Shown: piece by piece, positions 1 through 64,000 of the stretch
How the letters are laid out: every line of letters starts with the position of its first letter
Numbering within the stretch: the stretch's first letter is position 1
DNA from: Candidatus Nanohalarchaeota archaeon
GTDB taxonomy: Archaea; Nanohalarchaeota; Nanosalinia; Nanosalinales; JAFCCC01
DNA length: 64,000 nt
Reading direction: 5' to 3'
NCBI GenBank assembly: GCA_017610385.1
Contig: JAFCCC010000003.1
Location: 9,170-73,169 of the forward strand
Program-made: the position numbers and the translations under genes
The notes under the pieces: model-generated
The model's input: the letters and a program-made list of their open reading frames with translations, nothing else
The model's database searches: none
What the model was told of the DNA's origin: nothing

Positions 1-75
1 GCCGCACTAATTTTTTTAAAATCAAAAATACATGGACTTTATAAAAAGCAGTAACTAAACCAAAATTGCATATTT

Positions 76-585
76 TTAATCAAAAATCCCCTTCTTGGTA
101 GAAACTGAAACTAAATTTCCCTTGATTGTGAGAAATTCAGTAGTTTTGAGAGGCAACCTTTGGATGAACTTTTCGGCGAAATTAATGTGCTCATTTTCTG
201 GTAGGAAATTGGCCTTGTAGAGGTTAATAATTCTGGCTCCGTCCTTGATTGATTTAAGAGCGCTTTCTGTAGCTTGAAATACTTTGATTGTCTCCAAGTT
301 CACAGTATTAAACACAACATCAATATCTGTTATTTGTTCCCAAACTGAATTCTCCATAGGGTTCCCGATTATAATTTCTAAATTTGGAATTTTACTTTTG
401 AGTTGATCCAAATTCCTTTTGAATAAAGGATTAATTTCAATTCCAATTATTTTTCCTTCCTTGATTTTTTCCGCAGCGTATTTTAAAGCAGAACCAGCTC
501 TACAACCAACATTAACAAAATTTTTAGAATCTCTCAACAGTTTGAATTTCTCATCTAATTCTTTTAGAATATCATAAAGTTCCAT
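76..585 (-). CDS. Degenerate RlmE/FtsJ-like SAM-dependent methyltransferase-fold protein
   Basis: LKELDEKFKLL..NVGCRAGS..IIGIEI..DVVF resembles the RlmE segment LxEIxxKxxL..DLGAAPGG..VIGVDL..DVVLSD; catalytic residues not evident. Confidence 0.5.
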   Translation of the reverse strand: MELYDILKELDEKFKLLRDSKNFVNVGCRAGSALKYAAEKIKEGKIIGIEINPLFKRNLDQLKSKIPNLEIIIGNPMENSVWEQITDIDVVFNTVNLETIKVFQATESALKSIKDGARIINLYKANFLPENEHINFAEKFIQRLPLKTTEFLTIKGNLVSVSTKKGIFD

Positions 586-595
586 AATATTTTCT

Positions 596-1096
596 TTGCA
601 AAGGAATGATAAATATTTAAATATATACTACTACGAGAAGGTTATGTTTGGAAATATGAACGATAAAGTTTATGCAACACTTGCTCCTTTTGCATATAAT
701 ATTATAGAAACTTGTATTTTGGATCGCTCAGATTATACGCCATTCTTAAGACGATCTCATGAGTCTATTATGAAAATTGATTATTTTTCTATGAATCTTC
801 GCGCAATTAATTTAACTACTTCAAGAAGATATTCTGTTTTAGAATCTGTTAAATCGTTATTGCATATAGATGCCGCGGATGTTTCTATTGTGCCTACATT
901 TGGAAATAGAATTTATTTGAGGTACCGAAAGTACGAAAAGAACAGAGAAATACTTGATGAATTAGTAACTCTTTTATCTAATGATCCTACTACTATATTA
1001 ACGATTCAAGAAGTAACTGGATTTCTTTCTAGAAAAAGAGAAATTCCATTAGATGAATTTAGCGTGCTTAGTAGAACAGAACAGACAAAAACCTAA
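596..1096 (+). CDS. Hypothetical protein (true start probably a downstream ATG)
   Basis: 166-aa ORF filling the gap; no recognisable motif. Confidence 0.5.
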   Translation: MQRNDKYLNIYYYEKVMFGNMNDKVYATLAPFAYNIIETCILDRSDYTPFLRRSHESIMKIDYFSMNLRAINLTTSRRYSVLESVKSLLHIDAADVSIVPTFGNRIYLRYRKYEKNREILDELVTLLSNDPTTILTIQEVTGFLSRKREIPLDEFSVLSRTEQTKT

Positions 1097-1113
1097 TTGC
1101 TTGTGTGATGTTA

Positions 1114-1225
1114 AGCCCCAGGCGAGATTTGAACTCACGACCTTTACCTGATTGGCGCAACTGGTTACCAAGGTCTAGCGGGATTGGGTCTTATCCTAAC
1201 GCTCTACCAGCTGAGCTACTGGAGC
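1114..1225 (-). tRNA. tRNA-Thr(GGT) with two introns (28/29 at ~1175-1197; canonical 37/38 at 1150-1165)
   Basis: Reverse complement reads GCTCCAG-TA-GCTC..GAGC-G-TT[intron]ACC-TTGGTA[intron]A-GGTAA-AGGTC-GTGAG-TTCAAAT-CTCGC-CTGGGGC-T; 73 nt after splicing; U73 discriminator; BHB-like pairing at both introns. Confidence 0.9.
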
Positions 1226-1428
1226 AAATTTTTGAAAGATTAATTACATTTTAATTGATTATAACCTTTCACAATAAACAGACTATTAATAGAAATCTAT
1301 AAAATGTTAGTGTCAGATTTTAGGTTTTTTAGAATAATCTAGAATTAAATAACGAGCAAATAAAATTAAATGAACACATTAGCGAATTAAATGAAACGAA
1401 CACATTAGTTATCTTGAGAAGATATCTA

Positions 1429-1590
1429 TTATGCTTTAAGATGCTTGTGCTTTAATCTTAAAGATTTGCTCTGGCATTTCCTACATTTAGCTCCTTTTAA
1501 GGTCTTTAGCCTATTTTTAGCATTACATCGTTGACAAATGTATACCTGACTAAAAAGTCTTTTATCTGCAATTTCGAATCGCTTTGCCAT
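1429..1590 (-). CDS. rpl40e: 50S ribosomal protein L40e
   Basis: MAKRFEIA...ICQRCNAKN...KCRKCQSKSLRLK zinc ribbon; SD-like GAGGT before the ATG at 1590. Confidence 0.9.
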   Translation of the reverse strand: MAKRFEIADKRLFSQVYICQRCNAKNRLKTLKGAKCRKCQSKSLRLKHKHLKA

Positions 1591-1658
1591 TTTAACCTCA
1601 GAATTTAATTGACCGTTACATTTATAAAATGTTTGACTGTTTGTTTTTAAGAATGCGT

Positions 1659-2198
1659 TTAGAAGTAAGATGAATAACCTGTCCAATCAATTTTTCCTGG
1701 TTTAAACGGTTCTCTTGATTCAGGTTCTTGAATTATTTTAATTATATCTGCTGCAACAGTTCTAATCGGCCTTTTAGTTGAATCTACTTCATAAACGTCC
1801 TTATGCAATTGAACTGCTTCTTGAAGTATGATATCTAAAATTTCTGCTTGGACATTTTCGATTATTTTTCCTTTGGCCCAACCCTTTGTTTCTAATCTTC
1901 TTCGTAAATCATTTGGATTTGTTCTAAGAATAATAACTAAATCTAATTCTTTCAAAAAATGACCTAAATGCCCATCTAAAAGAACATTCTTGGTTTTTTT
2001 CAATTCTTTTTGAACTACTTCATTTAATTTTTCCGCATCCACAACATGAGTATCTCTTTTTTCATCATAATCCTCAAAAAGATCATTTTTTTCAGCTATG
2101 TCTGTCAAACTAATTAATTTATATTTCAATTTTTCAGAAACCATTTGCGATGCAGAGGTTTTACCAGTTCCGGGAGTTCCCGTAATTGCAACTTTCAT
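1659..2198 (-). CDS. Archaeal adenylate kinase / Fap7 (AK6) family
   Basis: ITGTPGTGKT P-loop, DGHLGH, ENVQAEILD motifs. Confidence 0.9.
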   Translation of the reverse strand: MKVAITGTPGTGKTSASQMVSEKLKYKLISLTDIAEKNDLFEDYDEKRDTHVVDAEKLNEVVQKELKKTKNVLLDGHLGHFLKELDLVIILRTNPNDLRRRLETKGWAKGKIIENVQAEILDIILQEAVQLHKDVYEVDSTKRPIRTVAADIIKIIQEPESREPFKPGKIDWTGYSSYF

Positions 2199-2226
2199 AC
2201 TTTAGAATTAGTTTCTAATTTTAAAT

Positions 2227-3117
2227 TCATTTCTTTCTTTTAGGTTTTTTGTCAGTTTTAGTTTGTTTTTTAATTGGTTTCTTAATACGGGTATTCTTTT
2301 TTTTGTTGTAGTTCATATAGAATTTAGTATAAACTAATCCTTTAATTGGAGCGACTATAAACACAAAAATCAGAATAATAAAATTATCTAAATAAATAAT
2401 TCTTGAAAATTGGTTCAATAGAATTGTTGCAACAAAGAAAATTATAACCAGGCCTAAGAATTCAATAAAGTTCTTTTTTACTGTTTGGTAACTTAATAAA
2501 ATCGCATTACGTGTGTTAGCATTGCTTACCGCTAAAGATTGTGCAGTTAGACTTAAGAACATTCTTAATAATATATTTCCAAGTATAACAAGTATAATTG
2601 TTGTAGTTATGATTCCAATTATATTTGTATACGCAAAAGTGATGATTAACGCCAAAGAAACCACGATCGCAACAATGAAAATTAAGTAAAGCAATAACAT
2701 AGTTCCTACAGAGCTTTTAAACTTTTCTTTAGCGTATTTAAACATTAAGTCGAGTTTAACTTTTTCACCTTTTAGTGCTTCTTGATACAGTTTTGTTAAG
2801 CCAACCTTAAGTGGAAATATTAACGCTCCTGCAATTGCTATTCCTAATATGATGAAAAATACCTTAAACATGAAGCCCCTCATTAATTCAAAATAGGGTT
2901 CAAATAGGTTGTTAGAAGGCATAGTTTGTTGTTGTTGTATTACTTTTCCTAATTGGGTTAGTGCTACGTTATTTGCTTGAGCATATTGTGCAAGAGGTAT
3001 TCCAAATGGAAGTGCTATAATTGCTGCGACAATTCCGATTATTATTATTCCCAAAATCAATGCCGGAAAATTTTTCTTATACGCTTTCCACGCACTTCCA
3101 AAACATTCAGAACGCAT
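2227..3117 (-). CDS. Multi-pass membrane protein with Lys-rich C-terminal tail
   Basis: About 6 hydrophobic segments. Confidence 0.7.
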   Translation of the reverse strand: MRSECFGSAWKAYKKNFPALILGIIIIGIVAAIIALPFGIPLAQYAQANNVALTQLGKVIQQQQTMPSNNLFEPYFELMRGFMFKVFFIILGIAIAGALIFPLKVGLTKLYQEALKGEKVKLDLMFKYAKEKFKSSVGTMLLLYLIFIVAIVVSLALIITFAYTNIIGIITTTIILVILGNILLRMFLSLTAQSLAVSNANTRNAILLSYQTVKKNFIEFLGLVIIFFVATILLNQFSRIIYLDNFIILIFVFIVAPIKGLVYTKFYMNYNKKKNTRIKKPIKKQTKTDKKPKRKK

Positions 3118-3260
3118 AACCTAAAATTGAATTTTATGATTTATAAGCGTTAGTCCCTATACTACTTTTTGGACAATTTACGATTCTTGGTGTAAAATAT
3201 GATAGAAATTTGGACACAGAAATTAAAAATTTCTTATTCCAAATTCTATGGAGAAGCTAA

Positions 3261-4211
3261 ATGATAGAAATTTGGACAGAAAAATACAGACCAAAAAGTC
3301 TTACAGAGGTTATAGGACAAGAAAAAATAGTTTCACGCCTGAAAGCGTTTGTAAAAACTAAAAGCGTTCCACATTGTTTATTTGCGGGTTCCGCAGGTAT
3401 TGGTAAAACCACTTGTGCCCTTGCTCTAGCTAAAGATCTTTATGGAGAGCACTGGAAACAGAATTTTCTGGAAACAAATGCATCAGATGAACGAGGAATT
3501 AATGTTGTTAGGTCAAAAATCAAAGATTTTGCGAGAACTGCTCCGCTAAATGCACCTTTTAAGATAATATTTCTAGATGAAAGTGACGCATTAACTTCTG
3601 AAGCCCAGCAAGCGCTTAGAAGAACCATGGAAAAATATTCTAATACGTGTAGATTCATACTTTCTTGTAATTATAGTAGTAAGGTCTTAGAGCCTATTCA
3701 ATCTAGAACCGCTGTTTTTCGATTTAATAGATTAACTGATGACGATGTTCATAAGTATATCATGCGAATTGCTCAGGCAGAAGGATTTACTTTAACACCA
3801 GATGGATTAAATGCGGTAACAAAAATATCTTATGGAGACTTGAGAAAAGCTACGAATGTATTACAAGCAGCATCTATTGTAACTGAAGAAATTAGCGAAA
3901 AAACAATATTTGATGTTTCTGCATCTCTAAGACCAAAAGAAGTTAAAGCAATTTTAACTGATGCGTTGTCTGGCAAATTTCTAAGTGCTAGAAATAAATT
4001 AAATACTTTGATGATTGATCGTGGTTTGGATGGTTTAGATATTATTAAAGCGATTCATAGAGAGGTTTACTCTTTAGAGATCCCTGAAAAGCAGAAATTA
4101 AAGTTTATTGAACTTTTAGGAGAATATGAGTTTAGAATTACTGAAGGAGGAACTCCGGATATCCAAATAGAAGCTTTGTTGGCGCAATTAACTTGCCTTT
4201 CTAAAACATAA
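3261..4211 (+). CDS. rfcS: Replication factor C small subunit
   Basis: WTEKYRP, GSAGIGKT, NASDERG, LDESD, ALRRTME motifs. Confidence 0.97.
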   Translation: MIEIWTEKYRPKSLTEVIGQEKIVSRLKAFVKTKSVPHCLFAGSAGIGKTTCALALAKDLYGEHWKQNFLETNASDERGINVVRSKIKDFARTAPLNAPFKIIFLDESDALTSEAQQALRRTMEKYSNTCRFILSCNYSSKVLEPIQSRTAVFRFNRLTDDDVHKYIMRIAQAEGFTLTPDGLNAVTKISYGDLRKATNVLQAASIVTEEISEKTIFDVSASLRPKEVKAILTDALSGKFLSARNKLNTLMIDRGLDGLDIIKAIHREVYSLEIPEKQKLKFIELLGEYEFRITEGGTPDIQIEALLAQLTCLSKT

Positions 4212-4225
4212 ATTAAGGTGTTTTT

Positions 4226-5431
4226 ATGAATCAATTATGGACTGAAAAATACAGACCAAAAGATTTGAAATCATTTAAAGGAAATAAGAAGGCAATTGAA
4301 GAAATAATTCTTTGGATTCAAAATTGGAAAGAATCTAAAAATAAGGCCGTGTTATTACATGGTGCTCCGGGTGTTGGTAAAACGTCTCTATCTTTCTTAT
4401 TGGCTAAATCCTTGAATTATGAACTTTTAGATACAAATGCGTCAGATATTCGAACAAAGGATAAATTAAAAGAAAAAGTAGAACAAGCGGTCAAACAAAA
4501 ATCATTGTTTAAAAAAGGAAAAATTATTTTGATTGATGAAGTAGATGGAATGGGTTCCTCTGATAGGGGTGGCGGCGCAGAACTAGTTAGACTTATTTCT
4601 GAAACGAAATTCCCATTAATTTTCACTGCAAATGATGCATATAATCCAAAATTATCTACTTTAAGAAATAAATGTAAAATAATAAAATTTAATTCAGTAC
4701 ACCAAAATTCAGTTGCTGCTCGACTAAAAGAGATTTGTGATATGGAAAAAATTAACTTTGACCCGGAGGCATTAAAGGCAATCGCAAGAAGAGCTTCTGG
4801 GGACCTTAGATCTGCAATAAACGATCTTGAATCTTTATTTTCAAATAATCACGAAATAACATTAGAAATTGTCAATGAATTAAATTTTAGAGATTTAGAT
4901 CAAAATATTTTTCAGGCATTACTTATTATTTTCAAAACTAAAACATATTCTACTGCATTAGATGCCACCAATAATCTAAGTGAAAATTTTGATATGTTAT
5001 TTAATTGGATTCGCGAAAATGTTCCATTAGAATATGAAAAAAATGAGGAGATCGCGTTAGCTTACAATTTTGTTTCCAAAGCGAATATTTTCAAGGGCAG
5101 GATACGAAGAAGACAGAATTGGAGTTTATTAAAGTACGCGTATGAATTATTGTGTGCCGGCGTTGCAATTTCTAAAGATGAAAAATATTCCAAATTTACT
5201 CGATATAGGTTTCCAACTATAATTAAAAAAATGTCTTTAGCGAGGTCTAAAAAATCAATAAGAATTTCTATGTGTTCTAAGTTCTCTAAAAAATTACATA
5301 TTTCTTCTAAACACATAATGAAAGATATAAAATTCTTTAAAATTTTAATAAATAATCCAGAAACCCGTAATAATTTAATAGAGCAGTTATATCTTGAAAA
5401 AGAAGAAATTAAATATTTAGAAGATTTTTAG
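4226..5431 (+). CDS. rfcL: Replication factor C large subunit
   Basis: WTEKYRP, GAPGVGKT, NASD, IDEVDG, GDLRSAIN; follows rfcS. Confidence 0.95.
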   Translation: MNQLWTEKYRPKDLKSFKGNKKAIEEIILWIQNWKESKNKAVLLHGAPGVGKTSLSFLLAKSLNYELLDTNASDIRTKDKLKEKVEQAVKQKSLFKKGKIILIDEVDGMGSSDRGGGAELVRLISETKFPLIFTANDAYNPKLSTLRNKCKIIKFNSVHQNSVAARLKEICDMEKINFDPEALKAIARRASGDLRSAINDLESLFSNNHEITLEIVNELNFRDLDQNIFQALLIIFKTKTYSTALDATNNLSENFDMLFNWIRENVPLEYEKNEEIALAYNFVSKANIFKGRIRRRQNWSLLKYAYELLCAGVAISKDEKYSKFTRYRFPTIIKKMSLARSKKSIRISMCSKFSKKLHISSKHIMKDIKFFKILINNPETRNNLIEQLYLEKEEIKYLEDF

Positions 5432-5766
5432 CAAATTTCTTTTTCTAATTCGAAATATACTGATTTTAGTTTTATTTGATCACAAGAACTTAAATTAACC
5501 TCTAATAAATATCCTCTTTGGAAAGCCCAATCTTCTAGATGTTTTTTTAGTTCTTTTTCTTGATTTGACGGTGTATTTGGCGTTTCTCTAAATGTTTTAG
5601 CTTCGGAAAATTTATTTTCTATGTTGTGAATAGTAAAACCGACTCCAAATCTTTTTACTTCGTTTAAATCAAAATTAGAATATGCTATAAAGACTTTGGC
5701 TGTGGAGAAAAGTACAGAGATTATCATAACCGCGGTTATTATGAAAAACTGACCTTTTCTTATCAT
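5428..5766 (-). CDS. Pilin-like protein with class III signal peptide
   Basis: MIRKG|QFFIITAVMII; ATGA overlap with the upstream gene. Confidence 0.75.
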   Translation of the reverse strand: MIRKGQFFIITAVMIISVLFSTAKVFIAYSNFDLNEVKRFGVGFTIHNIENKFSEAKTFRETPNTPSNQEKELKKHLEDWAFQRGYLLEVNLSSCDQIKLKSVYFELEKEIC

Positions 5767-7421
5767 AAATACCACCACACAGTATTTATAGTATATGGCA
5801 AATAAATGCCTTCATTAAAAGTTCCTAAATACGGAACACCTACTGCTTCTGAACTAATTAATGTACTTTTTATTGAGCTTTCTTTTGTGCCTAAATATAA
5901 TATTATTCCCCTTAATAAAGAATAATCTTCTGCATAGAATTCTTTTTTTGGAATTTGTACTACAATTCCGCTGCCATTATATACTCTTGTATTGGCATTG
6001 ATCGTATAAACATTAGGATCCTCTGAGTCATGATAAAAGTAATTTTTTCTTTTTAATATTCCATAATCAGAGCTAATATTTTTAAAATAATAATCCGAGA
6101 AATAATACGGTTTCTTTGGTTTCAATTCTAGTGGATAAATTTTTATAATTTCATAGGAATTTTTTCCAGAGGTTATAGTACCTCCTACACCATATCCAGA
6201 ATTATTATCAAATATAGAATTTTCTGAGAAGTAGGCTTCATTGTAATTTGTTGATTTATTGGCTAAAACGATATTGTATGTTCTATTTCCTATATTTATG
6301 CTCTGTGTTAAATAAAAATTATCATAAGAATTTATTCCTGAAACATTCCATCCCGCATAATACAAGATATCCGACCCTGATGTAAAATCTGTGTTAAAAG
6401 TATCTACTTTAATTGGAATATCATAAAAATATTTGCTAACATAATATCCTATTTGTTCTGGATCCTCTGACGAAACAAATATATTTTCAGTATCTCCGAA
6501 TCCCAATATTTGCTTTTCAACATTAGTGAAATTAAATATTTCTTGAATTGGTTCATTCATTTGTGTCTCATTAATATTCTTAATTTCAATAATTGATTTA
6601 TCTTGTAATAAAAAGTTCTTGATAGTTTCTACATGAGAAGTTAATTCAGATAATGGAATTTCATCAATTAATAAAATGTCTTGATTAGAAAGTCCTTCAT
6701 AATTGAGATTTAAGTTATCAATGGTATAAAATACATTAAAATATGGTGAAATAATTGATTTTAAATTATTACTTAATTCTTTTGAATATGTGGCATTAAA
6801 AAGAACCAATTTGTCTGTAATCGGGCCGATTTCATAATAATTACCATAGCATGAGTCATTGCTTACCCCAAATGTTTTTTTACATTTGAATACACCATTA
6901 AATTCATAGGGTCCTTCAAAAACGTCATTAAATTCTGTATCGTTATTCAAGTCAAAATTAACTGTATCATATTTTTCTTTATTATCTATTTGTGTATCTG
7001 AAACCACAAATCTAATTCCAAATATTTCTCCTTTGCGATACCATTCATTTTCTGAAGGTGGAAATCCTGTTCCTTCCCACGTACCTGCTACAGTATCTGC
7101 TATTTGAACTTGTTCTTCACGTATTAAATTCCCGATTTTGATAGATCTCTTTGGAACACCTCTAATATTTATATAATGTCCTGTGTTTGGAACCAAATCT
7201 GAAAATAAAGTTCCTAAAACGTCTAAATCCTTACTGACTATGACTTTTCCCAAAATTCCTGAATGATCTAAAGCAGTTAATAAATCTTCAGCTTCTTTTT
7301 GAATATGAACCCCCTTCCAATCGATAGTCTTGGGATTTGGGAAAATTGTTGATAGAAATACTAATAACAGTAAACTTCCAATAACAGCGTCTGTTGCATG
7401 TAGAAAGCCCTTTCTTACCAT
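5763..7421 (-). CDS. Large pilin-like/adhesin protein with class III signal peptide
   Basis: MVRKG|FLHATDAVIGSLLLL followed by an Asn/Tyr-rich extracellular domain. Confidence 0.75.
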   Translation of the reverse strand: MVRKGFLHATDAVIGSLLLLVFLSTIFPNPKTIDWKGVHIQKEAEDLLTALDHSGILGKVIVSKDLDVLGTLFSDLVPNTGHYINIRGVPKRSIKIGNLIREEQVQIADTVAGTWEGTGFPPSENEWYRKGEIFGIRFVVSDTQIDNKEKYDTVNFDLNNDTEFNDVFEGPYEFNGVFKCKKTFGVSNDSCYGNYYEIGPITDKLVLFNATYSKELSNNLKSIISPYFNVFYTIDNLNLNYEGLSNQDILLIDEIPLSELTSHVETIKNFLLQDKSIIEIKNINETQMNEPIQEIFNFTNVEKQILGFGDTENIFVSSEDPEQIGYYVSKYFYDIPIKVDTFNTDFTSGSDILYYAGWNVSGINSYDNFYLTQSINIGNRTYNIVLANKSTNYNEAYFSENSIFDNNSGYGVGGTITSGKNSYEIIKIYPLELKPKKPYYFSDYYFKNISSDYGILKRKNYFYHDSEDPNVYTINANTRVYNGSGIVVQIPKKEFYAEDYSLLRGIILYLGTKESSIKSTLISSEAVGVPYLGTFNEGIYLPYTINTVWWYL

Positions 7422-8233
7422 AATGTAAATATCACCTCAACCATCTGATTTTCCATTTCTGCAAATCTCCTAAAAACATATATTCTTTCATTTACTATGG
7501 TTGTTGTTCCTCCATAATCAAAATACGGTCTTTCTAAAATTAGTAATTTTCCATTTGAATTTTTGATGGTTTTCCCATTTTTTACATTAAACGTTAAGGA
7601 ATTAAATGATATTTCAGAAGATGTCCAAGAAGGATCATATTCTGTGAAGGCACTAAAATTAGAATATTGGCTTACAAATACTCTATAATCTTGATTTTGT
7701 GTAGCAACTAAGAAATAAAATGTTGTCCCATTGATGATTTTAGTTCCAAAATGAATCAGGGATTCCGCATTAGCATAAAAACCACTGTTTGGTTCACCTG
7801 AAATTATAACTCCTTCTAGATCTCCCTTTTCAAAAAATCGCAGTGTTTCAATTATCACATATTCTTTTATATTGATCTGAAAATTTTCTTTTAAACCCAA
7901 GAGATACCGCAGTTGATTGTAATTTAAAGAACCTAATGCATTAATTTTGTTCGGATCTAATTGTTGAAATTCTTTAACTAAACCCACTACCTTTATATGA
8001 TTTATATGGTTTTCCCAATCTGTTCCATTTGTGCTACTATTTTTCCAGTAACCAGAATCACTTAAAAGTACATCGGTCAATGCCCAGCCAAGATTTTCCA
8101 TTTTATTTTGTTCTGTTGTAGCAACATATTTTGGTAATATTGAAAATGCAGTTGTAATTACGAAAATCAATGTCAGGAAAAAAAGAACTGCCCCTGCTGT
8201 AAATTCTATATTAATTTGCCCTTTTTTGTACAT
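7415..8233 (-). CDS. Pilin-like protein with class III signal peptide
   Basis: MYKKG|QINIEFTAGAVLFF. Confidence 0.8.
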   Translation of the reverse strand: MYKKGQINIEFTAGAVLFFLTLIFVITTAFSILPKYVATTEQNKMENLGWALTDVLLSDSGYWKNSSTNGTDWENHINHIKVVGLVKEFQQLDPNKINALGSLNYNQLRYLLGLKENFQINIKEYVIIETLRFFEKGDLEGVIISGEPNSGFYANAESLIHFGTKIINGTTFYFLVATQNQDYRVFVSQYSNFSAFTEYDPSWTSSEISFNSLTFNVKNGKTIKNSNGKLLILERPYFDYGGTTTIVNERIYVFRRFAEMENQMVEVIFTLW

Positions 8234-8285
8234 GAATATAACCCTACAAATTAATTGCTCTTTTTAGTTTATGTAATTTTCAAGA

Positions 8286-9188
8286 TTAGACAATTAAAAG
8301 ATAAATTAGAACTCCTATTGTGGCCATTATAAAGGAATGTTTAAATCCTGCTGAAATTTTTCCAGAACCAACCTGACCTCCAACTAACCCATTAAATATA
8401 CCTTGAATTAAAACCATCATTAGGAATAAGACCTTATAATAACAAAGTTTGTTTGCGGCGTTACCAAAGCCGAAAGTAGGACATAAATTACACATTGGTT
8501 TCGCAACACTCAAAGAACACATATTTATATTTGCACCGAACATTCCGTTAGAACCCAGACTTGCTCCCAACATTTTTTCTATACCTAGCTTATATAGCAC
8601 AATAATTATTATAACAAATACAAAATATATTACATAGATAATAACAACTTGCTGACTTAACATCGCTTTTCTTTGAACTTCTGCTTCTTTGATGCTAAGA
8701 ACGTCCCTTGAAATTGTTTCTATTGTTTTACTAATATTTCCTCCTGAATTATATGATTGAAGTAAAACCGCCAGAGAACGTTTAATTAATGCACTATCTT
8801 CCATTTTTTTTGCCAGACGCTCTAAAACTTCTGGTAATGGAATTCCCCATGAAATTTGATTTGCACTTTTAACAATTAAGGGAGTTAATCTCCCATATGT
8901 TCTTTCTGAGGCCGCTTGAAATGCTTGTGGAATTGTTAGTCCACTTTTAATGGATTCTGACAAATCTCTTAAAAACGCTGGAAAGTTCTTTTCAATATTT
9001 TCAATTTTTCTTTGTTTGAAATATATATAAAATCCATAAGGTAGTGCCCCACAAACAATTGCAGCTAAGAATAATGTTGAGCCAATACTTCCTAAACCCA
9101 CTGATGATAAAACTATTGACAATATTATTAAAATGCCTCCGGCCCCAAAACTTCCGTATTTAATTTTTTGATCTTTTGTCAATTGCAT
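8286..9188 (-). CDS. Type IV pilus membrane platform protein (TadC/T2SSF family)
   Basis: FPAFLRDLSESIKSG, SGGNI, GKISAGFKH and TM helices. Confidence 0.9.
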   Translation of the reverse strand: MQLTKDQKIKYGSFGAGGILIILSIVLSSVGLGSIGSTLFLAAIVCGALPYGFYIYFKQRKIENIEKNFPAFLRDLSESIKSGLTIPQAFQAASERTYGRLTPLIVKSANQISWGIPLPEVLERLAKKMEDSALIKRSLAVLLQSYNSGGNISKTIETISRDVLSIKEAEVQRKAMLSQQVVIIYVIYFVFVIIIIVLYKLGIEKMLGASLGSNGMFGANINMCSLSVAKPMCNLCPTFGFGNAANKLCYYKVLFLMMVLIQGIFNGLVGGQVGSGKISAGFKHSFIMATIGVLIYLLIV

Positions 9189-10082
9189 TTAATCCACCGG
9201 TGATATACTTTTTACTAGTAAAATAAACATGAGAGAGGCTAATGGTAGTAATATAAAAATACCTACCAATTGAATTGATAAAATTGTAGCATAACTTCCT
9301 AATACCATTGTGCCCATTATTGCAGATAAAACCATCATGAATACTGAACCCACAATGACTAATGTAATGTAAATTTCTACAAATAAAGAAAGTGTTCTAG
9401 AAAATTTTTCTAAATCTCTCATATACCCATTCATTAAATTTCTAGAGTGTTCATATAAAAAATCTCGTAAATTCCCCCCAGAACTTAAAATATTGTGTAT
9501 ACCCCATAATAATTCTCGGAATTTAATACTAGGTGTTCTTTGTGCAGCTCTTTTTAATGCGGTATTAATATCTTCTCCAAATGAAGTTATATCTCGTGAA
9601 ATTCTTTTACATTCCTTTGAAACTTCGCCGTATTGCTCAAATTGTGCTAATAGGTTAAAAATCGCTGCTGGGGGAGTTCCTGTTCCAGCTAATGTAGATA
9701 AATACATTGTAGCAAATGGCAGGCTATTGTCTATTTTTTTACGTCTATTGCTTATTTTTAAAGAAGGATAAATATAAAATCCCATAAACGTAAGTGACGC
9801 TAAAACTATGCTTATGAATAGACCAGCAATTAATCCTGAAATAATTCCAGATAATCCTCCAACAATAATTCCTACAATTACACTTATAATTGGAACTAGA
9901 ACTACAAAAGAAAACGCACTACTCACGATTGCAGTTGAAATATACTCTATTAAAGATAATTTAATGTCTGCTTGTTTTAATTCTTCTTTAATATCTTGAA
10001 AAAGAGGCACAAGCTTTTCTGAAATTCCTTTCGTTGTCTTATAAGCAAATTTTGTATAAAAACTACTTTTCAAAGCTCTCAC
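9189..10082 (-). CDS. Type IV pilus membrane platform protein (TadC/T2SSF family)
   Basis: LPFATMYLSTLAGTG, RTPS, SGGNL motifs. Confidence 0.9.
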   Translation of the reverse strand: MRALKSSFYTKFAYKTTKGISEKLVPLFQDIKEELKQADIKLSLIEYISTAIVSSAFSFVVLVPIISVIVGIIVGGLSGIISGLIAGLFISIVLASLTFMGFYIYPSLKISNRRKKIDNSLPFATMYLSTLAGTGTPPAAIFNLLAQFEQYGEVSKECKRISRDITSFGEDINTALKRAAQRTPSIKFRELLWGIHNILSSGGNLRDFLYEHSRNLMNGYMRDLEKFSRTLSLFVEIYITLVIVGSVFMMVLSAIMGTMVLGSYATILSIQLVGIFILLPLASLMFILLVKSISPVD

Positions 10083-10085
10083 CTC

Positions 10086-11954
10086 TTATGCGTTATTAAC
10101 AACGTCCATGACTCTTTTTGGATCCTGATAATAATAACTCAAAATTTTTCCAACTTGGGTATATTCTTGAATCCCTTGTTGTTTCATCCATTCTAATACC
10201 TTTTTTCTTCTAACAAGTTCTCCTTGTAATTTGGCAGCAGCAACACCGGTTTCATGAGAGATTTTAGATAATAATCTACTTTCTTTTCGAGCTCTGAACG
10301 TATCTGTAATTGGATCCCATTTAAAAACAGTATTTGTAACTGGCACATTTTTATTTCTATCGTATTTTATAATTTCCATAATATTATGAACTTTTCTTAC
10401 TTGCTTTTGGTTTCGTCTAACTGAGCCAATAAATATGATTAGATCCAAACTTGCGATTAATGAAGGTGATAATTCAATTGGTTTTGTGGTTAATCTATTC
10501 ATAACCTTATCAATAGAGGATGCGTGAATCGTTGAGAGTCCAGGATGACCTGTAGCGATCTGTTGAAATAGAACGTATGCTTCTGAACCTCTTACTTCTC
10601 CCACAATAATGTAATCTGGTCTTTGTCTTAAACTTTCTTTTAATAAATCATCTAGGGTTACTTCTCCCTCTCTTTCTCCACCGAAACCAAATCCAGATCG
10701 TGCTACTTCTGGAACCCAATTTGGGTGTGGTAATCTTAATTCAGGAGTGTCTTCTATGGAAATGATTTTAGATTCTGGTCTTATAAACAGAGAAAGTGCG
10801 TTTAATAAGGTTGTTTTGCCTGATGCAGTTGGTCCCGCAATCATAATTGATTTTCCTTTATCAATTGCAATCCATAAATACGCCAACATAGTAGCGCTAA
10901 TTCCTCTATAATTCAGTAAATGAATGGGGGTTAGTGGTTTTTCTGTAAATTTTCGTATTGTAAAATTAGAACCCCGTCTAGCGATATCTGTTCCCAGAGT
11001 CGCTTGTACTCTTGAACCATTTGGGAGTGCTCCATCTAATAGCGGATTCGCAACAGAGATAGATCTTCCACATCTTTGAGCTAGTTTGATTACAAAAGAG
11101 TCCAATCGTTTATTATCCGTAAACATTATGTTTGTTTTTACTGAGGATATAATTGGATTTCTATGATAAACATATACTGGTATTCCAGTTCCATCACAGC
11201 TGATATCTTCTAAGTTAGAATCATTCATTATTGGCTCTATTTTGCCCAACCCAATAAAGTCTCTGAATGCATAATAGATAAGAACTTCTTTATCTTTCTC
11301 AGTAATTTTGAATCCATAATAATCTAAAATTTTGTTGATTCTTTCCTCTAAAAACTTTTTAGATTCACTCTTTTTTAGTTCACCGAAATCTACATCAAGT
11401 GTTTCTTTTAAAATTTCCTCTACTTGTTCTAGTAATTTTTTGTTCTTTTCAGAAAGATTCGGTTCAACTAAAAAATAATTTAATTCATTTTTTTTAGAAT
11501 TATATTTAATCTCAGTATACGCTTGAATTTTTTCCCCATCTTTTGGTTTCTTTGGTATTAACGGGTATTTTAAATTAACAGGGATTCTTTTAGGGAGTTT
11601 TAATTCTGGAACATCTACATTTATTTTAGTTTCAGAAGGAATTTCTATTCCTTTTACATATTCTTCTTCATAATAATTTTCAAAAAACTCTTCTTCTTCT
11701 TTTTCGCTGGGCGATTGTTTTGTAGGTGATGAAATAGGTGTTGGAGTGTGCTTTTGTTTTTTTGGTGGGGTTTTTACAGATTTTTCTCTAATTGCGGTTT
11801 TTTGAATGTTTCTTTCGACTGGTGGCGCTTCCATAATAATTGTATGCGGAACCGTGAGTGTTTCTTCAGAACTCATCAATTTAGATTTTCTTAATTCATT
11901 ACTCCTTCTCAATTTTTTAATTAAAATACCGATATCAAAAGTACTTTCTATCAT
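10086..11954 (-). CDS. Type IV pilus assembly ATPase (VirB11/FlaI family)
   Basis: GPTASGKTT, SIEDTPEL, LRQRPDYIIVGEVRG, TGH..STIHA. Confidence 0.95.
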   Translation of the reverse strand: MIESTFDIGILIKKLRRSNELRKSKLMSSEETLTVPHTIIMEAPPVERNIQKTAIREKSVKTPPKKQKHTPTPISSPTKQSPSEKEEEEFFENYYEEEYVKGIEIPSETKINVDVPELKLPKRIPVNLKYPLIPKKPKDGEKIQAYTEIKYNSKKNELNYFLVEPNLSEKNKKLLEQVEEILKETLDVDFGELKKSESKKFLEERINKILDYYGFKITEKDKEVLIYYAFRDFIGLGKIEPIMNDSNLEDISCDGTGIPVYVYHRNPIISSVKTNIMFTDNKRLDSFVIKLAQRCGRSISVANPLLDGALPNGSRVQATLGTDIARRGSNFTIRKFTEKPLTPIHLLNYRGISATMLAYLWIAIDKGKSIMIAGPTASGKTTLLNALSLFIRPESKIISIEDTPELRLPHPNWVPEVARSGFGFGGEREGEVTLDDLLKESLRQRPDYIIVGEVRGSEAYVLFQQIATGHPGLSTIHASSIDKVMNRLTTKPIELSPSLIASLDLIIFIGSVRRNQKQVRKVHNIMEIIKYDRNKNVPVTNTVFKWDPITDTFRARKESRLLSKISHETGVAAAKLQGELVRRKKVLEWMKQQGIQEYTQVGKILSYYYQDPKRVMDVVNNA

Positions 11955-12377
11955 TTAAATCTCCAAAGTTATTTGTTCTCCTTTTAAACTCAATGTAGCC
12001 TTTTTAACTGTGCTTTCTACAGACCCCTGTAGATTATATTTGTTTTCTAAACCAAAAACTGAGCTTATATAGGTTTTATTGTTTTTTGTTTGTATAAATA
12101 TCCCCTTGGAATTTAGTTTCAAAAGATATTCATTTCCACCAATAGACGGTGGAAGGCTAAATTCAATTTTACCTGTTGTATTTGTCTCAACTAATTCAAG
12201 TATATTTGAAGAGACAATTTGTCCTAGTATTCTTAGTTGTTCATCTCCTGTCTGATTTTTCGCTTCTTTTTCAAATACCTGAAATACTGCTAAAAAACTA
12301 AATGCAATTATTAAGCCCAGCGAAAATAATATTATTTCCTCAACAACCAAGTATTGGCCTTTTCTTTTTTTTATCAT
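11955..12377 (-). CDS. Pilin-like protein with class III signal peptide
   Basis: KKRKG|QYLVVEEIILFSLG. Confidence 0.8.
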   Translation of the reverse strand: MIKKRKGQYLVVEEIILFSLGLIIAFSFLAVFQVFEKEAKNQTGDEQLRILGQIVSSNILELVETNTTGKIEFSLPPSIGGNEYLLKLNSKGIFIQTKNNKTYISSVFGLENKYNLQGSVESTVKKATLSLKGEQITLEI

Positions 12378-13003
12378 AACATCTGAATCGAAACCCTAAT
12401 CTTTCTTAAATCTCCTTGTGTTTTAGAAGCTGACGGAACGATTTCCTCCCCCTCATACTTAATAACTATTCGATATTTGCCACCAGTTTTCTCTGTATCG
12501 CCCACTGCTTCTAATGAAATTATTTGTCCTTTATTCGAATTTACATCTTCTAGTTCTCTGAATTCTAATCTAAACTCATTTTGGTATTGATTTGTGATTA
12601 GTCTGGCTTTGGCAAGCAAAACTCCTGGACGATCTTCTCCTAAAAGTCCATATCCTTCTGGTAAAATGAAGGTTCCCTGAGTATCATCTTCATTTAATGC
12701 AACCCAATCTGTTGTTGCGACATACGCTGCTTTCGAATTTGTAATATAATTTATGCTGTTATTTTCTGTATCCAATCTTAAAAACCCATCTACCTTAAAT
12801 TCAACAGTTCGAGAACCTTTATTTATTGAAACGGTTTCAATCTCATTCGCAAGTTCCTTCAGACTCGAAATTGCGATATTAATACCATTTACATCTTGGT
12901 TTTTTTGAAGTAGCGGTACACCCCACAAATATGCAGATGCGATGCCCGCAGCTAAAATACCAACTAAAAGAATTGCACTAACAACTTGAACTTGCCCTTT
13001 CAT
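12374..13003 (-). CDS. Pilin-like protein with class III signal peptide
   Basis: MKG|QVQVVSAILLVGIL..AYLWG. Confidence 0.8.
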   Translation of the reverse strand: MKGQVQVVSAILLVGILAAGIASAYLWGVPLLQKNQDVNGINIAISSLKELANEIETVSINKGSRTVEFKVDGFLRLDTENNSINYITNSKAAYVATTDWVALNEDDTQGTFILPEGYGLLGEDRPGVLLAKARLITNQYQNEFRLEFRELEDVNSNKGQIISLEAVGDTEKTGGKYRIVIKYEGEEIVPSASKTQGDLRKIRVSIQML

Positions 13004-13051
13004 AGTGTAAATTTAACTTATCTAGCATAAAAACGTTATCTTTCTACTTCT

Positions 13052-13528
13052 TTATTGTGCCTGGCAAGTTGTTTCAATTTCATAATCTGCTTCTGGGAAT
13101 CTCAATAAAATAGAAGAATAATATTCTCCCTCAATAAAATCATCATTCATAGTTATGGTAACTTCACCAGTATATCCTCCTGGCGTTTGAGCCTCTTTCC
13201 AAGCAGCTGAATCACTTATATACGTTTCATTTACCCTAGTTCTGGTTAACGAAGTTACTTTTCCACCAGAATTATAAACAATAATGTCGAATGGGATCAT
13301 ATCTACAGGTCTTTTTCCAGAATTAATTAAGATTAAGTTTAGATTAGGAGTTCCCGCCTCACAATCACTCTGTAAAACTTCTAATTTAGTTTCAAGTCGC
13401 TTTATGGTGGTTGTTTTTAAATCGTTTTGAATATGCATTATCCAAACACCCGCAGCACCGGCTCCGGCCACGGTTATCATTAGTAAAAGAATAATTGCTA
13501 TTACCGGCGTTATACCTTTTCTGTTCAT
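13052..13528 (-). CDS. Archaeal type IV pilin
   Basis: MNRKG|ITPVIAIILLLMITVA, the classic archaeal pilin N-terminus. Confidence 0.9.
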   Translation of the reverse strand: MNRKGITPVIAIILLLMITVAGAGAAGVWIMHIQNDLKTTTIKRLETKLEVLQSDCEAGTPNLNLILINSGKRPVDMIPFDIIVYNSGGKVTSLTRTRVNETYISDSAAWKEAQTPGGYTGEVTITMNDDFIEGEYYSSILLRFPEADYEIETTCQAQ

Positions 13529-13547
13529 TTTTGCCCCTTCCTTCCTT

Positions 13548-14114
13548 TCAGATTAATTGATTTCCTATGGGTTTTTGAGGAACTTCTCTATGTTTTTGTA
13601 ATGTAGTAGGTTTAAAGAAATCTCCTCGTCTTTGAGTTGCATAAAGTCGTCTTAGTCTTTTATCTAGTTTTTCTAAACCAGAAGCCATATTTGTATTAGA
13701 TTCTTTTATGCCATCTACCATTTTTTCAATGTGATCTGAAACCTCTGTTAATTTATCTGCAATTGGATTAATTATATTTGTTCCTAGCTCTGAAGTAACT
13801 TCTGATTCTAAAGACGTTTCAGACGCTTCTTTTAATAGATCCATAAATGAATTAAGATTATCTACAACAGAATCCATTTTTGCAGTCAGGTTTTCCACAT
13901 TATTTCTTAATTGAGTGTTGCTTTCGACCATATCATTAACAATCTTCTGATTGGATTTCATTATGTCTAAAATATCTCTTATAAGAGATTCATCTCTAGA
14001 AAGAGAATTACCACTTTCCAATTTTGTTAACCGATTTTCTATGCGTCTTAAGGGACCTAAAGGAACTACTTCGTATTCCTCTGAATCTAAATTGAGCTCC
14101 ACTTCTTTTGCCAT
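13548..14114 (-). CDS. Coiled-coil hypothetical protein at the head of the pilus cluster
   Basis: Heptad-rich 188-aa ORF, co-oriented with the pilus genes. Confidence 0.7.
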   Translation of the reverse strand: MAKEVELNLDSEEYEVVPLGPLRRIENRLTKLESGNSLSRDESLIRDILDIMKSNQKIVNDMVESNTQLRNNVENLTAKMDSVVDNLNSFMDLLKEASETSLESEVTSELGTNIINPIADKLTEVSDHIEKMVDGIKESNTNMASGLEKLDKRLRRLYATQRRGDFFKPTTLQKHREVPQKPIGNQLI

Positions 14115-14243
14115 AAATATCTTTCTCCGAATAGAGTTATGTAAAAATCTTGGTTAGCGTGGTATAAATATCTTTGCTCCAAACTTCGAGAATTTAGTTA
14201 CCATAGCGCGTTGTAAATAACCCAATAGCCTTTGTTTAATGGG

Positions 14244-14915
14244 TTACTTGATTATTTTCTCGACATGGCTCCAAATCTCTGAAAAAATTTCTTCTTTGCT
14301 TTTTAGAGTCCCATTTGCATTCATACATGCAATAACGACCCAATTTGCTCTTTCTTGTGCAATCTCTAAATAATTTTCATTTGCATTTATTTGAAAATTT
14401 AATGATTCCTCATGTATATCTCTTTTTAATCCTTTAAGATATGCTCTTAGATCTTTGTGAGCATTAAGTTCAAATGCTGTTGAAGGAGATACATTTAGAA
14501 CAAAAACCAGATCTGCTTGAGGCAATCTTTCTTCCACCTTTTCAATCCAAGACACAGCAACTTTTCTTTCTTGACCAAAATACTCTAATGGTTGAAAACC
14601 CATATTTGATTGAGTAAATCTATTAGAAACTACGATTTTTCCTTCTGCAATGGCTTCTTGATATTCATTTTTGAACTGATAACGGTCTATTGCATAAAGT
14701 AAACATCTTATTTCAAATGGAATTTCATCTTTTTTCCCAAAATCTCCTCTCAAATAGGCTGCAACCAATTTACCGAATTTTGTTTCATAAGATGGAAAAT
14801 CCGCATAAATTACACTTTTATTTAATTCTTGCAGTTTTGTTATCAGCTTCTTGGCTTGAACTGTTTTACCAGATGCGTCAATTCCTTCAATAACGATAAA
14901 TGTTCCCTTTCCCAA
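14244..14915 (-). CDS. tmk: Thymidylate kinase
   Basis: IVIEGIDASGKT, FPSY, DRY and (S)NRF motifs. Confidence 0.92.
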   Translation of the reverse strand: MGKGTFIVIEGIDASGKTVQAKKLITKLQELNKSVIYADFPSYETKFGKLVAAYLRGDFGKKDEIPFEIRCLLYAIDRYQFKNEYQEAIAEGKIVVSNRFTQSNMGFQPLEYFGQERKVAVSWIEKVEERLPQADLVFVLNVSPSTAFELNAHKDLRAYLKGLKRDIHEESLNFQINANENYLEIAQERANWVVIACMNANGTLKSKEEIFSEIWSHVEKIIK

Positions 14916-14979
14916 CTCGAAATCCCTCTATTTTCTTACTTGTTTTAAAAGAATAAAAAGTTAAAGTCCATTGCAGACT

Positions 14980-16623
14980 TTAATATTCTGGAGGCATTCC
15001 GCCAGGACCCATATTGGGTGGCATTCCTCCAGCACCACGAGAACCAGAAGCTGCGATGATATCATCTATCCTCAATATTAATTCTGACGCTTCTGCTGAA
15101 CTTTGGATTGCCTGTACTTTAATTTGCAATGGTTCAACAACCCCTTGGGCATATAAGTCTTCCGCCTTTCCTGTAAACACATTTACACCAGCCCAAAGCA
15201 TTCCTGATCCATGTTTAGCTCTTAAATCCACCAATAGATCAATAGGATCTAAACCAGCGTTCTCTGCTAAAGTTCTTGGAATAATTTCTAAAGCGTCTGC
15301 AAATGCATTAATTGCTAGTTGTTCTCTTCCTCCAATTGAATCTGCAAAAGATCTTAATCTACGTGACAATTCAATTTCAACTGCCCCGCCACCCCCAACA
15401 ATCTTTCCTATTCTTAATGAAGAAACAACTCCACCAATTGCATCTTCCATTGCACGTTTCACTTCATCAACAACATGTTCTGTACTTCCTCTAACTAAGA
15501 TAGTTACTGCTTTTGCATTTTTGCAACCCTTTACAAAAATCATATTATCTCCAGAAACTTTTTTCTGCTCAACAACGCCCGCGTATCCCAAGTCCGTTGG
15601 ATTAATTGGCTCAGATAAAGATGTTAAAATAGAACCGCCAGTTGCTCTTGACAATCTTTCCATATCCGATTTTTTAACCCTTCTAACAGCCAAAACGTTA
15701 TGTTTAGACAGGTAGTGCTGCGCTAGTTCATCAATTCCTTTTTGACATAATACCACGTTTGCTCCAGAGGAAACAATTTTCCCTGTTAATTCTTTCAGAG
15801 TTTTTTCTTCTTGATCTAAAAATTCTTGTAATCTAGATGGATCTGTAATCTGAATTTGTGTGTCTGTTTCAGTATCTTTAATTTCTATAGGAACATTTAA
15901 TAGTGCTACTTTGGCGTCTTTAATCAAATTTGGCATTCCCGGATGCACTTTTTCTTTATCTATAACAACACCATCAATTAATTCTGTATTTTCTGTTGAT
16001 TCACCTTGTTTTTTCTCTAATTTTATATTGTCCATATCAAATTCATAACCATTTTCTGTTTGTTCTGAAACTTGTTTTACAGCCTTAACTGCAATCTGTG
16101 CCAAGTGAGTTTTGGACGTCTCTGCATTTTTTCCAGTCATAGCTGTAATCGCAACATTAACTAAGGTTTGATCATCATTAAACGTTACTTTTGTACTAAT
16201 TTCTTCCAGAATCTGTAAAGTTTTTTCTTTTGCTAGTCTATATCCGGAAGCGATAACTGTTGGATGTATCTTTTGTTCTAACAATCCTTCTGCTTTTTTT
16301 AGTAATTCTCCCGCAATAATAACAACTGTAGTTGTTCCATCACCAACTTCTTCATCTTGTGTTTTTGCAATATTTACCATCATTTTAGCTGCAGGATGTT
16401 CGACTTCCATTTCTTCTAATATGGTTACCCCGTCATTTGTTACAACAACATCACCAATTGAATCCACCATCATTTTGTCCATTCCTCTTGGACCTAGTGT
16501 GGTTCTAATTGCATCTGCAATTGCTTTACAGGCTGAAATATTATTTATTTGTGCATCTTGACCGGTTTGCCGTAATGCATCTTTGTCTAAAATAAAAATA
16601 GGTTGTCCACCAACTTGTGCCAT
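14980..16623 (-). CDS. ths: Thermosome (group II chaperonin) subunit
   Basis: [27 protein letters not shown]-type tail. Confidence 0.98.
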
Positions 16624-16893
16624 AATTTAATCACCTCTTAGATTAAGCATAAATTTTATTTTTGTATGAGAATAACTCGTGCGCAAATTTTTAAAGATAT
16701 CCTTTTCTTTACGTTATACCTTTCGGTAATTTCTAAATAATACTTTAATCATAAAAATATTTAAAGTAGTAGTACTATTCTAATGCTTCTTGATTTTTGG
16801 TTTTATTTAAAAACGATTAATCTTTTTCTTTCTTTGGCGCCTTTAATATAAATTACACATTTAAATCTTATTCTTTGTATAAATTTTAATGAT

Positions 16894-17016
16894 GGACCCG
16901 TAGCTCAGCTGGTTAGAAATCTTTAGAGATTAGCTAGAGCGCCAGTCTTATATGGCTTCGTTTTGTATGTTGCCGAAGTAAGCTGGAGGCCGTGGGTTCA
17001 AATCCCATCGGGTCCA
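16894..17016 (+). tRNA. tRNA-Ile(TAT) with two introns (D-arm at ~16917-16937; canonical 37/38 at 16953-16980)
   Basis: GGACCCG-TA-GCTC-AGCTGGTTAG[intron]AGC-G-CCAGT-CTTATA[intron]A-GCTGG-AGGCC-GTGGG-TTCAAAT-CCCAT-CGGGTCC-A; 74 nt after splicing. Confidence 0.88.
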
Positions 17017-17137
17017 ATTAAGTAAGCTTTTTAGATAAAAGCCCAAGCGAAAAGGAGTCTCACTCGTTTGAGTTTATTAAATAAGTTAATTTGAATTTAG
17101 GGATATATTCAGGTCCTTGCATAAGCAGGTAATTGAA

Positions 17138-17770
17138 ATGAAAATTTTTGCGGTAGGAGATCTTCATGATCAGGAAAAAGTAGAAAAAGGAATTTTAAAG
17201 GAGTTAGAGACTGGTGACTATGAGCTTTTTATTGGTTTAGGGGATTATACAAAGAAAAAGTATTTTGAAGACCTAATGAAAAAAATTAAAATCCAAAAAG
17301 CTTGTTTAACTGGTAATTGGGATTTTAATTTTAAAATGCCGGAAAATGGATCTATTCCAAATTTGTTTAATTTTGTGAAAGTTAATTTAAAAGCAAAAGA
17401 CGGAGAATACAAAATAGTTTTATTAGGAGCACAAATTCCACCGGATTTCCAAAAGGACATTAAGGACTGGTTAGATGATTTTGATCGCTCTAAATTAATT
17501 ATTTGTTCACATTATCCTCCCTATTTATTAAGAGATCTTGCTGAGAATGGAGATCATGCTGGCATTAAAGAATTTCGGGACACTATCCTAAGATTAAAGC
17601 CTGCATTGTGGTTGTGTGGACATATCCATGAAGCTTCTGGATTCACTAAATTTTTGAGAACAACAATATTAAATGCTTCAGCATGTGATATAAATTATAA
17701 GCCAATTCGAGCAGGATATTCCATTGATATAAGTGAGAATGGCATTACGATTCAGGAGATTAAACTTTAG
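17138..17770 (+). CDS. Calcineurin-like metallophosphoesterase
   Basis: GDLH, GD, GNWD, SHYPP, CGHIHE motifs. Confidence 0.9.
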   Translation: MKIFAVGDLHDQEKVEKGILKELETGDYELFIGLGDYTKKKYFEDLMKKIKIQKACLTGNWDFNFKMPENGSIPNLFNFVKVNLKAKDGEYKIVLLGAQIPPDFQKDIKDWLDDFDRSKLIICSHYPPYLLRDLAENGDHAGIKEFRDTILRLKPALWLCGHIHEASGFTKFLRTTILNASACDINYKPIRAGYSIDISENGITIQEIKL

Positions 17771-17843
17771 GGCCTGTAGATCAGTCTGGTAGATCGCTAC
17801 CTCGGCATGGTAGAGGCCTCGGGTTCGAATCCCGACAGGTCCA
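17770..17843 (+). tRNA. tRNA-Ala(GGC)
   Basis: GGGCCTG..CTACC-TCGGCAT-GGTAG..TCGGG-TTCGAAT-CCCGA-CAGGTCC-A with the G3:U70 identity pair. Confidence 0.95.
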
Positions 17844-17844
17844 T

Positions 17845-17925
17845 TTGAGCTTTCACAAAGCTCAAGCAAACAGCGAGTTACGAGTGTAACTCACTAAGCC
17901 TTTTTAATAAAAGACGTAAGCCAAA
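17845..17925. repeat. Cluster of short palindromic modules after tRNA-Ala (shared family)
   Basis: TTGAGCTTT-cac-AAAGCTCAA and CAGCGAGTTAC-gagt-GTAACTCAC; similar modules at 17024-17054, 32550-32577 and 32721-32743. Confidence 0.7.
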
Positions 17926-17961
17926 AGAATAACTAGTTAACTTTACTTAACTCATTTCACA

Positions 17962-18186
17962 ATGATCATCATGTCAGAGGATATTTTTGATGAAGTAATG
18001 AAAGAATTTGAACAGGAAATAGAATGGAAAAAAGAGAAAAAACCATTAAATGTTGAATTTACACCTGTTGAAACGGACGGTGATGAGGAGAACAAGTTTC
18101 ATAAGCACAATCTAATCTTAGCTAAGGTTAATATAATCAAAAAGCAACTCAATGAATTAAGAGAGCTTTTAAGCGCTGTTAAATAA
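17962..18186 (+). CDS. Small acidic/coiled-coil hypothetical protein
   Basis: 74-aa ORF. Confidence 0.55.
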   Translation: MIIMSEDIFDEVMKEFEQEIEWKKEKKPLNVEFTPVETDGDEENKFHKHNLILAKVNIIKKQLNELRELLSAVK

Positions 18187-18226
18187 CACTTTAATAACGC
18201 TTAAACGAATCAGAATAAATTCTCAA

Positions 18227-19732
18227 TTAAATAAACGCTTCTGTGTCTTTGTTCAAATTCGCTTTTTTCTGGGCGTAGTCTTTAGCGACCTGTTCTAGAT
18301 TTCTACCGGTTTCAAATTCTTTAGAACGCCGTTTTCTTACAGAAACGAAGATTGGATTTGTTACGGCCTCTCCAACAACAATACAATCTCCAACCCGTAA
18401 TCCTGGAATGCTTTTTCGTACATCCGCGGTTATGCCTTCAGAACTTTCTTCTATATGTTTTAAATCATAGGGATTTGTTACTCTCAAAAAAATGTGTGTA
18501 TTACATTGAGAAAGCGCGGTTGTTGATAATCCTGCAGGTCTTTGAGAAATCAACCCCAAACACGCTCCGAATTTCCTTCCTTCTCTTGCAATTTTTATTA
18601 TAATCCCTCTACTTATTGCAGAAGCTCTATTGATTCCTTCTGGGGCAAAATTATGCGCTTCTTCCACAAGCACAAAAAACGGAGGTATTTTATTTTTTTG
18701 ACGTGCTCTAAATAGCCTTTTCATGAATTGATCCACTATAATTTGTTTTTTAGTTTGATCTGTAGTATTTGATAAATCTAAAACAATCATCTTGCCTGCT
18801 TCAATTTTTTCCAAAGACGGATTGTCATATTTTCCAAATAAATAAAGCCTTTGTAATCTATCAAGTTTGTCTAAGAGGATTTCTTTTGTTTTTGTGTTAA
18901 TATTAGAATCCATTAATTTATTTTCAATATCCTTTAAACCAAATGGTCCAGAATTCTCCTTGCTGTTGTGCTTTAGTTCATTTAAAATTCTTCCTAATTC
19001 TCTTTTTTGAGCTGGTTTCAAATCTGGAAAAATATGTTCAAATTCCTGGGCACTTAATTCCATAGCACTTAATTTGATATCTCTTGCAGAATAAACTAAG
19101 ATTTTATTCATATATTTTTCATCTTTTGCAAAACCAGAATACTCTCCATGTGGATCTATCGCAATTATCGCAATTTGCCCTTTTTCTGGTTCCCGGTCTA
19201 GTAATTCCTCTAATAAAACAGATGCAAGATATGATTTGCCTGCACCAGATTTCGCCAAAATTGCAATGTGTTTTTGTAAAGTTTTTGTTAAATTTAAAAC
19301 AGCTTCTAATTTGTGGTGTTGTAATGTACCAATATTTAATCCGTAGGCCGGATCTAAACCCAAAAATTTAGATAATCTTTGCGGTTCCGCCATATAAATT
19401 TTAGTTCCTGGAGATGGCGGAAAGCAAGATCTTCTTTGAATTTTATTATCATAAATTCCTAAGATTATGCCATCACCTACTAAATATTCCCAATCTTGAG
19501 TTGGGAATAAATTTTCCATTGTTAACCCGCTTTTTTCATATTCATTGACGCTCTCTGCTTGCATAAAATACCTGTTTGTTTTCGTAATTTCAGAAACACG
19601 CGCAATTGCCTTTCCTTCTTCTGTATCAAACTCAACAAATTGATCTTTTCGAATTGGACCTCTTATAATAAATTTAAATCTGTCTGTCGTAGGACTATCA
19701 AATGTAGAAATTATTGTTCCAACTTCTTCCAT
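18227..19732 (-). CDS. herA: HerA-family ATPase/helicase
   Basis: N-terminal HAS-barrel-like region, AKSGAGKS, DPHGEY, VEEAHNF, REGRKFG, SQRP. Confidence 0.9.
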   Translation of the reverse strand: MEEVGTIISTFDSPTTDRFKFIIRGPIRKDQFVEFDTEEGKAIARVSEITKTNRYFMQAESVNEYEKSGLTMENLFPTQDWEYLVGDGIILGIYDNKIQRRSCFPPSPGTKIYMAEPQRLSKFLGLDPAYGLNIGTLQHHKLEAVLNLTKTLQKHIAILAKSGAGKSYLASVLLEELLDREPEKGQIAIIAIDPHGEYSGFAKDEKYMNKILVYSARDIKLSAMELSAQEFEHIFPDLKPAQKRELGRILNELKHNSKENSGPFGLKDIENKLMDSNINTKTKEILLDKLDRLQRLYLFGKYDNPSLEKIEAGKMIVLDLSNTTDQTKKQIIVDQFMKRLFRARQKNKIPPFFVLVEEAHNFAPEGINRASAISRGIIIKIAREGRKFGACLGLISQRPAGLSTTALSQCNTHIFLRVTNPYDLKHIEESSEGITADVRKSIPGLRVGDCIVVGEAVTNPIFVSVRKRRSKEFETGRNLEQVAKDYAQKKANLNKDTEAFI

Positions 19733-19916
19733 ACTTTTCAATTGTTGAAAAAAGTTAAATAAACAACGAATATGCATTACAAAACCGAAAATGCACTACG
19801 TAAAAACTACGCATTACACTTAAATTCGGAAAAAGCTTATAAACCTTGTCCTTATAGCCGAAATCTTTTTATATTATGCGTTTAATTTTGAATTAAACTC
19901 ACAGAGATGATTTTAT

Positions 19917-20147
19917 ATGAGTGTTAAACAAGAGATTACTAACCTTCAAAAAGGGTTTTTGAACGCCTACATTGATGAAGCAACTTCTATGGACAAATTA
20001 AAAGAACTTTTCGAAGATTTAATCGAAGACTATGAGGTAGAAGATATTCAAGCACTTTTAACTGGTATGAAATTGGATCCAGAGTTCAAAGATGTGGTAC
20101 TTCATGCTTTTGAAGAATTTGAGGAAACTTTAGCAATTGTAATGTAA
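19917..20147 (+). CDS. Small acidic hypothetical protein
   Basis: 76-aa ORF with an upstream BRE/TATA-like CCGAAATCTTTTTATA. Confidence 0.6.
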   Translation: MSVKQEITNLQKGFLNAYIDEATSMDKLKELFEDLIEDYEVEDIQALLTGMKLDPEFKDVVLHAFEEFEETLAIVM

Positions 20148-20195
20148 TTGGTTGCTGAACTTATTACTCATTTAGAAGTTACCTTTCTCCTGCAA

Positions 20196-20789
20196 TTAAG
20201 AATCAAGCGCTAATAATGTTTTATATGCTTCTTCAATATTTTCTTTTGCATTTTCTATAACAACATCATCATGTCCTGGATATATGGTGCTTATATCCAG
20301 TTTTCTTAATTTTCTGATTGATTCTATAAGATCCACCCGTGATCCTCCGTTCAAATCGAAACGACCGAAATTTCCATTTGAAAAGATAGTATCTCCTGAA
20401 AACAAGATTTTACTTTTTCTATCATAAAGACAGATTCCTCCTGAAGTGTGACCTGGCGTAGGTATTACTTCCAAATATTCAAAATCACCTAGTTGAATTC
20501 GATTCCCAATTTTTTCAGCAGGGAAACGTAATGAGGATAAATCTAGTTCGTGAATATAGACTGGGCATTCGTATTTCTGGCTCAATTTATATGCTCCACC
20601 AGCATGATCTGGGTGATTGTGCGTTAGAACAATTGCAGATAATCTGCCTGTGATTTTGTCTATTTCCGATATAATTTTGTGCCCGGATTTATAGCCTGAA
20701 TCTATTAATACAGGATTTTCTGCTTCAATCAAGTATATATTAGTCTTCATTCCAAAGAAAGTGCGATCCACTATCTTGTGAATTTTCAT
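20196..20789 (-). CDS. Metallo-beta-lactamase-fold hydrolase (glyoxalase II-like)
   Basis: THNHPDH, TPGHTSG, SGDT, PGH. Confidence 0.92.
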   Translation of the reverse strand: MKIHKIVDRTFFGMKTNIYLIEAENPVLIDSGYKSGHKIISEIDKITGRLSAIVLTHNHPDHAGGAYKLSQKYECPVYIHELDLSSLRFPAEKIGNRIQLGDFEYLEVIPTPGHTSGGICLYDRKSKILFSGDTIFSNGNFGRFDLNGGSRVDLIESIRKLRKLDISTIYPGHDDVVIENAKENIEEAYKTLLALDS

Positions 20790-20892
20790 ATCATTGTTTT
20801 GATTTTATAAGATAAATATGCTATGAGATATTATCTAAAAATCCAGATTTTTACTGAATTTACATATTAATTTTTATTTAACCGCACTTTGA

Positions 20893-20956
20893 CCGAAACA
20901 TTTATATAGTTATTATGAATATATATGCAGTATCTGTTATGAATAAAAATTCATAA
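20893..20956 (+). promoter_or_regulatory. BRE/TATA promoter followed by a palindromic operator
   Basis: CCGAAACATTTATATA, then a degenerate TTATGAAT-atat-ATGCAGTA (20913-20932) and a perfect TTATGAAT-aaaa-ATTCATAA (20937-20956). Confidence 0.65.
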
Positions 20957-20974
20957 TAGTTGAGGTGAATAAGA

Positions 20975-21286
20975 ATGCCAAGAGGCGATCGGACAGGACC
21001 AGATGGATTTGGTTCAAGAACAGGAAGAGGATTAGGTTACTGCTCAGGATATAATAGTCCTGGGTTTACAAGAGGAACTCCTAGAGGTGGAGGATTTTTT
21101 GGAGGTCGAGGCCGAAATTTTGGTCAAGGGCGCGGTTTTGGGTTTCAGAGAAATTTGAGTCCACAAACCGTCTATGATCCCCTGACTCTAACAAAAGAAG
21201 AACAGAAGAAAATTCTTCAAGAAGATAAGAAAGAATTAGAAGAAGAATTAAAAAGAATAGATGATAAACTTAAAGAGTTAAAGTAG
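20975..21286 (+). CDS. DUF5320-family Gly/Arg-rich protein
   Basis: MPRGDRTGPDGFGSRTGRGLGYCSGY plus a C-terminal coiled coil. Confidence 0.85.
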   Translation: MPRGDRTGPDGFGSRTGRGLGYCSGYNSPGFTRGTPRGGGFFGGRGRNFGQGRGFGFQRNLSPQTVYDPLTLTKEEQKKILQEDKKELEEELKRIDDKLKELK

Positions 21287-21296
21287 GAGGTATAAA

Positions 21297-21605
21297 ATGC
21301 CAAGACCAAGAAGGTGCAGGAGGGTGTGGGGAGAACCCCGATTTAATACATTTAAACCCTCCGGAATTCCTTCTAATATGTTAGAACAAGTAATTTTAAC
21401 AGTAAATGAGTACGAAGCAATTAGATTAAAAGATCTTGAAAACTTAGATCAAGAAAGAGCTGCTGAAAAGATGAATATTTCTCAGCCAACCTTTCACAGG
21501 CTTTTAACTTCTGCGCGTAAGAAAATTACAGAGGCCATTGTCAACGGAAAGTCAATTAGAATTGAGGGCGGAAATTATGAAATTCAAAAAAGAAAATTAA
21601 TATGA
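21297..21605 (+). CDS. DUF134 (UPF0251) HTH DNA-binding protein
   Basis: MPRPRRCRRV..FKPSG..EYEAIRLKD..AAEKMNISQPTFHR..IEGG. Confidence 0.9.
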   Translation: MPRPRRCRRVWGEPRFNTFKPSGIPSNMLEQVILTVNEYEAIRLKDLENLDQERAAEKMNISQPTFHRLLTSARKKITEAIVNGKSIRIEGGNYEIQKRKLI

Positions 21606-21656
21606 ATTTTATATTTATTTTGCCTATGTGTAATGCTTTTGGAATTACTAGAAAAG

Positions 21657-22010
21657 TTATCTGCTTAGAACTATTTTATATGTTAAGTCAGTTTCATCTC
21701 CTGTAAGATATGGCAATATTCTTCCAGCAACTTCGGTGCCGTAGTGTATAGAACCAGGATAGCGAGGTAGATTAAAATAACCATTTAAAATATCTTCTAA
21801 TTCGTTAGGAGAGTTTGGAACCCCATTTTCCTCAAGATACTCTGCAATCTTTAAACAAGTTTCTTCAAAGCCAGGTCTAACTATTGTTAGTGATTTAAGA
21901 CTTAACCACAAGGTTCGGGCGACGTCATTTTCAAATACTTCTCTGATATTTTCATCAGCACCTTTAGGATCAAAAGCTAAAGGAACTGGATTTGGAATGC
22001 CTAATCTCAT
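21657..22010 (-). CDS. Hypothetical protein
   Basis: 117-aa ORF. Confidence 0.55.
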   Translation of the reverse strand: MRLGIPNPVPLAFDPKGADENIREVFENDVARTLWLSLKSLTIVRPGFEETCLKIAEYLEENGVPNSPNELEDILNGYFNLPRYPGSIHYGTEVAGRILPYLTGDETDLTYKIVLSR

Positions 22011-22217
22011 TTTTGGTCACAAAGCAATTATGTTCTTAAAATTATTTAACTTCGCGTAGTGGTTGTTAAGTATTTACTCTAAATTTATAAAATTTCATTA
22101 TAAATAAAAAACATGATAATTATAAATGCGGATTGCATTTCTAATTGATAATACACATTTTTTATAGTTTCAACTGTTTTCTAAAAACCCATTTAAAATA
22201 ATGCGTTCAATTAAATT

Positions 22218-23693
22218 GTGGAAGTTATGAAAAAAACTGTAAAAGAATTCAAAATTAGCAAAGAGAAAAATTTTAATGATTGGTTTAATTCAGTTGTTAA
22301 ACGATCAGATTTAGTAGATCAAGATTATGGTGCAAAAGGCTTCGTAGTTAAAAAACCAATGACCATGATGATTGTTGAGACGATTAGGAATATGTATGAA
22401 GCAGAATACAAAAATACAGGACATTTGCCAGTTCATTTTCCTACAGTGGTTCCTGAAAAGAATTTTGAAAAAGAGAAAGACCATGTAGAAGGATTTGCTC
22501 CAAATGTATTTTGGGTTACAGAAGCTGGTGCAGAAGGTAAAAAATTAGAGGAACGATTAGCTTTGAAACCAACTGGTGAAACTGCTATTTATCCATCTTA
22601 TTCAAAATGGGTTCGTTCTTATCGAGATTTACCTATTAAATACTATCAATTTGGTACTGTTTTTAGATATGAAACAAAGGCGACTAAGCCATATATGCGA
22701 GAACGTGAATTTCTTTGGTTTGAGTCTCACAACGTTTATGAAACCAAAAAAGAAATGAAAGCTCAAATTAAAGAGGATCTTAAAATTACAGAAAAGATTG
22801 TTCATCAAAAGTTAGGTGTGCCGTTTTTGTATGTTAAAAGACCACAATGGGATAAATTTCCTGGCGCAGATAACACGTATGTTGCTGATGTTCCTTTAGT
22901 TAATGGGCACGTTGTACAAATTGCTTCTACTCATGAATTAGGACAAGGATTTGCCAAAGCTTTTGATATAAAATTTACAGATAAAAACGAGAAAGTTAAA
23001 TACGCTTGGCAAACATGTTATGGTCCTGGAATTGCTCGGATGGTGGCTTCCTTAGTTTGTGTTCATGGAGATGATAAGGGGTTAGTTTTACCTTTTGAGG
23101 TGGCTGCCACACAAATTGTTATAATTCCTATTTTGTTCGGAAAAAATAATGAAAAAGTTTTGAAGAAAGGTATAGAATTAAAGAAAAAATTAAAGAAATT
23201 TAGAACAGTTTTTGATAATTCTGATGCATCTCCAGGAGAAAAATACAATGAATGGGAATTAAAAGGAGTTCCAATTAGAATTGAGATTGGTCCAAGAGAG
23301 GTTGAAAACAAAGAATTAACATTAGTTCGCAGGGATACAAAAGAAAAAATTAAAATTAAAGAAAAAGATCTTCTGATTGAAATTAATAAATTAAAAAAAG
23401 ATATTTTACAAAATATTAAAAAGACCGCAGAAAAATTGATGGAATCCAAGATTGTAACTGCGGAAAATTACAAAGATATTGTTAAAAAACTCAAAGAAGG
23501 TAAAATTGTCAAAGCACCATTTTGTTCAACTGATTTCGAAGGAGAAGATTGTGCAGACAAAATTAAAGAAGATAGTTCCGCGTTAGTTCGAGGAACCGCA
23601 TTAAACGTAAAAGACAAATTAAATAAAAATTCTAAGTGTATTGTTTGCGGTAGGCCAGCAAAGGAATTGGTTTATATTGCAAAGGATTACTAG
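22218..23693 (+). CDS. proS: Prolyl-tRNA synthetase (archaeal/eukaryal type)
   Basis: EKEKDHVEGF, LKPTGET, FRYETK, REFLW, HGDDKGL, C-terminal Zn domain ending AKDY. Confidence 0.97.
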   Translation: MEVMKKTVKEFKISKEKNFNDWFNSVVKRSDLVDQDYGAKGFVVKKPMTMMIVETIRNMYEAEYKNTGHLPVHFPTVVPEKNFEKEKDHVEGFAPNVFWVTEAGAEGKKLEERLALKPTGETAIYPSYSKWVRSYRDLPIKYYQFGTVFRYETKATKPYMREREFLWFESHNVYETKKEMKAQIKEDLKITEKIVHQKLGVPFLYVKRPQWDKFPGADNTYVADVPLVNGHVVQIASTHELGQGFAKAFDIKFTDKNEKVKYAWQTCYGPGIARMVASLVCVHGDDKGLVLPFEVAATQIVIIPILFGKNNEKVLKKGIELKKKLKKFRTVFDNSDASPGEKYNEWELKGVPIRIEIGPREVENKELTLVRRDTKEKIKIKEKDLLIEINKLKKDILQNIKKTAEKLMESKIVTAENYKDIVKKLKEGKIVKAPFCSTDFEGEDCADKIKEDSSALVRGTALNVKDKLNKNSKCIVCGRPAKELVYIAKDY

Positions 23694-23874
23694 GGTACTT
23701 CTAATTTATTTAGAAATAGCCCTATAAAATCTAAGATAAATTTTATTTAAACATAAGAATTATTTTTTAAAACTGTAAATCTGTTTAATAAAGAAAAAGA
23801 TCATATTAAAAAAACACGATTGAAACTAACTACTAACTCTCTATTTTAAAAGAATAATCTATTAAATAAGATAT

Positions 23875-24411
23875 ATGAAAAACGCAATAAATGTTTCAGA
23901 AGGAATAATGACAGAAAATTACAAACGTTTTGCATCAATAATATTTATTATAATTACCTTTATTTTTTTAGTGACCTTTGTCTCCTTTTATATAAAAGAA
24001 TATTCTCCGGGTTTTTGCTATTGTGGCCTACCTTTGTGGGTTATTGTACTTGTTATTTCTTCCTCAGGACTTTTTATCGGAGGATTTGTTTACTATCTAT
24101 TCAATAAAGATCACATCAAAGAAAAAAATAAGATCGTAAAAGGAATAAAAAAGACATTATGTTTTCTAGAAAGAGAGGAAAAAAACATTATTACAGCCCT
24201 AATTGAGCATTCTGGAGAAATAACCCAAAAAAATCTTTCTGATCAAACTGGTTTTAATAAAGTGAAAATATCACGAGTGATCAACAAACTTGAGGTTAAG
24301 GGATTAATCAAAAAAATGAAATACGGAATGACTAATAAGATTGTTTTAAATGAAGACTTGAAAAATTTATTTGAGAAAGTGACTGTTTCAAAATCTGAAA
24401 CCAATGTTTAA
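23875..24411 (+). CDS. Membrane-anchored winged-helix (MarR-like) regulator
   Basis: Two N-terminal TM helices with CYC in the connecting loop; C-terminal ITQKNL..TGFNKVKISRVINKLEVKGLI..GMTN wHTH. Confidence 0.8.
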   Translation: MKNAINVSEGIMTENYKRFASIIFIIITFIFLVTFVSFYIKEYSPGFCYCGLPLWVIVLVISSSGLFIGGFVYYLFNKDHIKEKNKIVKGIKKTLCFLEREEKNIITALIEHSGEITQKNLSDQTGFNKVKISRVINKLEVKGLIKKMKYGMTNKIVLNEDLKNLFEKVTVSKSETNV

Positions 24412-25045
24412 AAGGAGTTTCATACAAAAAACAAGTATGAAATTTAAACAAAATCAAAATAGAAGTTCGTATAAGAGAACAAGGTGTCAGTATATGAAAA
24501 TAGTATTCTTGAGTGCAGTATTATTATTAGCAATTATTTCATTTACTTTGCCAAAAGTTTCTGCATTGGAAAATGAAAGCAAAGTAATATTGTATCTTTT
24601 TTGGGGAAACGGATGCCCTCACTGCGCGCAGATGGATCGTTTTTTGAATGGCCTAGAAGAAAAATACCCCGTATTTGAGGTTAAAAAATTTGAAGTCTAT
24701 TCTAACCAGACAAACAGGGAATTATTTGAGAGCATTGCTAAAGCACATCATTCAAAAATTCAAGGAGTTCCAACCGCGTTTATTGATAAAAAAATTTTTG
24801 TAGGATATAGTAATGAGATCGGAATTGAATTAGAAAATAGAGTTATAGACTGTATAAAAAATGGTTGTGTTTCTCCACAAGAGATTTCAAATGACAATGA
24901 AAGTGCGAGTGGAAATATAAGTAGTTTTTCTTCGTATGAAAATACAAAATCTGGGTTAACTATCTTTATTGTTATGGTCGTTTTATTTGTAAGTTTAATA
25001 GTGTCACTAGGTTTCTTAAAAAAAATAAGGGGCATTAAAAAATGA
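24404..25045 (+). CDS. Exported thioredoxin/glutaredoxin-like protein (likely start ~24494)
   Basis: Signal peptide, GCPHC active site, GVPT cis-Pro motif, C-terminal TM anchor. Confidence 0.85.
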   Translation: MFKRSFIQKTSMKFKQNQNRSSYKRTRCQYMKIVFLSAVLLLAIISFTLPKVSALENESKVILYLFWGNGCPHCAQMDRFLNGLEEKYPVFEVKKFEVYSNQTNRELFESIAKAHHSKIQGVPTAFIDKKIFVGYSNEIGIELENRVIDCIKNGCVSPQEISNDNESASGNISSFSSYENTKSGLTIFIVMVVLFVSLIVSLGFLKKIRGIKK

Positions 25046-25743
25046 TCGTAGGTGGTCTTACCTGGACAACGCTTATAGGCGCAGCAGCAGTTGATTCAAT
25101 TAATCCTTGTACTTTAGCTATTTTATTGATGTTATTGACAACTCTAATACTGGCTGAAAATAAGAATAAAATTTTAGGAGTTGGAATTGTATTTTCATTA
25201 GCGATATATATTTCTTATTTTCTTATGGGTTTAGGACTTTATTCTGCTGTTCAAATGGCAGGAAATTTACACATATTTTATTATTTTGTAATTGGAATCG
25301 CCATACTTGTTGGCTTGCTAAGTATCAAAGATTATTTCAATTATCAACCAGGAGTTTTGGCTGTAGAAATTCCTATGAAGTGGAGATCAACATTAAAAAG
25401 CTTAATCGGACGAGTTACGTCTATTCCGGGAGCGGCAGTAATTGGATTTTTTTGTTCTTTATTTTTAATCCCTTGTTCTTCTGGCCCATATCTCGTAATC
25501 CTTGGATTATTAGCAAAAACATCAACAAGACTTGTAGCTATGCCTTTATTATTATTTTATAATTTTATTTTTATTTTGCCTATGCTTATAATGACGTTGT
25601 TAGTTTATTTTGGAACGACTAGTGTTGAACAAATCTCTGCATGGAGAGAAAAATACATAAAACTAATTCACTTAGTATCTGGTGTTATAATGCTTGCATT
25701 AGCAAGTCTTCTAGTTTATGCTATATGTGCAGGATGGGTTTAG
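25042..25743 (+). CDS. CcdA/DsbD-beta-like transmembrane thiol-redox protein
   Basis: DSINPC and IPCSSGPY Cys pair within a ~6-TM protein. Confidence 0.85.
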   Translation: MIVGGLTWTTLIGAAAVDSINPCTLAILLMLLTTLILAENKNKILGVGIVFSLAIYISYFLMGLGLYSAVQMAGNLHIFYYFVIGIAILVGLLSIKDYFNYQPGVLAVEIPMKWRSTLKSLIGRVTSIPGAAVIGFFCSLFLIPCSSGPYLVILGLLAKTSTRLVAMPLLLFYNFIFILPMLIMTLLVYFGTTSVEQISAWREKYIKLIHLVSGVIMLALASLLVYAICAGWV

Positions 25744-25959
25744 TGGCATATGGTTAAAACAATTTATAAAATAAAAATGATTGCCATTTGGATTTAACAG
25801 GATTGCTTGTAATTTATTTGTGGCTTATTGTAGGCTTAACGCAATCGCTTTGTATCATATTCTTAATAAGGTACAAAGCCGCAATCAGAGAAATCTTTTT
25901 ATATATGCTACTGTAAGAAATATGTATAGATTCTATAGATCCTTTCTGAGGTTTTATAA

Positions 25960-26583
25960 ATGGAAAAAGATATGAAAAAATTTAATACAGGAACGACAAC
26001 TATAGGGCTTGTCGGAAAAAATGCAGTTGTTTTGGCTGCAGATAAGCAAGCGACTATGGGATACTTGAAAGCGTCAAAAAACGCTCAAAAAATATTTCAA
26101 CTAGACGAGCATATTGGACTTACTATTGCAGGTTCTGTTGGAGATGCTCAACGTTTAATTCGATGGGTTAAATCTGAATTAAAATTACGAAAGTTAGAAG
26201 TTGGAGAAATGAGTGTTAAAGGCGTTTCAACATTGTTAGCCAATGTATTGCAATCAAATAAATTTACACCCTTTTTTAATCAGTTTATAACCGCGGGAGT
26301 AGATAAAAACGGACCAGTTTTATATGATTTAGATATGGCTGGGGGATTAATAGAGCACAGAAAATTTGTTTCAACTGGGTCTGGTTCTGTAATTGCATAT
26401 GGTGTTTTAGAAGATGCATTTAGAGAAAACATGAAAAATGAAGATTTAATATCTTTAGCAATTAGGTCCGTTAAAGCAGCTAGTCAAAGAGATGTGAATT
26501 CTGGTGAAGGTTTCAATATTTCCTTGATTACTAAAACCGGTTATAAAGCATTATCTCCCAAAGAAATTGGAACTTATTTGTAA
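25960..26583 (+). CDS. psmB: Proteasome beta subunit
   Basis: TG|TTTIG propeptide site, AADK, GSVGDAQ, GSGS, RDVNSG. Confidence 0.97.
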   Translation: MEKDMKKFNTGTTTIGLVGKNAVVLAADKQATMGYLKASKNAQKIFQLDEHIGLTIAGSVGDAQRLIRWVKSELKLRKLEVGEMSVKGVSTLLANVLQSNKFTPFFNQFITAGVDKNGPVLYDLDMAGGLIEHRKFVSTGSGSVIAYGVLEDAFRENMKNEDLISLAIRSVKAASQRDVNSGEGFNISLITKTGYKALSPKEIGTYL

Positions 26584-26617
26584 CTTAATTGTAAATTGAA
26601 TTCTTAAAAGGACAAAA

Positions 26618-28480
26618 ATGAAAGAACTTGAAGACTTAAAGAAGGAGTTACCTGCTGACGCAATGCTTGTTGAGGCATGTTATGAAGGATGTAATGTTGT
26701 TTTTTACACTAAAAATAAGAACTTCTTTATAAAAAACGAACAAGTTGTAAGGCAATTAGTTTCAAAGCTAAGAAAACGTGTTGAAATTAGACCTGCTTCT
26801 ACAATAACCACGGAACCAGACAAAGCCAAGATAAAAATTAAGAAAATTATTCCTACGGATGCGGGATTATCTGAATTAATTTTTCAACCAGAATTCGGTA
26901 AAGTTATTCTTAGAGCGAAAAAGCCTGGTTTAGTTATTGGTAGAAATGGCGAAACACTAGATAAAATTAAAAAAGAAACCTATTGGTTGCCTGTTGTTGA
27001 AAGAGTTCCCGCAATTGATTCTAAAATTGTGGATAAAGCAAGAGAATTAACTGTAGGAAATCCCTCCTTCAGAAAAAAGTTTTTGAATTCTGTAGGCAAG
27101 AAAATCAGATTAACTAAAAGCGTCGGAAACGAATGGGTAAGAATAACTGCGTTGGGGGGTTATAGAGAAGTAGGTAGATCTTGTACTTTGTTACAAACAA
27201 AAGGAAGCAAAGTCATGTTAGATTGCGGAACAGGATATGGTTCTAAAACATCTTATCCTTATTTGGATGCCCCTGAATTTAATTTACAAGATTTAGATGC
27301 AGTCATTATTTCTCACGCGCATTCAGATCACTGCATTTTTTTACCATATTTGTATGAATACGGGTATACTGGTCCAGTGTATTGTACAGAACCAACAAGA
27401 GATTTAATGATTTTAATGCAATTAGATTTTTTAGATGTTATTAAACGTGACGGCAGAAAAGCGCCATATTCTAGCCAAGCAATAAAAAAATCAATAGAAC
27501 ATTGTATTCCTTTAGGTTACGGAGAAGTTTCAGATATTACCGATGATATGCGTTTGACTTTGAATAATGCGGGACATATTCTAGGTTCAGCTTCTGCTCA
27601 TTTGCATATTGGAGAAGGATTGCATAATATAGTATATACCGGAGATATTAAATTCGGCAAATCTGAGTTATTAGACTCTGCAGATCCTAATTTTAATAGA
27701 GTTGAAACATTAATTTTGGATAGTACTTATGGAGCACAAAGAAATCCGATGCCACCAAAAAAGGAGTCTAATGCAGGATTTATTAAGTCTGTAAAAGATA
27801 CCTTAGATAAAAAAGGAAAAGTAATTGTTCCTGCTTTTTCTATTGGAAGATCTCAAGAAGCAATGTTAGTTTTGTATGATCACTTGGAACAATTCAATGT
27901 TCCTGTTTATTTAGATGGTATGATATGGGATGCAACTGCATTACATACTGCATATCCTGAATACTTATCCAAGTCTTTACAAAAAAGGATTTTTCATCAA
28001 GGAGAAAATCCGTTTTTATCTGAACATTTTAAAAGAGTCGGTAGTAGTACCGAAAGAGAAAATGTAATTAATGGTGAGTCTTGTATTGTGATTACTACGT
28101 CTGGTATGTTGTCTGGTGGACCAGTTTTATCTTATTTAGAAAGATTAGGCGAAGATTCTAAAAATAAATTAATATTTACAGGATATCAGGCTTCAGGAAC
28201 TCTTGGGAGAAAAATCCAGAGAGGGTGGAAAGAAATTCCAATCAATGGTAACAAAACAGTTCGGTTGAATCTAGAAATCGGAGCAGTTGAAGGATTTGGA
28301 GGACATAGTGATAGAGCTCAAACTATAAATTATGTTGGAAAATTAGGTAGCAGACCAAAGAAAATCATTTGTCAACATGGCGATGATGCAGCAACCTTTA
28401 ATTTAGCTTCCACGTTACACAAAATTTATAACGTAGACACGTGTGCACCACAGAATCTAGAAACAGTGAGATTAGTCTAA
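26618..28480 (+). CDS. fttA: Beta-CASP ribonuclease aCPSF1 (FttA) with N-terminal KH domains
   Basis: KPGLVIG KH motif, GGYREVGRS, HAHSDH, AGHILGS, GHSD. Confidence 0.95.
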   Translation: MKELEDLKKELPADAMLVEACYEGCNVVFYTKNKNFFIKNEQVVRQLVSKLRKRVEIRPASTITTEPDKAKIKIKKIIPTDAGLSELIFQPEFGKVILRAKKPGLVIGRNGETLDKIKKETYWLPVVERVPAIDSKIVDKARELTVGNPSFRKKFLNSVGKKIRLTKSVGNEWVRITALGGYREVGRSCTLLQTKGSKVMLDCGTGYGSKTSYPYLDAPEFNLQDLDAVIISHAHSDHCIFLPYLYEYGYTGPVYCTEPTRDLMILMQLDFLDVIKRDGRKAPYSSQAIKKSIEHCIPLGYGEVSDITDDMRLTLNNAGHILGSASAHLHIGEGLHNIVYTGDIKFGKSELLDSADPNFNRVETLILDSTYGAQRNPMPPKKESNAGFIKSVKDTLDKKGKVIVPAFSIGRSQEAMLVLYDHLEQFNVPVYLDGMIWDATALHTAYPEYLSKSLQKRIFHQGENPFLSEHFKRVGSSTERENVINGESCIVITTSGMLSGGPVLSYLERLGEDSKNKLIFTGYQASGTLGRKIQRGWKEIPINGNKTVRLNLEIGAVEGFGGHSDRAQTINYVGKLGSRPKKIICQHGDDAATFNLASTLHKIYNVDTCAPQNLETVRLV

Positions 28481-28528
28481 TTCTTTTAGAAAGAAACGCT
28501 AGAATACAAAAAATAATTTAGGGTAAAA

Positions 28529-28876
28529 TCACCTATGAACTCTGGCAAAAGATGGGCATGCAACAATCCAATCTTCGTCAACACCCGCAATATCTCCATT
28601 CAGTGCAGAAACAGTCTTCTTTAATCTATCAATTGCTCTTTTTAAATCAGTCATATCCTTGTCTTTTAATGGTTTGATCTTAATCCAAACGATATTATTC
28701 TCTCTTAACATATTTTGAACACGTTCGACATCACCAAATTCATTTAAAGTAGCAACTCGGATTTTAACAGTCTTTTCTCCACTATCTGTTACTGCATCTA
28801 ATTCCACATATTCTTCTTCATTAGAATCATATTCCCTAGAAGCTTTTGAGGTGCCAGTTAACCATTTTAAACCCAT
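28529..28876 (-). CDS. sepF: Cell division protein SepF
   Basis: EYVEL linker, NIVWIKI, GDIAG..WIVACP SepF core. Confidence 0.88.
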   Translation of the reverse strand: MGLKWLTGTSKASREYDSNEEEYVELDAVTDSGEKTVKIRVATLNEFGDVERVQNMLRENNIVWIKIKPLKDKDMTDLKRAIDRLKKTVSALNGDIAGVDEDWIVACPSFARVHR

Positions 28877-28932
28877 CGAAAATCACTAATAATCTAATTA
28901 TTTCGAACATATTTAATATTATTGTTTAGTTA

Positions 28933-29172
28933 CTATACCGTCTCTAATAAAGACGCTATACTCCAAATTTCTGTTCTAGAATATTGTGTTAAATTTGGAT
29001 CATTACTAGCATCATCTAAAATAGAAATAACAGTATTTACTCTGACTGAAACTTCCTCTGTTTCATCCTTTAATGAGATTAAGGCTTCTTTCATCATTTT
29101 CTTTACGTTGCTTGGAACTGCTCGGTCTTCGCAAAGTAAATCCAATTTTTCAGTAATGATTTGTACAGTCAT
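28933..29172 (-). CDS. UPF0147 family protein
   Basis: DRAVPSNVK..LDDASNDPNL..RTEIWSIAS. Confidence 0.9.
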   Translation of the reverse strand: MTVQIITEKLDLLCEDRAVPSNVKKMMKEALISLKDETEEVSVRVNTVISILDDASNDPNLTQYSRTEIWSIASLLETV

Positions 29173-29193
29173 TTTAATTTTCCTCAGTTCTAC

Positions 29194-29487
29194 TTAGCTA
29201 TCGTTTTTTAATTTATCTTGCAATTGTTTTTCTCTTAATTCAAGTGATTTGATTTTAGAATCAAAATCTTCTACTTGATCTTTTAGTTCTTTAGATATTT
29301 CTATATAATTCTTTTTAATTATTAACATTCCTATTGCTTTGTAGATTTCATCTTTTTCTTTTATAGAATTTAAAGATTCCTCTAATTCTGCTTTTTGGAC
29401 TTTCAAATTTTCTTTTTGTAATAGAATGTTTTGTACTTGTTGATTTAATAGCTGAATATGCATTGTTTTTTGTTCGTCATTTTTCAT
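29194..29487 (-). CDS. pfdB: Prefoldin beta subunit
   Basis: Coiled coils around the IYKAIGMLII hairpin; conserved gene context. Confidence 0.85.
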   Translation of the reverse strand: MKNDEQKTMHIQLLNQQVQNILLQKENLKVQKAELEESLNSIKEKDEIYKAIGMLIIKKNYIEISKELKDQVEDFDSKIKSLELREKQLQDKLKNDS

Positions 29488-29488
29488 T

Positions 29489-29698
29489 TTAATCAAATTC
29501 CATAATTTTTGAGCTCATTTTTGCTAATCTAATTGCCGTGTTAACATATGCCCGTAACAAGGAAAGAGTTTCACTTTTAGTTTCTATTATAATTTTATTT
29601 TTTTTAACTGTGATTCTATGTGATTCTAAACTTGGTTGAATTGCCTTTGCAATTTGCCCAGCATTTTTCACATCTAATTCTATTTTAGCAATATGCAT
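29489..29698 (-). CDS. pcc1: KEOPS subunit Pcc1
   Basis: LRAYVNT motif; position between rpoP and prefoldin. Confidence 0.8.
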   Translation of the reverse strand: MHIAKIELDVKNAGQIAKAIQPSLESHRITVKKNKIIIETKSETLSLLRAYVNTAIRLAKMSSKIMEFD

Positions 29699-29700
29699 AA

Positions 29701-29841
29701 TTATCTTGCTTTAATTGTTTTAGCTATTTCAGGTCTTTTTTTAAGTAATATTCTTCCTGAACAGTTTGGGCAAATTATTCGATCCACCTTCGGATCAATT
29801 TCGATTTCTTTTTCACATTTCGCACAAATATATCCTGCCAT
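29701..29841 (-). CDS. rpoP: RNA polymerase subunit P (Rpo12); absent from the ORF track
   Basis: Manual translation MAGYICAKCEKEIEIDPKVDRIICPNCSGRILLKKRPEIAKTIKAR*. Confidence 0.93.
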   Translation of the reverse strand: MAGYICAKCEKEIEIDPKVDRIICPNCSGRILLKKRPEIAKTIKAR

Positions 29842-29842
29842 T

Positions 29843-30091
29843 TTATGCCTCCCTATGTAATCTAGCTAGTAATTTTTCTGAACCAGTATCCACCTGATAT
29901 GCCCCGCCAATCATTTTGGCACCACAAGACTTACAAATCCAAATGCCTGCAGCATATCTTTTAAACGCCAACTTTCCGCATTTTGGACATTTCTTTTTTG
30001 AGTTCTGTAACTTACTTACCGTAATAACAGCATCTCTAACTTTTTTCCCATACTTAGATCCAAACCGTCCAGCACCTTTCTTTTTTGCCAT
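29843..30091 (-). CDS. rpl37ae: 50S ribosomal protein L37ae
   Basis: AGRFGSKYG, CPKCGK, GIWICKSCG, GGAY. Confidence 0.95.
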   Translation of the reverse strand: MAKKKGAGRFGSKYGKKVRDAVITVSKLQNSKKKCPKCGKLAFKRYAAGIWICKSCGAKMIGGAYQVDTGSEKLLARLHREA

Positions 30092-30095
30092 AATC

Positions 30096-30893
30096 TCACT
30101 TATCAATCTTTATGTTTTTAAGTTTTTTCCTTATTATCTTGCTCTGATCTGAACTTTTTTTCATTAAATCTAGAATTTCATCTTTCGTTATTGGCTCAGA
30201 ACCACCCTTTTGCATTGCACAAATATTTCCGTTTTCTTTAAATGCAAAGGTTAATCTTGAGTCCACAAGTTCTTCTTCCTCTGCATTAGGATCAAAAACT
30301 ATTTTTCCACTAATTTTTCTCGCAGTAATTGAAATTGGAACTTCATTTAACTCTAGTTTTCCAGAATACTTTTCGAAATCGATTTTTTCCGTTTTTAAAT
30401 CATATGTTGGAATTTTAGTATTCATTAATGCTACAACAGCACCCAGTGCTGCGGCATCAAAGAGATTTCCGTCATAATCTAATATCTGAATATCTAAAAA
30501 TACCAGCCAAACTGCTTCGCGTTCTTTAATACATAGAGCTTTTGTATTAATCATTTTTGATTCTCTAATGCCTCTATCAACAACACGAGCTAATTCAATT
30601 GCTGCTTCTCTTGGTGGCCCAGATTCAAATTCTGGAGCCGCAATAGGAGATAACTCCGCACCAGTCATTAATACTCCTTCATCAGGACTGTCTTGATATG
30701 GTTTACCAACACCCATTTTTACCCCAACCAAAACCTTTGTTTTTCCTATTTTTACTAGTGCACAACCTTCTGGATTTTTGTTAATATAATTCGGAATAAT
30801 TTCAATATCTCTAAATTCCTCTAATTTTCTGCCATCTAATCTTATTCCTTTTTGAATGGAATTGATAATAACACTTTTATTTATCTTCATCAT
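30096..30893 (-). CDS. rrp42: Exosome subunit Rrp42
   Basis: RLDGR..EFR, PEFESGPP, ELARVVDRGIRES, DGNLFDA. Confidence 0.96.
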   Translation of the reverse strand: MMKINKSVIINSIQKGIRLDGRKLEEFRDIEIIPNYINKNPEGCALVKIGKTKVLVGVKMGVGKPYQDSPDEGVLMTGAELSPIAAPEFESGPPREAAIELARVVDRGIRESKMINTKALCIKEREAVWLVFLDIQILDYDGNLFDAAALGAVVALMNTKIPTYDLKTEKIDFEKYSGKLELNEVPISITARKISGKIVFDPNAEEEELVDSRLTFAFKENGNICAMQKGGSEPITKDEILDLMKKSSDQSKIIRKKLKNIKIDK

Positions 30894-31618
30894 TTTTGAT
30901 CACCTACTTTATACGTATTTTTTAATACGTTCTTTTGCTGATCGAATAATATCTTACAACCTTTCTGCGCGAGATCTAAAGCGGGTTTCATTTCTTTTTG
31001 ATTAAGATCCCCATCCAGTTGTAATAAGGTAATTTCGTCGCCTCCGTTTATCATCGCAATCGGAAAATCAGCACCACCATAAGAATCTTCTGCTCCCGCA
31101 ACATCTAAAATTAATTTATCCTGAATTTTACCAACTGCGCAAGCAGAAATTAAACCTTTCATTGGAATTCCTGCATCAGCTAATGCTAATGATGCTGCAG
31201 TTAATCCAGTTACTCTTGTAGATGCATTTGCTTGTATAACTTCAATTTCAATTTGAATATCTGCTCTTGGAAATTCTTCTAAAAATATAATTGGTTCCAA
31301 TGCTTTTTTAATTACCAATCCGATTTCAATTGATCTTCTGTTTGGTCCTGGTCTGCACCTATCTGTTGTTGAAAATGGCAACATTTGATACCTAACACTT
31401 AAAACCGCTTTTTTAGGTTGTTGTCTGTGTTGAGGATGTAATTTAGTTGGTCCGTAAACCGCGGCTATAACCTTTGTTTCTCCTAGTTCAATTGCTGCTG
31501 AACCATCTGCCCGGTCTAAAACCCCTAGTTCCATTTTTAATGGTCTCATTTCTTCCATATCGCGACCATCTAGTCTTTTTCCATTTTTTATTAATTTAAT
31601 ATCTAATCCCTTTGCCAT
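30890..31618 (-). CDS. rrp41: Exosome catalytic subunit Rrp41
   Basis: RLDGR, ADGSA, AAVYGP, RRSIEI, ALADAGIPM. Confidence 0.96.
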   Translation of the reverse strand: MAKGLDIKLIKNGKRLDGRDMEEMRPLKMELGVLDRADGSAAIELGETKVIAAVYGPTKLHPQHRQQPKKAVLSVRYQMLPFSTTDRCRPGPNRRSIEIGLVIKKALEPIIFLEEFPRADIQIEIEVIQANASTRVTGLTAASLALADAGIPMKGLISACAVGKIQDKLILDVAGAEDSYGGADFPIAMINGGDEITLLQLDGDLNQKEMKPALDLAQKGCKILFDQQKNVLKNTYKVGDQK

Positions 31619-32311
31619 TTATTTCACCTTTTTTGATTCCTCATCTAACCAATGAGTTATTTTATCTGTTAAACCAGAAGTATGTGCTTCAGCTTCAACC
31701 TTTTTAATGGCCCGAACTGCCAATTCTTCGTTATTTCCTTTTAACCACACTCTTCCATTTTGACCCACAATAATTACACAACCAGTCTTGTCTTTTATTG
31801 TACCAACCATTGTACCACTTTTACCAATTAATCTGGGAACCTTTGTATGAGAAATTTCAATTATTCGTCCTCCAATTAACTTCTTGGCTCTTCTATCTTT
31901 CATAGTTAATTGAACATCTTTCGTTTGTGTTACTTTTTTAATTTTTACAACAATCGTGTCGTCTATATCGTAGAAATCCTCTAAAGATTTCTCATTTAAA
32001 TCAATAAACTCTTCAGTTCCCTCACTCAATGGCAAAATTCCTTCATATGGTGAATTTAAATCCACCTGCCAAATCGCGTGAGATACCCTACTAATGTAAC
32101 CAATAACAAAATCATTCTCTCGTGGAATGTATTTCCCTTTTAACGGAATTACTCTTACTAATCTATTATTCTTAAATTCTGCGACTCCCAAATATTTGGA
32201 GACAATTTTTTTATCATTTCTATAAGTTCCTGGTCCCGGCAAATAATCCATTCCCTCGAATAGAGCTTCACCAGGTATAACCAAACTTTTATCTTTTACT
32301 AATTCTGACAT
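31619..32311 (-). CDS. rrp4: Exosome RNA-binding subunit Rrp4
   Basis: S1 plus KH domains (VPRLIGKSG, GQNGRVW, AHTSGLT). Confidence 0.96.
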   Translation of the reverse strand: MSELVKDKSLVIPGEALFEGMDYLPGPGTYRNDKKIVSKYLGVAEFKNNRLVRVIPLKGKYIPRENDFVIGYISRVSHAIWQVDLNSPYEGILPLSEGTEEFIDLNEKSLEDFYDIDDTIVVKIKKVTQTKDVQLTMKDRRAKKLIGGRIIEISHTKVPRLIGKSGTMVGTIKDKTGCVIIVGQNGRVWLKGNNEELAVRAIKKVEAEAHTSGLTDKITHWLDEESKKVK

Positions 32312-32489
32312 ATTATCACTTTATTAAGAATCGAGGTTACCTAAAATCATTCTTTATCAACGGTCTGAACTCAATTCTATTTTTCCTTTTTCACTTACTA
32401 CTAAGAATCGAAAGCTTTATTAACGTAACGGCCAGCTTCGTTGATGTGCTTGTTGAAGTAATTTATAGTTTATTTTATTTTGTATGTGT

Positions 32490-32846
32490 ATAAGTGAGGG
32501 GACTTTCGAAGGGCTGTTACCTAACAGCTGAAATGCCAGCTGGCACCAACAGCGAGTTAACTGAATGTTAACTCACTTCACTTTTTGCATAATTAAATAA
32601 AGAGTGCTTTATAAAGTGCGTATAGCCTAAAGCGTTGATTAACTTGACCGGAAAATATAATTTAAGGTTAAGTTAGCCCAATCACGTTAATCAATTAACC
32701 GGTTTCGCGGTTAATTTTGCTTGAGCTTTTACTAAAAAGCTCACGCGTTAACCGATTTCCCGGTTACTTTTGTGAAGGGAACTTCTGAAGGAACGTCGCA
32801 TAAAGTGCTGCCTGATTTTGCAGGCATCCGAGCGCTCGGAGTTAAA
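32490..32846. repeat. Hairpin-dense modular repeat region, homologous to 54710-54836
   Basis: At least 8 inverted repeats; GTGA(A)GGGRRCTT..GAAGG at 32494 and 32772; AACTCACTTCACTTTTT at 32570. Confidence 0.7.
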
Positions 32847-32882
32847 CACAACTTTAATAGAATATACTTCTAAAAATTATTT

Positions 32883-34589
32883 ATGAAATATTCTAAATTA
32901 GCTAAAATTTATGAAAAATTAGAAAGTAATGGTTCAAGTTTAAAGAAAACAGAAATATTAGCTAATTTTTTAAAAGATAAGAATGCGGAAGTTTTAGATA
33001 AATTAATTCTTTTAGCAATGGGACGACCTTTTCCAGAATGGAGTGAACTTGATTTAGGAATTGCAGCTCAATTAATGATTGAAGCAATTTCAAAGGTAAG
33101 CGGTATTTCTAAAAAAAAGCTTAATAATTACTGGAGGGAACAAGGAGACTTAGGTTTAGTCGCTGAAAAAGTTTTACAAAATAAAACTCAAAGAACCTTA
33201 TTTTCCCGGTCTTTAAACATTGAAGAAGTTCACAGAAATTTTCAAAAAATTGCAGTAACAGAAGGTTTAAATTCACAATCTCGAAAAATTGCATACATTT
33301 CAGAGTTGTTGGCCAATGCAGAACCCTATGAAGCAAAATATCTTGTAAGAACGATTTTACAAACTCTACGAATTGGTGTAGGTTCGGGAGTTGTTCGAGA
33401 TGCCATTGTACAGGCATTTGATGTTGAAAAGGATTTAGTTGAAAGAGCCCACGAGGTTAGTAATGATTTTTCGAAAGTGGCAGTAATTGCAAAAGAAAAA
33501 GGAAATGAGGGATTAAAAAAAGTCAAAATGGAGCTTTTTAAGCCGGTTAGATCCATGGATGCTCAAAAAGTTAGAGATGTAGAAGAAGGATTCAAACGCG
33601 TTCAGAATAAAGATGGATTTTTGGTTGTAGAACATAAATTAGATGGAATGCGTTGCCAAATACATAAAAACAAAGATAAAATACGTATATTTACAAGACG
33701 CCTGGAAAATGTTACAAAACAGTTCCCAGAAATTACTAACTTTATTAGAGATCATGTTTCTGCTGAAAAATGTATTATAGATTCAGAACTTACTGCGTAT
33801 GATCCACAAACAGGGAATAACTTGCCTTTTCAAGAACTCTCAAAGCGCATTAAAAGAAAATATGATATTGAATTAATAGTAAAAGCGATTCCCGTTTTTA
33901 TCAACGCATTTGATCTCTTATTCTTAAATGGAAAAAATTTGATTACGAAACCATACAAAAAGAGATGGAATGAATTAAACGAGATTGTTGAAGAAAAAGA
34001 AAAAGAATTTGTTTTAGTTACTCATTTAGAAACAGATAAGCCCGAAAACGTTAAAAAATTTTACAAAAGATCTTTAGAACTTAAAAATGAGGGTATTATG
34101 TTCAAAAATCTAGATGCAGAGTATAAGCCTGGTTCTAGAGTTGGTCATATGGTTAAATTAAAGCCGATTATGGAAACATTGGATTTAATAATAGTTGAAG
34201 CCGAATGGGGTGAAGGAAAACGATCTAATTGGCTATCTTCTTTTAAATTAGCGTGTCAGAATGAAACAGGAACCCCCGTAACTATTGGTAAAATGGCTAC
34301 CGGATTGACAGAAGAACAATTTAGTGAAATAACAGAAAAACTAAAACCGCTAATTCTTGAAGAAAGTGGTCGAACAGTTAAGTTAAAACCTCAAATTGTG
34401 TTAGAGGTGGCTTATGAAGAGATTCAAAGAAGTCCAACTTATGAATCGAGGTTTGCATTGAGATTTCCTCGGTTAGTACAATTCAGAGACGATCTAAGCC
34501 CAGAAGAGATAGATGACATTAAAAAAGTGAAAAATTTGTATGATGCACAGAAGCAACACAGAAGTATGGGGGTTAAGAAACGCATTTAA
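32883..34589 (+). CDS. lig: ATP-dependent DNA ligase
   Basis: EHKLDG motif I, EGIMFK, VKLKP, LRFPR. Confidence 0.97.
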   Translation: MKYSKLAKIYEKLESNGSSLKKTEILANFLKDKNAEVLDKLILLAMGRPFPEWSELDLGIAAQLMIEAISKVSGISKKKLNNYWREQGDLGLVAEKVLQNKTQRTLFSRSLNIEEVHRNFQKIAVTEGLNSQSRKIAYISELLANAEPYEAKYLVRTILQTLRIGVGSGVVRDAIVQAFDVEKDLVERAHEVSNDFSKVAVIAKEKGNEGLKKVKMELFKPVRSMDAQKVRDVEEGFKRVQNKDGFLVVEHKLDGMRCQIHKNKDKIRIFTRRLENVTKQFPEITNFIRDHVSAEKCIIDSELTAYDPQTGNNLPFQELSKRIKRKYDIELIVKAIPVFINAFDLLFLNGKNLITKPYKKRWNELNEIVEEKEKEFVLVTHLETDKPENVKKFYKRSLELKNEGIMFKNLDAEYKPGSRVGHMVKLKPIMETLDLIIVEAEWGEGKRSNWLSSFKLACQNETGTPVTIGKMATGLTEEQFSEITEKLKPLILEESGRTVKLKPQIVLEVAYEEIQRSPTYESRFALRFPRLVQFRDDLSPEEIDDIKKVKNLYDAQKQHRSMGVKKRI

Positions 34590-34722
34590 AACTAAAAAGT
34601 AATAATATCAAAAGAACTAATTAATAATACAAGACATAGGAAAGGTTTATATCTAATGAATAACTTATTTTAATTAGGTCGAAACAGTAATAACGCTAAA
34701 AAATTTTTTGGTGAAATAAAAA

Positions 34723-35535
34723 ATGGTCGCTTCAAAAGAAACATTAGATGCATTAGGGTCCATTGGACTAAATATGTATCAAAGGAAGATTTATTCTGCC
34801 CTTTTAAGTCGGGGTGTTTCAACTGCAGGAGAATTAAGTGAAATGACTGGTGTTCCTAGGTCCAGATCCTATGATGTTCTAGAATCTCTGGCCGATATGG
34901 GCTTTGCAATTTTAAAACCATCTAAACCTAGAGAATATGTCGCAATTCCACCTTATGAAGCTTTGGAGAATGTAAAGGAACTACAAAAAGGAAAATTAAA
35001 AGATAAATTGGCTAAGATCGAAAAATTGAGAAACAGCGAAGCTGTTCAGGAGTTAAACATTTTATATAATGAAGGAGTCAGTTTAGTGGATCCAGCAGAT
35101 CTGTCTGGTGCTTTGAAAGGGCGTTATAATCTCTATCAGCATTTAGGAAATCTAATTAAGTCTGCTGAACAAGAAGTTAAATTGCTTACAACCGAAACCG
35201 GATTAAAAGAATTAGCAGAGAATTATTCAGATATTCTGAGTAAAGCAAAAGCAAGAGGGGTACGTATTAAAATTATTGCGCCGATTACATCGGAAAATAA
35301 AGAATCCTATTTAACTCTCAAAGACTTTGCGGATGTAAGATTACCTGAAAGAGAAAATTTAAGTAGAATCTCTATTATAGATGGAAAAAGAACAACAATG
35401 GCTTTAACACATGAGAAAGTACATCCAACTCAAGATACAGCTTTTTGGACAGATTCTTCTCATCTAGCTTCAGGAACCCTAAATCCACTATTTGATATGC
35501 TTTGGAATTCTGGAAAGATCCCTGAAAAACCTTAA
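34723..35535 (+). CDS. TrmB-family transcriptional regulator
   Basis: GL..Y..KIYSALL..GVPRSRSYDVLESL wHTH plus a C-terminal effector domain. Confidence 0.92.
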   Translation: MVASKETLDALGSIGLNMYQRKIYSALLSRGVSTAGELSEMTGVPRSRSYDVLESLADMGFAILKPSKPREYVAIPPYEALENVKELQKGKLKDKLAKIEKLRNSEAVQELNILYNEGVSLVDPADLSGALKGRYNLYQHLGNLIKSAEQEVKLLTTETGLKELAENYSDILSKAKARGVRIKIIAPITSENKESYLTLKDFADVRLPERENLSRISIIDGKRTTMALTHEKVHPTQDTAFWTDSSHLASGTLNPLFDMLWNSGKIPEKP

Positions 35536-35670
35536 AAAGTTTTCGGGGGAAACTATTTTATTCTAATTACCTAAATCAGACTAAAATTGATTATTTCAGT
35601 TTTAGAACTCAATCTAAAAACGAGTTTATTTTAATAGCTCAAATCAAATTATATTTCCTAGAGTGATTTC

Positions 35671-36693
35671 ATGTTAACACAAAAACAAATAATTCAGATT
35701 AGAGCGTTATTGGAAAAAGCAAAAACCCCATTTTATTTTTTCGATGGGGATCCTGATGGACTATGTTCTTTTCTATTACTAATGAAAAAATATGAGAAAG
35801 GGGATTTTGAATGTGCAAATTTTCCTGTTGATGATGAAAGACCTTATTTGGAAAAATCAAAGGAAATCTATTCTGATCTTATTGTTATTCTAGATCGTGC
35901 GTATATGACTCAAAAGGCAATTAATTCATTCAGAACAAAAGTTCTGTGGATTGATCATCATCCACCACTTAAACGAAATAATGTATTTTATTTTAATTCG
36001 CGTTTAAATAGAAAAGAAGTTCCGACAACGTATATGGCATATCAAATTACTAGAGAAAATGAATGGTTGGCCACTGTGGGTACTATTGCAGATTATCATC
36101 TTCCAGCCTTTTCTAATAATTTTTCCAGACAATATCCTGAAATTCTTCCAAAAAAGATTATTAATCTCGATGAAATCTTGTTCGATACGAAAATGGGCCA
36201 ATTAATTGATGTATTTAATTTTAATTTGCATGGCGCGGAAAATTCCATAAGAAAAAATGTGAATTATCTCTTAAAAATTAAAGATCCCTTGGAAATTTTA
36301 GAACAGAAAAATAAAGCAGGGAAATTACTTTACAAAAATTATCAAAAGTTAAATAAAAAATATCAAAGACTCTTGAAACTGGCTTTGAAAGAAGAAAATG
36401 AAAAATTTATGTTTTTTACATACTCTGGAAAAGTTGGATTTACTGGAAAATTGAGTATGGAACTAATGTATAGAAAAGATCCAGAAGTGTCTATAGTCGC
36501 TAAAGAAGAAAAAGATTCTAATATAATTTCTATGAGCCTGAGATCTAGGACTAAAGATGTATCCAAATTGTTAAAACAAGCTTTAGTTGGTTTAGAAGGA
36601 GGAGGAGGGGGTCACGAGCATGCTTGTGGCGCACATATTAAAAAAGAAGATTTTGAGAAGTTTATTAATACTTTTAGAGAGCTTGTTTCGTAA
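35671..36693 (+). CDS. DHH/DHHA1-family phosphoesterase
   Basis: DGDPDG, ILD, IDHH, SLRS, GGGHEHACG. Confidence 0.9.
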   Translation: MLTQKQIIQIRALLEKAKTPFYFFDGDPDGLCSFLLLMKKYEKGDFECANFPVDDERPYLEKSKEIYSDLIVILDRAYMTQKAINSFRTKVLWIDHHPPLKRNNVFYFNSRLNRKEVPTTYMAYQITRENEWLATVGTIADYHLPAFSNNFSRQYPEILPKKIINLDEILFDTKMGQLIDVFNFNLHGAENSIRKNVNYLLKIKDPLEILEQKNKAGKLLYKNYQKLNKKYQRLLKLALKEENEKFMFFTYSGKVGFTGKLSMELMYRKDPEVSIVAKEEKDSNIISMSLRSRTKDVSKLLKQALVGLEGGGGGHEHACGAHIKKEDFEKFINTFRELVS

Positions 36694-36728
36694 AAAGTTA
36701 TATAAACAAAATCAGACAAAAGTAAACT

Positions 36729-37268
36729 ATGATAAAATGGTCTAAAGCAATATTATTGGAACTTGTTCTGTATATTTTATTTTTTGTTGAGATGGTTTTG
36801 ATAAGTTTAATTGGACTTACAGTTACAGGCTATATAATTGTATATTTAGCAATTTCGCCATTAATTGTCTTGTTTTGTGCCCACAGTTATTTTAATAACC
36901 GTAAATTCAATATCCAAGAAGCCTTTTACTTAGGACTTTTCTGGGCAATTAGTACATTACTTTTAGATTCTTTGTTTACTACGATGGTATTTAAATTGCC
37001 ACTAATTTATGAATTTTTAAGTTGGGTTATCTGGTTCTCCTTATTTGAAATTTTAATATTCACCACATTTTCAGGTTCTTTGATGAAAGAAGTAATTCGA
37101 GATATTCATGCAGTTAAGGAAAAACCTTCAAAGAAAACAGTTGTTAAAAAACAGATTCGAAGAACAATTAAAAAACCTGCGAAAAAGACAATCGCAAAGA
37201 AAACCAAATCTAAATCAAATTCTGTTAAAAAACCTGCGAAAAAGAATAAATCAACAAAGAAAAAATAA
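36729..37268 (+). CDS. Membrane protein with Lys-rich tail
   Basis: 4 TM segments plus KKPAKK repeats. Confidence 0.7.
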   Translation: MIKWSKAILLELVLYILFFVEMVLISLIGLTVTGYIIVYLAISPLIVLFCAHSYFNNRKFNIQEAFYLGLFWAISTLLLDSLFTTMVFKLPLIYEFLSWVIWFSLFEILIFTTFSGSLMKEVIRDIHAVKEKPSKKTVVKKQIRRTIKKPAKKTIAKKTKSKSNSVKKPAKKNKSTKKK

Positions 37269-37269
37269 A

Positions 37270-37524
37270 TTAATCTACGACAAAGTCGATTTTCAAATGA
37301 AATATATGTGGATAATTCGGATTTTGCCTTGAACCCTTGATTCTTGGATCCTTAACACAGATTCGAATATCTCTTTTCTTTTCTAATAAATAATCTCTGA
37401 AACTTTTCCCACCGAAAATTTCTCTATTTAAAAAATGACCAACAGCTTTTTCAGCTGAAATATCTATAAAGTGAAATCGATGATATTTTCCATAACCATA
37501 CTCCCAAACTTCAAAATTTTTCAT
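37270..37524 (-). CDS. Hypothetical protein
   Basis: 84-aa ORF with ATGA overlap to adk. Confidence 0.6.
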   Translation of the reverse strand: MKNFEVWEYGYGKYHRFHFIDISAEKAVGHFLNREIFGGKSFRDYLLEKKRDIRICVKDPRIKGSRQNPNYPHIFHLKIDFVVD

Positions 37525-38150
37525 TTTATTTTATTCACGATTTCTTGAATATCTTTCCAAACCTCCTTAAGTTCTCTATTGGCATCAATCCTTTTCAAAA
37601 TACTTCTTTTTTCATAGTATTTTATAACTGGTTTGAGACTTTTATTAAAAACTCTAGTTCTTTTTCTGATAATTTTTGGTCTATCATCCTCTCTTTGAGT
37701 TAATTTTTCTCCACATACGTCACAAATACCTTCTTTTTTTGGAGGTTTTAATTTAATGTGATAGGTGATATCACAGTTTCTACAAATCCATCGGCCAGAA
37801 ATTCTTTCTATTAATTCTTTTTGATTCACTTCTAAATAAAGTGCAATATCAATTGCTGTAATTTTCTCTAAAAGTTTAACTTGTTTTAAACTTCGCGGAA
37901 ATCCGTCTAAAATGAAATTTTGTTTGGCGGCCCGTTTAATGAATGGTAAAATAAATTCTATGACAATGTAGTCTGGGACTAATATCCCTTTTTTAATGTA
38001 TTTGTGTGGAGTTCCTTTTTTTGTTTTAGTGTTCTCATTTTTTCTTAAAATTCCGCCAGTATCAATATATTGCAATTTATATTTTCTACTGATTTTTTCT
38101 GCTTGTGTACCTTTACCTGCGCCCGGTGGACCTAATAGTACAATTTTCAA
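37521..38150 (-). CDS. adk: Adenylate kinase (bacterial type, Zn-lid)
   Basis: GPPGAGKGTQ, LDGFPR, CRNC..CDVCG, QREDD. Confidence 0.95.
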   Translation of the reverse strand: MKIVLLGPPGAGKGTQAEKISRKYKLQYIDTGGILRKNENTKTKKGTPHKYIKKGILVPDYIVIEFILPFIKRAAKQNFILDGFPRSLKQVKLLEKITAIDIALYLEVNQKELIERISGRWICRNCDITYHIKLKPPKKEGICDVCGEKLTQREDDRPKIIRKRTRVFNKSLKPVIKYYEKRSILKRIDANRELKEVWKDIQEIVNKIK

Positions 38151-39518
<1,368 letters not shown>

Positions 39519-39581
39519 AATTAATAAAGGTGTTTCTCTTAATTTATAAGTTAAGCTTGAGTAGAGTAAATTGTGATATAA

Positions 39582-40271
39582 ATGCCTAAATTCCAAGTAA
39601 TTTTAGATTTAGATAATACTCTTTACCCTTTTCGGGAGAATTTAACACAACTTATGCAGAAGCATTTTGTAGGAAAGGATTTAATGAAGGATTATGTGCA
39701 CTCTAAACACTATCTCAACGGATCTTTTTTTGAGTGGGCATTTAGAACTGGTTATGGAAAATTAAATAAACTTCCTAGTTGGAGTCAAAACTTAAGAGAA
39801 TTAGGGAATACAAGACTTTTTACTCATGGAAAGCCATACGACGGTGCGCAAGAATTAACTGACAAAATAAGTTCTTTGGATGGGCTTGTTTTCATTTTAA
39901 CACACAGAGGCACCATAGATTCTCCAGACATTTATTTTGATAATGGATTTGAAAAAACCAAACAATGGCTTGCAAATTATAATATTAAACATCATCGGCT
40001 GATTTTTACTCAGAAAAAAGTTGAAACCATGAGAAAATTGGAACAAGAATATAATTTGCCAATTTTAATTAGTTTAGAAGACGCAAAAGAAAATGCAGTG
40101 CAGATGGCTCAAGCAGGATTTACAACTTTGCTTTTAGAAAAAACTTACAATAATATAAACTCTGACTCTCTTGCTCAAGAGTTAATTTCAAACGGAAAAT
40201 TAATTCTTGTTAAAGATTTGCATGAAGCCCGCGAAAAATTAGAAGAAATAGCTCATAAATTCGAAAACTAG
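39582..40271 (+). CDS. HAD-superfamily nucleotidase-like protein
   Basis: LDLDNTL motif I, ILTHR, TKQWL, LEDA. Confidence 0.8.
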   Translation: MPKFQVILDLDNTLYPFRENLTQLMQKHFVGKDLMKDYVHSKHYLNGSFFEWAFRTGYGKLNKLPSWSQNLRELGNTRLFTHGKPYDGAQELTDKISSLDGLVFILTHRGTIDSPDIYFDNGFEKTKQWLANYNIKHHRLIFTQKKVETMRKLEQEYNLPILISLEDAKENAVQMAQAGFTTLLLEKTYNNINSDSLAQELISNGKLILVKDLHEAREKLEEIAHKFEN

Positions 40272-40308
40272 GAAAATTAAAAGAAAAAATGAATGAGTTA
40301 ATTATAAC

Positions 40309-40677
40309 TTATTCTAATAATTTTCTACCTTCTATATCCCAGAAAGTAATTTCCTCTCCCGCACTTACTTTTTTATCACCTATTTCTAGATCCATCATTT
40401 CATAGGTCTTCAGATCCATTACCTGAGCGACGGCTCCACTAATAGAAACTACTTGACCAACCTTTTTTACGACATCTGGAGCCATAAATGGTGTGTGGCC
40501 TGGTTTTAAAAGATTTCTAGTTCTTTTATCAAAGAGACCTTCTGCCATAATTCTATATTTTGCATGTCCGTGTTTTCCCGGTGCGGATCTCTCGATTTTC
40601 TTGATTTTGCACGGTTCATTTTCCAAAATAACATAAGATCCCACCTTTAAATCTCCAATATCTATTTGTGTAGCCAT
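40309..40677 (-). CDS. eif5a: Translation factor aIF5A
   Basis: SAPGKHGHAK hypusine site. Confidence 0.96.
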   Translation of the reverse strand: MATQIDIGDLKVGSYVILENEPCKIKKIERSAPGKHGHAKYRIMAEGLFDKRTRNLLKPGHTPFMAPDVVKKVGQVVSISGAVAQVMDLKTYEMMDLEIGDKKVSAGEEITFWDIEGRKLLE

Positions 40678-40776
40678 AATTTCACCTTAATTTACTTTAT
40701 AATATTTGAAGTATATTTAAAAGAGTTTCTATCAGCTCGTATTTGTTTTATATATAAATTTACCTAAATTTAATGA

Positions 40777-41508
40777 ATGCCTTCTGAGGAACAAGTAAAA
40801 GATTATATTTTACAACAACTTGCTACAGGAAAGAATATTTTAAAGATCAGGCAAAATCTCATTAATGCAAACTGGTCACCTGCGGCTGTAGATAAACTTT
40901 TAGATGAAGTTCTTACTGTAAAAAAATCTCAGACAAAGTCTAAACCAAATACTGATAATTTTATTCATTTTTGGTTGCATTCAATTAGTGGAATTATCTT
41001 GCATCCAAATGAATTTTTCCAGAATCTTCCAGAATTAAAATTTGGCAAAATTATTTTAATTTCTCTTTTAAATTTTCTTGTACCGATTTTAGTTAATGTG
41101 GCAATAACTTCTCTTTATGTGTTGCTTTTACCATTTTTAGCTTTCTTTGTTGGTTTTGGCATTGGTATAAGTTTGTTATATGTTTTAGTTGTTGGAATTC
41201 CAACTGCAATTCTTAGCCTTTTTGTTGGAGCAGCATACTTACATTTATTTGTCAAATTATTCAAAGGAAAAGGTACGTATAAAAAGAGCTTAGAAATTGT
41301 GGCGTTTTCATCTGCTGCGTCCCTATTGGGATTAATTCCAATTTTAGGGGTTATCGCAGCCATTATTTTTACAATTCGCGCGCAAATAAAAGGTATTGCA
41401 ACTTTACATCAAATGACTTCAAAGAAAGCGGCAATAGTTTTACTTACTTCCTGGATTTTACCAACTATTCTTATAGGGATTTATTTACTTTTTGTATTTT
41501 TAGCCTAA
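40777..41508 (+). CDS. Yip1-family membrane protein
   Basis: LHPNEFF, LFKGKGTY, several TM helices. Confidence 0.8.
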   Translation: MPSEEQVKDYILQQLATGKNILKIRQNLINANWSPAAVDKLLDEVLTVKKSQTKSKPNTDNFIHFWLHSISGIILHPNEFFQNLPELKFGKIILISLLNFLVPILVNVAITSLYVLLLPFLAFFVGFGIGISLLYVLVVGIPTAILSLFVGAAYLHLFVKLFKGKGTYKKSLEIVAFSSAASLLGLIPILGVIAAIIFTIRAQIKGIATLHQMTSKKAAIVLLTSWILPTILIGIYLLFVFLA

Positions 41509-41557
41509 AATTTTGTCGAGTTTTTTTGTTTAAATTTTTTTAAGTACACACTCTTAT

Positions 41558-42049
41558 TTACAATTCTTTCTCAAAAACTAAAGTTTTGTGTCCTTTTCCG
41601 TTGCGCACATCATCTAAAAACTCAGTTTTAATCCTCGTGTCAAATTTTTTACTGAGATGTTTAACGATTTCATTAGCATCTTCACATACATAATTAACTT
41701 TCTTGTAACCTTCTGATCGAAGTTTTTGCAATGCAATTCTAAACAATTTTGTTCCAATACCTCTATTTCTTTGTTGTTTTTGAACTGCTTCATTGGTTAT
41801 GACCCCTGTGTCTGAATTTTCATCATCTTTTTTCCACGCCACGAACCCAATAATTTTTTTATTTTCAATAACTAGAACTGCACGTTCTTTTCTATTAAGA
41901 AGATCTTCAATCTCAGTTTCTTGTTTTTCATCTGAAAAAGGTGGCGAATAGTTTTCTCTAACTTCTATTAAAAATGTATTCAGTTCTTTCGCGTTTTCAG
42001 GAAAAAAGCTTTGAAATTCTATTGTCATATTCTTACTTTGTGCCACCAA
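41558..42049 (-). CDS. GNAT acetyltransferase
   Basis: AVQKQQRNRGIGTKL acetyl-CoA motif. Confidence 0.85.
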   Translation of the reverse strand: MVAQSKNMTIEFQSFFPENAKELNTFLIEVRENYSPPFSDEKQETEIEDLLNRKERAVLVIENKKIIGFVAWKKDDENSDTGVITNEAVQKQQRNRGIGTKLFRIALQKLRSEGYKKVNYVCEDANEIVKHLSKKFDTRIKTEFLDDVRNGKGHKTLVFEKEL

Positions 42050-42063
42050 GATAAAAAGAACTA

Positions 42064-42500
42064 TTATTTTTTATAATAACTCTTGATAGCTTCCTTAATC
42101 GCATCTGGTCCACAGTTTACCCAAATTTTTTTAATAGCTTCATCAAAATCCATCCATTTATATCCTATATGCTCCTTTTCTCATAGTTTAACAGCTCCAG
42201 AAATGTAGTCACATGCATAAGCGACAGCGCGAATTTTTAAAAAACCATCTTTGACGGGTTTTCATCCCAATAAACTTTAAGAACTTTTCCAAGAATTTTT
42301 ACTTTTATTCCTACTTCCTCATCAACTTCTTTAAGTACCGCTTGCTCTTCTGTCTCTTCGAAATGCATGGCACCTTTAATAAACTCCCAACCTGTTTCCT
42401 AATCTTCTCCCCGTCGATCAAACATGAGAATTTTATTTTCTTTAAAAACAATAGCAGTTATAGCGTGTTGCATTCCGTCAATTATTTTGTTATTTTCCAT
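42064..42500 (-). pseudogene. NUDIX hydrolase pseudogene
   Basis: Manual translation MENNK..DRRGED*ETGWEFIKGAMHFEETEEQAVLKEVDEEVG.. (NUDIX box) with an in-frame TAG, one frameshift near 42260 and an in-frame TGA. Confidence 0.85.
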
Positions 42501-42519
42501 GATTAAATTTTGATTTCAA

Positions 42520-42681
42520 GAAATAAAAAAGAAAGAAAAGAGAAGCTCCCAATAATTTAGCTAATTAAAGCCAAATCATTGAGGAAAGTGAACTCGAAGG
42601 TATTGGGGGAAGGGTTAGATTGTGAGTTCACTAACGAAGCACCGATAACGGTTACGCTTCAGCACCTCCTTCAGCATGAAT
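42520..42681 (-). ncRNA. Structured 3' element/terminator of ftsZ (three hairpins plus U-tract)
   Basis: Stems 42636-42660, 42587-42632 and 42548-42583; the last is 15 bp with three G-U pairs possible only on the minus strand; followed by a pyrimidine tract. Confidence 0.6.
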
Positions 42682-43740
42682 TCAGCGAATGACTTTTAAG
42701 CCTAAATCGCTGATATTTGTGATTTTAGTAGGACTGTCCTCTAATTTTCCAAGTATGTACGGAGAATTAACTCCTGTGATAATTGATATTACTTGGATTC
42801 GTCCTTCTAATTCTGGATCAACTCTAGCGCCCCAGATAACTTGAGCTTGTGCATCTAGTTTTTCAATGACTGCTTGACCTACGTCATTGATTTCTCTTAA
42901 GGTCATGTCATTTCCTCCGGAAATATGTAGTAAAGCGCCATTTGCTCCTTCGATGTCCACATCTAATAACGGATTTGTCAACGCTTCAACAATCGCTTCT
43001 TTACCTCTGTTTCTCGTATTAGATTCACCATATCCTACAACTGCTACTCCACCAGAGTGCATAACTGCTTTTACATCAGCATAGTCTAAATTGACTAAGG
43101 ATGGTTTGGAAATAGTTTCTGTAATTCCTTTAATCATGGTTGTAACTAATTCATCCGCAACGCCAAAGGCTTGTTCTAATGGTAAATCTCCTGCAATACC
43201 TAACAAACGGTCATTTTCAATTACAATTACTGTGTCAGCGTATTTTCTTAATTTATAAAGACCTTCTTCTGCTTTTGATATTCTGGCGCCTTCAATTTTA
43301 AATGGCATCGTAACGCTAGCAATAACAATACAATTTTCTTCCTTAGCAATTCGTGCGACTACTGGAATCGAACCTGTACCGGTTCCACCACCCAAACCAC
43401 ATACTACAAAGACCATGTCAGCTTGTTTAAAAAGTTCCTTTAATTCTGAACGACTTTCTTCCGCGGCTTTAGCACCAATTTCAGGATGCCCTCCAGCACC
43501 CAAACCTTTAGTTAGGTCCTGTCCAATTAATATCCTTTTATCTGCACTTGAAATTAATAAATGTTGTTTATCTGTGTTTATTGCGACGGTTTCTGCGCCA
43601 GCAATTCCTTTTCGATACATTCTCGTAACGATGTTGTTACCGCCGCCTCCGCAGCCCACGACGAGAATTCTCGCATCTTTAACATCAGCAAAATCTTGCT
43701 CATGATTATTTTCTATGACATTTCGAATGAATGATTCCAT
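42682..43740 (-). CDS. ftsZ: Cell division protein FtsZ (probably FtsZ2 type)
   Basis: GCGGGGNN, INTDKQHL, GLGGGTGTG, NLDYAD. Confidence 0.97.
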   Translation of the reverse strand: MESFIRNVIENNHEQDFADVKDARILVVGCGGGGNNIVTRMYRKGIAGAETVAINTDKQHLLISSADKRILIGQDLTKGLGAGGHPEIGAKAAEESRSELKELFKQADMVFVVCGLGGGTGTGSIPVVARIAKEENCIVIASVTMPFKIEGARISKAEEGLYKLRKYADTVIVIENDRLLGIAGDLPLEQAFGVADELVTTMIKGITETISKPSLVNLDYADVKAVMHSGGVAVVGYGESNTRNRGKEAIVEALTNPLLDVDIEGANGALLHISGGNDMTLREINDVGQAVIEKLDAQAQVIWGARVDPELEGRIQVISIITGVNSPYILGKLEDSPTKITNISDLGLKVIR

Positions 43741-43810
43741 ATTATCTCCTCTGATTTATATTTTGTAGGAACATAATGCTTTTTTAATACTGAAAGCAAA
43801 TACATCTATA

Positions 43811-44010
43811 GAACTAGATTTAAGCGCCAACTTAAACTGGTTTCATTCGATATTACTTCGAATACTTGAGAATTCAAATACATACAATATGGATTTACTC
43901 GATAACAACTTACTCTTAGTTCGCCAAAACTAAGTTTTGTTTATAAAGTTGTTTTGTAGCGTATGTCGCCAAACATAAGTGACTACAAATGAGTTAATTT
44001 ACAATCCATA
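43811..44010 (-). ncRNA. Candidate structured RNA leader of ftsZ with three UUGGCG-loop hairpins
   Basis: CGCCAA (+ strand) at 43825, 43922 and 43967, each the loop of a different stem; enclosing helices 43888-43900/43991-44010. Confidence 0.65.
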
Positions 44011-44024
44011 ATTAGTTATTTCTG

Positions 44025-44042
44025 AATATATAAAGATTTTCA
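44025..44042 (-). promoter_or_regulatory. BRE/TATA promoter for the ftsZ leader
   Basis: Minus strand GAAAATCTTTATATATT matches other promoters in the window (e.g. GAAATCTTTTTATATA at ~25890). Confidence 0.6.
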
Positions 44043-44199
44043 TAACCTCTTTTTCTTATGGAGAAATTCTGCTCCAGTGGAAATGTGGGTTCTGTTCAAA
44101 AGAAATAAAGGTTATTCCATAGGAAATAATGTAGATCAAATTCTAAATATTAGTGACAATAAATTAACTTTTTTAATTGTGCGGGTTTAATTAGTTATT

Positions 44200-45480
44200 A
44201 TGAAAATTGCAGATATTGAAAAAATGAAAGAAGGCCAAAAAGTTGAGCTTAAGGGCTGGATATACAGACAAAGAGCTTCTAAAAATGTTGCCTTTATTGT
44301 TCTAAGAGATTCAACAGGAATAATTCAGATAGTTTATGGAAAAGAAGTTGGAAATAAGATTTTTGAAAAAGCATCCACAATTTTAATTGAAAGTTCTATT
44401 AAGATTAAAGGCATAATTAAAAAAGATGCACGTGCTCCTAGCGGATTTGAAATCGAGGGAACTGATTTTGAAATTATTAATAAAGCTGAACGATTTCCAA
44501 TTACAAAAGATCAAAGTACTGAATTTTTATTAAATATGAGGCATCTATGGATTAGATCCCAAAAATTAACTAATGTTTTTAAAATTAAAGATACTCTATT
44601 CTATGCTGCTCGAGACTACTTACGAAAAGATGGCTGGTATGAAACACAGAGTCCTATGATTACTGCTTGTGCAGGGGAGGGTGGTTCTACATTATTTAAA
44701 ATGGATTACTTTGGACACAAGGCATATTTAGCTCAAACAGGTCAATTATATTCTGAAGCACTCATTTTTGCTCTAGAAAAAGTTTACTGTTTTGCTCCCT
44801 CTTTCAGAGCTGAAAAATCTAAGACAAGAAAGCATTTAACTGAATATTGGCATTTAGAGCCAGAAGGTGCTTGGATAACTCATGAACAAAACATGAAAAT
44901 TCAAGAGGGATTAATTTCTTATATTTGTCAAACGGTTGCAAAAAAGTATCCGAAAGAACTTTTGGCATTGGGCCGGGATCCAAAAGACCTTTTATTAGTT
45001 AAACCGCCTTTTAAAAGAATTACGTATGAAGAAGCGATTAAACAATTGCAAAAACGTGGTAGCAAAATAAAATATGGTGAAGATTTTGGAGTCGCAGAAG
45101 AAAAATTATTAATGAAAGGAGAAAAAGCGCCCATGTTTGTTGAGCGATGGCCTGCTGAAATGAAGGCGTTTTATATGAAAAGAGACCCAAAAGACAAGAA
45201 AATTGTTCTTTGTGATGATTTATTTGCTCCAGAAGGATACGGAGAAATTATTGGAGCTAGCGAAAGAGAAACTGATAATTCTATTCTAATTAAAATGCTA
45301 AAGAAAGAAGGTGCAAATTTAGATGATTATAAATGGTATTTGGAACTAAGAAAATTTGGATCAGTTCCGCATTCTGGATTCGGCGTTGGAATGGAAAGAG
45401 TTCTTAGTTGGATCTGCAAATTAGATCATATTAGAGACGCGATTCCCTTTCCACGATTAACAAACAGATTTTATCCTTAG
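44200..45480 (+). CDS. asnS: Asparaginyl-tRNA synthetase
   Basis: OB domain, FRAEKSKTRKHLTEYW, GEIIGASERE, FGSVPHSGFG. Confidence 0.93.
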   Translation: MKIADIEKMKEGQKVELKGWIYRQRASKNVAFIVLRDSTGIIQIVYGKEVGNKIFEKASTILIESSIKIKGIIKKDARAPSGFEIEGTDFEIINKAERFPITKDQSTEFLLNMRHLWIRSQKLTNVFKIKDTLFYAARDYLRKDGWYETQSPMITACAGEGGSTLFKMDYFGHKAYLAQTGQLYSEALIFALEKVYCFAPSFRAEKSKTRKHLTEYWHLEPEGAWITHEQNMKIQEGLISYICQTVAKKYPKELLALGRDPKDLLLVKPPFKRITYEEAIKQLQKRGSKIKYGEDFGVAEEKLLMKGEKAPMFVERWPAEMKAFYMKRDPKDKKIVLCDDLFAPEGYGEIIGASERETDNSILIKMLKKEGANLDDYKWYLELRKFGSVPHSGFGVGMERVLSWICKLDHIRDAIPFPRLTNRFYP

Positions 45481-45514
45481 AACTATTTATATATTGTAAA
45501 GAGAAATTTATAGC

Positions 45515-46060
45515 ATGTACAATCCAAAAGAGAAAATTCTGTCATTGGCTATTGCATTTATTTTAGTTTTCTTTTTTATTTACGGAATAGATGTTTTTTA
45601 TAGTGCACCAAGCCGAGAAGATTATTGTACTGATAAAATTTATGAACGAATCATAATAAATCAAACAGATTGTGTTCTAATGGGTGGTAAATGGAATACT
45701 TATGGCGGGCTTGCCAAACCCCTCCCAATTGAAAACGAAACAAATGGTTGGTGTATTCCTAGTTATAAGTGTGATCAAAATTATAACTTGGCTAGAACGG
45801 CTTATTACAGAGTTTTTTTTATTGTAATGATTTTTCTTGGAACTCTTTGTCTTGTAGTGGGTGCAATAATGAAAATAGAAAGTATTGGTGTTGGTATAAT
45901 GATAAGTGGTTTAATCACAACTATTTATGGTTTTATACGCTCTTGGAAGTTTTTATCTGATTCTGGTAAAGTTATAGCTCTTATACCCCTTATGCTGCTA
46001 TCCTTAGTGGCCTTATTCTGGATCGGAACAAAAAAACTAAACCCAAAGAAGAAAAAGTAG
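45515..46060 (+). CDS. Membrane protein with a Cys-rich extracellular loop
   Basis: 4 TM segments; loop with C..C...GGKW..C...C. Confidence 0.7.
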   Translation: MYNPKEKILSLAIAFILVFFFIYGIDVFYSAPSREDYCTDKIYERIIINQTDCVLMGGKWNTYGGLAKPLPIENETNGWCIPSYKCDQNYNLARTAYYRVFFIVMIFLGTLCLVVGAIMKIESIGVGIMISGLITTIYGFIRSWKFLSDSGKVIALIPLMLLSLVALFWIGTKKLNPKKKK

Positions 46061-46093
46061 CACAAGAATCTATTCGTTTGCTAAAACGAACAG

Positions 46094-47380
46094 TTACTTT
46101 TTAGAAAAATAGTCAGCTAATTTCTTTGTTTCAATAGTCTTTTCTTTTCCAGTCCCCAAATCTTTTACTTTTACTTTTTTGTCTTGAATTTCTTTTTCAC
46201 CTAAAACAATTAAGTACTTAAAATCTTTAGAAACAGCGTATTTAATTTGCTTGCTTAAACTTCTTTTAATCAAAGCCATTGCTGATTTTATATTTGAATT
46301 TCTTAATTTTTGAACAAGTGCAATTCCACTTTCTTCTAATTCATTATTTTGAAGGGCTATGAAAACACCTTCATTTTTCAATTTAATTTTTTCCTTTAAT
46401 ATTTCACACAATCTATCAACGCCAAAAGAAAAACCTACTGCATGAGTTTTCAATGAACCATATGTTTCTATTAAATTATCATATCTTCCTCCTCCTGCAC
46501 AAGAAAGTTCTAATCCCTCTCCTAAAATTTTTAGTTCCATGATAAATCCTGTATAGTAATTCATTCCCCGAATTAAACTCAAATCTATTTTAATTTTATC
46601 TTGTATGCCATAGGCTTTTGATAACTTTATAATTCTTTCAACTTCCCAGATTCCTTCGATTCCAATTTCATTCTTAATTCTTTCTTTTAAAGCTGAAATA
46701 ATAGTTTCATTTTGCCCTATGATTTTAATAAACTCTAAAATCTGTTTGATTTTTTTTAGAGGGATTTTTTTGCTTATTAATTCTTTTTCAACGCCAGATT
46801 TACCTATTTTTTCTAATTTGTCTAATGAACGGAAGATATCTTCTTTTCTATCTTCTAATTCTAATTCAGTAATAATCCCATCAGCGATTTTTCTAGAATT
46901 AATTTTAATTACGTATTTATTCACTCCTAATTCTTTCATACAATCACATAAAACACCTATTAATTCTGTATCTGCGCTCTGATCAGAAACTCCTAATATA
47001 TCAACATCTGCTTGTGTAAATTCTCTATAACGGCCTTTTCCAGGTCTATCGTATCGCCATACTTGTCCTATTTGAAATCTTTTATATGGTTTTGGAAGCG
47101 TGGGATTGCAAGCAAACATTCTTGCTAAAGGGACAGTAAAATCAAATCGCAAGCCTAGTTCTCTTTTACTTTTATCTTGAAAATAGTAAATTTCGTCTTT
47201 AATCGCGGTTCCTCCGCCACCTTTCATAGCTAAAACATCGAAATTTTCAAAAGCAGGAGTTCTAGCTTCCTCGAAACCATATTTTTCAAAACTTTTCCTA
47301 ATTTTGCTTAAAACCAAAGTCATCAGTTTCATATCTTTTCCTAATAAATCTCTTGTTCCTCGCGGTGTTTGTACTTTCAT
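46094..47380 (-). CDS. hisS: Histidyl-tRNA synthetase
   Basis: PRGTRD, LRFDFTVP, GRYREFTQ, RGMNYYTG, GGGRYD. Confidence 0.97.
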   Translation of the reverse strand: MKVQTPRGTRDLLGKDMKLMTLVLSKIRKSFEKYGFEEARTPAFENFDVLAMKGGGGTAIKDEIYYFQDKSKRELGLRFDFTVPLARMFACNPTLPKPYKRFQIGQVWRYDRPGKGRYREFTQADVDILGVSDQSADTELIGVLCDCMKELGVNKYVIKINSRKIADGIITELELEDRKEDIFRSLDKLEKIGKSGVEKELISKKIPLKKIKQILEFIKIIGQNETIISALKERIKNEIGIEGIWEVERIIKLSKAYGIQDKIKIDLSLIRGMNYYTGFIMELKILGEGLELSCAGGGRYDNLIETYGSLKTHAVGFSFGVDRLCEILKEKIKLKNEGVFIALQNNELEESGIALVQKLRNSNIKSAMALIKRSLSKQIKYAVSKDFKYLIVLGEKEIQDKKVKVKDLGTGKEKTIETKKLADYFSKK

Positions 47381-47592
47381 TTTCGCTCCTTCTTACTATT
47401 TGAAATATTATTCTTGTTAGTTAAATAAATGTTCTGTGGTTCAATTAAAACAAAAACTTCACTATTTTCTTTGAGTTTTAGTTTTTTGCGAATAGAACCT
47501 GGAATCAAAAGCCGTCCTTTGCGATCCATCTTAGAACTAAAGCTAACTGAGATGAACTGAATCATCTGTGTATCTTTTGATGATGAACGCAA
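47377..47592 (-). CDS. AbrB/MraZ/SpoVT-type DNA-binding protein
   Basis: KMDRKGRLLIPGSIRKKL; ATGA overlap with hisS; exact start uncertain. Confidence 0.75.
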   Translation of the reverse strand: MRSSSKDTQMIQFISVSFSSKMDRKGRLLIPGSIRKKLKLKENSEVFVLIEPQNIYLTNKNNISNSKKERK

Positions 47593-47715
47593 CCACTTTT
47601 CATTTTGATCAACTTAGAAATAACAAACGAGATATTTAAAGATAGGTGGGATTTAGCATTACAGAAGCTTTACAAAGTCCTTAGGTTTATAAGGGTTTAA
47701 TTCAAACTAGTTTTT

Positions 47716-48129
47716 ATGGCTGTTGCTGAATTCAAAACAGAACAAGAATTCCGAAGACATTTATCTGCAACAGAGTATGGAAAAAGAATTCTAGATATTT
47801 TTGATAAGTATGCAGAAGGACACGAAACAAAATACAATACAGACAACTTGGGCGATTTAGTTGTTCTAGAGGGAGATGATTCTTCATTATCCCTTTCTCT
47901 GATGGATGAAGGAAAAAGAGCACAAATTTTATTTGATCTTTATGGTTGTTTAGCAGAACCACATTTTAAATTGTGGGTTAACTTAGAAACTGGGCATGCA
48001 CGTTACGGTGTAGGCAGAGAAGTTGACCCCGAACTAGACTATGTAACCGGTTTTTTAGACCGTGTTACTCGACTTGGCGGATTAAAAGCTGAGCTTTTAG
48101 GATTTGCTTCTGATGAAGACGTATTTTAG
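47716..48129 (+). CDS. Hypothetical protein, tandem paralog 1
   Basis: Shares KTEQ.FR..L.AT.YG..I.D.FDKYAEG and ELLGFASDED with the ORF at 48266. Confidence 0.8.
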   Translation: MAVAEFKTEQEFRRHLSATEYGKRILDIFDKYAEGHETKYNTDNLGDLVVLEGDDSSLSLSLMDEGKRAQILFDLYGCLAEPHFKLWVNLETGHARYGVGREVDPELDYVTGFLDRVTRLGGLKAELLGFASDEDVF

Positions 48130-48265
48130 TCTATTCATAATGCAATACAGCTTCCTGATTTGTTAGTTTTTATAACAACACACTCTGTAAGCTTTTTTAC
48201 TTTCTTGCATTACAGAAGCTTTACAAAGTCTTTAGGTTTATAACGTTTTAATCTAATTTATTTTT

Positions 48266-48670
48266 ATGGCTGACGAGCTAATACAACCTAAAACAGAACA
48301 AGACTTTCGAGAACAATTGGCTGCAACACCGTATGGAGAAAAAATTATAGATTTTTTTGATAAGTATGCAGAAGGTTATGAAACACGATGGTCTGACGAT
48401 GAGATTCTATTTGCTCTAGAAAACAATAGAGAGTCATTATCAATGTACTTAATGGGTGATGAGAAACAAGTTCTGCTTTCGTTTTATCTTTTTACGCCTT
48501 TAGCCGGTCCGGAGTTAACTATTCAGCTTGATTTAAATACTGGACATACTCTCTATGGTGTAGACGGAAAATTTCCTTCAGATCCAACGCGTTTTTTAGA
48601 TCACGTTGAAAAAATAGCGGAATTAAAAGATGAGCTTTTAGGATTTGCTTCTGATGAAGACATACTTTAA
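48266..48670 (+). CDS. Hypothetical protein, tandem paralog 2
   Basis: Same shared motifs; upstream 37-bp block duplicated (47656-47692 / 48207-48243). Confidence 0.8.
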   Translation: MADELIQPKTEQDFREQLAATPYGEKIIDFFDKYAEGYETRWSDDEILFALENNRESLSMYLMGDEKQVLLSFYLFTPLAGPELTIQLDLNTGHTLYGVDGKFPSDPTRFLDHVEKIAELKDELLGFASDEDIL

Positions 48671-48671
48671 C

Positions 48672-49175
48672 TTACTCAAAATGTAAAACAGCCTCTTGAT
48701 TTGTTAGTTTTTTTACAACGGTTCTGAAAGAAACCTCATTAAACGGAATCCGGCCTTTATCTTTTTGAGAAATCATAATCTTTTTCTTTTCACCGTCTTT
48801 AGAAAATAATGTATTGACGCCCAGAAGTTTTACTGGGAAAACGAGGCTTTTTACGATCTCTTCAAACTTAGGAGATTTTTCTATAATTCTAATTGATTTT
48901 CCTGTTTTTTTAGCTAAAAGTTTGACGATTTTTCCGTTTTTACCAACTACCTTTGCCCCATCACCCTCTTCTGTTAGGATTACAATAGAATCTGAAGTTG
49001 GGATGATTTCGTGAATAGTCGCGCTTTTAAGTGAAGGAATTTCTTCACCGAGCCTAAATAATGTTCTTGAAACGTCAATTATGCTTTCTGTGAGTTCTCC
49101 TTTTAACAATTTTTGACTGCAACCACTACACAAAAAATCAGATTTTAAACAAACAGAACAAAGCGGTGTTTTCAT
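48672..49175 (-). CDS. Archaeal NusA-like KH-domain protein with N-terminal Cys cluster
   Basis: MKTPLCSVCLKS..LCSGC, VVGKNGKIVK KH loop. Confidence 0.8.
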   Translation of the reverse strand: MKTPLCSVCLKSDFLCSGCSQKLLKGELTESIIDVSRTLFRLGEEIPSLKSATIHEIIPTSDSIVILTEEGDGAKVVGKNGKIVKLLAKKTGKSIRIIEKSPKFEEIVKSLVFPVKLLGVNTLFSKDGEKKKIMISQKDKGRIPFNEVSFRTVVKKLTNQEAVLHFE

Positions 49176-49237
49176 AATTCTAATTTCGAAACTAAAACAT
49201 AAATAAATGTTCAATTATGTTTATATTGGAGGAAAAG

Positions 49238-50419
49238 ATGAAAGTAGGAATCATCGGAAAACCCAGTGCAGGAAAATCAACATTATTCAAAGCAATAACT
49301 CAAAAAGATGTAGAAATTGCAAATTATCCATTCACGACCATCCAACCAAATCTGGGCGTTGCATTTGTTACTCAGGAATGTCCCTGTAAAGAATTAAATG
49401 TAATTTGTTCTCCCCAAAATTCTAAGTGCTTAAACCACATCAGATTAATTCCCATCAATGTTTTAGATGTTGCGGGGTTAGTTCCAGGCGCTTCAGAAGG
49501 CAAGGGTTTAGGAAATCAATTTTTAGACACTCTCCGAGAGGCTTCTGTATTAATTCACGTTCTAGATCTAAGTGGAAAAACAGATGAAAAAGGAGAGCAA
49601 ACAGAAAACCATGATCCTGCTATAGATAAAGAATTTGTTGAACAAGAAATTGACGCATGGTTTTTAAACATTTTTCAAAAGAACTGGAGTGAATATTCAA
49701 AAAAAATTCACATGCAACACTTAAAATTAGATGAATTTCTTGCGGAAAAAATGTCTGGATTAGGAATAACAAAAGAGTTAGTTCAAAATGCACTAAGAAA
49801 TTTAAAATTAGATTCAGATCCGCTAACATGGACTAAAGAAGACTTTCCAAAATTTATTTTACACATGAGAAAAGAATCAAAACCTATGATTTATGCATGT
49901 AATAAAATGGATTTAGACGGAGCAAATGAACGATTTGAAGACTTAAAGAAAAAATACCCAAATGATTTGTTTATCCCAACAAGCGCAGAATGTGAATTGG
50001 CATTAAAGAATGCTGCAGATCACGGGTTTATTTCTTATATCCCCGGAGCAGACACTTTTGAAATTACTCACGAGTTGAATGAAAAGCAAAAACACGCATT
50101 AGGAATAATCAATGATAAAATTTTGAAAAAATATGGGAGTACCGGAATACAAGAGGCATTAAACAGAGCGGTTTTTGATTTATTAGATTATATTGTAGTT
50201 TATCCTGTAGAAGATGAAACTCATTACAAAAGCAAAAAAGGCAATATCCTTCCAGACGCAATTTTATTAAAAAACAAATCAACCGCCTTAGATTTAGCTT
50301 TCAAAATTCATACAGAAATCGGAGAGAAGTTCGTGAAAGCCATTGATGTTAGAACACATAGAATTATTGCAAAAGATCATGTTCTAAAGAACAGAGATAT
50401 AATTAAAATTGTTGTCTAA
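49238..50419 (+). CDS. ychF: YchF-family OBG NTPase with TGS domain
   Basis: GKPSAGKST, YPFTT, DVAGL, GLGNQFL, NKMD. Confidence 0.92.
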   Translation: MKVGIIGKPSAGKSTLFKAITQKDVEIANYPFTTIQPNLGVAFVTQECPCKELNVICSPQNSKCLNHIRLIPINVLDVAGLVPGASEGKGLGNQFLDTLREASVLIHVLDLSGKTDEKGEQTENHDPAIDKEFVEQEIDAWFLNIFQKNWSEYSKKIHMQHLKLDEFLAEKMSGLGITKELVQNALRNLKLDSDPLTWTKEDFPKFILHMRKESKPMIYACNKMDLDGANERFEDLKKKYPNDLFIPTSAECELALKNAADHGFISYIPGADTFEITHELNEKQKHALGIINDKILKKYGSTGIQEALNRAVFDLLDYIVVYPVEDETHYKSKKGNILPDAILLKNKSTALDLAFKIHTEIGEKFVKAIDVRTHRIIAKDHVLKNRDIIKIVV

Positions 50420-50970
50420 ATATCAAAGTGCCTTGTGCTACTGAGAAATGCATTTATGTCAAATTCCTCAAGATTTTCATTTCCAAACACCCATTCGATA
50501 GGCCATTTAGCCATATTTACAATTGAAAATAATAATGGTCTGCTCCTATGTTTTCGATATCTCTCACCAATACTTCTAGCAAGTTCAAATACTGTTGGAT
50601 ATTCTGGAGCAGTATATCCTGTGTCCGAGTATTGGCTTTTACCTACTGAGCCCCACCCCTCTTCAGTTCTAAATATTGCATTAACGTGACCTGGACCCCA
50701 AAGTACAAGATTTATTAATAATGGTGGATAACCTAATTTAGAAAGAAAATACGCACCAACCAATGCTCCATCCACACACAATGCGTTACCTTCTTTTAAT
50801 GTTCTTTCAACACTATTTACATAATAATTCCTATCTATTTTACAATAGCGATATTCTAATGTATCTAATACTGATTGTATTTCTTCAGGCGTGCTTAGTT
50901 TTAAATCAGGTATCATACTCATCACAGAATATGCTTTAAGATTCTCTTTGAAGCGTGAACTTACCTTCAA
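50416..50970 (-). CDS. Transglutaminase-like (Cys-His) hypothetical protein
   Basis: ALCVDGAL..GHVNAIF..GWGSVGKS pattern. Confidence 0.55.
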   Translation of the reverse strand: MKVSSRFKENLKAYSVMSMIPDLKLSTPEEIQSVLDTLEYRYCKIDRNYYVNSVERTLKEGNALCVDGALVGAYFLSKLGYPPLLINLVLWGPGHVNAIFRTEEGWGSVGKSQYSDTGYTAPEYPTVFELARSIGERYRKHRSRPLLFSIVNMAKWPIEWVFGNENLEEFDINAFLSSTRHFDI

Positions 50971-50999
50971 GAAAATCTGTTCAGGTTTTTGTAGCTTCT

Positions 51000-51296
51000 T
51001 TATTCTTCCAAGTGAGCTGCGATTATTCGTGCCACATCTTCTTTATTTTCTTCTAAATAGGCCTTTACAGCTTCTCCAACTTCTTTTTTAAAAACCGATT
51101 CCATTGCGGCATCCAAGAAATGTTCTCTTTTTTTATACTGTTCTCACGCACTGTCATTACATTCTCGCATACTCTGGTATGGAGATCCAGAACTTACTAG
51201 GCTATTTACGTACGTTTCTCTTAACCATATTGAGAGGTGTATAAGTTCTGTATAACTGCGCTCTTCAAGATTCTCTGGTAAAGTACCAACTGGCAT
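51000..51296 (-). pseudogene. Probable disrupted small gene
   Basis: MPVGTLPENLEE..SA*EQYKK.. then a frameshift into KEVGEAVKAYLEENKEDVARIIAAHLEE*. Confidence 0.4.
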
Positions 51297-51426
51297 ATAA
51301 TTTTCTTTAGAACAACTTAATTTAAACCTAGGTAATGCGCACTACCAGTCCATTATTTATTTAACTCTTGCAAGGTCAGGTTTATTTAATGTGTTTAGAA
51401 AGCAAATTATCTTAAATATCTAATGT

Positions 51427-52521
51427 TTATTTGAAATGAAGTTCCAAAACATCCTCATCTAATAAAATATGATGTCGGCCTTTATTTTGTCCTTCGAATT
51501 TTGCACTTTTACCCCAAACGCGTGCATAATTAAAATTCTTTTGGAATTCTTTGTGGATTTTTTCACAAACTTGATCTACTGTTGAACCAATTTTAATGAT
51601 TAATGGCGCTTTTCGATCTGGTTCTTTTCCAATTCTTTTCATGTATACTCTCATTAATTCTAGATTATTCCATAATTGTTCTACGAATCTATTCAAATTC
51701 CAAGATTTATCTGCTGAAATAAACGTCATTTTTGGGAAATCTTTTTTAATTTTTATTAATTCCCCTTTTGAGAGTTCATCAATTTTATTTAGAATTTCTA
51801 TAAAATGAATATAAACCCGATTCCCTGCTAAAAAATCAATTAAAGTATCTATTGTTATGTTTTCGCGAATTAAAACATCCGCATTTGCTATTCCATATTC
51901 TCTAAAGAGTTCCTTTATTGTATCTTCATCTAAATCTAATTTGAGTGGCGTTAATAGATTAATACCTCCAGAAACCTTCTTTTTAAGTCTAATTAGCGGT
52001 GGTTGTTGATTTAATCTGATACCAGAGTTATAAAGTTCTTGTTCTAGTTGTTTGACATCTTTTAATCTTTTATAATCTGTTATTAAAACAATCAAATCAG
52101 TATTTCTAATAACACTTAAAACTTCTTTACCTCTTCCTTTTCCTTTTGAAGCACCGATAATTAATCCAGGGACATCTAATATCTGTATTTGTGCTCCTTT
52201 GTAGTTTAAAACTCCTGGAATGACTTTGAGCGTAGTAAATTCATAATAACCTATTTCTGATTCTGCATTTGTTAATTTATTCAATAAAGTAGACTTGCCT
52301 GCAGATGGTGGACCCACTAGAGAAATGCTAGCATCTCCAGATTTTCTTAAACCATATCCTAGACCTTTTTTACCTGAAATTTTAGATTCATGTGATTCTT
52401 TTTTATCTTCTAATTTTGCTATATTAGCCTTTAATTTCGCTCTTTCCTTTTCTGTTCCTTTATTTACTGGTGTTTTACTCAATTTCAGTTTTAATTCATC
52501 TAGTCTATCTTGAATGCTCAT
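51427..52521 (-). CDS. DRG/Rbg1-family GTPase
   Basis: VNKGTE, GPPSAGKST, YEFTT, DVPGL, ARVWGKS TGS domain. Confidence 0.93.
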   Translation of the reverse strand: MSIQDRLDELKLKLSKTPVNKGTEKERAKLKANIAKLEDKKESHESKISGKKGLGYGLRKSGDASISLVGPPSAGKSTLLNKLTNAESEIGYYEFTTLKVIPGVLNYKGAQIQILDVPGLIIGASKGKGRGKEVLSVIRNTDLIVLITDYKRLKDVKQLEQELYNSGIRLNQQPPLIRLKKKVSGGINLLTPLKLDLDEDTIKELFREYGIANADVLIRENITIDTLIDFLAGNRVYIHFIEILNKIDELSKGELIKIKKDFPKMTFISADKSWNLNRFVEQLWNNLELMRVYMKRIGKEPDRKAPLIIKIGSTVDQVCEKIHKEFQKNFNYARVWGKSAKFEGQNKGRHHILLDEDVLELHFK

Positions 52522-52574
52522 AGTGTATTAAGAGAAACCTTGTGTTTAAATTACTTTAGTTCCGTAGTCTTTTC

Positions 52575-53228
52575 ATGGAACGAAAAATTCAGAGAGTTAT
52601 TGAAATCTGTGAAAATAATTATGGAAAACCAAAACCATTTAGATTAAGTAACTCATTAGATCTTTTAGTAGAAACAATTCTTTCTCAGAATACCAATGAT
52701 AAAAATACGTTTAAAGCATTCTCTGCTTTGAAAAAATATTATGTAAATTACGAAGAAGTACTTGCGGCAAATGAAACAAAATTAGCAAAAATAATTTACA
52801 GTTCAGGATTTTATAATTTAAAAGCTAAAAGAATTCAAGAGGCTCTTCGAGCAATTAAGGAAGATCGAGGGTCTTTAAATTTAGATTTTTTAAAAAATAA
52901 GAGCAAATCTGTCGCGTTTAATTATCTAATTAAACTTCCAGGAATTGGTCCAAAAACCGCTGCCATTGTTCTTACTTTTGGTTTAAATCACGAAAGTATT
53001 CCAGTAGATACACATGTTTATAGGGTTTCTCAGAGATTGGGCTTAGTTCCTAAAACTTTTGACAGAACAAAAACTCAGGAATTTTTAGAGAACAACACAA
53101 AAAGAGGATTAAAAAATGCGCTACATTATTATTTAATTAAGCACGGAAGAGAAGTATGTCGTGCTAGAAAACCATCTTGTTCTGAGTGTTTTTTAAAAAA
53201 AGAATGCAAGCATTTTAAAAATAAATAA
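52575..53228 (+). CDS. nth: Endonuclease III (HhH-GPD, Fe-S)
   Basis: LSQNTND, LPGIGPKTA, VDTHV, CRARKPSCSECFLKKEC. Confidence 0.95.
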   Translation: MERKIQRVIEICENNYGKPKPFRLSNSLDLLVETILSQNTNDKNTFKAFSALKKYYVNYEEVLAANETKLAKIIYSSGFYNLKAKRIQEALRAIKEDRGSLNLDFLKNKSKSVAFNYLIKLPGIGPKTAAIVLTFGLNHESIPVDTHVYRVSQRLGLVPKTFDRTKTQEFLENNTKRGLKNALHYYLIKHGREVCRARKPSCSECFLKKECKHFKNK

Positions 53229-53234
53229 GATATT

Positions 53235-54626
53235 TCAAAAGTAAGTAATAGCATGTTCAGAATTTCTTATTCTGTCTCTTTTTCTAAAGAAAAATTCAAA
53301 TTGTGCTTTTGGCAATTTTACAGTACCTTCTACTTTTAATATTGGTCTAAATTTATAACTCAAAATTCGTTCTTCACCAGGATTCAGATTTCCGATTTTC
53401 CATTCTATTTCTATGCCGCCTTTTTTATTTTTTATTGAAGTTGGCTTGGCCGCCTCAAATTTATTAGATAATTTCACGATTTCTGGAACATGGTCTATAA
53501 CCCTAACTTTTGTTAGAAGTTCTTTGGTGTTGTTTTTAATATAAATGTAAATGGTATGTTCTCCTTTGGATATACGAGCAACTTTCATGATTTTTGGCAC
53601 CTGAAACTCATACATCGCAAAGTATCCTGTTCCAAATACAAAAAGCGCAATTAAGAATAAAATCCAATAATTTATTCTGTATTTTACTAAAATTGTTTCA
53701 CCAGGTTCTAAGTCTTTTATTACCCAATTGTATTTTATTCCGCCACCAATTTTCTCTTTTGAGGCTATTTTCAAATTTGATTTCATTAAATACGATTTTA
53801 ATCTGTTAATAGATCCACTAACTATCTGAGACTCTTTCTTGACGTTTCCGGTATTTTTAATTTCAATTTTGTATGTATGCCAGAAAAAAAAACTTTTGTC
53901 TGATTTGTCAATACTTATGCTTTGTATTGGTGGAATATTAATTCTAATAGACTTTGAACTTTCGATTTCTCCTTCTGTGTTTATCACATTCAAAATAATG
54001 TTTTGAACGCCAACTAATTTTTCATCAACTCTTATAGGAATATTAAAATAAAATGTGCTTCCCGGTTTTAACATAGGAATTGAAACAGAATTATTTGTGT
54101 TATTTAATGTTCCCATTAAAGAATAACTTCCTATCTCATATGCTGCAACATTTTTTATTTGCCCAGTAAGATTAATTATTTCTCCTGGAACATAACTTGT
54201 TTTAGTTGTTCTAAGACCGGAAACTGATAATTTTTCATCTCTTACGACGGTTATGAAAGCTTCTAATTTAAGATAATTCTCTAAATCGCTTTTAGGGTAT
54301 ATGTAAATAAAGAATCCTCTATTGCCTGCTTCTGCATTTTCATCTGGCGTTACATAAATTTTAGTAGTTTTTGTAGTATTTGGTAAAAGATCTAAAGAAT
54401 AATCTTGTTGATAAAACCAACCAGGTTTCATGCTTTGTGTGTAAATCGTAAATCTATCTGCTGTTGGCATTTCGTTTGTAACTTCTACTCTAAATTCCCC
54501 GACCTCTCCAGGGTAAACATTTTGTTTAATTGCATAAATGGTTCCCTTAAATCCTTCTACACATAGGCCAAAGGAAGATAATAAGACAAATAGAATTAAT
54601 GGAACCAGAATTAATGATTTTCTCAT
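53235..54626 (-). CDS. Membrane-anchored surface protein with Ig-like domains
   Basis: Signal peptide, beta-rich repeats (L.PGE), internal TM helix. Confidence 0.75.
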   Translation of the reverse strand: MRKSLILVPLILFVLLSSFGLCVEGFKGTIYAIKQNVYPGEVGEFRVEVTNEMPTADRFTIYTQSMKPGWFYQQDYSLDLLPNTTKTTKIYVTPDENAEAGNRGFFIYIYPKSDLENYLKLEAFITVVRDEKLSVSGLRTTKTSYVPGEIINLTGQIKNVAAYEIGSYSLMGTLNNTNNSVSIPMLKPGSTFYFNIPIRVDEKLVGVQNIILNVINTEGEIESSKSIRINIPPIQSISIDKSDKSFFFWHTYKIEIKNTGNVKKESQIVSGSINRLKSYLMKSNLKIASKEKIGGGIKYNWVIKDLEPGETILVKYRINYWILFLIALFVFGTGYFAMYEFQVPKIMKVARISKGEHTIYIYIKNNTKELLTKVRVIDHVPEIVKLSNKFEAAKPTSIKNKKGGIEIEWKIGNLNPGEERILSYKFRPILKVEGTVKLPKAQFEFFFRKRDRIRNSEHAITYF

Positions 54627-54709
54627 ATTCCCCCAAAACAGCATTATTCGGTAATTTTTATAAGTTTATGTGCTGAATGATGTCGTTAATATTGCCGCGA
54701 ATTATAAGG

Positions 54710-54836
54710 AACTCACTTCACTTTTTCGTATTTGCGTGAAGGGGGCTTCTGAAGGAATTTCACATAGAGCATTAACCGATTTTGCAGTTATTTGAGTGAA
54801 GGTTGCCTTAAGAAGTGCTTGCCGCCTGAGTTAACA
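54710..54836. repeat. Second copy of the modular repeat seen at 32.5-32.85 kb, next to the tRNA-Pro 3' end
   Basis: AACTCACTTCACTTTTT, GTGAAGGGGGCTTCTGAAGGAA, TTAACCGATTT. Confidence 0.7.
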
Positions 54837-54842
54837 GGTAAA

Positions 54843-54915
54843 TGGGCCAACCGAGATTTGAACTCGGGTCTAGAGCTCCCAAAGCTCCAATGCTAGTCCA
54901 CTACACCATCGGCCC
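54843..54915 (-). tRNA. tRNA-Pro(TGG)
   Basis: GGGCCGA-TG-GTGT..GCAT-T-GGAGC-TTTGGGA-GCTCT-AGAC-CCGAG-TTCAAAT-CTCGG-TTGGCCC-A. Confidence 0.95.
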
Positions 54916-55178
54916 AAACTGCAATAACGTGGGAAATCAAAGATTTTCTTGTTCAGCAAAACGATTATTTCACTTGAGTTTGATTACCATAATCAATTAC
55001 AATCAATTGACGTTCTATTCATACTTTAATTAATATCCTTTTTATGTGCTTGAGTATTCTCGAAACACATTTTGTTGCGAGCTGACAATGCAGCTCGTTT
55101 GCTACACCATCTGCCAAACGCGTTAAAAATCCTTAATTTCAGGAACTTTTTATATGAGATAGTTACTAATATTTAAAT

Positions 55179-55643
55179 ATGGCTTTGAAGATATCGTGGA
55201 AGAAAGTTCTTCATTATATTTTACCAGCAATAATCAGTCTGATTGTTCTTTTTATTCTCTCTTATTTTTTAAAAGGCAATATGGGTTCAGAAGGAGAGTC
55301 TACTGTCGTAATTTATGTGATGGCACTATTTATCGCTGGAGGATATTTCTTTGTTTCTGCTGTTTTGCTTTATTTGATAAAACTATTGCGTGTAATGTTG
55401 CCTTCTAAGGTAGATCAAAAAGAAGACCTGGAAAAACAACAGGATCTTTTGAAGAGATTAAAAAAGAATATTGAAAAAAGATATTACTTTAAAAAAGATA
55501 TTGATGAAGCAACTTTTAGGCACGAACTCCAAGAAATAGCACGAAGAGAAATTGAGATAGAAGAAAAACTAGCTCAAATGGAAGATATACAAAAGGAAGA
55601 TGAAGAAAAAAAGAACCTAAAAAAGGCAAGCAAAAGAAGATAA
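55179..55643 (+). CDS. Membrane protein with C-terminal coiled coil
   Basis: 2 TM helices plus a charged tail; TATA 30 nt upstream. Confidence 0.7.
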   Translation: MALKISWKKVLHYILPAIISLIVLFILSYFLKGNMGSEGESTVVIYVMALFIAGGYFFVSAVLLYLIKLLRVMLPSKVDQKEDLEKQQDLLKRLKKNIEKRYYFKKDIDEATFRHELQEIARREIEIEEKLAQMEDIQKEDEEKKNLKKASKRR

Positions 55644-55645
55644 AA

Positions 55646-56278
55646 ATGAGTGAATTTAATTCAACTTTCGAAATCGCATGTTCGAGGAGAACCTGTAATG
55701 CATTTAAACGAGCAGGAGTTGAGCGTGCAAAAATCGGGCGGATATTAGAATCAGCAAGGTGGGCACCAAGTCCTGGAGCTGTTCAATCTTTGGAATTTAT
55801 TGTGGTAGAAGATCCAGATGTTAAAGAAAACGTTGCTAAGTTAGTGCCTCTTTCGAAAACAATTAAACAAGCTCCGTTAAATATTGTTGTCTTGGCAAAT
55901 CTAACTCGAGCGAAATCTCGTTATAATGCTAAAGATGCGCAAAAATATGTATTGCAAGAAAGTGCCGCATGCATTGAAAATATGTTATTAGTCGCTCATG
56001 AACAAGGGTTAGGGACGTGTTGGATTGGTGAATTTCAAAGCGCGAAATTAAAAAGTTTATTAAAAATCCCAGAAGATATTATTCCTATCGCTATTATTTC
56101 TATAGGTTACCCCCAATTCGTCGAGGAATACAAAAAACCTTTCAAATACAAAATTACAGAAATTACTTTTTGGAATAACTATGGAACACGAGTTTCCCCG
56201 GTTTATGATAAATTTGAATGGATGGGTCTAAAAAACTATTCTGAAACAATAAAGAAAAGGTTTTTTAGAAGAAAGTAA
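55646..56278 (+). CDS. Nitroreductase-family protein
   Basis: RRTC..F, ARWAPS, ENMLLVAHEQGLGTCWIG, IGYP. Confidence 0.92.
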   Translation: MSEFNSTFEIACSRRTCNAFKRAGVERAKIGRILESARWAPSPGAVQSLEFIVVEDPDVKENVAKLVPLSKTIKQAPLNIVVLANLTRAKSRYNAKDAQKYVLQESAACIENMLLVAHEQGLGTCWIGEFQSAKLKSLLKIPEDIIPIAIISIGYPQFVEEYKKPFKYKITEITFWNNYGTRVSPVYDKFEWMGLKNYSETIKKRFFRRK

Positions 56279-57487
56279 TTATCGAAGTACTTTTAGATCT
56301 GGGGCGGTTGCAAATTCTTTTACTTTTTCATAAACCGCCTGAGAACTTAAAGTCAAAGCATCCTTTAATTCAGGTACAATTAAAGTATTTGCTGCCATGT
56401 ATGTTGGGTAATATATTTTCCATTTTTCTAGGAATTTGAGGGTGGTTTCTGCTTTTCCTGTAGTGTAGCCTAATTGAGACACTAGTGTATTTAACACTTT
56501 TTCTTTAGCCTGATTTTTAATAAAATAATCAAACCACGCAGTAAACCCAAATGCTCGAGGCAAGGATGCTGGTTTAAGGTATTGTGTAGCCATAAAAAGA
56601 TTCAATTTCTTTTCTGCAGGTAACAGAGGATTTATTTCTTCTATTAAAGAGTCGATATCAGGATAAAAAAGTATAGCGCCTCCATTGGCAATTCCTTCTT
56701 GAAAAGGAACATGAATATCATTTAATAAAATAACTTTATTTTCTGGGGTCGTTTTTCCATCTCGCATTTGCATTCCATAACCTATAGTATGACAAGATTC
56801 GTGATAAATTACATGAAGTAAATTTGTAGGCGTGCGGGTATTTGAAGTAAGACTTATAGAAACTTTTGACTTGCCAATTGCAATGGGTTCATTATATCCA
56901 TTTTCTATTGCCGTTACCTCTTCAATTTCTGTTTCGCCTATTTCCTCTTCTGAAAATAAGGACCTTAATTTACTTTTTACTATGGTGTCAACGTTCCTCA
57001 AAAACAAGCTGGCCTCTTCTGGAGTCAAAATAATTCTTCTAAATTCTTTAATTAATTCTTCTCCCAAATTCTCCTCTTTACAATCCAATAAATCACAATA
57101 AAGCTCTTTTTCTTCGGTAACAATTTCATGCGCCAATTTATTTAATTTAAAAACATCGATTCCGTAAAATCTATACACTAAATCTTCAATAGGTATTTCA
57201 GCTTCAAGTTGTTCTAAAGTGGCCAATTGTGCGTCTACTTCCCATGTTCTAAAATCCTGTTTTCCATATGTCTCGTTGCTCTTACTTACAAGTTTTCTTG
57301 CATAATCCAATGTTTTTGGTAGAGAAAGTCTTTCTTGCCCCGAATACCTTCCTGTTCTCTGAAAATCTTCATAAAGGTTTTTAACCCATCTAGGCCCATC
57401 AATGAGTTTTGGAAAACCAAATTGATCTGAATAGTATTGAGTATGTAAAACAAGTTTAAGAAATTCTTGTTCTGTTACAAGTCGCAT
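56279..57487 (-). CDS. Putative HExxH zinc metallopeptidase
   Basis: YHESCH followed about 30 aa later by QEGIA (gluzincin-like). Confidence 0.6.
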   Translation of the reverse strand: MRLVTEQEFLKLVLHTQYYSDQFGFPKLIDGPRWVKNLYEDFQRTGRYSGQERLSLPKTLDYARKLVSKSNETYGKQDFRTWEVDAQLATLEQLEAEIPIEDLVYRFYGIDVFKLNKLAHEIVTEEKELYCDLLDCKEENLGEELIKEFRRIILTPEEASLFLRNVDTIVKSKLRSLFSEEEIGETEIEEVTAIENGYNEPIAIGKSKVSISLTSNTRTPTNLLHVIYHESCHTIGYGMQMRDGKTTPENKVILLNDIHVPFQEGIANGGAILFYPDIDSLIEEINPLLPAEKKLNLFMATQYLKPASLPRAFGFTAWFDYFIKNQAKEKVLNTLVSQLGYTTGKAETTLKFLEKWKIYYPTYMAANTLIVPELKDALTLSSQAVYEKVKEFATAPDLKVLR

Positions 57488-57618
57488 GAATAAACTCTAT
57501 GTACAATATTTAAATTCGTATGTAGTGCTTAAATCTTACAGTTTAAGACGATATTGCGCTGTGCGGGCATTCTAACAGAGAGTTCGGTTTAACCTTGCTT
57601 ATAAACACGGTAACCAAA

Positions 57619-58842
57619 ATGTCTCACATGAATAATCATTTCAAATATGCAAAAAATATTGAAGGAGTTCTAAAAAACTTCTCAGATTCTAAAGAATTTT
57701 CTATTAAAAATAAAATTGCGGTAAAAAAGTTTATCGATGACTGTTCTGCTAGAAATCTTAGCAATTCTCGGCTTATTAAATTAATTATGTGCCTACAAAA
57801 AATCCTAAGGCTAACCGAAGAAGATTTTGATCTTCTAGAAGCTAAAAAAGAAGATTTGAAGGACTTGGTACGGAGAATAAACACAGCAAATAAAGAAAAT
57901 GGAGAACCTATTGCAGAGTCATATAAAATAGACCTGAAAGCCTGTCTTAAGCAGTTCTATAAGATAATGCAACCCACAGAGGATGAAGATTGTCCTTCTA
58001 AAGCCAAGTGGATTCCTACGACCTTAAAAAATAATTTGAAAACAATACCCCACCCCCTAACAAAAAATGATGTTGAAAAAATGATTGATGCTGCACAAAA
58101 TGATAGAATGAGATGTATGATAAAATTATTAGATGAATCGGGCGTTAGAGTTGGAGAATTATTGGGAATGAGAATAAGAGATGTAGAATTTACAGATTCT
58201 GGTGTTAAGATTGAGGTTAATGGGAAAACCGGACCAAGAAAAATACTAGTTATTCAGAGTGAACGATATTTGAGAGTTTGGTTGTCACATCACCCATACA
58301 AAACTGAAAGAAATGCTCCTTTATGGGTTAAACTTGAGCAAAGATCAAAAAGAGGTGCAGAAGACAATAGAATTGAGTATGGCAGTTTCAGAGTATTATT
58401 ACAAAGAATTGCTATACGTGCCGATGTTAGAACTTATAAACGAGATGGTAAAATTTTTACAGAAGTTCATCCGCATTTATTTCGACATACGGCCGCATCC
58501 AGACTTGCTACAGATCTTTCCGAATCTGTAATGAAAGAATACTTTGGGTGGAAACAAAGTAGCAACATGACTCAAATTTACATACATTTAAATGGGAAAC
58601 AAGTGGATGCTGAAATTCTTAAGGCCAATGGAATAAAAATAAGTGAAAATAAAGAAGAAATACAAGAATGTCCTAGATGTTTCAGAACAAATAAAAATGC
58701 GGAATTCTGTTCAAGATGTGGTATGCCTTTAACTCTTAAGGCTGCCAATCAAAAAGAAGAAATTAAATCCGAAATTCAAAGTATTGTTTCAATTATGATT
58801 GAACACGGAATAACTAAAGAAGAACTAAACGAAGTATTATAA
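57619..58842 (+). CDS. int: Tyrosine recombinase/integrase with C-terminal Zn ribbon
   Basis: SGVRVGE (R), GKTG (K), HLFRH, FGW, IYIH (Y), CPRC..CSRC. Confidence 0.95.
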   Translation: MSHMNNHFKYAKNIEGVLKNFSDSKEFSIKNKIAVKKFIDDCSARNLSNSRLIKLIMCLQKILRLTEEDFDLLEAKKEDLKDLVRRINTANKENGEPIAESYKIDLKACLKQFYKIMQPTEDEDCPSKAKWIPTTLKNNLKTIPHPLTKNDVEKMIDAAQNDRMRCMIKLLDESGVRVGELLGMRIRDVEFTDSGVKIEVNGKTGPRKILVIQSERYLRVWLSHHPYKTERNAPLWVKLEQRSKRGAEDNRIEYGSFRVLLQRIAIRADVRTYKRDGKIFTEVHPHLFRHTAASRLATDLSESVMKEYFGWKQSSNMTQIYIHLNGKQVDAEILKANGIKISENKEEIQECPRCFRTNKNAEFCSRCGMPLTLKAANQKEEIKSEIQSIVSIMIEHGITKEELNEVL

Positions 58843-58874
58843 TTTCCAGTTTAGAAACTTTTGGTATGTTTGTC

Positions 58875-59789
58875 TTATAGGAAAATATTTTTCGCTCTTT
58901 TAATAAATCTTAAACCTTGTTCTATATCCTCTATATCTTCAGCATGAGTATAAAACCCCGCAAAAGTATAATTGTTCATTTTAGCTATTTTTAAGTTCTG
59001 CAAATTTATAAGAATTTGTTGGTTAATCGAAAGATTTTTATCATCTATTATTGGAAGGTCATTAAGTATGAGAAATCTAAAGATCCCTTTTCCAAAGTAG
59101 TCTAGTAACAAAAGCAAATCTTCGTATCTAAAATTATTTAATCTATTCCTTAGGGCGCTCTTAAGAGTATTTTCTGTATGTTTTATGCGCCCCACATTAA
59201 AATGGTCCTTCAATGCGGAAGCACTCAGTATTTTGAGTTCTTTGAGAAGAAAACGGGTCCATTTTTGATAAGTCTTATCTTCTGAATAAATGGATGCCAA
59301 ATATTTCCGTACTTTTTTCTCGTTTTTGGTATAAAACTCATCTAAAGTATAGAATAAAGAAAGATTAAGTATGCCTTCTATGCTTGGAAGATGCCATTTT
59401 TCATTTAGAAATACACGCTTTAGGTCTTCATAATGAAAATAGGAAATATGCCTTGCAAGAGTATTCGTAAAATCTTTTCTAAGAACATCATTGAACTTAG
59501 AATCTAAGAGTTTTCTCTCAATAAGTTTCTTGAGAAAATGATCATACAACCCAGCGAAATTAATTTGAACAACTTTGCCTCTTGCATCGGCGCCTAAGGC
59601 GGTATTAGCTTTAAGGCCTGTTCGTATTGTAAATATATTCTTATTAAAATCTGTTAAAACATCACGATTCCAACGAGAACTATTATAACTTGTAGATTTT
59701 CCATAAATTTTGGTTACCAATACGTCTTTAGTATGTGATTTCTCTAAAACAATAAATATAGAAAGTTTCAAGGCATTTTCTGGAGTCAA
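58875..59789 (-). CDS. Hypothetical protein, possible element regulator
   Basis: 304-aa ORF divergent from the replication genes, with a palindrome just upstream. Confidence 0.6.
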   Translation of the reverse strand: MTPENALKLSIFIVLEKSHTKDVLVTKIYGKSTSYNSSRWNRDVLTDFNKNIFTIRTGLKANTALGADARGKVVQINFAGLYDHFLKKLIERKLLDSKFNDVLRKDFTNTLARHISYFHYEDLKRVFLNEKWHLPSIEGILNLSLFYTLDEFYTKNEKKVRKYLASIYSEDKTYQKWTRFLLKELKILSASALKDHFNVGRIKHTENTLKSALRNRLNNFRYEDLLLLLDYFGKGIFRFLILNDLPIIDDKNLSINQQILINLQNLKIAKMNNYTFAGFYTHAEDIEDIEQGLRFIKRAKNIFL

Positions 59790-59802
59790 GTACTATACAC
59801 CG

Positions 59803-59827
59803 CATTTAACAGTTCAACTGTTAAATG
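59803..59827. promoter_or_regulatory. Perfect palindrome, candidate operator
   Basis: CATTTAACAGTT-C-AACTGTTAAATG between divergent genes, next to a TATA-like sequence. Confidence 0.65.
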
Positions 59828-59906
59828 AGTTCCAATCTTTATATCTTTTTCTATTGGGACCTTCAGAATTTAAGAAAGTCTAGATTCATAGGTAAATCAA
59901 GTTAAA

Positions 59907-60062
59907 ATGATTCAAAAAATTAATCTAGAACTTCAAGAACATGTAAAAAAATTGAAAGAATTAAACCCCTCGGAGGAACTTTATAGAACTCTTTCAAAAT
60001 TAGAAAAAGATATATTGACCTGTGTTTTGAGAACTACAATGCAGGAGGTGTCTCCTCAATGA
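59907..60062 (+). CDS. Small hypothetical protein (51 aa); absent from the ORF track
   Basis: MIQKINLELQEHVKK..EVSPQ*; contains the GGAGGTG SD of the next gene and overlaps it by ATGA. Confidence 0.6.
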   Translation: MIQKINLELQEHVKKLKELNPSEELYRTLSKLEKDILTCVLRTTMQEVSPQ

Positions 60063-60262
60063 ATTCTGCATCTTTGTACTATAAAAACAAATTTAAACGT
60101 TCTAATGAGAAGAAAAACTATTTCGTTGGTCTCAAGGTTTCTAGAACCGAAAAAGAGATTGTGGAGCATCTTAAAATGCGTTTAGGCTACCATTCTTTAT
60201 CTGAAACCGTCAGGGAACTCTGTCTTGAAAAAACATTTTCTATGCAAGAGGTAGTTAAATGA
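60059..60262 (+). CDS. Ribbon-helix-helix (CopG/MobC-like) protein
   Basis: FVGLKVSRTEKEIVE..SLSETVRELCL; ATGA coupling at both ends. Confidence 0.7.
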   Translation: MNSASLYYKNKFKRSNEKKNYFVGLKVSRTEKEIVEHLKMRLGYHSLSETVRELCLEKTFSMQEVVK

Positions 60263-61920
60263 AAAAAGAACTTAGTCCAAAAAAACAAATGCTTGAAGCA
60301 TTTAAAGAACGCGCAATGAATTTGGGCCTCTTTGAAGAATTTAAATCATTTCATTTGGGAAATCGTAGAAGAGAAGATTTATTATCTACAATCGAAAATG
60401 AAGAACTCAAGTCAAAGTTTGCAGAACTTCTTGATGATGCGAAAAAACAAGGTTTATATGTGAATATAGAAGAAAAAGCAGAAGAGGATTGGAATCGTAA
60501 AAAAACTAAAGTGCATGAAATTACACAAACTATTCTTGAAAATGCAGAATTATTTCATGATCAAAATGGGGATGCGTACATTAGAGTAGAAATTAATAAT
60601 CATAAAACTTCATTTCCTCTAAGAAGCAATAAATTTATGAATTGGGTTTCAAAATTTTTCTGGGATAATAAAAATGAAACTCTTAGTGGAGAACAAACCA
60701 AGATAGCAATAAACATTCTAGAAGCTCATGCAATTTTTGACGGAGAACAAAAAGAGCTCTATAACCGTGTAGCAGAATTTAATGGGGTTTTTTGGTATGA
60801 TTTAAATGATAAAACTGGGCGTGCTGTAAAACTAACAGAGATGGGGTGGGAAATAATTGAAAATCCTCCAATTCTTTTTTACAGGTATTCTCATCAAAAA
60901 GCACAAGTTGAACCATTACGAAGCGGGTCTGTACATGATTTATTTGACTTTTTACACATTGAAGACGAAAAATATAAGCCACTTGTGCTAGCTACGTTAA
61001 TAAGTACATTAAATCCGAGCATACCACATCCCATTTTGTTGGTTTTTGGCCCTCAGGGAAGTGCTAAAACAACATTTCTTAAATTGTTAAAGTCTCTTAT
61101 TGATCCTAGTGCTTTGGAAATCCTTTCTTTCCCTAAGGATCAATCCGGATTAATTCAACAACTGGCGCATCATTGGCTTACTTATTTTGACAACATAACC
61201 CGTTTAAATCAACAACAAAGTGATACGCTATGTAGAACCGTTACTGGAGAAGGGTTCACCAAAAGAAAGCTTTATACCGATGATGAAGATAAAATTTATC
61301 ATTTTAGAAGATGTATTGGACTCAATGGAATTAATGTGGCCACACAAAAACCAGATTTCCTAGACCGAAGCATTCTAATTGAGTTGAAAAGACTTCCAAA
61401 AAACAAAAGAAAAAAGGAACAAGAATTGATGGAATATTTTAATTCAAAAAAGCCTTATTTATTGGGTGCAATTTTTGATGTATTCTGCAAGGCTATGCAA
61501 ATCCGCAAAGAAATAAGTATAACGGAATTGCCTAGAATGGCTGATTTTGCAGAATGGGGTGAAGCCATTTCGATTGCGGCAGGTTATAACAAAAACGAAT
61601 TCATAAATAACTATTTTGAAAATATAGATTCGCAAAACTTGGAATCTTTAGAAAATTCTTTGGTGGGGCAAGTTCTACTAGAATTTTTGTCCGATGGAAG
61701 AGAATGGATTGGTACTGCAACTGAGTTGTTAAATGAACTACAAGATCAGGCTGACAATATGAAAGTCAATTCCAAAGCAAAGAATTGGCCAAAAACACCC
61801 CAAAATTTAGTTCGTCAGTTAAATGAGTTAGAAGTGAATCTAAAAGATCTGGGGATTGTTTTTGAAAAGACTAGAACAGGAAATAAAAGAATAATTACTC
61901 TCTGTTACCCCGAAGTGTAG
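60259..61920 (+). CDS. Primase-associated-type P-loop ATPase/helicase (replication protein)
   Basis: GPQGSAKTT Walker A, YFDN Walker B, RKLYTD, LNGI, DFLDRS, PRMADF, C-terminal wHTH-like region; no primase domain seen. Confidence 0.8.
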   Translation: MKKELSPKKQMLEAFKERAMNLGLFEEFKSFHLGNRRREDLLSTIENEELKSKFAELLDDAKKQGLYVNIEEKAEEDWNRKKTKVHEITQTILENAELFHDQNGDAYIRVEINNHKTSFPLRSNKFMNWVSKFFWDNKNETLSGEQTKIAINILEAHAIFDGEQKELYNRVAEFNGVFWYDLNDKTGRAVKLTEMGWEIIENPPILFYRYSHQKAQVEPLRSGSVHDLFDFLHIEDEKYKPLVLATLISTLNPSIPHPILLVFGPQGSAKTTFLKLLKSLIDPSALEILSFPKDQSGLIQQLAHHWLTYFDNITRLNQQQSDTLCRTVTGEGFTKRKLYTDDEDKIYHFRRCIGLNGINVATQKPDFLDRSILIELKRLPKNKRKKEQELMEYFNSKKPYLLGAIFDVFCKAMQIRKEISITELPRMADFAEWGEAISIAAGYNKNEFINNYFENIDSQNLESLENSLVGQVLLEFLSDGREWIGTATELLNELQDQADNMKVNSKAKNWPKTPQNLVRQLNELEVNLKDLGIVFEKTRTGNKRIITLCYPEV

Positions 61921-61928
61921 ACCATATT

Positions 61929-61991
61929 GTCATTGCTGTCATAGGCGTCATTTGTATTAAGAGAAATTATCAAGGATGACGATAATGACGC
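61929..61991. repeat. Inverted iteron array, candidate replication origin
   Basis: GTCAT x3 at 9-bp period, AT-rich spacer, ATGAC x2 at 9-bp period. Confidence 0.65.
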
Positions 61992-62100
61992 GGTTCTACC
62001 ATTCTAGAGAATATAAAACCCAAAGAGTTATGTAATTAATATTGAATACGTACGTAAAATCATGAAAAAGTATTTATTATTTCAATACTATTAATAAATT

Positions 62101-62543
62101 ATGAAATGCCATAATCATCCAAAAAAGGAAGCTATTGGAACTTGTGTTTCTTGTGGCAAAGCTATTTGTGAAGATTGTGCTACCGAAATAAAAGGTAAAC
62201 TCTATTGCAAAACCTGTATCGCAGAAAAATTAAAAACTACTGAAAAAAATTAAAAAAAGTAAATACCTCTGAAAAAGTAACTGATCCCTCCAAAAGTGCT
62301 GGTATAGCCTCTGTTTTATCTTTCTTCATTTCAGGATTAGGTCACATTTACTGTGGCAAGATTATGCAAGGACTTAGTATATTATTTGTTTTTTGGATTG
62401 CGGTGTTTTTGGGTGTAGGTGCTAATGAAAACTGTTCATACTATGGTGGTTCTTCATGTGTTTTCAGTACTTTTTTGTGGCTGGGGTCACTAATAATTTG
62501 GATTATAGCTCTTTGTGGAGCACGTCGTGCCGCAAACAGATAA
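62101..62543 (+). pseudogene. B-box zinc finger plus TM2-like membrane protein, frameshifted at an A7 run
   Basis: MKCHNHP..CVSCGKAICEDC..YCKTC stops at 62253; the -1 frame continues KSAGIASVLSFFISGLGHIYCG..RRAANR*. Confidence 0.75.
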
Positions 62544-62754
62544 TTCTACCTTTTTATATATTTAATATGAGTTCCGAATACTCGGACTTTGTCAAAATAA
62601 TAAAAATACAAGTAAAAGCAGATGCGGACTGTATTGCTTTCTAGAAAAGCTTCTTGGAAAGTTTGGAAGCTAAATGCAGTCATCTACAAGTCTAAACGAG
62701 AAAATAGTCCATAATCCGTTCTGGACACATCCTTAATTTGGAGGGAGTGTTAGT

Positions 62755-63270
62755 TCAGTCATTGGGCTTAGAGTCTAATTCAAATAAGTGAAATCTTGTA
62801 CCTTCCTTTTCCCATCCAATTTTCTTTCCTGTTTCTTTGTCTTCAAACCATCCACCCGTAACTCTGACTTTTATAGGAACATTTTGAAGAAAATATCTTG
62901 CATTCGAAATCGCTTCTTTGATGTCTGCTATAGCCTCTTCAAATGCGTGATGTGTCGAATAATAGGTTAAGTCATGTACCAAAAGATTGCGAATTTCGAT
63001 TAGTAATTTTATTTTTTTGAGATATTTATTTGCAATAATCTTTGAGTCTTTGCAAAAGTCTCTCTTGCGCCCTAGAGTCCATTTGGATAACTTTAATGCA
63101 TTCTGTATTGATCCATCTTGAATTTTTTCAGCAATACTGCGAAAGAGTACTCTTTCTACTAACAGAGAAGTAAATACTATTGCGTGAATATACTCTTCTT
63201 TTTCTAGAAGATCTTTTATGTAATCCGAATCCAAGTAACGGTCTCTTATGAACTCTTTGGTGTCCGGCAT
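62755..63270 (-). CDS. HEPN-like protein
   Basis: Helical protein with an N-terminal LLVE and an RNLLVH (Rx4H) motif. Confidence 0.55.
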   Translation of the reverse strand: MPDTKEFIRDRYLDSDYIKDLLEKEEYIHAIVFTSLLVERVLFRSIAEKIQDGSIQNALKLSKWTLGRKRDFCKDSKIIANKYLKKIKLLIEIRNLLVHDLTYYSTHHAFEEAIADIKEAISNARYFLQNVPIKVRVTGGWFEDKETGKKIGWEKEGTRFHLFELDSKPND

Positions 63271-63493
63271 AATTTTAGGTTAGTAACGCAATTTTAAATG
63301 CGTTTTATATTGTATCTCTATTGTATCTTTTGGAAGTCTTACACTTATCCTAATGCTTCCAAATTGGGAAATTTACGAAGAATGAATTTGTTTTCGGGTG
63401 CCGTGTAAATACCTCTTTGAAGTACTAAATGATTTTTGAGTTAAGAATGACTCTGGCCCATAACTTTTTATCTTTTCGTGACCAAGTAATATT

Positions 63494-64000
63494 ATGATTA
63501 CACTAATGCTCATATCAATTATTAACATTTTTCTGGGAGTAATGTGTTTAGGCCTGAGCGCAGCCATAGTGTGGGGTGTATGGGAATTGCATAAAGATCA
63601 ATCAAATACATATTCTGCACATAACACATATATTTAGAATTTTTTCCACATAACTTTAATCAGGTATTCATTGAAGCTCCAAAGCAATACATCTCACATA
63701 AGTAGTAATTATTAACAGAAATTAAAAGAAAAAACTAATGAATTTTACTTTCCATTAAGCATTTATGATTTGAAAGCTGTTTTTAAATTATGTTGCATGA
63801 AAAAATACTTAAGAAGTATTCGGAGGGAATTGATGATTTTTTAGGTATTCATAACTGCATAAAAATCGCAAACAATATCCCTAAATTTAAAAAGTGGTTA
63901 AATTTAAAATATGCCGGAACAACCTATTCAGACTACTTTGAGGGGCATAAATTATTTATAGAGTCTTTATTGCGCACTTTGTTGAGAATTGTTAGCTATA
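63494..64000 (+). pseudogene. Possible degraded gene (N-terminal TM fragment; open frame 63790 to window end)
   Basis: MITLMLISIINIFLGVMCLGLSAAIVWGVW..* followed by broken frames and an ORF running off the window. Confidence 0.3.

Follow-up and report, generated by a model that had tools for sequence, protein, structure and literature searches.

The window analysed here, i.e., the whole 64,000-nt stretch, contains an ftsZ gene on the - strand (the ftsZ strand in the following) and, as its divergent neighbour, asnS, which encodes an asparagine-tRNA ligase; features of the 459-bp intergenic DNA between them are listed in the table below. A sequence-only reading of this DNA had proposed that the hexamer CGCCAA (UUGGCG on the ftsZ strand) occurs three times as the exact loop of a hairpin, and inspection of the + strand bore this out, including the unrelated sequences of the stems; the outer extensions, closing arms, BRE/TATA, and Shine-Dalgarno sequence that it had named are likewise all present. 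On the + strand, CGCCAA is flanked by tttaag/cttaaa in hairpin 3, cttagtt/aactaag in hairpin 2, and tatgt/acata in hairpin 1; the outer arms are aacaactt/aagttgtt (hairpin 2) and tttgtagc/ctacaaa (hairpin 1), and the arms of the possible closing helix are tatggatt and aatccata. Hairpin 3 extends to 43811-43843 through two G-U pairs that favour the + strand, as had been foreseen, and this extension exists on the + strand only. The internal loop of hairpin 2 contains a TATA-like CTTTATAAA, with promoter regex matches at -213 and -216. Most relatives have an AGGAGG-type box at the position of the window's GAGGAG. The genome has two FtsZ paralogues, the second of which (contig C13) has no array upstream.

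Table. Features of the ftsZ upstream region and its flanking genes (positions are those of the window).
Feature	Position	Strand	Basis
ftsZ coding sequence, 352 aa	42682..43740	-	Pfam Tubulin and FtsZ_C; NCBIfam ftsZ equivalog, 405 bits
Shine-Dalgarno GAGGAG, ATG 5 nt further on	43746..43751	-	Sequence reading
A/T-rich box ACAAAAUAUAAAU, corresponding to the conserved AAAATATATTTTG box of relatives	43754..43766	-	Module comparison, 33 loci
Proximal BRE/TATA (cataatg + cttttttaata), pointing into the array	43772..43789	+	Strict BRE+TATA regex, at -47 antisense
Box GUUCUAUAG, corresponding to the conserved array-closing UUCUAAG box of relatives	43806..43814	-	Locus comparison
Hairpin 3, loop UUGGCG 43825-43830, stem 43819-43824/43831-43836	43818..43837	-	Sequence and folds
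Putative small hairpin attcga/tcgaat, 7-nt loop without motif	43845..43863	unstranded	Sequence and folds
Possible closing helix around hairpins 1 and 2, 43888-43895/44003-44010	43888..44010	unstranded	Predicted, folds of both strands
Hairpin 2, loop UUGGCG 43922-43927, inner stem 43915-43921/43928-43934, outer 43904-43911/43946-43953	43904..43953	-	
Hairpin 1, loop UUGGCG 43967-43972, inner stem 43962-43966/43973-43977, outer 43953-43960/43983-43989	43953..43989	-	
Distal BRE (GAAAAU) and TATA CUUUAUAUAU, pointing to ftsZ	44026..44041	-	Sequence; predicted TSS near 44003
asnS, asparagine-tRNA ligase, divergent neighbour	44200..45480	+	NCBIfam asnS equivalogs above cut-off

Within its genome, the locus is exceptional for the hairpin context of the hexamer and not for the hexamer count. 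By count, CGCCAA shows no enrichment in the window (19 occurrences versus 12.8 +/- 3.7 expected; 8 of 100 shuffles reach 19); across the 788-kb genome, 5 of 234 copies have a perfect flanking stem of at least 4 bp, and three of those five lie within this 150 bp. Among 4972 genome hairpins with a 5-7-nt loop and a stem of at least 5 bp, three or more with the same loop fall within 250 bp at only three places, and the other two places have identical stems with a 61-bp period and are thus repeat-like. Hairpin and loop scans found no second array in this genome. A dispersed repeat, MITE, or CRISPR could be ruled out, as stems differ between units and there is one array per genome, both in this genome and in nine others, where chained copies occur solely upstream of ftsZ. 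A CGCCAA pair at 29905 and 29966 was also checked and is not a repeat. Known structural RNAs were discarded as well (SRP RNA lies on contig C13, RNase P RNA on contig C6, and the intergenic region contains no tRNA); a sarcin-ricin-loop motif, used to locate 23S rRNA, had no match in the assembly. A replication origin (ORB/DUE) was rejected, as the array motifs lack the TCCA..GGAAA dyad and there is no skew switch at 44 kb; better ORB-like pairs are found on contig C13 at 131714 and 131761, where the sole Cdc6_C match lies some 2 kb away. Two ORB-like dyads adjoin the array at 44073 and 44116. With regard to partners of the loop, the sole other UUGGCG hairpin with a stem of at least 5 bp in this genome (contig C13, 110189) lies inside a coding region, and a search for loop complements in the leader and first 1.3 kb of ftsZ at 35 loci returned scattered coding matches only.

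To place the array in a wider context, 160 ftsZ loci from DPANN archaea were compared. The window's intergenic DNA as such matched one of 41 related genomes, namely its own. Arrays of 2-8 G-rich motifs with an invariant UGG/GG were found 60-350 nt upstream of ftsZ in genomes labelled Nanohaloarchaeota, Woesearchaeota, Micrarchaeota, and Aenigmatarchaeota, always with the G-rich form on the ftsZ strand and mostly as 6-7-nt hairpin loops on covarying stems, which agrees with the earlier expectation of constant loops on variable stems in relatives. The loop is the same throughout one leader and specific to the lineage (UUGGCG, UUGGGC, UGGGCA, UUGGAC, CUGGACA, or CUGGUAA, with CUGGGCA also among the types beginning CUGG); UGG is the single invariant across all hairpin-loop types. 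In some lineages, unpaired GGGUUA-type repeats replace the hairpins; Aenigmatarchaeota-type loci carry GGGUUU, GGGUUA, and GGGCUA outside hairpins, as plain direct repeats in A/T-rich spacer, and the base preceding GGG varies in these unpaired arrays. Exact UUGGCG-loop hairpins with differing stems occur on the sense strand upstream of ftsZ at 8 further loci, which hold 21 of the 23 UUGGCG-loop hairpin matches outside the window's own locus. Of 130 unique upstream regions, 45 hold a GC-containing 5-mer at least three times, a recurrence that no more than 2 of 200 shuffles attain, and in all 45 this 5-mer has GG on the ftsZ strand and in none CC. Similarly, U[U/G]GGC hairpins number 57 in 60 kb of upstream sense sequence, as compared to 49 elsewhere on the sense strand and 43 on the whole antisense strand (865 kb). 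Extra single-stranded motif copies lie between hairpins (e.g., six GGCG at locus L079), and motif spacing is irregular, without helical phasing (gaps of 45 and 97 bp here, and of 55 and 32 bp at locus L082). The Rfam search suggested beforehand matched no family: cmscan of 43000-45000 with E up to 10 gave three chance-level matches, and a scan of 10 relatives' loci with E up to 1 gave nothing credible. The literature searched contained no description of such an ftsZ upstream module, in keeping with the initial impression that no archaeal ftsZ leader of this kind has been described. Judged by these comparisons, the hairpin array is the local form of a regulatory module that lies upstream of ftsZ in many DPANN archaea, before one ftsZ paralogue, with a mode of action that is predicted.

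The genes on the far side of the array are also conserved. By tblastn, many DPANN loci have asnS, gatC-gatA, or a tRNA-Asn gene on the upstream side of ftsZ; the adjacency of asnS to which the sequence-only reading had drawn attention is, on this evidence, conserved synteny and not coincidence. Its claim that asnS has a TATA-like box of its own was confirmed (about 25 nt before the ATG), and Aenigmatarchaeota-type loci have a separate promoter-like box closer to tRNA-Asn. At several array-bearing loci (L082, L137, and L138), the upstream gene is unrelated, encodes an HTH protein, and is co-directional with ftsZ. Comparison of neighbourhoods found no conserved RNA-binding gene near the array.

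Promoter elements were scanned with a fixed, strict BRE+TATA regex in 131 upstream regions. Sense matches peak at -225 to -200 and are frequent also at -325 to -250, and a canonical element just upstream of the array in most lineages substantiates the proposed BRE/TATA toward ftsZ; its equivalents precede the first motif core by 44 nt (median of 27 loci), and in relatives without an array this distal BRE/TATA is the only promoter-like element. A second conserved TATA lies 40-50 nt before the ftsZ ATG; the -75 to -50 bin shows a sharp peak of 44 antisense versus 4 sense matches. The array is thus found between two conserved BRE/TATA elements that both face inward, with BRE-like boxes on their outer sides and an A/T-rich box flanking each TATA on the outside; distances from the 3' end of TATA to the first and last motif have medians of 44 and 42 nt, respectively, and are 20-30 nt where motifs are unpaired. 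Transcription is predicted to start near 44003 on the - strand (sense) and, with the TATA-to-TSS spacing of about 23 nt reported in PMC6640164, near 43813 on the + strand (antisense); the latter start is predicted to coincide with box GUUCUAUAG. A sense start near 44003 would leave the 5' arm of the proposed closing helix, which is predicted in folds of both strands, out of the transcript. From the proximal TATA, an ftsZ mRNA with a short leader, an antisense RNA, or both may be transcribed. According to PMC6640164, archaeal BRE-TATA-BRE promoters are bidirectional (in Pyrococcus furiosus), and archaeal TATA boxes are often so, with resulting antisense RNAs that may be noise; by analogy, the proximal TATA may also fire toward ftsZ. 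Box ACAAAAUAUAAAU would be either a factor site or the place where DNA melts and transcription starts at a proximal sense promoter.

Conservation of the stems is a matter of pairing and not of sequence. In six orthologous CUGGACA-type double hairpins, 10 of 15 pairs stay paired through two-sided changes, and pooled hairpins, which were preselected for having stems, are 92.6% paired versus 49.1% in shuffles. Among 773 pairs from 100 hairpins, isolated non-Watson-Crick combinations comprise 11 of G-U type, 15 of A-C type, and 18 others (29 G-U and 25 A-C with a looser count). Stems are accordingly nearly all Watson-Crick, without wobble bias toward either strand, as expected if both strands must fold; the missing G-U tolerance is equally compatible with a constraint at the DNA level. 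Such a constraint would suit a DNA operator or upstream array, whose oriented G-rich repeats would be read by a transcription factor, or by a binder of cruciforms or single strands, that controls ftsZ jointly with the divergent asnS/gatCA/tRNA-Asn unit. The position of the array between two TATA elements with outer A/T-rich boxes resembles divergent promoters that share a control region, some lineages have plain direct repeats, the synteny with Asn-tRNA genes is conserved, and RHH factors are reported to control archaeal division genes. We nevertheless consider this unlikely, as a binder of double-stranded DNA needs no covarying inverted repeats around its sites, the irregular spacing lacks helical phasing, and the BRE-like boxes outside both TATA boxes predict inward rather than outward transcription.

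Folding energy by itself is weak evidence for structure at this locus (43741-44042 has z = -1.15 when folded as the ftsZ strand and z = -1.98 as the + strand). The two predicted RNAs differ: a + strand RNA (43808-44060) keeps all three hairpins and the multibranch (z = -2.24), whereas hairpins 1 and 3 are absent from the lowest-energy structure predicted for the sense leader (44006-43738; z = -1.25). Together with the + strand extension of hairpin 3, the canonical antisense-oriented BRE/TATA at a fixed place, and the presence of asnS, gatCA, or tRNA-Asn in that direction at many loci, this better folding could indicate that the functional RNA is a + strand transcript, running from about 43813 to a T-run at 44050-44054 and presenting CGCCAA (NCCA-like) loops, which would serve the Asn-tRNA genes as a long leader or a small RNA. 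This is quite improbable given the unrelated, ftsZ-directed upstream genes of L082, L137, and L138, the TATA-like box that asnS has for itself, the separate box nearer tRNA-Asn in Aenigmatarchaeota-type loci, and a YUNR signature that is confined to the ftsZ strand.

The explanation that we tentatively prefer makes the array a control module in the leader RNA of one of the two DPANN ftsZ genes: its U-turn (YUNR) loops would pair with an antisense RNA that starts at the opposing promoter, would be recognised by a multivalent factor, or both. This explanation starts from the observed anatomy, conservation, covariation, motif orientation, and single copy per genome of the array, and would add to these both transcripts, their ends, and the regulatory outcome. 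YUNR loops serve rapid antisense-target pairing. The loop consensus Y-U-G-G-N-N-(A), with its UGG/GG core, would form such an anticodon-loop-like U-turn; the signature is found on the ftsZ strand only, in loops starting with UUGG or CUGG, and UGGGCA conforms only when the closing U is taken as part of the loop. Stems would be free to change provided that pairing persists, with the motifs mostly displayed on hairpins. The distal BRE/TATA would transcribe the array toward ftsZ, yielding a leader of about 260 nt here, and the BRE/TATA 40-50 nt before the start codon, pointing back into the array, would yield the antisense RNA. The pre-organised G-rich loops would be fast pairing sites for this fully complementary transcript with its C-rich, CCA-type loops, and pairing would cause the long ftsZ transcript to be repressed or processed, or would interfere with the proximal promoter; RNA-level control of FtsZ synthesis would be the most likely mechanism. 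Several observations weigh against this explanation. It may just be that ftsZ is transcribed mainly from the proximal TATA, with a short leader, and, according to PMC6640164, antisense RNAs from a bidirectional TATA may be noise. The minimum-energy sense-leader fold drops two of the hairpins, and the G-U intolerance of the stems fits a DNA-level constraint equally well. Aenigmatarchaeota-type motifs do not lie in hairpins, so hairpin kissing cannot be the universal mechanism. Finally, a cis-antisense RNA is complementary by construction and hence explains neither the identity of the loops nor the invariant UGG.

The identity of the loops within each leader makes it probable that they are also read by a multivalent factor acting in trans (protein or RNA). 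Taken further, the sense RNA could act primarily as a multivalent protein platform, following the logic of CsrB/RsmZ or TRAP, in which an RNA-binding protein would recognise (Y)UGGNN, whether in loops or in A/U-rich single strands, and so determine how well the long ftsZ transcript is translated or how stable it is; alternatively, the RNA would titrate the protein. Motif and protein would drift together between lineages. Arrays have 3-8 copies each in the motif counts, loops are uniform per leader and vary between lineages, 24 of 27 pooled hairpins have U-A as their closing pair, and the same motif family also occurs unpaired, both in A/T-rich spacer, as GGA does for CsrA, and as the extra copies between hairpins at L079. 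Such a platform is nonetheless somewhat unlikely: no candidate protein was found by the searches for CsrA and for conserved RNA-binding neighbour genes, a dedicated RNA-binding regulator would not usually have just one target locus in a genome, and stems without G-U tolerance are atypical for an RNA element of one strand.

The sequence-only reading had offered a more specific ligand: as in a T-box, the UGGN loops would sense uncharged tRNA, tRNA-Asn with G73 in particular, by pairing with its NCCA-3' end, and would thereby link aminoacylation to division. UGG is indeed the one invariant of all hairpin-loop types, the synteny with asnS/gatCA/tRNA-Asn is conserved, and the genome's own tRNA-Asn ends in ...GGC-G73, such that UGGCG complements C72-G73-C74-C75-A76 once CCA is added. 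The base after UGG, however, is C, G, A, or U depending on the lineage, and G73 is the discriminator of tRNA-Asn in every one of the 9 genes that could be read (from UUGGCG, UUGGGC, UUGGAC, CUGGUAA, and GGGUU types; two unreadable genes, at L185 and L188, are left out); the proposal in its tRNA-Asn form fails this covariation test and is not supported. In addition, the base before GGG is variable in unpaired arrays, 3-4 bp in a simple loop would bind weakly, and the array has no Stem I, specifier, or antiterminator. We consider such a sensor highly improbable. A broader, speculative version is a DPANN-specific checkpoint, in which the genes for Asn-tRNA(Asn) and ftsZ would stand head-to-head since their transcripts overlap across the array, with UGG loops or their CCA-type complements, which on the other strand resemble tRNA 3' ends, being read by CCA ends or the enzyme acting on them. 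If true, FtsZ synthesis would track tRNA charging and translation capacity would be coupled to division; we regard this, too, as improbable.

Almost nothing is known about how FtsZ levels are set in archaea, especially in tiny, host-dependent DPANN archaea. The module breaks down into distinct parts (an array whose U-turn loops are all identical, two predicted promoters, and a closing box) and hence gives a tangible way into the control of division in organisms that are difficult to cultivate. Loops that are uniform within a leader and variable between lineages represent a natural covariation experiment for finding the partner, and the fact that ftsZ and Asn-tRNA genes are conserved neighbours points to a possible, unexpected link of translation to division.

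Comparison with known systems places the array near several classes. Like T-box leaders (RF00230), it combines a UGGN element with a genomic link to aminoacyl-tRNA synthesis genes; unlike them, it is archaeal, lies before ftsZ on the strand opposite to asnS, and lacks the three structural parts named above, and the T-box model had no match in 43000-45000 (cmscan, E up to 10) or at 10 relatives' loci (E up to 1). With CsrB/RsmZ it shares many short GG-containing motifs in hairpin loops or single-stranded stretches of one RNA, but those RNAs present GGA loops to CsrA, whereas the motif here is UGGNN and not ANGGA (UUGGCG in the window, with GGA only in UUGGAC and CUGGACA lineages) and is fixed upstream of ftsZ, probably acting in cis; CsrA (PF02599) had no match in this 93.5%-complete genome, while control genomes matched. 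The guanidine-II riboswitch (mini-ykkC) consists of tandem small hairpins with identical ACGR loops, and the array resembles it in having tandem hairpins with identical conserved loops, covarying stems, and variable linkers; it differs in loop sequence and size, in having 2-8 units and unpaired variants, and in matching no Rfam family. Plasmid cis-antisense kissing-loop systems include CopA/CopT (R1), RNA I/RNA II (ColE1), and FinP/traJ, and share with the array a multi-hairpin target leader, YUNR-type loops, an opposing promoter, and stems that pair on both strands. By the YUNR rule as commonly stated, one partner here carries U-turn loops, and hairpins are kept on both strands (11 G-U- versus 15 A-C-type among the 773 pairs); as for antisense overlap, what is seen is only the antisense-oriented BRE/TATA, at -47 in the window. 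The array departs from these systems in being archaeal, chromosomal, and placed before a division gene, in the identity of loops within one leader, in the unpaired repeats of some lineages, and in an antisense RNA that is predicted only. With regard to archaeal BRE-TATA-BRE promoters, as described in PMC6640164, the proximal element of Aenigmatarchaeota-type loci is similarly palindromic (GAAAxCC-TTTATAAA-GGxTTTC), a form that predicts sense and antisense starts about 50 bp apart; it differs in that, here, the antisense-side BRE is the better conserved across phylum-level distances. The antisense start would coincide with a conserved box bordering the conserved array, which argues against mere noise.

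The window (G000:C3:9170-73169) belongs to an archaeal genome of 788 kb (G000; 18 contigs, 32% G+C) that is the sole member of its family among the species compared and in which the archaeal SRP RNA and the RNase P RNA are both located elsewhere. A 459-bp spacer separates the divergent ftsZ and asnS genes, and the nearest relatives of this FtsZ, at approximately 70% identity, come from MAGs labelled Nanohaloarchaea; downstream of ftsZ lies a decayed NUDIX-hydrolase gene, in which an in-frame TAG and a later frame change separate a NUDIX-box-like stretch (GAMHFEETEEQAVLKEVDEEVG) from the N-terminal part. The positions that the sequence-only reading had assigned to three CGCCAA copies (UUGGCG on the ftsZ strand) in the spacer, and to their stems, outer extensions, closing arms, BRE/TATA, and SD, were correct to within 1-2 nt. 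CGCCAA alone is not enriched (19 copies in the window vs. 12.8 ± 3.7 expected); what is exceptional about these copies is their hairpin context rather than the abundance of the hexamer. A perfect flanking stem of at least 4 bp surrounds 5 of the 234 CGCCAA copies in the genome, three of them in the ftsZ spacer, and among 4972 genome hairpins, at least three with the same loop fall within 250 bp in only 3 places, one being the ftsZ array; the other two differ from it in their identical stems and 61-bp period. Folding energy across 43741-44042 is unremarkable (z = -1.15 for the ftsZ strand and z = -1.98 for the + strand). Identical 9-bp stems with identical loops and a 61-bp period occur on contigs C9, C12, C13, and C11, and resemble CRISPR arrays or another kind of tandem repeat.

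Positions of features in the window and, where a contig is named, elsewhere in G000
Feature	Position	Strand	Remark
ftsZ	42682-43740	-	divergent from asnS
asnS	44200-45480	+	divergent from ftsZ
Loop of hairpin 1	43967-72
Loop of hairpin 2	43922-27
Loop of hairpin 3	43825-30
Proposed closing helix	43888-95 with 44003-10		encloses hairpins 1 and 2
Distal BRE/TATA	44026-44041	-
Proximal BRE/TATA	43772-43789	+
UUCUAAG-type box	43806-14		GUUCUAUAG
TATA-like CTTTATAAA	43936-43950		hairpin 2 internal loop
ORB-like dyads	44073-44084, 44116-44127	+
19-nt inverted repeat	44042-60 with 44097-115
Decayed NUDIX gene	42050-42500	-
tRNA	1114-1225	-	112 nt by Rfam
Second ftsZ (L190)	C13:80613-81750	+	379 aa
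Better ORB-like pairs	C13:131714, 131761		TCCAATGGAAATCAAGGGGT
61-bp-period hairpins	C9:8047-8169, C12:17-194, C13:131972-132033, C11:141142-141203

The only match of a DNA similarity search in 41 genomes was to the window's own genome, with no relative found; ftsZ loci, 160 in all, were therefore gathered by way of the FtsZ protein. In L077, L079/L132, L082/L137/L138, and L115/L119, the ftsZ strand carries hairpins with exact UUGGCG loops and unrelated stems at 90-300 nt before ftsZ (21 matches, with only 2 others anywhere in the loci), and UUGGCG is the commonest non-palindromic hexaloop of the whole locus set. In a relaxed search, loop types were lineage-specific and uniform inside each leader, i.e., UUGGGC in Nanohaloarchaea-labelled loci, UUGGAC in L131 (7 copies), CUGGUAA in a Micrarchaeum-labelled locus and others, and the further lineage-specific types UGGGCA, CUUGGGA, CUGGACA, and CUGGGCA, with the consensus Y-U-G-G-N-N-(A); in many Aenigmatarchaeota-type loci, GGGUUU, GGGUUA, or GGGCUA is instead repeated directly and unpaired, in 2-8 copies, at the array position. 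Of 130 unique upstream regions, 45 contained a significantly repeated GC-containing 5-mer in an unbiased test that supports this picture, with GG on the ftsZ strand in 45/45 and CC in 0/45. The density of U(U/G)GGC hairpins upstream of ftsZ is about 16-fold that elsewhere (57 in 60 kb vs. 49 and 43 in 865 kb), and arrays spread over at least four separate clades of an FtsZ tree of 142 proteins. Chained motif copies are confined to the region upstream of ftsZ in nine other genomes and likewise in G000, where the array sits on one ftsZ paralogue, the C3 copy; no G-rich array was found upstream of the C13 paralogue, where a PPIase-like coding gene ends approximately 50 nt upstream. The array is a real, conserved control module of ftsZ in DPANN archaea, apparently undescribed so far; a literature search, which reached few subscription journals, found no such ftsZ element.

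The head-to-head arrangement of ftsZ with genes for Asn-tRNA(Asn) formation is conserved, being found in the window (44200-45480) and among loci L004-L163. By tblastn, 37 of the 160 loci have asnS (at least 45% identity) on the opposite strand, upstream of ftsZ, and 21 have gatC there, often accompanied by gatA. Of 10 loci scanned, three (L014, L029, and L021) carry a tRNA-Asn gene in the interval from asnS to ftsZ. G000 encodes AsnRS, with no GatC detected, and in its nearest relatives gatCA takes the asnS position. Judged by gene order, ftsZ is associated with Asn-tRNA formation by either pathway, and this link is unexpected. It had been proposed that the loops pair, in T-box fashion, with the 3' end of uncharged tRNA-Asn; UGG is invariant in all hairpin-loop types, and the window UGGCG is complementary to C72-G73-CCA of the G000 tRNA-Asn. 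However, the base after UGG varies among C, G, A, and U, while the discriminator is G73 in 9 of 9 readable tRNA-Asn genes (from G000, the genomes of L131, L085, L125, L115, and L137, and inside L014, L029, and L021; two further genes were unreadable), neither T-box parts nor an Rfam match were found in the window locus or relatives' loci, and no cis complement of the loops was found in the leader and ftsZ start of the loci scanned. The T-box-like reading is therefore unsupported, and a tRNA 3'-end sensor is the least probable explanation we weighed.

Loci L010, L014, L017, L029, L072, L075, and L092 share another conserved box (CGCCTTTCAC...TCAC) between tRNA-Asn/asnS and the array, with GTATTTAAA approximately 25 nt further on; on the asnS strand this looks like the promoter and transcript start of the tRNA-Asn/asnS unit. 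With introns allowed, 37 tRNAs were found genome-wide, many intron-bearing, including two tRNA-Trp (introns of 167-177 nt); the 112-nt tRNA in the window, missed by ARAGORN in default mode, presumably bears an intron, and encoded CCA is absent from all tRNA 3' ends shown. In the stretch that separates asnS from the distal ftsZ promoter, two ORB-like dyads (TCCAGTGGAAAT then GTGGGT, and TCCATAGGAAAT) sit inside an inverted repeat, and L148 likewise has two, 514 and 606 nt before ftsZ. By the ORB consensus, these could be Orc1/Cdc6 sites near ftsZ; the better pairs on C13, called in the same way, lie approximately 2 kb from the sole Cdc6_C match and probably mark the true replication origin.

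Constant loops on covarying stems, as suggested for the window, were borne out in relatives, where loops are uniform per leader and stems unrelated. Orthologous double hairpins from six loci show changes on both sides in 10 of 15 pairs; pooled hairpins were paired at 92.6% vs. 49.1% in shuffles, of which only outer pairs are informative because the hairpins were preselected for stems of at least 4 bp, and a single-hairpin covariance model run on 937 kb gave E<1 matches exclusively in ftsZ upstream regions, its own training set. That the array is a protein platform is possible but on the unlikely side. Stems are nearly all Watson-Crick, and isolated exceptions comprise 11 G-U-type, 15 A-C-type, and 18 other pairs (100 unique hairpins, 773 pairs). 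RNA acting from one strand normally tolerates G-U but not A-C; this symmetry fits folding of both strands or a DNA-level constraint. A DNA operator, to which the latter would correspond, is unlikely, and action at the RNA level is more likely than at the DNA level. All three hairpins and the multibranch persist in the fold of a + strand RNA (43808-44060; z = -2.24), and the predicted sense leader (44006-43738) has a minimum-energy fold (z = -1.25) from which hairpins 1 and 3 are missing. It is quite improbable that a + strand RNA serves the Asn genes. The arms of the proposed closing helix are present in the sequence, but its 5' arm (44003-10) would be lost with the sense TSS predicted near 44003. 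The TATA-like element in hairpin 2, with an A-rich 5' flank and promoter regex matches at -213 and -216, may be an internal promoter or a chance occurrence.

Eight parts follow a conserved order across lineages from the distal end to the ATG: an A/T-rich palindrome-like box (AAATATATTTTC); a BRE and TATA directed to ftsZ; the array; a UUCUAAG box; a second TATA element, then conserved CATTTCG; AAAATATATTTTG (ACAAAAUAUAAAU in the window); the SD; and the ATG. On the opposite strand the fifth part reads CGAAATG-CTTTATATA, a canonical BRE-TATA that faces the array. In 131 upstream regions, a strict BRE+TATA regex gave sense matches mostly at -325 to -200 and a sharp antisense peak at -75 to -50 (44 antisense vs. 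4 sense), with the window's antisense match at -47. Array-less relatives have a sense BRE/TATA only, 70-230 nt before the ATG, so that the distal promoter is plausibly the ancestral ftsZ promoter. The motif cores nearest to the two TATAs lie at median distances of 44 and 42 nt, and at 20-30 nt where motifs are unpaired; with the spacing of the consensus given for Pyrococcus furiosus in PMC6640164 (BRE at -36 to -32, TATA at -30 to -23, and the last TATA A 23 nt before the TSS), these distances would place the start of the structured units about at the predicted TSS. We tentatively prefer a mechanism in which a sense/antisense pair with U-turn loops would act together with a reader of the uniform loops. 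PMC6640164 also shows that BRE-TATA-BRE elements fire in both directions, and many of the antisense RNAs produced in this way are regarded there as noise.
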